From positions 1 to 28,187 of the forward strand of contig JAIRTG010000125.1 of NCBI GenBank assembly GCA_031255055.1: a DNA stretch of 28,187 nucleotides, read 5' to 3'. The stretch comes from Prevotellaceae bacterium. GTDB taxonomy: Bacteria; Bacteroidota; Bacteroidia; Bacteroidales; Paludibacteraceae. Below the pieces are notes generated by a model. It ran no database searches. It was given only the letters and a program-made list of their open reading frames with translations, and was not told the origin of the DNA. The translations under genes were made by a program, and so were the position numbers. How positions within the stretch are numbered: the first letter of the stretch is position 1; the number at the start of each line of letters is the position of its first letter. Positions 1 to 28,187 of the stretch are shown here, piece by piece.

Positions 1-4
1 TATG

Positions 5-35
5 AAAAAAGAGGATAACTCGAAAGTAATCCTCT
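5..35 (-). terminator. Rho-independent terminator (minus strand)
   Basis: Minus strand reads AGAGGAU-U-ACU-UUCG-AGU-U-AUCCUCU followed by a U-run (plus-strand A5-A10): stem with one U-U mismatch and a UUCG loop. Confidence 0.8.
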
Positions 36-117
36 AATATATGTTACAGTGTAACGCAGGAAGTTTATTGCTGACAGGTTGCTCCCCAGCAGAGCCTGCT
101 TCATCTTCAACTTCCTG
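5..117 (-). ncRNA. Candidate small RNA or 5' leader/attenuator, ~110 nt, family not recognised
   Basis: Bounded by a TACCTTTG -7 box (121-128) and the terminator (5-35). Perfect 9-bp closing stem 57-65/109-117 with nested CAGG/CCUG and UGCU/AGCA stems. No ORF in the track. Confidence 0.5.
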
Positions 118-120
118 ATA

Positions 121-128
121 CAAAGGTA
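121..128 (-). promoter_or_regulatory. Bacteroidota -7 promoter box TACCTTTG
   Basis: Plus-strand CAAAGGTA = TAnnTTTG on the minus strand, just upstream of the structured RNA. The nearest TTTG (144-147) is only 15 nt away, shorter than the usual 19-21. Confidence 0.6.
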
Positions 129-217
129 AAATAAAAAATGATTCAAAAAATAATACTCGAAAAATTTGGATTACAACATAGAAGTGATTAATGCGGTTCG
201 TCGTGTTTAATCACTAT

Positions 218-248
218 TTTGCTTTCAATGAAATAAGCATTATTTTTG
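218..248 (+). promoter_or_regulatory. Bacteroidota primary-sigma promoter (-33 TTTG / -7 TATTTTTG) for the transporter gene
   Basis: TTTG at 218-221, 19-nt spacer, TATTTTTG at 241-248, ATG at 305. Confidence 0.7.
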
Positions 249-304
249 CACCGGATTTTTTAAAAATGAGCTATTAATTTAATTGTTTTCAGATTATTCA
301 TATT

Positions 305-1975
305 ATGGACTGGTTGATAGAACTAATTGTCGGAACGGGGATTGCTCATTCAATCCTGGTGATCGCACTGGTGATTTCGGTGGGATTGTTATTGGGTAAG
401 ATAAAGCTGTTCGGTATCTCGCTCGGAACGACGTGGATCCTCTTTTTCGGCATATTCCTGGGACATATCGGACTGCGATTGGACGAACATGTGCTCCATT
501 TCCTGAAAGAATTCGGACTGATCTTGTTTATCTATTCTATCGGAATGCAGGTAGGACCCAGTTTCTTTTCGTCGTTCAAACAGGGCGGCATTGCGCTCAA
601 TATGCTGGCGTCGGGCGTGGTGCTGCTGGGAGTGCTTATTACTTGTATTATATATGGTATAACCGGATTGCCTATTGCTACGATGGTGGGGATATTGTCG
701 GGAGCGGTGACCAATACGCCCGGTCTGGGGGCAGCACAGCAGACTTTTACCGATGCGACGGGAACCGCCGATCCTGCTATTGCGACTGCATACGCGGTTG
801 CCTATCCGCTGGGTGTGGTCGGAATCATCCTGAGCATCGTCTTGTTCAGGTATGTCTTTAAGATTAATCTTGATAAGGAAAATAGCGTCGCGGAGGATAA
901 TGATGCCGCTAAAATGACGGAGGCACATGTGTTCTCGCTGAAGGTGATGAATCCCGCTATCTTCGGGAAAAAGATCATGGAGACGAAGCGATTGGTCGAT
1001 AAGGAATTTGTTATTTCGAGGGTGCTGCATGCAAAAACCGAAGGTCTGGTTGTTCCTCAAACAGATACGGTGCTGGAGGAAAACGACAAAATACTGGTGG
1101 TCTCGAACTTGAAGAATATTGATGTGATTGAAGCGTTTATCGGACTGCGAATCGATATGGACGAGGGTGAGTGGAATAAATTGGATTCGCTGCTGGTCTC
1201 GCGCAGGATATCGATTACCAAGTCGGCTATCAACGGACGTTCTATCGGTAACTTGAGATTGCGGAATTTGTTCGGTATTAATATTACTCGCGTTAACCGT
1301 GCGGGCGTTGACCTGATTGCCGATTCGGGACTGCAATTGCAATTGGGCGACCGGGTTACGGTGGTGGGTTCGGAAGAGGCTATCGTTCATGTGGAAAAGT
1401 TTCTCGGTAACTCGTTGAAGCGACTCAGGGAACCGAATCTTATTTCGATCTTTATCGGTATTGTGTTGGGCGTACTTGCGGGAAGTATCCCTTTTATGAT
1501 TCCGGGTGTTCCGCAACCTGTGAAGCTGGGACTGGCGGGAGGGCCGCTCATTGTGGCGATCTTGATTAGTAAATTCGGACCGAAGTATAAGTTGGTGACT
1601 TATACCACAATGAGCGCTAACTTGATGTTGAGGGAGATCGGTATTGCGCTGTTCCTTGCTTGTGTGGGATTTGGTGCGGGAGAGAATTTTGTGGAAACGG
1701 TGGTGAACGGCGGGTATAAGTGGATTGGATACGGGGTTATTATCACTGTTGTGCCGCTGTTGATTGTTGGCTTTGTCGGACGAAAAGTGTGTAAGCTGAA
1801 CTATTTTACGCTGACGGGACTGATAGCAGGCAGTATGACCGACCCGCCGGCGCTGTCTTTTGCGAATACGGCGGCGGGTAACGATATTCCGGCGGTGAGT
1901 TATGCCACTGTCTATCCGCTTACGATGTTTCTGAGGGTGATCACGGCGCAACTGCTGATCCTTATTTTCCTTTGA
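305..1975 (+). CDS. AspT/YidE/YbjL-family putative transporter with two TrkA-C (RCK_C) domains
   Basis: 556 aa. Hydrophobic N- and C-terminal duplicated domains with [12 protein letters not shown] and GSMTDPPAL motifs and YAxxYP; central soluble region with ISRV / [11 protein letters not shown] TrkA-C-like segments. Confidence 0.85.
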
Positions 1976-1985
1976 GCCGTAGTTG

Positions 1986-2057
1986 GTGTTTAATGATTAA
2001 AACATGGCGAATCGGTTCTAAACACGAATCACGACCACGATATTAATCATTAAACAC
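1986..2057. repeat. Perfect 14-bp inverted repeat between convergent genes
   Basis: GTGTTTAATGATTA (1986-1999) and TAATCATTAAACAC (2044-2057), 44-nt spacer. Confidence 0.75.
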
Positions 2058-2072
2058 GAATCTCACGAATCT

Positions 2073-2537
2073 CTAACCATTCATCGCTGCTAAGAGTGAT
2101 TTTACTTTTTCGGAAATTGTTCTTCCTTCGGCTTTCCCCGATAGTTGCTTTGAGGCTATTCCCATGACTTTTCCAATGTCTTGAGGGCCGCTCGCACCGG
2201 TTTGCTTGATGATTTCGGTGATGACGGCTTCTAATTCTTCGCCGGTCATGGGCGCCGGCAGGTAGCGTTCTATGACGGCTGCTTCGGCCAGTTCGTTGTC
2301 GGCCAGATCCTGACGGTTTTGCTGGCTGTAGATTTCGGCGCTTTCTCTGCGCTGTTTCAGCATTTTCTGTAGTATCCTTAAAGCCTGTTCGTCGTGTAGC
2401 GTTCCGTCGGAACCTTTGGCTGTTTTGGCTTCCAGAAATTCTTTCTTTATTCCCCGAAGGGCTTCCAATGTTACTTTTTCACGTGCAAGCATCGCTGTTT
2501 TTATGTCGGCGCTTACTTTTTCAAATAGTTGTTTCAT
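2073..2537 (-). CDS. yqeY: GatB/YqeY domain protein
   Basis: MKQLFEKVSADIKTAMLAREK...LRGIK, KQRRESAEIY...RQDLADNELAE..VIERYLP, DIGKVMG motifs. Start moved from the ORF-track 2585 (overlaps ftsZ) to ATG 2537. Usual position after ftsZ in Bacteroidota. Confidence 0.9.
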   Translation of the reverse strand: MKQLFEKVSADIKTAMLAREKVTLEALRGIKKEFLEAKTAKGSDGTLHDEQALRILQKMLKQRRESAEIYSQQNRQDLADNELAEAAVIERYLPAPMTGEELEAVITEIIKQTGASGPQDIGKVMGIASKQLSGKAEGRTISEKVKSLLAAMNG

Positions 2538-2557
2538 ATACGGTGGTTGTTTATGGG

Positions 2558-3907
2558 TTATTTTCTGTGGAGTTTCCGTTTCCACGCGGGTGTTTTTTCG
2601 AGGTCATCCAGCTTATCGTCGTTGTCCAGGTCGGAGAGTGTGATTGTTGGGAGATCTCTTTCGGCCATCTCGTTGTTTTCTTCTGTGAAGACGTTTTCTT
2701 CGATTTCTTTCCCGATGGTTGTTGTACGCTTGATTTTTTCGCCGTAGAAGCTACCGATTGCCTTTTTGATTTCTTCTTCTTTGTTGGGTCTGCCGGTTGT
2801 CTCTCCTCTGGTTTCGACTTTTGTCGGACGACTTGGGGGAATATTTTCTGCTTCTTCGGCATTTTTCCGTTCGTTTTGCCTGTCTTTGTGCTGTTTTGCG
2901 ATTTTGGAGGGCATGCCGGGTATGTCGCCGACTTCAAAGCCTGTGGCTATCAGGGTTATTTTTACATCGTCTCCCAGTTCGTCGTCGAAGGTGGCGCCCC
3001 ATATCACTTGTACGTCTGTTCCGACTTTGCCCATGAAGTGGTGTATTTCTTCCACTTCGTCCATCCTGATTTGGTTGGATGTGGAACAGTAGAGGCTCAG
3101 CAGGATTTTGCTGGCGCCGCTCACGTCGTTGGTGTTTAGCAGGGGCGAGTTCAGCGCGTTTTCGATGGCTTTTGAGATTCGGTGTTCTCCCGAAGCGCAC
3201 CCGGTGTTCATAATGGCGACGTTGCCGTCTTTCATGATGCTGTATACGTCGGCAAAGTCAGTGTTGATATATCCGGGTATGGTGATGATTTCGGCAATGG
3301 CTTTGGCGGCGTTTGTCAGTACGTCGTCGGCTTTGGCGAAGGCGTTGGATAGTTCCAGGTCGGGATATATGTCTTTTAGTTTTTCGTTGTTTATGACCAG
3401 GATGGCGTCGACGTGTTCGCTTAGGGCGGCGACGCCTTCCAGCGCTTGCCTGATTTTTAGGTTTCCCTCGAAGGCGAAGGGAATGGTGACGATGCCGACG
3501 GTGAGGATGCCCATGTCGTGCGCTACTTTCGCGACGACGGGTGACGCGCCTGTACCTGTTCCGCCTCCCATTCCGGCAGTGATGAATACCATTTTGGTGC
3601 TGTCTTGAAACATTGCCTGTATTTTGCTTAATGATTCTTCGGCGGCTTTTTTGGCTACTTCGGGGTTTCCTCCGGCGCCGAGTCCTTCGGTGGTGTTGCT
3701 ACCTAGTTGTATTTTGATGGGGACGGGCGATTTGATCAGCGCCTGATTGTCGGTGTTGCACACCACGAAGGAGACGTCGGTGATTCCTTGCCGGTACATG
3801 TGATTGACGGCGTTTCCGCCGCCGCCGCCGACTCCGATGACTTTGATGATGATGGTGTCGCTGATCAGTGGCAATTCTAACGGTAGATGGTCTATTATAT
3901 TTCCCAT
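2558..3907 (-). CDS. ftsZ: Cell division GTPase FtsZ
   Basis: [24 protein letters not shown], tubulin signature [20 protein letters not shown]; long acidic linker and C-terminal PAWKRK peptide. Confidence 0.99.
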
Positions 3908-3922
3908 GAGTGTATGTGTGTT

Positions 3923-5278
3923 TTAATAATTTATTTTTGCATCAAGTCGAACGGTACTGATTTTTTTTACCCTGTCTTTTTTGACCGATTTGGATTCCTG
4001 CTTTTTGGGTTTTTTGGCTGTCTGTTTTTTTTCCTCTTCGTTGAAAAAGTTGATGAAGCCCTGCGCCAGCGAATCGAAAATACGGGTTGTGTGTTTCGAT
4101 TTGTGTGTTTCGATTTGTTTTGCAGGGTTGTTCCGGTTGTCGTTGGCGAGCACAATTGTTCCGATGAGCTGGGCGTATTGGGGGTCGTAGAATTGTTCGT
4201 CGACGTCGTCGGCCAGCCAGTCGGAGTGGTTTCCGTATCGTACGGGCATGTTTGTTTTTTCTTCGATAAATTGGGTGATGCCGTTTAGTTTCGAGCCTCC
4301 GCCTGTGATGATGATACCGGCTTCGAGTTCTTGGTGTTGCTGTTGTTGCCGTATCCTGAAAAAGATCGGCTCTAACATGTCTTCGAGGCGTGCTTCGATG
4401 ATTCTGCCTAAAAAGCGGGTGGATATTTTAACCGTTTCTCTGTCGTTGAGTGTGGATGGAAACTGTACATTGACGGGGTTGGTGATACATTTTTCCATCG
4501 CGACTCCTTTTTTTTGTTTCAGGAGTTCGGCGTTTTTTTCGTTGATGCCGAGTTCGCAAATGTCGGCTGTGATTGCTTTGGCGCCGAGCGGCACGACGAT
4601 CATGTCTTGTAGAGCGCCTTCGTTGTAGATTGCCAGGGTTGTTGTGCCGGCTCCCATGTTGATAAGTGCGCATCCGTTTTTGCGTTCGTCGTCTTCGAGC
4701 AAAACGGTCGACAGGGCTTCGATACCCAGTGAACAGTGTTCGATTAGAATCCCTGTGCGGTCAAAACATTCGTTCAGGTTTGCTTTGATTTCTTTTTTGC
4801 CGATAATGGCGTTGTAGTCTATGTCCAGGATGCTTCCTTTTTTGCCGACGGGGTTTTCTACTTTTCCGCCGTCGATGTAATATGCCGCCGGGAATAGTTT
4901 GTAAACGTCTTTGTCTTTGAACGACAGCGTTTCTTCAAAACATTCGTCTCGGAGTTCGTTTATCAGGTGCTGGTTGATCGACTTGAGGCTGATGTCGAAG
5001 CTTTGGGAAAGCAGCCAGCAACGCATGCTTCTTGCGTTGATGCTGACGGCTACCCGGTTGATGTTTTTGATTCCCGAACTGTTTTGAAGCAGTTTTTGTA
5101 ACTCGTTTACGGCAAATGCTGCGCTTGTTTTTTGCTCAATAAGGCCTTTGTTGATGGCGGTGGTCTTTTTGCTTTCGGCTGCAAGTATTTTAATAGCGCC
5201 ATTTTCTTGCACTTCGACCGTGATGGCCAAAATCTGTGATGTGCCGAAATCGATTGCAGTTAATTCATTTTCTTTCAT
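3923..5278 (-). CDS. ftsA: Cell division protein FtsA
   Basis: AIDFGTSQI (phosphate 1), NMGAGTT (phosphate 2), IEARLED, IITGGGSKL (adenosine motif), amphipathic RIFDSLAQGFINFF helix. Start moved from 5338 (overlaps ftsQ) to ATG 5278. Confidence 0.93.
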   Translation of the reverse strand: MKENELTAIDFGTSQILAITVEVQENGAIKILAAESKKTTAINKGLIEQKTSAAFAVNELQKLLQNSSGIKNINRVAVSINARSMRCWLLSQSFDISLKSINQHLINELRDECFEETLSFKDKDVYKLFPAAYYIDGGKVENPVGKKGSILDIDYNAIIGKKEIKANLNECFDRTGILIEHCSLGIEALSTVLLEDDERKNGCALINMGAGTTTLAIYNEGALQDMIVVPLGAKAITADICELGINEKNAELLKQKKGVAMEKCITNPVNVQFPSTLNDRETVKISTRFLGRIIEARLEDMLEPIFFRIRQQQQHQELEAGIIITGGGSKLNGITQFIEEKTNMPVRYGNHSDWLADDVDEQFYDPQYAQLIGTIVLANDNRNNPAKQIETHKSKHTTRIFDSLAQGFINFFNEEEKKQTAKKPKKQESKSVKKDRVKKISTVRLDAKINY

Positions 5279-5322
5279 ATTTCCGTGTCTTTTATTATTG
5301 ATAGTTATGGTAGAAATGTTGT

Positions 5323-6060
5323 TTATTTTTTTGTACATACGATCTGTCCGTCGTAGCGGAGGTCGATTTTCTTGTATCTGTCCCAGCCAATGATATTGAA
5401 TGTTTCATAAAGTTTATGCAGTTTATCTAATTTGGTTTTATAATTATCCAGACTTCCCAGCAGAATGACGGCATCGCCTACGCGGGTAACAAATTCGATG
5501 TTGTTGTTGTGCAGGACATTGATTTGTTCTAGTTGGGCGTTCCAGAAATCGTTTTTATCTAAAAAGGTTATAAAGTCGAACAGCTCTCCTTTTGCAAATT
5601 CTTCGTTGACTTTCCCTGTCACGATGGGAATATAGGCCGTAAAGTTGTTTGCTGTCGGGACTTTTGTTTTTTCGGCGTCGATGTAATAGTTTTCGCTTCC
5701 GATGATCCGAAATTTGGGGATGCGCTGGCTTATTTCGATGCACACATTGCCCGAAGGGGTGGTGTAGCTTTCGACGGATTTTATAAATCGGTTGTTTTGT
5801 ATGACGTTTTCTATCGACTCTGTGCTGATGTCTTTCAGCGGTTTTCCCGTCGGGTCAAGTCCGGCTTTGGCGATGAGCGACCGTATTTGATTTTCGCCTA
5901 TCAGTCGGTATTCCGGTTTGTCGGTGATGATGATTCTGACCTCTTTGCAATTTGTGTCGGACGGTTTGTCGGGAAATAAAAAAGCGAATATGAAAAGATA
6001 TGCCGAAACCGAAAACATTCCTGTCAGCGTCATTATTTTATATACGATTAATTTCCACAT
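5323..6060 (-). CDS. ftsQ: Cell division protein FtsQ/DivIB
   Basis: Single N-terminal TM segment, POTRA-like region (IENVIQNNRFIKSVESY, ISQRIP), C-terminal YKKIDLRYDGQIVC; lies between murC and ftsA. Confidence 0.9.
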   Translation of the reverse strand: MWKLIVYKIMTLTGMFSVSAYLFIFAFLFPDKPSDTNCKEVRIIITDKPEYRLIGENQIRSLIAKAGLDPTGKPLKDISTESIENVIQNNRFIKSVESYTTPSGNVCIEISQRIPKFRIIGSENYYIDAEKTKVPTANNFTAYIPIVTGKVNEEFAKGELFDFITFLDKNDFWNAQLEQINVLHNNNIEFVTRVGDAVILLGSLDNYKTKLDKLHKLYETFNIIGWDRYKKIDLRYDGQIVCTKK

Positions 6061-6085
6061 GGCGATCTAATAACAAATTACAAAT

Positions 6086-7477
6086 TTAAATGGTTTCTCT
6101 GTCTTTTTTTTTCAGTTCTTCTTTGATAAGAGGCGGCAAGGTGTCGATATCACCGGCTCCGAAAGTGACGACAACATCAAGTTCCAAGTCTTTGATGTGT
6201 GCTATCAGTTCTGTTTTTGAGTAGATCTTTTTGGCCGGAATGGTCACTTTATCCAGCATCATTTTGGCGTCGACGCCTGCTATGGGTTCTTCTCTGGCGG
6301 GGTAGATGTCCAGTAAAATCAACTGGTCCAAACCGGATAGAACGGTGGCGAAATCGTCGGCAAAGTCGCGCGTGCGACTGTAGAGATGCGGCTGAAAAAT
6401 GCCTGTCATCTTTCTGCCCGGAAATGCTTCGCGAATGGATGAGATGCTTGCTTTCAATTCGCCCGGATGATGTGCATAGTCGTCGATATAGAAAAAACGG
6501 TCCGACTTGTAGATGACGTTGAATCGCCTGTAAACGCCCGAATAGGAAGAAATTCCTGTTCTGAGTTCGTCGCTGCTCACGCCGCAAAGCCATGCCAGCG
6601 TCATGGCGGCAATGCTGTTTTCGACGTTGATGCGTATCGGGGAGTTCAATCGCACATCGTTGATGCGTGCTGTCGGAGCAACAAAATCAAATAAAAATTC
6701 TCCGTTCGTCAGCCTGATGTTGTCTGCATAAAAATCGCTTTCCTTATCGTCCTGTGAATAGGTATAAATCTTTATTTTTTCGGCGCTGCGCGGATGTATG
6801 TCCACATTTTTGTGCATCACCAGCGAACCGCCCGGACGGATGAGCGATGTGAAATGTTCAAAGCTTTCGCAAAAGGCTTCGGCTGTGCCGTAAATGTCCA
6901 GATGGTCGGGTTCGGTCGATGTTATCAGGGCCATGTATGGCGACAGGTGATGAAACGAACGGTCGTACTCGTCGGCTTCGACAACAACCCAATTGCTCTC
7001 TCTCGAAAGGAGCAGGTTGGTATTGTAGTTGTTTGCGATGCCGCCCAAAAAGGCGCTGCAAGAAACGGCCGACTGATGTAGTAAATGCGCCGTTATGGTC
7101 GATACGGTTGTTTTTCCGTGCGTTCCCGCCACACAGATTGCTTTGTGGTCTTTTGTGATGCGTCCCAACACTTCCGAACGTTTACGGATGTCGAAATTAT
7201 TCGATTTGAAATAGCATAACAAGGCGCTGTCGGCGGGAATGGCGGGCGTGATTACTACCAATGTCGTATCGGGGTTTGTGAATTTATCGGGAATTTTACT
7301 CACATCGTCGCTGAACGCTACTTCGATAGTTTCGTTCTGCAGTTCTTTTGTCAGGTTACTTTCTGTACGGTCATAACCTGCAACGTCATATCCTTTCGAT
7401 TTGAAATAGCGGGCAAGGGCGCTCATGCCAATGCCGCCGATACCTATAAAATAATATCTTGAATAGTTTTTTTTCAT
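6086..7477 (-). CDS. murC: UDP-N-acetylmuramate--L-alanine ligase
   Basis: YFIGIGGIGMSALA, AGTHGKTT, EADEYDRSF, DDYAHHP, FQPHLYSRT, DIYPAREEPI. Confidence 0.98.
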   Translation of the reverse strand: MKKNYSRYYFIGIGGIGMSALARYFKSKGYDVAGYDRTESNLTKELQNETIEVAFSDDVSKIPDKFTNPDTTLVVITPAIPADSALLCYFKSNNFDIRKRSEVLGRITKDHKAICVAGTHGKTTVSTITAHLLHQSAVSCSAFLGGIANNYNTNLLLSRESNWVVVEADEYDRSFHHLSPYMALITSTEPDHLDIYGTAEAFCESFEHFTSLIRPGGSLVMHKNVDIHPRSAEKIKIYTYSQDDKESDFYADNIRLTNGEFLFDFVAPTARINDVRLNSPIRINVENSIAAMTLAWLCGVSSDELRTGISSYSGVYRRFNVIYKSDRFFYIDDYAHHPGELKASISSIREAFPGRKMTGIFQPHLYSRTRDFADDFATVLSGLDQLILLDIYPAREEPIAGVDAKMMLDKVTIPAKKIYSKTELIAHIKDLELDVVVTFGAGDIDTLPPLIKEELKKKDRETI

Positions 7478-7513
7478 TTCGACTTTATACTATAACAGTA
7501 TCCGAATGTGATT

Positions 7514-8608
7514 TTAAATCAGGTTTAATATTTCGTCAACAATTCTTCCTGCCGAATCCTCTTGTGCCATTTTGCTAATGTTGGCGGACAGGGCATTCAA
7601 TTTTTCGTCATCGGCAATCGTTTCCAGCGCCGTATCAATTAGTTTGTTTTTTGCTTCGGCGTCGGTAATCATGATTGCGGCGTCTTTTTTCACCAGCGCC
7701 AGCGCGTTTTGTGTTTGGTGATCTTCGGCCACGTTTGGCGAAGGAACCAAAATGCACGCTTTCCCCAGTAGGCAAAGTTCGGAGATGGCGCCGGCGCCGG
7801 CTCTCGAAATAACCAAATCGGCAACACTGTAGGCATAGTCCATCTGTGCGATGAAGTCTGTTACAATGATGTCCGGATGACGCAGATGCTCGACAGACCG
7901 GCGGGCTTCTTCAATGTAAAACTTGCCTGTCTGCCATATAAACTGTATGCCCGATGTGTCCAATTTGTTCAATCCTGCAATGATACTCTGATTGACCGTT
8001 CTTGCTCCCAAACTTCCGCCTACAACCAATATTGTTTTTTTATCGGTGTCCAAGCGGAAGAAATCAAATGCTTCTTTTGCTTTCGGTGTGGTTGCCAACA
8101 AGTTTTGCCTTACCGGATTTCCGGTCAGAACAATCTTTTCTTTCGGGAAAAAACGTTCCATGCCTTCGTAGGCTACGCATATCTTTTTTGCTTTTTTGGC
8201 CAGCAGTTTATTGGCTACGCCTGCGTATGAGTTTTGTTCCTGTAACACGGTCGGGATGTTGAGTTTTCCTGCAGCGTTCAGGGTTGGGGCGCTTGCATAA
8301 CCGCCTACGCCAATCACTACATCGGGGCCGAAATGCTTCACGATGCTTTTTGCAAGGCGCTGACTTTTGAAATAGTTTCTCAAAACGTTGATGTTTTTCA
8401 ATAACTTTTTCCTGTTGAGTCCACTCACCGGCAATCCTTCTATTTTATAACCTGCGGCAGGCACTTTTTCCATTTCCATTCTGCCTTCGGCTCCTACAAA
8501 TAGTATTTCGGCGTCGGAACAACGCTTTTTCAACTCGTTTGCAATGCTTATCGCCGGAAAGATGTGTCCGCCGGTTCCGCCTCCGCTTATTATAAACTTA
8601 TTTTTCAT
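7514..8608 (-). CDS. murG: Undecaprenyl-PP-MurNAc-pentapeptide GlcNAc transferase
   Basis: SGGGTGGHIFPA, GGYAS, EQNSYAG, TGNPVR, GGSLGA, SRAGA, HQTQNA. Confidence 0.98.
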   Translation of the reverse strand: MKNKFIISGGGTGGHIFPAISIANELKKRCSDAEILFVGAEGRMEMEKVPAAGYKIEGLPVSGLNRKKLLKNINVLRNYFKSQRLAKSIVKHFGPDVVIGVGGYASAPTLNAAGKLNIPTVLQEQNSYAGVANKLLAKKAKKICVAYEGMERFFPKEKIVLTGNPVRQNLLATTPKAKEAFDFFRLDTDKKTILVVGGSLGARTVNQSIIAGLNKLDTSGIQFIWQTGKFYIEEARRSVEHLRHPDIIVTDFIAQMDYAYSVADLVISRAGAGAISELCLLGKACILVPSPNVAEDHQTQNALALVKKDAAIMITDAEAKNKLIDTALETIADDEKLNALSANISKMAQEDSAGRIVDEILNLI

Positions 8609-8638
8609 ATTGCCGATGATTTTTTAGTTACACAGTTT

Positions 8639-9889
8639 CTAAATGTCATCAATACCGACGGTCGACAATTGTTTATCATCACTGTCTTCGGCATCTTCGA
8701 CCGCCATTTCTCCTATCTTTTCCGCCTCTTCTTCATCGCGCATCTGGCGCGTTACTCCCAGTATGATGCCAAAATAGATGCAGGTGACAAGTATTGATGT
8801 CCCGCCCCGACTAATCAACGGCAACGGCTGTCCTGTTACAGGCGCTAAACTGGCGGCAACCGACGTGCTCATCAGCGCTTGCAGCACAATTGTCAGCGCC
8901 AACCCGATGACGAGCAAGGCTGTGAACGGCGTTTTTGACTTTGTTGCAATCCGCCCCACCCTGAAAAGTAATACCAGGTAAAGAAGAATGACAAATATGC
9001 CTCCGACCAATCCCATTTCTTCTACAATGATGGCGAAAATGAAATCGGCGTATGCCTGCGGAAGATAGTCGCGCTGGATGCTGTTGCCCGGAAAAACGCC
9101 GAAAATACCTCCTCTGGCAATTGCTATGCGTCCGTGTTGCACCTGCCTGTTTTTATCGTTGATGACATATTTTGTGGCAGGGTCTTCTTCTTCGTACAGG
9201 AAACGGTCGATGCGTTCAATCCACGTATATGAGCGGTCGAATACCTCCGGCATGTTTTCTCTGGGAGTGTTTTTTACAATAAAATAGCCCATAACGGCAA
9301 CCACTGCCAATGAACCGACCAGTGTCAGTAGCCTTTTCCAAGAAACTTGTCCGATGTACATCATGCACAGTACGACGGCAAGAATTAGGCATACGGTTGA
9401 GAAATTTTCAGGGAAAATGGGCAAACAAATGATTCCTACAATGAGAATGATGTTTCGGAAATATGTTTTTTCGTTGTCCGCTTCTTTTCTTATCCGCGAA
9501 ATCATGTCGGCCGTAACGATAACAACCGAAATCTTTGCGATTTCGGACGGCTGAAACCTGATGCCGAAAATCTGAAGCCAGCGTGTGGCGTCATTTTCAC
9601 TTTCTCCCATAAACAATACGAGTATAAGTAACACTACTGAAATGATCAATCCTAAGTAGGCCAGAATCCGGATATATTTATATGGAATGAAATGGATGAG
9701 GAATGCCATCAGCGCTCCGAGAGCCAAAAAACCGACATGATGCAGCATTGGCGCGGTGTGATTGGCTGCTTTGTATGCCAATGTGCTCGTGGCGCTGTAC
9801 ATTTCGACGGCCGAAACAACACAAAGGGCGATAAATACAAACCAAAGTATTGGGTCGCCTTTCAAGTATTTTTTTAGAAGAGGTATCAT
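8639..9889 (-). CDS. ftsW: SEDS peptidoglycan polymerase FtsW
   Basis: Multi-TM protein with ATRWL, FQPSEIAK, YADFIFAIIVEEMG, PVTGQPLPLISRGGTS; lies between murD and murG. Confidence 0.95.
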   Translation of the reverse strand: MIPLLKKYLKGDPILWFVFIALCVVSAVEMYSATSTLAYKAANHTAPMLHHVGFLALGALMAFLIHFIPYKYIRILAYLGLIISVVLLILVLFMGESENDATRWLQIFGIRFQPSEIAKISVVIVTADMISRIRKEADNEKTYFRNIILIVGIICLPIFPENFSTVCLILAVVLCMMYIGQVSWKRLLTLVGSLAVVAVMGYFIVKNTPRENMPEVFDRSYTWIERIDRFLYEEEDPATKYVINDKNRQVQHGRIAIARGGIFGVFPGNSIQRDYLPQAYADFIFAIIVEEMGLVGGIFVILLYLVLLFRVGRIATKSKTPFTALLVIGLALTIVLQALMSTSVAASLAPVTGQPLPLISRGGTSILVTCIYFGIILGVTRQMRDEEEAEKIGEMAVEDAEDSDDKQLSTVGIDDI

Positions 9890-9952
9890 TGCTGTTCGTT
9901 CTTATTCTTATTTGAAAATAAAGTTTGATTGTTTTGTCGTCGGCTTTTCATG

Positions 9953-11287
9953 TTATAAGCTCCGGACTTCTCTTTTAAATTGATTTCCTCTGTCTTCGTA
10001 GTTGTTGAATAAATCGAAACTTGCGCAGCATGGCGACAGTAAAACAGTATCGCCTGGCGAAGCCATTTTGTAGGCAGCTTCGACCGCGTCTTTCATGGAG
10101 CGGACATCGACGATTTTATCCACCTTGCCGTCAAAAGAATCATGCAGACGGCTGTTGTCAACTCCCAAAAACACCATTCCTTTCACTTTCTCGCTCACCA
10201 GTTGTGCTATTTCGGAATAATCGTTCCCTTTGTCTGTTCCGCCCAAAATCAATACGACAGGTGTATTCATATTTTCCAAAGCGTACCAGCATGAATTTAC
10301 GTTTGTCGCTTTTGAATCATTAATGAAAAGGACGTTACGCACTGTGGCGACATATTCTAACCGGTGAGGTACACCTTTAAAATCTTCTAAAGATTCTCTG
10401 ATATTATTTTTTCTCACGTTTACGATTGATGCGGCCAATCCCGCCGCCATTGAATTATATGTATTATGAATTCCTTTTAGCGCCAAATCCGAAACCGGTA
10501 TGGTTACGATTGAATTTAGCATGTTTATTATCATTTCGTTGTTTTCGACAAATGCTTTTGTCTTTTCATCTTTCTCCAGCGCAAACGGATAAAATGTCGA
10601 TTTGATATTCCGTTTTTCCAGTTCTTCTTTTATGACAGGGTCGTTTTCCCAGAAAATAAAAGATTCGTTTTCGGTCTGATTTTGTATAATCCTGAATTTT
10701 GCATCAACATAGTTTTGAAATTTATAATCGTACCTGTCCAAATGGTCGGGTGTAATGTTCAATAAAATGGCAATGTCGGCCCTAAATTCGTGCATACCGT
10801 CCAATTGAAAACTGCTCAACTCAACAACAAAATAGTCGAATGAGCCTGTTGCTACCTGTAACGCCAGACTGTTGCCCACATTTCCGGCCAAGCCGACGTT
10901 CAATCCCGCACTTTTCAGAATGTGATAGATGAGCATCGTTGTGGTTGTTTTACCGTTGCTGCCTGTGATACAAATCATTTTGGCGTCGGTGAACCTGCCT
11001 GCAAATTCAATCTCGGAAATGATGGGAATGTTTTTTTCTTTCAGCAACCGGACAATCGGAACATCTTCAGCAATTCCGGGACTTTTAATCACTTCGTTGG
11101 CATTCAGTATCAACTCTTCGGTATGCGTTTTTTCTTCCCATCTAATATTGTATTTGTCGAGCGTGTTTTTGTAGGACGGTTTTATCGCCGAAAAATCCGA
11201 GACAAAAACATCCATGCCTTTTGTCTTTGCCAAAACTGCGGCTCCTGTGCCGCTTTCGCCTGCGCCCAATACAACAATCCGCTTCAT
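9953..11287 (-). CDS. murD: UDP-MurNAc-L-Ala--D-glutamate ligase
   Basis: LGAGESG, ITGSNGKTTT, GNVG, ELSSFQL, NITPDHLDRY, HRLE, NDSKATN, LLSPCCASFD. Confidence 0.98.
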   Translation of the reverse strand: MKRIVVLGAGESGTGAAVLAKTKGMDVFVSDFSAIKPSYKNTLDKYNIRWEEKTHTEELILNANEVIKSPGIAEDVPIVRLLKEKNIPIISEIEFAGRFTDAKMICITGSNGKTTTTMLIYHILKSAGLNVGLAGNVGNSLALQVATGSFDYFVVELSSFQLDGMHEFRADIAILLNITPDHLDRYDYKFQNYVDAKFRIIQNQTENESFIFWENDPVIKEELEKRNIKSTFYPFALEKDEKTKAFVENNEMIINMLNSIVTIPVSDLALKGIHNTYNSMAAGLAASIVNVRKNNIRESLEDFKGVPHRLEYVATVRNVLFINDSKATNVNSCWYALENMNTPVVLILGGTDKGNDYSEIAQLVSEKVKGMVFLGVDNSRLHDSFDGKVDKIVDVRSMKDAVEAAYKMASPGDTVLLSPCCASFDLFNNYEDRGNQFKREVRSL

Positions 11288-11290
11288 CTG

Positions 11291-12556
11291 TTATCTGATT
11301 TTTAGTGTAATAATTGTTATCGCGGCCAAAATCATCCCCACAATCCAGAAGCGGATAACGATTTTCGATTCGGGAATGGCCTTGAGAGGCTTTTGTATCA
11401 ATGCCTGTATGCCTGCGTTGCCTTGCTTCTGAAAATGATGATGAAGCGGTGTCATTTTAAATATCCGTCGGCCTCCGCCGTATTTCTTTTTCGTACATTT
11501 GAAATACATCACCTGTAGAATAACAGACAGACTTTCGACCAGAAATATCCCGCACAAAATCGGTATCAGCAATTCTTTTCGGATAGCGATAGCAAATACG
11601 GCAATGATTCCGCCGATTGTCAGGCTGCCCGTATCGCCCATAAATACCTGCGCGGGGTAGGAGTTGTACCACAAAAAGCCGATGGTTGATCCGATAAATG
11701 CACCCGCGAAGACCACCAACTCACCCGTACCCGGAATATACATGGTGTTCAGATAACCGGCATGATTGATATTACCCGATACGTATGCCAGTATGCCCAA
11801 TGTGACGCCCATAATGGCCGATGAGCCGGTGGCCAATCCGTCCAATCCGTCGGTGAGATTGGCGCCGTTCGATACCGCCGCTACAATGAAAATACTCACC
11901 AGAATAAAAAACAACCATCCCAACAATTGAGCATTCTCGCCCGTCCAGCGGAACAGGCCTGCATAGTCCAAATTGTTATTTTTGAGAAACGGGATGGTCG
12001 ATTTTGTCGATTTTACATTTGAACCTTCATAGACAACTTCTTCAACCCTGTTTTCCGACCCTCTGATTTCTGTGTTTTCACGAATCACGATGTCGGGACT
12101 CAGCCAAATGGTCACTCCTACGATCAGTCCCAAACCGACTTGTCCGACAATTTTAAACTTGCCGTTCAGTCCGTTTTTATCCTTTTTGAAAACTTTGATA
12201 TAGTCGTCCAGAAAGCCGATTCCTCCCAGCCAAACGGTGGTAATCATCATCAGTCGGACATAGATATTGGTCAGATTGGCCGCAAGCAATGTCGGAATCA
12301 GTATCGCAATGATGATGATGATTCCGCCCATAGTGGGTGTTCCTTTTTTGCTCAACTGTCCTTCGAGGTCAAGGTCGCGGACTGTTTCGCCAATTTGCTT
12401 GCGCTGCAACAAGGCGATGATGCGCTTTCCGTAGATGCTCGACGTCATCATGGCTAAAATGAACGCCAAACCTGCCCGAAACGAAATATAGTTGAACATT
12501 CCCGCTCCGGGAATATCATGTGTTCTGTCTAAATATTCAAATAGATGATACAGCAT
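11291..12556 (-). CDS. mraY: Phospho-N-acetylmuramoyl-pentapeptide transferase
   Basis: [47 protein letters not shown]; Bacteroidota-type MLYHLF start. Confidence 0.98.
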
Positions 12557-12589
12557 TGTTTAATCAACAGTTGTTTATTTACTCATTTT

Positions 12590-14038
12590 CTAAAAACAGT
12601 TCAACACCTCTTCCTTATCGTCAAAATGATGTTTCACACCCTGTATAATCTGGTAGTCTTCGTGTCCTTTGCCTGCAATCAGCACGATGTCGCCCGCCTG
12701 AGCAATCGTACAAGCTGTGCGGATGGCTTCACGACGGTCGACAATCACAAGTGTTTGTTTCTTTTGGTCATTATCCAAGCCTGTCAGCATGTCGTCGATA
12801 ATGGTTTGCGGTTCTTCAAAGCGCGGATTATCCGAGGTCAAAACCGTTTTCCAACTGCCATCGACAGCTTCCTGCGCCATTAGAGGACGTTTCCCTTTGT
12901 CGCGATTGCCGCCACAACCGACAACCGTAATCAGACGGCCTTTGTTATGCAGTATTTCGTTTATCGTGCCGATAACGTTCGACAACGCATCGGGCGTATG
13001 TGCATAATCGACAATGGCCGTATATCCCGACGGCGAACGCAAGGTCTCAAAACGTCCCGACACCGGTCGAAGGGCGCTGATGATGCGTAAAACTTCCACT
13101 TCGTCCTGTCCGAGCGCTACCGCACATCCGAAAACGGCGGTCAAATTATAGGCGTTGAATCGCCCGATGAACGGAACATGTACTTCCCTGTGATTCACAT
13201 CCAGCAACATGCCGTCGAAACCGTCATCAAGGATGCGCGTTTTGAAATCGGCCATATTTCTCAGCGAATAGGTATATTTCCGGGCTTTGGTGTTCTGAAG
13301 CATCACCAAACCGTTTTTGTCGTCAATGTTCGTCAGCGCGAAGGTGTCTTTCGACAGTCCGTCGAAAAAAGTTTTTTTGGCGTGCAGATAATTGTCGAAC
13401 GTTTGATGATAGTCGATATGGTCGCGGGTGATATTTGTAAAGATGCCGCCTTTGAATTTCACACCGCTGATGCGCTTTTGTTCGATGGCGTGCGAACTGA
13501 CTTCCATAAACGCATATTGACAACCTGCGCTCACCATTTCGGCAAGCAATCTGTTCAGTTCCGGTGCATCGGGCGTTGTGTGGCTTGCTTCCACGACACG
13601 ATCGTCGATGCGGTTTAGAACCGTCGAAATCAAGCCCGATTGATAACCAAGCTCTTTAAACAACTGATATAATAACGTGACGGTTGTTGTTTTACCGTTT
13701 GTGCCGGTTACGCCGATCAGGTTCAGCTTTTCGGATGGATTACCGTACCGGTTAGCTGCCATTTTTCCCAGTGCGTCGGCGCTGTCGTCCACTTTTATAT
13801 ACGTGACACCGGCCGCTGTTTGACGGGGAATATCTTCGCAGACAATTGCAACAGCGCCTTTTTCGGTAGCCTGTCCGATATATTCGTGTCCGTCGACAGA
13901 CGTTCCCTTTGTGGCCACAAACACATCTCCGACTTGTACCTGTCGCGAATCGAAGCAGATGTTGTTTATTTCGACAGTGACGTCGCCAATGATTTGGTCT
14001 GTTACGATATTTTTTAATATAAGATTCAGTCTTAACAT
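12590..14038 (-). CDS. murE: UDP-MurNAc-dipeptide--meso-DAP ligase
   Basis: [45 protein letters not shown] (meso-DAP-type specificity motif), AGKGHEDYQ. Confidence 0.98.
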
Positions 14039-14056
14039 GAAATTGAAAATTGATAT

Positions 14057-16204
14057 TTAGTTTAAAGCCAATAATATTGTTCTTCCTTTTTGGACTTTGG
14101 TGTTAGGCTTAATGCTTTGAGCGGTCACTTTGCCGATACCGTTCAGTTGCACTCTCAGACCTGCTTTTTCCAACAGATAAACCGCGTCTTTTGCTCCCAT
14201 TCCGATAACATCGGGAACGGTGTCATCTTCTATTTTCAGCGAGTTGATTGTAATAATATCCTCGTTTTCAGCAAGGGCTGTTTTCACCCAATCGGAAGCC
14301 TCTCCCATCATTTTTTGATCCAGTTTTTTGGCAACCGTATACAATGCCTTATAGTTTCCCGACTTGGGCACTGGTTGATTTTTATAGTGATTCAGTGTAT
14401 CGTTCGATACAATATCCTGTGGTTTCACATCGGTATTAAGCGCCATCACTCTTTCGGCGATATCTTTGAAAATCATGCCGCTCATCCGTCCGCCCGAAGG
14501 GTAGCCGTTTTTAGGCTCGCGGATAACAACAATGCAACTATATTTCGGATTGTCGGCCGGGAAATAGCCGCAAAACGACACCTGATGTGTTTTTCCGCCT
14601 GTCGAATAGCCGAGCGCTCCTTTTGATATTTGGGCGGTACCTGTTTTTCCGGCAATGCGCACTTTGTCGGACCTGACCATACGTGCCGTACCCAGTTTAC
14701 CTTCAACAACGCCGAGCAACACTTCCTGCATATCGCGTACCGTTGTCGGTTTGCAGATAGCGGGATTGATCACTTCCGTTTCAAATTGTTTGACGGTTTG
14801 TCCGTTTTTGCTGATTTCTTTTACAAAAAACGGTCGTATCAGCTTACCGTCGTTGGCAATAGCGTTGTAAAACGCAAGTGTATAAATCGGCGGTATCTGC
14901 ACTTCGTAACCTATCGACATCCAGGGAAGCGATGTTTTTGACCAGTTTGCTTTTTCATCTTTCGGATGTTTTATATTCGGGGTTGCCGTTCCCGGAATTT
15001 CCAGATTCATATGTTTGTTGAGTCCCATTGCGTACAACTTATCAACAAAAGCCGAAGGATTGCTACCGTAGGCATTGACCACTACTCTCGAAAGGCCGAC
15101 GTTTGACGACGCATGAATCGTATTTGCGACGGATATTTTGCCGTAACCGCCCCGATGTGCGTTGTGGTCTTTCATTGTTTGTTTACCGTAGGTATACAGT
15201 CCGTTTCCGGTATTGATAGAATCGGTCAATTTAGCTTTTCCGTCATCCAGAACAGCCAGCAGCGAGACCACTTTAAAGGTAGATCCCGGCTCGGCCATAT
15301 CGGAGACAGCGCCGTTTTTACGTTCCGAATAGCCTCCGTCGCCATTGCGCTGCATGTTGACAATCGCTTTCACCTCGCCGGTACGAACTTCCATCAGAAT
15401 GACATAGCCCGAATGGGCATTAAAAGCCCGAAGACTGTCCACCAGTGTTTTTTCGGCAATATCCTGCATATCGATATTGAGTGTTGTGATAAGGTCCATA
15501 CCCGCTTCGGGTTCCACCACAACGTTTTCCTGCTGCATATTAGCTATTTTCTGAAAGACAGACACGCCCGGTTTTCCCGTCAGTTCGGTATCGAAGTATT
15601 TTTCCAGACCGCTTTCGCCGCCTTTCGACATATCGCCATACACATTACCGATAGTACGCGAAGCCAGCGAATTAAAAGGTTTCACACGGCTTACACGCAC
15701 TTCGGGTATCAGACCGCTTTTAATTCGCCCCAGTTTGAAGAGCGGAAACGTCCGTAGCTCTTTCAATTGCGAATAGGAAACCTTGTGAGGATAGAGCAGA
15801 TACTGTCCGCTTTTGCGCAGATAAGCCTTTGTAATATCATGTTTATACTGTCCTGCGGACTTATCCTTGAAAAACCGCGCCAAATAGATAGAAACCGAAT
15901 CGATATTATCTTTAAACAATTGGCCGTTATTTTCCCACAGAGCCTCCACACGCAAATCCATTTTCAGGTAATAAGTTGGGATAGAGCTTGACATCAGTCT
16001 ACCGTCCTCCGAATAGATATTACCTCTTTTAGCTTTCAGTTCCACATGTTGGATTCTTGCTTCGGGCGAGATAGCCAGCCAATTATGACGGTCGGTCTGT
16101 ATAGCGATCATTTTGTACACCACAATCACAAACACAACGATAATGAGGACATATATCACGCCGAATCGAAGAATTATTTTTTTCAATTTTTCCGCCATAG
16201 TCAT
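14057..16204 (-). CDS. ftsI: Class B penicillin-binding protein FtsI/PBP3 with C-terminal PASTA domain
   Basis: N-terminal TM segment, RGNIYSEDG, SxxK (EPGSTFK), SxN (SSN), KTGT, C-terminal VPDVIGM PASTA-like segment. Confidence 0.95.
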   Translation of the reverse strand: MTMAEKLKKIILRFGVIYVLIIVVFVIVVYKMIAIQTDRHNWLAISPEARIQHVELKAKRGNIYSEDGRLMSSSIPTYYLKMDLRVEALWENNGQLFKDNIDSVSIYLARFFKDKSAGQYKHDITKAYLRKSGQYLLYPHKVSYSQLKELRTFPLFKLGRIKSGLIPEVRVSRVKPFNSLASRTIGNVYGDMSKGGESGLEKYFDTELTGKPGVSVFQKIANMQQENVVVEPEAGMDLITTLNIDMQDIAEKTLVDSLRAFNAHSGYVILMEVRTGEVKAIVNMQRNGDGGYSERKNGAVSDMAEPGSTFKVVSLLAVLDDGKAKLTDSINTGNGLYTYGKQTMKDHNAHRGGYGKISVANTIHASSNVGLSRVVVNAYGSNPSAFVDKLYAMGLNKHMNLEIPGTATPNIKHPKDEKANWSKTSLPWMSIGYEVQIPPIYTLAFYNAIANDGKLIRPFFVKEISKNGQTVKQFETEVINPAICKPTTVRDMQEVLLGVVEGKLGTARMVRSDKVRIAGKTGTAQISKGALGYSTGGKTHQVSFCGYFPADNPKYSCIVVIREPKNGYPSGGRMSGMIFKDIAERVMALNTDVKPQDIVSNDTLNHYKNQPVPKSGNYKALYTVAKKLDQKMMGEASDWVKTALAENEDIITINSLKIEDDTVPDVIGMGAKDAVYLLEKAGLRVQLNGIGKVTAQSIKPNTKVQKGRTILLALN

Positions 16205-16211
16205 TCCGTGC

Positions 16212-16580
16212 TTATTCGATAATGATAGGAGGGGTTGTACTTTCCTCCAGATTAATGTTTCGGTCTTTCAACATTTTTATCACATTAGCCCTTCGGCTGA
16301 GCGTCATCAATTCGGCCGAGATAGTAAGAGATTCATATTTTGCATCTTCTATATTTTTTTTCAACCGCGTTTCCTTCGTTATCTGCGTTTCGCAGTAATA
16401 GCGATTATCGATATAAAAAAACGCTAAAACGGCCAGCATAATCAGCAAACCATACTGTTTTTGGATAACTTTTTTGATAAAGATATTACCATTCAAAAAA
16501 TCCCTCAGCGAGCTTGATTTAATATCCGAGAAATCCTCGCTTCCGGTGATCGATTCCACTATATTTTTAAACTTCGACAT
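16212..16580 (-). CDS. ftsL: FtsL-like cell division protein
   Basis: 122 aa with one TM segment followed by a coiled-coil-like region; lies between rsmH and ftsI. Confidence 0.8.
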   Translation of the reverse strand: MSKFKNIVESITGSEDFSDIKSSSLRDFLNGNIFIKKVIQKQYGLLIMLAVLAFFYIDNRYYCETQITKETRLKKNIEDAKYESLTISAELMTLSRRANVIKMLKDRNINLEESTTPPIIIE

Positions 16581-16615
16581 GCTCCGCTATTTTTTTCGGA
16601 TTCCGATGAATCTGC

Positions 16616-17524
16616 TTATTGAACAACCCCGATACGTAATTTAGCGCTTCGAGCGCGGGGATTCCGTGCAATTTCCTCCTCGCTCGCCCTCGCCGCCTTA
16701 CAAGTAAGCGCCTTGATCGGCGAGAGGACATTACCGTAAAAATCTTTTTCCAACTCGCCCTTAAAATTTCCGCTTCGGAAGAAATTCTTCACCAGTCGGT
16801 CTTCGAGCGAGTGATAGGTCAGCGCCACAATACGTCCGTTTTTAGCCGTCACATGCAAGCTTTGTTCGAGCAAATCGCGCAAAGCGTTCATTTCATCATT
16901 CACCTCCATTCTCAAAGCCTGAAACAATTGCGCCAATTCTTTTTTTTCTTTTTTTCTTTCGACAAACGGTTTCACCACATCAACAAATTCACTTGTATAC
17001 TCAATCGGCTTATCCGCACGTTTAGCCACCACCGCCTTCGCCAATCGGCGCGACTGACGCATTTCGCCGTACAAATAGAACACATCGGCCAATTTTTCTT
17101 CCGGATACGTATTCAACACATCAGCCGCCGTCAGCCTTGCCGCTCGATTCATTCTCATATCGGGCTTACCCTCAAAACGGAACGAGAACCCGCGTTCGGC
17201 CTCATCAAAATGATGCGACGAAACGCCCAAATCGGCCAGCAGCCCATCGATAGCCGTTATATTATGATACTTCAAAAAGTTTTTCAAATACCTGAAATTA
17301 CTTCTGACAAAGATCACCCGTTTATCATCCGGAACATTACTCATCGCATCCGCATCCTGATCAAAAGCGACCAGGACGCCCTTATCGTTCAGTTTATGAA
17401 GGATTTCCTTCGCGTGTCCACCTCCCCCAAAGGTAGCATCCACATAAACTCCGTCGGGTTTTATATTCAACCCATCAATTGTTTGGGCGAGCAATGCGGG
17501 AATATGATAAGCGCGTTCACTCAT
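16616..17524 (-). CDS. rsmH: 16S rRNA m4C1402 methyltransferase
   Basis: YVDATFGGGGH, FDQD, DLGVSSHH, RGFSF, DMRM, FQALRMEVN, YHSLEDRLVK, NPRARSAKLR. Overlaps the mraZ stop by 8 nt. Confidence 0.98.
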   Translation of the reverse strand: MSERAYHIPALLAQTIDGLNIKPDGVYVDATFGGGGHAKEILHKLNDKGVLVAFDQDADAMSNVPDDKRVIFVRSNFRYLKNFLKYHNITAIDGLLADLGVSSHHFDEAERGFSFRFEGKPDMRMNRAARLTAADVLNTYPEEKLADVFYLYGEMRQSRRLAKAVVAKRADKPIEYTSEFVDVVKPFVERKKEKKELAQLFQALRMEVNDEMNALRDLLEQSLHVTAKNGRIVALTYHSLEDRLVKNFFRSGNFKGELEKDFYGNVLSPIKALTCKAARASEEEIARNPRARSAKLRIGVVQ

Positions 17525-17984
17525 TATCGGATTTTTTCATACGTTTATTCAAATTATCGGAAAGTTTTTCGCGCGGCATTTTTATTTTTTCAAAATGCGC
17601 TTTACTCCACAGCGTAAACCGGTTTGCCATACCGATAAAAATCACCTCATTATCCTCCAAAAAAATAGATTCCTGTATTTTTTTCGGGAGCAGTATTCTA
17701 CCCTGCGAATCAATATCAAACCTATTCACATCCGCCATATAGTTCACCAAAGTTTCGTTATTATCCTCATTATCCCACTCATCCAATTGGTCGATAATTT
17801 TTTCCAATCGTTTATTCCACACCTCTTCCGGGAAAAAAACAAGACAATCCATTTTCAAATCTTTTTGCACCGAAATAGCCTCGCCATTCTCGGCAGAAAG
17901 CGCTTTTCGATAGCACGACGGAATAAAAACCCTACCTTTGGCATCCATCTTAGCTTCATATTTTCCGGTAAAAAACACGGCCAT
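17517..17984 (-). CDS. mraZ: Transcriptional regulator MraZ
   Basis: FTGKYEAKMDAKGRVFIP, second AbrB-like repeat DSQGRILLP, IGMANRFTLWS. Start moved from 18056 to ATG 17984. Confidence 0.95.
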   Translation of the reverse strand: MAVFFTGKYEAKMDAKGRVFIPSCYRKALSAENGEAISVQKDLKMDCLVFFPEEVWNKRLEKIIDQLDEWDNEDNNETLVNYMADVNRFDIDSQGRILLPKKIQESIFLEDNEVIFIGMANRFTLWSKAHFEKIKMPREKLSDNLNKRMKKSDNE

Positions 17985-18040
17985 AATTAAAAAATGATAC
18001 TGATTTTGAGCGGTAAAGGTAGAAAAATATTTTAGGCCCT

Positions 18041-18056
18041 CCCCACAAATCTCCAC
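18041..18056 (-). promoter_or_regulatory. Putative MraZ-binding repeats GTGGAG-N4-GTGGGG
   Basis: Minus strand GTGGAGATTTGTGGGG, 10-bp period, ~60 bp upstream of mraZ; matches the GTGG/TGGG 10-bp-spaced MraZ repeat pattern known from B. subtilis and E. coli. Confidence 0.65.
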
Positions 18057-18108
18057 GCATTTTCATTATTGTCCAAAAAAAAGAAATTACAACAAAAAAA
18101 TAAACAGC

Positions 18109-18247
18109 TTATCAACAATTTATCCTCTTTCGATTTTTCGGCACAGGTATTATTTAATTCATTGATAAGTAAATATTTTAATGAGCGGACTATTTAACCG
18201 ATTCTTCGACAGCGCTAAAAAAGTGGGGAAAAGTGAAGTGTTGATAA
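18109..18247. promoter_or_regulatory. Inverted pair of DnaA-box-like 9-mers (TTATCAACA / TGTTGATAA)
   Basis: TTATCAACA at 18109-18117 and its exact reverse complement at 18239-18247; one mismatch to TTATCCACA. Confidence 0.4.
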
Positions 18248-18360
18248 CTTTTCCGCCTGAGATTTCCATTGCTCACACCATTAAACATCCGGCGAACATG
18301 CCGCGCCAAACAAAAAACACCTTCGGCCATTTTCCTTTAGAGAGAGAGAAAGATAATTAG

Positions 18361-18445
18361 GTGGGGGAAGTCTCCCCCTCGCTTCAGCCCGCCTGCGGCG
18401 GTCTTCCGCTACCCCCTCTGCGGGGCTCTGCCCCGCAACGCCCCG
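18361..18445 (+). repeat. REP-like GC-rich multi-hairpin element, copy A (GTGG head)
   Basis: GTGG-GGGAAGTCTCCCCCTCGCTTCAGCCCGCCTGCGGCGGTCTTCCGCTACCCCCTCTGCGGGGCTCTGCCCCGCAACGCCCCG; near-identical to three other copies in the window. Confidence 0.9.
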
Positions 18446-18533
18446 TCCCGGTACTCCATAGTCTCCCCTACCACTCTCCCCCCGATCAACAGCTACGCCT
18501 TGCACAGAGTGAGACAGAGTCGGCGGCAAGCGA

Positions 18534-18629
18534 GGATAAAAATCATCAAAACTTGGATAAAAATCATCCGAACTTGGGTAAAAATCATCCGAACTTGGAT
18601 AAAAATCATCAAAATTTGGGTAAAAATCA
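18534..18629. repeat. 21-bp tandem repeat, 4 units plus a partial unit (GG(A/G)TAAAAATCATC(A/C)(A/G)AA(C/T)TT)
   Basis: Units start at 18534, 18555, 18576, 18597, 18618. Confidence 0.92.
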
Positions 18630-18968
18630 GGGTAGGTACCCCAAAATTTAAGGGTAGGTACCCTAAAATTTAGGCTTGGTACCCCAAAATTTAAGGGTAT
18701 GTACCCTAAAAATCAGGCTTGGTACCCCAAAATTTAAGGGTAGGTACCCTAAAATTTAGGCTTGTTACCCCAAAATTTAAGGGTATGTACCCTAAAAATC
18801 AGGCTTGGTACCCCAAAATTTAAGGGTATGTACCCTAAAAATCAGGGTAGGTACCCCAAAATTTAAGGGTATGTACCCTTAAAAATCAAGGTATGTACCC
18901 TAAAAATCAGGCTTGGTACCCCAAATTTAAGGGTATGTACCCTAAAAATCAGGCTTGGTACCCCAAAA
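18630..18968. repeat. 16-unit 21/22-bp tandem array with a 43-bp higher-order period and a GTAC core
   Basis: Mostly alternating GGCTTGGTACCCCAAAATTTAA (22) and GGGTA(T/G)GTACCCTAAAA(ATC/TTT)A (21); GTAC at 18636, 18658, 18679, 18701, 18722 ... 18958 (one unit TTAC). Confidence 0.93.
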
Positions 18969-19052
18969 ACACGAATCATTAAACACAAATCATTGTTTAG
19001 AAAGCGATTTTAGCGCCATAAAAACAGCGAAGCCATCATCATTTTGCGAACC

Positions 19053-19084
19053 ATTGCAAAATAATAAAAATAAATGTACATTTG
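19053..19084 (+). promoter_or_regulatory. Bacteroidota promoter (-33 ATTG / -7 TACATTTG) for the T9SS cargo gene
   Basis: TACATTTG at 19077-19084, (A)TTG at 19053-19056, 20-nt spacer. Confidence 0.55.
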
Positions 19085-19467
19085 CAGAATCTCTACAAAA
19101 CGAAACAAACGTGAACCGATGACATACTATCATCAAAACAAAGATATAATTATTACGAAAAGCGCAACAGGCTATTTTGTCGTGTCAAATATCCTGTCAG
19201 ACACACAGATATACAGATACAAGTATACACTTGTCCTGCGTACGCACGCACGAAACACCCACACAGCGTCGTCCGCAGGCCATCTGCATAAAGACACACA
19301 CGCATTTGAGAACAAGACACCACTTTTAGCCCCCAAGCACATCAACAAAAAAAACGCGCTTCACCACACACTACAAGCGACTTCAAGTAACCCGACATAC
19401 ATCAAAACTTTCAACATAAATCATCAAAATAATTTGACAGATAACTAAAAACTAAATATATACGATT

Positions 19468-22400
19468 ATGAAAAGAATATTTTTATTATTAACAATCATC
19501 GTCTGCTTTTTTACGATCAACAAAGCAACGGCGCAACAACCGATAACGAGCGGTACAACCGGAGATTGTCAGTGGATGATCAACCTTCTTCCCACCGGTG
19601 ACTATCAGCTTGAAATCGTCTCCCTTTATGGGATCGAAGTCCTGATGGCGGATTACAATGATACCGACAACCTCGCCCCATGGTACACTTACAAGGGCTA
19701 CATTAAATCCCTGAAAATGTCCAACGTAATGAACATTGGAAATTTTGCTTTTGCCAATTGCACCGGCTTAACATCGGTCACCATCCCCCCTTCGGTGATA
19801 ACGATTGGAGAGCATGCTTTTGCCAATTGCACCGGCTTAGGAACGCTCACATTCGGAAATCTCGGCCGTTCGATAGCGATCATTGGAGACAAGGCTTTTT
19901 ACAGAACCGCCTTAACGTCGGTATCGATCGCAGATGAAACAACACTTGGAAACGCGGTTTTTGCCGATTGCCCCAACTTAACGAAAATTGAAGTTCTTTC
20001 TTCCAATCCCCAATACTCCGTTCAGGACGGCATACTGTTTAATAAACTAAAGGATACCCTGTTGCAATATCCCGCCGGTAAAACGACCACCGGTTATACC
20101 ATTCCCCTCAACGTGGCGACAATTGCAAACAGCGCTTTTGAAGGTAGCCGTCATTTAACATCGATCACGCTCGACGGAGTAATGACCATTGAAGAGGCGG
20201 CTTTTCGCAATTGCGACCACCTTACATCGCTCATCATCCCCGCTTTGGTAACGACGATTGGAGATCATGCTTTTGAAAATTGCTCCGACATAAAATCGAT
20301 AACCCTCAAGCCGACAATTCCTCCGGAGCTAGGTGTGGATGCTTTCAAGAATGTGTCTGCTGACGTGTTTGTTCACTGCAACACGGAATTCACCTATAAA
20401 GCAGCTCCGGGATGGAACAACCTCGGCGACAACCTCCCCTACATTGCGGATCCCTTCTATAAGATTACATTGAAAAGTTTCAACGACGACAATATGGAAT
20501 ATGGAAGAGTATTCGTGACATCAAGAGAGTACATCTGTTTGACCGCTCAGATCACCATTAAGGCAGAACCCAACGAGGGTTATGAATTTGCCGGGTGGAC
20601 AGACGACCTAACGGGGAGCGCGGAACGCACAGTGACGATCTCCGATAATGCGGTTTATCAGGCCATTTTTGTTAAGAAGAAGTATCTCGTAACGATAGCT
20701 TCAGCCAATACCGACATGGGACTCGTTGAAATTAAAGTCGGAGAAACCACATATCCTTCTTCCGGTAATGGTAGCGACTATGAGCAGGTATCTTTTGACA
20801 ATGGTACAGAAGTGACTGTCAGAGCAATAGCGAGATCGGGTTATAACTTTTTGTATTGGAACGACGGGAAAGACAAGCGCAACGATAAGGCAAATCCGCG
20901 CACCTTCACCATCACCAATGAGGATCTGAGTTTTATAGCCAACTTTGCGGATGGCGTTTATGTAATATCGGCATCTCAAGAGCTTTCGGGTCAGAACGAC
21001 TGGGGAACCGCTACCGTTGACGGAGTAGATGAAAAGAGTTATCGTTATGAGGAGAAAGCTACCCTTGAGGCGTTCCCCGCCTGGGACAAACTGTTTGTTG
21101 ATTGGGATGACGGCTCGCCGTATAATCCGCATGAAGTGACGGTCACAAGATCGCACCACTATACCGCCAATTTTGAACACCGCCGCTTTAAGATAAGGCT
21201 CAAGCTGAAAGAGGGTTGCGAGGGCATGGGAACGTTCTCCTCTTATAGTAATTCTTACGAGACAGACACAGACGGGGCGTATGTGTTTGTTTATTCGAGC
21301 GAAAGTTTTGGGTTTGAGGCGACAGCCACGGAAGGTAGTCGCTTTGTAAGATGGATAGAAATTGATGAGATACCTGCGCTGGCAGGACACGAATCATTCA
21401 AAGGCAAATCCGGGGATTCCGCATTAGAGAACATTCCTATGGATTCGATACTATTTGCGACATATCCGACGCTGACTTTTACGGCCGAGTTTCAGTCGGA
21501 TCACAATGTATACACCTACCAATTGAAAGGGCAAGAGGATCGGGGAGACGTTACGGTTATGAACAAAGAGACGGGAAAAGAACAAAATATCTTTGTACAC
21601 GGTGGGACGGCTCTAATTTTAGCGAAGCCCTCCGGCGGTTATAAGTTTATGCGATGGAATGACGGTAATCCGGGCGGCGTTCCTCCGCACGATCTGGGCA
21701 TTCAGCGCGATGTTATAGTCACGCGGGATACGTCTTTTCTTGCCCGCTTTGCGGCAGAGAACGCAGAACTCCATTGGCTGGAGTTCACGCCGAAGATTGT
21801 CGCTGGGGGAATCTATAGCACAGGTGGGGGAACCTTTAGAGGTGCAAATGGGGATATTACGGATCCGGAGGATATATATTGCGGTACGGGAATGTATGCG
21901 GAAGGGGAAGAGTTTTGGATTTTAGCAAACCCCGACCAAGGTAATAAATTTGTGCGATGGAACGAAGACGGCAATCTAGAAGAAGATCGTTATATTCGCG
22001 CGGGATACGATGACCAATGGAATAAGACGAGTAGTGCGTATTATACGGCCATATTTGTGGAGAACAATGTTAGTACCTGTATGATAAAGACCCCGACGAA
22101 GAAAATAGGGAACACGGATGAACTGGAATGGGGAACGATTACCGGCGGCGGACGGTATGCGGTGGGTGAGACAGTTAAGCTGGAGGCAAAGCCCGTCTAT
22201 GCTGGTGATATCTTTGTGGGATGGGACGACGACAACGACAACAAAATCAACAACACCGACAACCCGCGTACATTTGTGATTAGCGCTGACATGGGGGGAA
22301 AGGAAAAAACGTATACGGCCGTGTTTGCCAATCAGATTCGCGTAGCGCTCTATCCGGGGGATTTTGCTACCGGCAAATATTGTCACCAAGAGGATGAATA

Positions 22401-24375
22401 CATTGATACCGAACAATATTGTGAATATGGAGACGTTGTCGTCGAGGTCGGCGGAGGCATCGCACCACCGAATGAATTTTATCCCTACGGGACGGTGCTG
22501 AAGATTAAGCCGAATCCCAGCCACCCCAGTTGTAATTTTGTGCAATGGAGCGACGGCAATAAGGATAATCCGCGCACGGTTACCATCACGCAGGATACGC
22601 TTTTTGTGGCGCAGTTTGAGCAGATCAAACATACAATAACTCTTAACGCAAACGATCCAACGCTGGGAACCGTTGGCATTATAAGAGCAACCAATGGGGG
22701 GGGGCCGGATGACAACTACGTTGTAGGAGCATCCTCTTATGAGGTTCTCTACGGGGATTTGATAAGTATTGTTGCCGATGCACTCGGCAATCGATTTGTG
22801 CGTTGGGAAGACAACGTCAACGGCAACGTAACGGGCGACGCCGACAACACGTCGCCGATACGCAAGATTAAGGTCGATAAGGATATCACTTTTAAGGCAG
22901 TGTTTGCTAAGGAAAGTTATACCGTAACGGTCGCATCAAATAATGCAGTCTGGGGAAGCGCCTACTTTCCCGAGTGCGGCGTCGCCTGCACAGAAATGAC
23001 TTGTGCCACCGGCGAGGATGTTAAAGTTGCGACACTACCCAAGGAAGGTTATGCATTTCGGCTATGGTGGGAAGGAACAGTGGGGGATAAGAACAACAGC
23101 ATCGAAAGGTGCATGACGGGGGACTGTGTGATTACTGTCGATCATAGCATGACTTTGTGGGCGGAGTTTCAGCCGCAAGCGCAAGAACATGAACTCAAGA
23201 TCCGCTCAACCTTTGGAAGCATTGTCGTAACCTCCGACGGAAAAACATTAAACCCATCAAAAGAAGGAGAGGTATATAAATATAACATTCTCCACGGCAC
23301 GGAGATTCAGATGCAGGTAACGGGCATGGAGGATCTCCCCTTTAAGTGTGAGGGATGGGACGACAACGGAGACGGCCTTGTCGATAACTCGAATAACCCG
23401 CGCAAGATGATCGTCAATCGGTCGATGACCGTTGAGGCCATATTTCCCGTATATACGCTGGAGGTAATATCAAACAATCCCAATTGGGGCTGGGTCTCCC
23501 TCACGCCCGAAGGCCCTTACAAACACGGTACGAAGGTTGAGATGGTGGCTAACGCCATCGGCGGTTATCACCTTAGCGAATGGAGTGACACCAAAACCAA
23601 CGAGACTCCACGCACGATTACTATGACAAAAAATGAAAAGATCAATGCCACTTTTGCGAGCAATACAGCTCTGATCTATAAGTTGAAGGTCGAATCGGAT
23701 CATCCTGAATGGGGCACGGTCGGCATCAACCCCCAAAACCCTTTATACCACTATGAGGAGCAGGTTGTGCTTACGCCGACGGCCAAGGATGGCTATCGCT
23801 TTTTGAGATGGCTCGGCGATACCGGCGATACACAGAATCCGCGCCCGGTTAGCGTACAAGGGAATATGGCTTTTACGGCCAGTTTTATTGTGGATACGGA
23901 GCCAACTTATCTGATAGTCGCAAGACCTAACAATGCCGCTCGTGGAATCGTTGACGGAGGAGGAACGTATTACGCAGATACGCAGGTAGAGCTTAGGGCT
24001 ACTCCTTTTCCCGGTTATTACTTCAGTCGATGGACGGATAACAACAAGGATATGTCGCGCCGGATTACCGTAAGCAGAGATATGACTTATATTGCCGTCT
24101 TTGAGGAAGGGGAGGGCGATACGCCGGAGAACCCGATACCGTTCGACCCGACGGTGGTTGTCTATCCCAATCCGGTGCGGGATGTATTGTATATTCGGTC
24201 GGCCGCAGCGGTAGAACAGGTAGTCATCCTTACTCTGAGCGGTCAACTGGTGAAGCAGATCGCCTCGCCCACCGACAAGGAAATCGACGTAAGAGATTTG
24301 GCAAAGGGTGTGTATCTTGTCAGGGTAAAGACGGCAATCGATGAAACAATGCTGAAGATAGTGATTAGCGATTAA
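19468..24375 (+). CDS. T9SS-secreted BspA-like surface protein: signal peptide, ~7-8 LRR_5 (TpLRR) units, ~14 divergent InlB B-repeat-like domains, T9SS CTD
   Basis: Sec signal MKRIFLLLTIIVCFFTINKATA; IGxxAFxNCxxLTSVTIP repeats; 14 repeats of AxPxxGYxFxxWxD...NPRxxTxxxDxxxxAxF; C-terminal VYPNPVRDVLYI...G.LV...IDVRDLAKGVYLVRV...KIVI typical of type-A T9SS CTDs. Confidence 0.88.
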   Translation: MKRIFLLLTIIVCFFTINKATAQQPITSGTTGDCQWMINLLPTGDYQLEIVSLYGIEVLMADYNDTDNLAPWYTYKGYIKSLKMSNVMNIGNFAFANCTGLTSVTIPPSVITIGEHAFANCTGLGTLTFGNLGRSIAIIGDKAFYRTALTSVSIADETTLGNAVFADCPNLTKIEVLSSNPQYSVQDGILFNKLKDTLLQYPAGKTTTGYTIPLNVATIANSAFEGSRHLTSITLDGVMTIEEAAFRNCDHLTSLIIPALVTTIGDHAFENCSDIKSITLKPTIPPELGVDAFKNVSADVFVHCNTEFTYKAAPGWNNLGDNLPYIADPFYKITLKSFNDDNMEYGRVFVTSREYICLTAQITIKAEPNEGYEFAGWTDDLTGSAERTVTISDNAVYQAIFVKKKYLVTIASANTDMGLVEIKVGETTYPSSGNGSDYEQVSFDNGTEVTVRAIARSGYNFLYWNDGKDKRNDKANPRTFTITNEDLSFIANFADGVYVISASQELSGQNDWGTATVDGVDEKSYRYEEKATLEAFPAWDKLFVDWDDGSPYNPHEVTVTRSHHYTANFEHRRFKIRLKLKEGCEGMGTFSSYSNSYETDTDGAYVFVYSSESFGFEATATEGSRFVRWIEIDEIPALAGHESFKGKSGDSALENIPMDSILFATYPTLTFTAEFQSDHNVYTYQLKGQEDRGDVTVMNKETGKEQNIFVHGGTALILAKPSGGYKFMRWNDGNPGGVPPHDLGIQRDVIVTRDTSFLARFAAENAELHWLEFTPKIVAGGIYSTGGGTFRGANGDITDPEDIYCGTGMYAEGEEFWILANPDQGNKFVRWNEDGNLEEDRYIRAGYDDQWNKTSSAYYTAIFVENNVSTCMIKTPTKKIGNTDELEWGTITGGGRYAVGETVKLEAKPVYAGDIFVGWDDDNDNKINNTDNPRTFVISADMGGKEKTYTAVFANQIRVALYPGDFATGKYCHQEDEYIDTEQYCEYGDVVVEVGGGIAPPNEFYPYGTVLKIKPNPSHPSCNFVQWSDGNKDNPRTVTITQDTLFVAQFEQIKHTITLNANDPTLGTVGIIRATNGGGPDDNYVVGASSYEVLYGDLISIVADALGNRFVRWEDNVNGNVTGDADNTSPIRKIKVDKDITFKAVFAKESYTVTVASNNAVWGSAYFPECGVACTEMTCATGEDVKVATLPKEGYAFRLWWEGTVGDKNNSIERCMTGDCVITVDHSMTLWAEFQPQAQEHELKIRSTFGSIVVTSDGKTLNPSKEGEVYKYNILHGTEIQMQVTGMEDLPFKCEGWDDNGDGLVDNSNNPRKMIVNRSMTVEAIFPVYTLEVISNNPNWGWVSLTPEGPYKHGTKVEMVANAIGGYHLSEWSDTKTNETPRTITMTKNEKINATFASNTALIYKLKVESDHPEWGTVGINPQNPLYHYEEQVVLTPTAKDGYRFLRWLGDTGDTQNPRPVSVQGNMAFTASFIVDTEPTYLIVARPNNAARGIVDGGGTYYADTQVELRATPFPGYYFSRWTDNNKDMSRRITVSRDMTYIAVFEEGEGDTPENPIPFDPTVVVYPNPVRDVLYIRSAAAVEQVVILTLSGQLVKQIASPTDKEIDVRDLAKGVYLVRVKTAIDETMLKIVISD

Positions 24376-24429
24376 TGGTTAGTGATGAACGTTTGGTTGT
24401 TAGTGACGAACGTTTTGTGTTATAGTGAT

Positions 24430-24465
24430 AAGCCGGCTCTAATGATGATGGGGCCGGTTTTTTTT
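24430..24465 (+). terminator. Probable Rho-independent terminator of the T9SS cargo gene
   Basis: AAGCCGGCTC / GGGCCGGTTT stem (with G-U pairs) followed by a T8 run, ~55 bp after the stop. Confidence 0.6.
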
Positions 24466-24639
24466 GTGTCCTTTTTTGTGTCCATTGTGTGAACTGTGAT
24501 GCTCTCCTCTGCCCCTCTCTCAGAAGGAGGCTGTGTGAAAATTAAGAATTGATGTTTTTTTCCTGGTATACCTGTCTGAGAATTTTTTCAAATATGAGAT
24601 TCTCAGAGTGTCTATTTTTGTTTTGACGCAGCCTACGAA

Positions 24640-24666
24640 GGGTGGGGTGGGAGGGGTGTCGGGGGG
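24640..24666 (+). other. Canonical G-quadruplex-forming motif
   Basis: GGG-T-GGGG-T-GGG-A-GGGG-TGTC-GGGGGG: five G-runs of 3 or more, three 1-nt loops. Confidence 0.7.
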
Positions 24667-24682
24667 AGCATGGTGTGCCGGA

Positions 24683-24772
24683 CGGGGCGTTGCGGGGCAG
24701 AGCCCCGCTGAGGGGGTAGCGGAAGACCGCCAACGGCGGGCTGAAGCGAGGGGGAGACTTCCCCCCCCCCAC
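24683..24772 (-). repeat. REP-like element, copy B (GTGG head), inverted relative to copy A
   Basis: Reverse complement reads GTGG-G(n)AAGTCTCCCCCTCGCTTCAGCCCGCCGTTGGCGGTCTTCCGCTACCCCCTCAGCGGGGCTCTGCCCCGCAACGCCCCG. Confidence 0.9.
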
Positions 24773-24831
24773 TTTGTGTTTAATGGTTCGTGGTGAATGC
24801 GGTTCGTGGTGTTTATTCACGAAGAAAGGAT

Positions 24832-27306
24832 TCAGTTGGGGTCGACGTCGATGATAATCCGGATGCCTTTTAGTTTCGGCTGTCGAAGTAGGGAGTCGAT
24901 CGATTGATTGATGAATTGTTTCGCTTTTTCGGCGGGAAGATTTAATTCCAGTTTGATAAGCAGTTGTCGGATGTGCCGGTTTTGAATGCGCGGGATGAGC
25001 GGACTGTTCGGCCCTAAAAGCCGATTGCCGAAAATCTTGCGTAAATCGTCTGCTAATTGTGATGCCGCTGCTTTGCAGATATGCTCGTTGCGATGTTTGA
25101 CCGATAGCTGTATGAGCCGGTAGAATGGGGGATAGTAGAATTGCTTCCGCTCGGCGCATTGTGACTCGAACATGCCGATATAATCGGCGTTCTGCACTTG
25201 TGTGATTATTGTATGTTCGGGCTGTGAGGTCTGAAGAATGACTTGACCTCGCTTGTTTTTGCGTCCAGAACGTCCGCTTACTTGTAGAAGTAGCTGAAAA
25301 GCCCGCTCGTGCGCACGAAAGTCGGGGAAATTTAACAGATTGTCCGCATTGAGTACGCCGACCAAACTTAGATTGGTGAAATCGAACCCTTTCGATATCA
25401 TTTGTGTGCCTACGAGAATGTCGGTCTTCCGGAGCTCAAAGTCTCGAATGATTGTCTGATGTGATTTTTTGTTGCGTCCTGTGTCGAGGTCGAGCCGGGC
25501 GATGTGGGCGTCGGGAAAAAGCGTTTTTATTTCGTCTTCAATTTTTTCTGTCCCTGCGCCTTTTGCCTGAAGTGTGTTGGCGGAACATTCGGGACATGTG
25601 ATGGGAATGGTTTCGGTGTATCCGCAATAATGGCAGTTGAGGGTGTTGAAGACTTTGTGCAGGGTGAGACTTACGTCGCAGTTTTTGCATCGGAGAACGT
25701 GTCCGCATGTCCCGCACTGGATGACAGGCGCATAACCTCGCCGGTTCTGAAACAGGAGAATTTGTTCGTTGTTGGCCAGGGTCTGCGTTATTTTTTCGAT
25801 TAGTGTGTCGGAAAAATGTCCGTTCATCTGTTTTTTTCGGTAGGCTTCTTTGAGGTCGACGGTTGTGATTTCGGGTAGTTGGATGGCGGCGAAACGCTGA
25901 CGGAGTGTGACTAGACCATATTTCCCGATTTGTGTGTTGTGGTAGCTTTCGACGGAGGGGGTGGCTGTGCCGAGTAGCGTTTTGGCGCCGTGCATCGCGG
26001 CTAATACGATGGCGGCATTGCGGGCATGGTAACGGGGTGAGGGGTCGTGTTGCTTGTAGGTTGTTTCGTGTTCTTCGTCGACAATGATGAGGCCAAGCTG
26101 GTGAAATGGTAGAAAAATCGATGACCGGACGCCAATGATGATCTCGTATGATTGACGACGGAGGACGTTGTTCCAAATTTCTACGCGCTCGGCGTCGGAA
26201 AATTTTGAGTGGTAAACGCCCAGCAGGTTGCCGAATACGCGCTTCAGTCGGGAGGTGAGTTGGGTTGTGAGCGCAATTTCGGGTACCAGGTATAAAACTT
26301 GTTTGTTGTCTGAGAGCGCTTTTGTTATCAGATGAATGTATAATTCTGTTTTCCCGCTCGAGGTGACGCCGTGCAGCAGTACGACCGGATGGTGAATGAA
26401 TTGGGACTCGATGTCGTTCAGTACTTTTTTTTGGAGGGGATTCAATGTGACGGGCGGCGTTGTTTTGGAAACGGTATAGTCGAGTCGTCCGATTTCTTTC
26501 CGGGTGATTTCGAAGATGCCTTTGTTGAGCATTGTGTTGAGTACGGTGTCGGAAGTTCCCGCTTTTTCGAGCAGTTCTTTTTTTGAGACGTCTTGTTGTT
26601 TTTTCCCGGTGGTCAGGCAGTCCGACAGGTCGATATAGGTCATCAGCAGGTGGAGTTGTTTTTTTGTCCGGTTCATCGAATCGAATAGGTATTTCAGTTT
26701 TTTTTCTTCGAGCAGTTGGGGTGCGATGCGGATGCAGGTTTCGGTTTTCGGACGGTATTTTTGACTGATTTTTTCGCTGATTTCGACCATGTTTTTTTCA
26801 AAAAGCGATTTGAGCGTTGGCAGGATGTTTTTGGTTTCGATCCATTTGTTCAATTCGGCTACCGATACGATGTTTCCGTCTGAAAGCGCGTCTAAGACGA
26901 GCGTTTCTTTTTTAGAAAGGTTTTCGGTCGGCTCAAAATCGGGATTTATCCGGACTTGGGTTTCGCTTTCGAGTTTCAGTCCTGCGGGTACGGCCGCATG
27001 GTATACTTCGCCTAAAGCGGCTTGATAGTAGGTGCTTATCCACTCCCAGAATTTCAGTTGGGGTCGTCGCAGAATGGGGCGGTCGTCGAGCAGCGAAACG
27101 ATTTCTTTTATGTGGACAATGTCGGGGCGGTGGGTGTGTATCAGTCGGATGATTCCGGTGTACATCTTTGTGCCGCCGAAGGGTACAACAACCCGCATTC
27201 CGATGTGTATCTCGGAAGTCAACGGTAGGGGAACGGCGTAGGTAAAAGTCCTTTTCAACGGCAAGGGCAGGATGACTTCGATGTATTTGAACGAATGATT
27301 ATCCAC
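24832..27306 (-). CDS. priA: Primosomal protein N' (replication restart helicase)
   Basis: KYIEVILPLPL N-terminus, IGMRVVVPFG, Walker A HGVTSSGKT, LVPEIALT, DEEH, four CxxC Zn motifs, DILVGTQMISKGFDF, QVSGRSGR. Start moved from 27399 to GTG 27306 because a -7 box lies at 27336-27343. Confidence 0.96.
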   Translation of the reverse strand: MDNHSFKYIEVILPLPLKRTFTYAVPLPLTSEIHIGMRVVVPFGGTKMYTGIIRLIHTHRPDIVHIKEIVSLLDDRPILRRPQLKFWEWISTYYQAALGEVYHAAVPAGLKLESETQVRINPDFEPTENLSKKETLVLDALSDGNIVSVAELNKWIETKNILPTLKSLFEKNMVEISEKISQKYRPKTETCIRIAPQLLEEKKLKYLFDSMNRTKKQLHLLMTYIDLSDCLTTGKKQQDVSKKELLEKAGTSDTVLNTMLNKGIFEITRKEIGRLDYTVSKTTPPVTLNPLQKKVLNDIESQFIHHPVVLLHGVTSSGKTELYIHLITKALSDNKQVLYLVPEIALTTQLTSRLKRVFGNLLGVYHSKFSDAERVEIWNNVLRRQSYEIIIGVRSSIFLPFHQLGLIIVDEEHETTYKQHDPSPRYHARNAAIVLAAMHGAKTLLGTATPSVESYHNTQIGKYGLVTLRQRFAAIQLPEITTVDLKEAYRKKQMNGHFSDTLIEKITQTLANNEQILLFQNRRGYAPVIQCGTCGHVLRCKNCDVSLTLHKVFNTLNCHYCGYTETIPITCPECSANTLQAKGAGTEKIEDEIKTLFPDAHIARLDLDTGRNKKSHQTIIRDFELRKTDILVGTQMISKGFDFTNLSLVGVLNADNLLNFPDFRAHERAFQLLLQVSGRSGRKNKRGQVILQTSQPEHTIITQVQNADYIGMFESQCAERKQFYYPPFYRLIQLSVKHRNEHICKAAASQLADDLRKIFGNRLLGPNSPLIPRIQNRHIRQLLIKLELNLPAEKAKQFINQSIDSLLRQPKLKGIRIIIDVDPN

Positions 27307-27335
27307 AGGTCTAACAGTGTTAATTGTTTTTCCTA

Positions 27336-27343
27336 CAAAAGTA
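27336..27343 (-). promoter_or_regulatory. Bacteroidota -7 box TACTTTTG for priA
   Basis: Plus-strand CAAAAGTA, ~30 nt upstream of GTG 27306; no clear -33 box. Confidence 0.55.
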
Positions 27344-27530
27344 CGAAAGATAATTTGAAGTACGTCATCGGCGGTTGATATCCGCTTGGTTTTTCGCACC
27401 GAAAGTCCCGCGGTCGAAGTCCGGCCGACGAGCGAGGTGTCGGTGATGAGCGGTTTGTGTTTAGTGATGAACGGTTCGTCTGCCGCGGTCTTCAGTGAAA
27501 GAATGAGAATGAGAATGAGAAAGAGAATAA

Positions 27531-27618
27531 GTAGGGGGGGGGAAGTCTCCCCCTCGCTTCAGCCCGCTGCGCGGTCTTCCGCTACCCCCTCTGCGGGGCG
27601 CTGCCCCGCAACGCCCCG
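27531..27618 (+). repeat. REP-like element, copy C (GTAG head)
   Basis: GTAG-G(n)AAGTCTCCCCCTCGCTTCAGCCCGCTGCGCGGTCTTCCGCTACCCCCTCTGCGGGGCGCTGCCCCGCAACGCCCCG. Confidence 0.9.
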
Positions 27619-27763
27619 TAAGACAGTGTTTATAGTGATTCGTGTTTAGTGATTAGTGGTTAAATGGTGATTAAATAGTGATGCGTGTTTAGTGATTCGT
27701 GATGAAATAGTGATTCGTGATTTGTGTTTAATGATTAGCAAGTTCGCCGTGTTTGACAATTCT

Positions 27764-28187: not shown

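Follow-up and report, generated by a model that had tools for sequence, protein, structure and literature searches.

What does a phased array of 21/22-bp repeats do beside a cell-division operon? We analysed a 28,187-nucleotide stretch of DNA (the window; contig JAIRTG010000125.1 of the Prevotellaceae bacterium assembly GCA_031255055.1) in which such an array lies between mraZ and the gene of a large surface protein. A preliminary description had read the array as an iteron- or centromere-like loading platform, a bending platform or a methylation-sensitive regulatory site. We favour another reading, to which we give a probability of about 0.65: the array is a minisatellite, selfish or neutral and grown by slippage, in the interior of a non-coding mosaic repeat that resembles BrickBuilt and BIME. 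Most likely it is not a replication, partition or methylation device. For the locus itself this result is deflationary, with no sign of an origin, a centromere or an epigenetic switch beside the cell-division operon.

Organization of the array and its surroundings

TRF reported a 43-bp period over 18621-18969 (8.1 copies, 88% matches), with a cleaner stretch at 18621-18888 (6.2 copies of the 43-bp period, 92% matches, score 450), and further rows at periods 86 and 129 indicate still higher-order structure. When unit boundaries were set at the (G/T)TACCC anchor, the array was cut into 16 contiguous units, each of 21 or 22 bp and without spacers. GTAC is present in 15 of the 16 units and GGTACC in 9, with successive GTAC distances of 22, 21, 22, 21, 22, 43, 21, 22, 21, 22, 22, 21, 21 and 21 bp, and the A-run is A4 or A5 in 15 units and A3 in one. 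Together, TRF and the anchor cut reproduced the A-run and GTAC counts of the preliminary description, as well as its 16 units and 43-bp repeat. Its term "GTAC-centred sites" holds only for the GGTACC hexamer, however, and the near-palindromic type, described there as the 21-bp one, is by this cut mostly a 22-mer. Since the units are contiguous and there are no spacers, the array is not CRISPR, as had been stated.

The long dyad AGGGTA-nn-TACCCT, with 6-bp arms around a GG or TG dinucleotide, was found in eight units, while six GGCTTGGTACCCC units keep the short dyad alone, and every unit is able to form a 5-6-bp hairpin. ORFs that cross the array have no family match in Pfam. The adjoining 21-bp array on the left shares the core TAAAAATCA with the 16-unit array, and one or two units of its motif recur near elements on two other contigs (C108 and C189). 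The preliminary description had drawn no link from the 16-unit array to this neighbour or to the GC-rich module at 18355-18447. On the right, the four heptamer-type units have a 19-nt match to the heptamer region at 27718-27736. We take them for the probable remnant of a reverse-orientation heptamer arm, judging in part from the canonical element layout described below. The locus is present in one public DNA run at ~18x depth, whose contigs end inside the array, and a search of metagenome contigs with an array 17-mer gave 24 single, chance-like matches and no array.

The genes on either side are listed in Table 1. For mraZ, an in-frame Met at 17984 gives a protein of 155 aa; a candidate MraZ operator, GTGGGG followed by GTGAA and GTGTT, can be seen near 18225-18245, outside the repeat element. 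The array had been placed between the dcw and T9SS promoters, which stands for mraZ and the dcw cluster on the left; the right-hand gene encodes a BspA-type T9SS cargo and not a T9SS component. Pfam searches of the neighbours found no rep, par, toxin or cas gene adjoining the array. The ORF at 19074-19448 has no Pfam match and a non-protein-like sequence, and it starts before the putative -7 box of the BspA-like gene; 19090-19467 is read as the leader of that gene. Beyond it, the unit family of the 21-bp array at the end of the window forms 7 arrays at ~5 loci in the genome.

Table 1 Features of the window around the array and towards its right end
Feature	Positions	Strand	Basis
mraZ, first gene of the dcw cluster	17517-17984	-	Pfam MraZ, E=7e-20
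GA-rich outer module flank, AGAGA/GAAAGA type	18330-18354	+	recurs before most module copies genome-wide
GC-rich structured module, copy A, inner end towards the arrays	18355-18447	+	CM R1, 92.7 bits
Inner extension and spacer of the minor module subfamily, beginning GTCCCGGTACTCCAT	18448-18533	+	~10 copies
21-bp tandem array, 4.6 copies, adjoining the 16-unit array on the left	18534-18629		TRF score 143
16-unit array, 43-bp higher-order repeat	18621-18969		TRF, anchor cut
Four heptamer-type units, minus-strand AATGATT TGTGTTT AATGATT CGTGTTT	18967-18994	-	TRF, period 14 x2
Putative Bacteroidetes-type promoter of the BspA-like gene	19045-19084	+	consensus pattern match only
BspA-type LRR surface protein with T9SS C-terminal sorting domain, 1635 aa	19468-24375	+	Pfam LRR_5, Flg_new_2, Por_Secre_tail
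Module copy B, minor subfamily, facing copy A across the BspA-like gene	24680-24768	-	sequence match, CM R1
Complete composite element: module C (27535-27620, +), heptamer-type array, 14/21-bp arrays, module D (27963-28049, -)	27535-28049		
Further 21-bp array, 5.7+ copies, running off the window	28069-28187		TRF

The hairpin potential of the units raises the question of whether the array is transcribed, as a type III antitoxin-like or other processed repeat RNA. Besides the 5-6-bp hairpin possible in each unit, the minus strand of the array holds 7 weak hairpin-plus-T-run sites where 1.8 are expected, and heptamer repeats in other bacteria are reported to be mostly transcribed (Rehm et al. 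2015, PMC4692102). A ToxIN-like type III toxin-antitoxin system was considered and rejected: no ToxN/AbiQ-type ORF follows the array, and the sole ORF between the array and the BspA-like gene (19074-19448) looks spurious. No promoter was found upstream of the array, Rfam 15 gave no gathering-level match across the window and, as weak evidence, no public RNA run is listed with this stretch. We therefore regard a repeat RNA as highly improbable.

The array within a composite repeat element

The assembly that contains the window as one of its contigs comprises 2.12 Mb in 250 contigs, is 82% complete and derives from a termite-gut metagenome. It holds at least 313 near-full copies of a ~90-bp GC-rich module, distributed over 187 of the 250 contigs, and 169 of the 313 lie within 300 bp of a contig end. 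TRF identified 425 tandem arrays, which make up 2.4% of the genome and are probably the cause of its break-up into 250 contigs. As many as 252 of these arrays have a module no more than 300 bp away, in zones that together account for just 8.5% of the genome.

The modules have a consistent arrangement. Twenty close pairs in the order '+ then -' enclose only arrays, with interiors of 117-1430 bp, whereas the genes are contained in 75 long '- then +' intervals; gene-enclosing '+ -' pairs occur only twice in the genome, one of them being copies A and B of the window. Read inward, the canonical element consists of a GA-rich flank, the module, (TAGTGAT)n, central arrays, (ATCACTA)n, the inverted module and a second GA-rich flank. 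The central arrays number 0 to 3 per element, mostly have periods of 21-23 or 42 bp and differ in sequence between elements, of which there are roughly 150 in the genome. At the array locus the left module is present, and the right module and the left heptamer arm are missing. Since the genome-wide canonical layout places arrays between the modules, we assign the 16-unit array to the element interior: the left module would have been kept, the GGTACC-type array and the related 21-bp array would fill the interior, and the four reverse heptamers would mark the right arm. Being the inner part of a repeat that occurs ~150 times in the genome, the array is most likely selfish or neutral DNA.

We observed only a slight preference in module placement: modules face gene 3' ends 154 times (median distance 100 bp) and 5' ends 121 times (median 204 bp; p = 0.05), which is as expected of elements tolerated wherever promoters stay unbroken. 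Within the long module pairs no gene recurs. No direct repeat that could represent a target-site duplication was recognisable at 16 complete pairs, whose outer flanks grade into GA-rich simple repeats. Searches of the 82%-complete genome for a mobilising enzyme gave no RAYT match (PF01797, 0 matches, with positive controls in 6 of 14 genomes), no TnpB (PF07282), and for the IS4/IS5 DDE domain (PF01609) only an 82-aa fragment at a contig end. IS elements often remain unassembled in MAGs. Because neither a mobilising enzyme nor a target-site duplication was found, it is the distribution over many loci that speaks for mobility of the element.

Unit families across the genome

The genome-wide array periods cluster at 7 bp (137 arrays), 14 bp (24), 21 bp (67), 22 bp (14), 23 bp (22) and 42 bp (10). 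The 89 arrays with units of 20-24 bp, most of which adjoin module copies, fall into 43 unrelated unit families, each present at 1-9 loci. By BLAST against the genome, relatives of the GGTACC family occur only at C108:1-515 (22-bp period, at least 23.7 copies, as the contig end cuts the array) and C54:115-256 (6.7 copies). At both of these loci the minor-subfamily inner extension, GTCCGGTAC(T/G)CC(A), which is carried by about 10 of roughly 309 modules including copies A and B, runs directly into the GGTACC-type array. The same attachment at three loci indicates that the GGTACC unit family travels with one module subfamily. The genome-wide search thus runs against a device specific to this locus, with the unit family at 3 loci and the array class at 89. 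Copy number in the GGTACC family differs more than 3-fold between loci, so that the free length variation named beforehand as the mark of a neutral minisatellite, as opposed to a loading platform, was indeed found between paralogous loci.

Palindromy is nevertheless maintained in the array class. A perfect stem of at least 5 bp is present in 39% of units, compared to 10% of shuffles, and paralogous arrays keep the palindrome through two-sided changes, as in GGAGCATGCTCC versus GGATCGTGATCC and, in a second example, AAGAAAT..ATTTCTT versus AGGAAAC..TTTCCT. The maintained palindromes could reflect selection rather than mutational bias; quasi-palindrome correction would also account for the compensatory changes. 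We also considered whether the 21-mers are decayed heptamer triplets and rejected this, as lag-7 identity is 0.24 versus 0.25 in shuffles.

These observations bear directly on the proposal of an iteron-like, centromere-like or nucleoid-organising platform, on which protein dimers would coat the dyad units along one DNA face. The contiguous, dyad-symmetric units of two helical turns resemble plasmid iterons and type II parC, and palindromic units are enriched genome-wide. Yet no single sequence-specific protein fits 43 unrelated families in 89 arrays, the arms change in concert from one paralogous array to another instead of staying fixed, unusual behaviour for a protein half-site, and neither rep nor parM/parR nor parA/parB adjoins the array, the neighbours being mraZ and the BspA-like gene. 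The array is also absent from the mraZ locus of relatives. Upstream of mraZ, the gap in 22 relatives of the same family measures 113-654 bp and contains only 10-11-bp GTGGG-type boxes, presumably the expected MraZ operators, and no 21/22-bp array. From this absence, the array is a lineage-specific insertion or expansion. We accordingly consider a loading platform very unlikely, and this part of the preliminary description is not upheld.

The habit of forming such arrays is older and wider than the module, because relatives that lack the module carry them too. A 392-kb sample of module-free relatives, mostly one complete same-family genome, contains many 7/8-bp arrays, including AGTGATT x10.6, and 21-bp arrays of up to 18.7 copies. 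Heptamers also surround the single PF05635 gene of the genome, the small four-helix-bundle gene IVP/S23p (C171:8603-8905, minus strand, one in-frame TGA), which lies between (TAGTGAT/TAGTGTT)x38 and seven heptamers in reverse complement.

Curvature, methylation and regulation

We calculated curvature with the Bolshoy-Trifonov wedge model, for which a phased-A6 control gave 0.33. The predicted ratio of end-to-end distance to contour length is 0.62 for the array over 126 bp, where random genomic DNA has 0.94 +/- 0.025; of arrays with shuffled units, only 0.5% reach the same curvature. The bending that had been expected from A-tracts phased at two helical turns is therefore strong in silico. The other 20-24-bp arrays are mostly not predicted to be curved (median 0.91). 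We regard the curvature as incidental, a consequence of the two-turn period combined with an A-tract in every unit; even so, the array may for this reason affect the promoter of the BspA-like gene ~110 bp away, and the predicted curvature beside a promoter leaves room for a real regulatory effect.

A phased, curved array might thus tune the BspA-like gene, with gain and loss of units producing heritable variants of surface-protein expression. Its end lies ~110 bp before the putative Bacteroidetes -7 box (TACATTTG at 19077-19084, a pattern match), its predicted curvature is far beyond the genomic range, and the product of the gene downstream is a T9SS cargo exposed at the surface. Paralogous loci differ widely in copy number, and in Porphyromonas gingivalis BrickBuilt segments have promoter activity and several copies adjoin T9SS-CTD genes (PMC4596501). 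Genome-wide, however, T9SS-cargo genes show no enrichment for upstream modules (2 of 16 have one in the preceding 800 bp, where the background is 7%), elements are no rarer at gene 3' ends than at 5' ends, and curvature is not predicted for most other arrays of the class. On balance we consider a regulatory or contingency role unlikely.

The GTAC sites had suggested a methylation-sensitive array, in which the methylation state of 15 clustered targets of a GTAC methyltransferase would control the neighbouring promoters. The array does hold 15 GTAC sites in 349 bp, compared to 0.93 expected from the genome-wide GTAC density. This density follows, though, from amplifying one unit, and other arrays of the 20-24-bp class have other cores. 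Furthermore, GTAC is not avoided in the genome (observed/expected 0.93 in a second-order Markov model), unlike CTAG (0.06), GATC (0.46) and GAATTC (0.37). A GTAC switch is, on these data, scarcely credible.

The GC-rich module in other organisms

An exact 26-mer of the module was found in more than 38 contigs of other phyla, among the matches listed, and these include Treponema MAGs and isolates, Fibrobacter, other Fibrobacterota, Leptospira haakeii and a rumen Bacteroidales MAG. The foreign copies are intergenic and occur in either orientation, and no shared neighbour gene was found around them. A census with the covariance model R1, in which 150 candidates per genome were scored and copy counts are for that reason lower bounds, found at least 43 module copies in T. 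bryantii NK4A124, at least 57 in Treponema sp. JC4, at least 67 each in a rumen Treponema MAG and an F. succinogenes MAG, and at least the 5 found in L. haakeii. A search of 30 relatives from the same family and the same order gave no module. In the source community, the summed depth of module contigs is ~3000x the organism's own depth, which suggests horizontal spread of the module among gut bacteria. A minority of the Treponema and Fibrobacter copies are flanked by short heptamer arrays of other sequences.

The module is a real structured element, as judged from covariation. Of the 14 predicted pairs, 10 have two-sided, compensatory changes across phyla in the model alignment of 66 sequences, with almost no one-sided G-U. 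The third hairpin co-varies by eye (GCGGGG/CCCCGC, CTAGGGG/CCCCTAG, ACGGGGG/CCCCCGT); its helix, P3, takes no single register in MAFFT or the CM, which is why this covariation is given by eye. The two variable hairpins can accommodate inserts of 20-60 nt. Wobble pairs are scarce, a hint that the module may fold as DNA. At the E-value level, the best Rfam match to 18300-18560 was traJ-II, with 17.8 bits against a cut-off of 40 bits, and a literature search returned no match for the module sequence or for repeats of termite-gut Bacteroidales. What is new here is the link of the array to a structured module common to Treponema, Fibrobacter and Leptospira, and to the heptamers that flank the IVP gene.

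Interpretation

Taken as the interior minisatellite of a mosaic repeat, the array would have no dedicated function. Whole elements, or parts of them, would be copied between intergenic sites, and units would be gained and lost by replication slippage or unequal recombination, which the short hairpin of each unit may favour. One finding sits uneasily with this reading, as neither plain slippage nor heptamer triplets predict a 21-bp preference in unrelated sequences. The arrays belong to dozens of sequence families, yet most of them repeat every two helical turns and have a hairpin within the unit, and the module that bounds them is nearly identical in parts across three bacterial phyla that share gut habitats.

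A bolder reading, to which we lend only slight credence, is that hairpin-unit arrays, heptamer arms and three-helix module form one undescribed repeat-building system, in which a structure-specific enzyme or nucleoprotein with a two-helical-turn ruler, and not passive slippage, adds the units. It is kept alive because the shared two-turn period, the maintained hairpins and the cross-phylum module are otherwise unexplained. With G-U/G-T nearly absent from the co-varying module pairs, what is recognised would be folded DNA, either single-stranded or cruciform. The element sequences offer a concrete handle for finding the protein or process that builds them. In practical terms, the elements are useful as VNTR markers and call for caution when MAGs are assembled and annotated.

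Comparison with known systems

The element physically links BrickBuilt-like minisatellites, bacterial heptamer repeats and REP-like structured modules, and it can be compared with each of these and with two further classes. Plasmid iterons and type II parC centromeres are contiguous, dyad-symmetric repeats with a two-turn period; the array likewise consists of contiguous direct repeats of ~20-22 bp with dyad symmetry on one DNA face, but it is chromosomal, has no adjoining rep or parM/parR and belongs to a class with dozens of unrelated unit families. MIRU-VNTR in Mycobacterium and BOX in Streptococcus pneumoniae are interspersed intergenic repeats with an internal module in variable tandem number. 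They share with our element the intergenic position and a tandemly repeated internal part of variable copy number; each of the two classes has just one family of units, of 40-100 bp, and no GC-rich module at its ends.

The module has much in common with the REP/BIME/REPIN sequences of Proteobacteria, namely abundant intergenic hairpin modules, inverted pairs, mosaics and a mild bias towards gene 3' ends. In contrast to REP/REPIN, it is a three-helix structure of ~90 nt and not a single palindrome of 20-40 nt, the interiors of its pairs hold long tandem arrays, and the 82%-complete genome has no RAYT. A GTAG-type head is not conserved either, as the four bases before the G-run vary freely in copies from other phyla.

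Heptamer repeats are represented by the cyanobacterial STRR, Xanthomonas GGGAATC and Nostoc GGGGAYT, a known and unexplained class (Rehm et al. 2015, PMC4692102). The 137 heptamer arrays of this genome are similarly dispersed and mostly intergenic, with inverted arms around the IVP gene. They differ in not being G-rich, and the units of the array itself, at 21/22 bp, have no lag-7 self-similarity.

The closest published analogue is BrickBuilt, together with MITEPgRS. BrickBuilt/MITEPgRS/MITE464 of P. gingivalis consists of spacer-less tandem units of ~23 nt or 41 nt within a non-coding element that ends in inverted repeats (Klein et al. 2015, PMC4596501). It has one unit family in 19 copies, with a non-repetitive leader and tail and 12-nt IS5-like TIRs, and it is always intergenic, multi-copy and lineage-restricted, with many one-ended copies (PMC4596501). 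At the sequence level, membership in BrickBuilt fails: the five published 12-nt TIRs have 0 occurrences in the genome, the search for a parent IS gave only the 82-aa DDE fragment, and target-site duplications could not be recognised. Our system further differs in its 43 unit families, ~150 elements, structured module ends of ~90 bp and heptamer arms. In architecture the two are alike, both having a spacer-less array of short units (21/22 bp here, ~23 nt or 41 nt in BrickBuilt) in an intergenic, multi-copy and lineage-restricted element of a Bacteroidales host. The array locus has only the left module and a heptamer remnant on the right, 20 complete inverted pairs being present elsewhere in the genome, and one-ended copies are common in BrickBuilt too.

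Structure and spread of the GC-rich module

The ~90-nt GC-rich module at the end of the dispersed mosaic repeat is a three-helix structured element. We observed co-variation in 10 of its 14 pairs, with almost no G-U pairs, and the hairpins tolerate inserts of 20-60 nt. A comparison with Rfam gave no match to the module. It is common to Treponema, Fibrobacter/Fibrobacterota, Leptospira haakeii and Bacteroidales, with near-identical junction sequences and 5 to >67 copies per genome. In the termite-gut run containing the window's locus, summed contig depth (window 18304-18495) was ~59000 over the module, compared to 18 in flanking unique DNA. The module was also present in two further termite-gut runs without this Prevotellaceae organism, so its community-wide abundance is very high.

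Coordinates of the module, its partial copies and other features (C, other contigs of the window's assembly; L, comparison loci)
Feature	Location	Remark
GC-rich module, window	18355-18447, 24680-24768, 27535-27620, 27963-28049	~90 nt; copies A to D
GC-rich module, comparison	L007-L044, L092-L121	
Flank/half-module repeats, examples	C157:8230-8427, C110:6594-6805, C171:135-330	74-76 bp
IVP/S23p (PF05635) gene with flanking heptamer arrays	C171:8314-8975	L122
GTGGGG/GTGAA/GTGTT set	near 18225-18245	region 18219-18250
Open reading frame	19074-19448	124 aa
Putative -7 box	19077-19084	region 19074-19467
22-bp palindromic array, relative G034	L090, 2378-2453	3.5 copies

Partial copies and composite elements

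The 74-76-bp tandem repeats in the window's assembly consist of the GA-rich flank and the first half of the module. Their divergence from the full module begins exactly after GGTCTTCC, as if copying had restarted at this point. The assembly contains a single IVP/S23p gene, with one in-frame TGA. It is flanked by (TAGTGAT/TAGTGTT)x38 on one side and by seven reverse-complement heptamers on the other; the arms of the composite elements are built from this same heptamer.

Copies A and B (window 18355-24768) are both members of one minor module subfamily. Only two inward-facing module pairs in the assembly enclose genes rather than arrays, and A and B make up one of them. Either the BspA-like gene landed within an element, or a rearrangement joined two half-elements.

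CTAG is nearly missing from this assembly (122 observed vs 2111 expected, O/E 0.06), and GAATTC (O/E 0.37) and GATC (O/E 0.46) are also depleted. This depletion suggests active restriction systems directed at these sites.

Sites flanking the dcw and BspA-like genes

The 124-aa open reading frame is probably not a gene, and between the putative -7 box and the BspA-like gene there seems to be a leader of ~380 nt. About 240 bp upstream of mraZ, we observed GTGGGG followed by GTGAA and GTGTT. This set is similar to the GTGGG-type direct repeats of 10-11 bp that relatives carry upstream of their mraZ genes, and is probably the MraZ operator. The palindromic array of the same-family relative G034, with the core AAAAGGAACGTTCC, also lies upstream of mraZ and is an independent instance of a like repeat at a like site.
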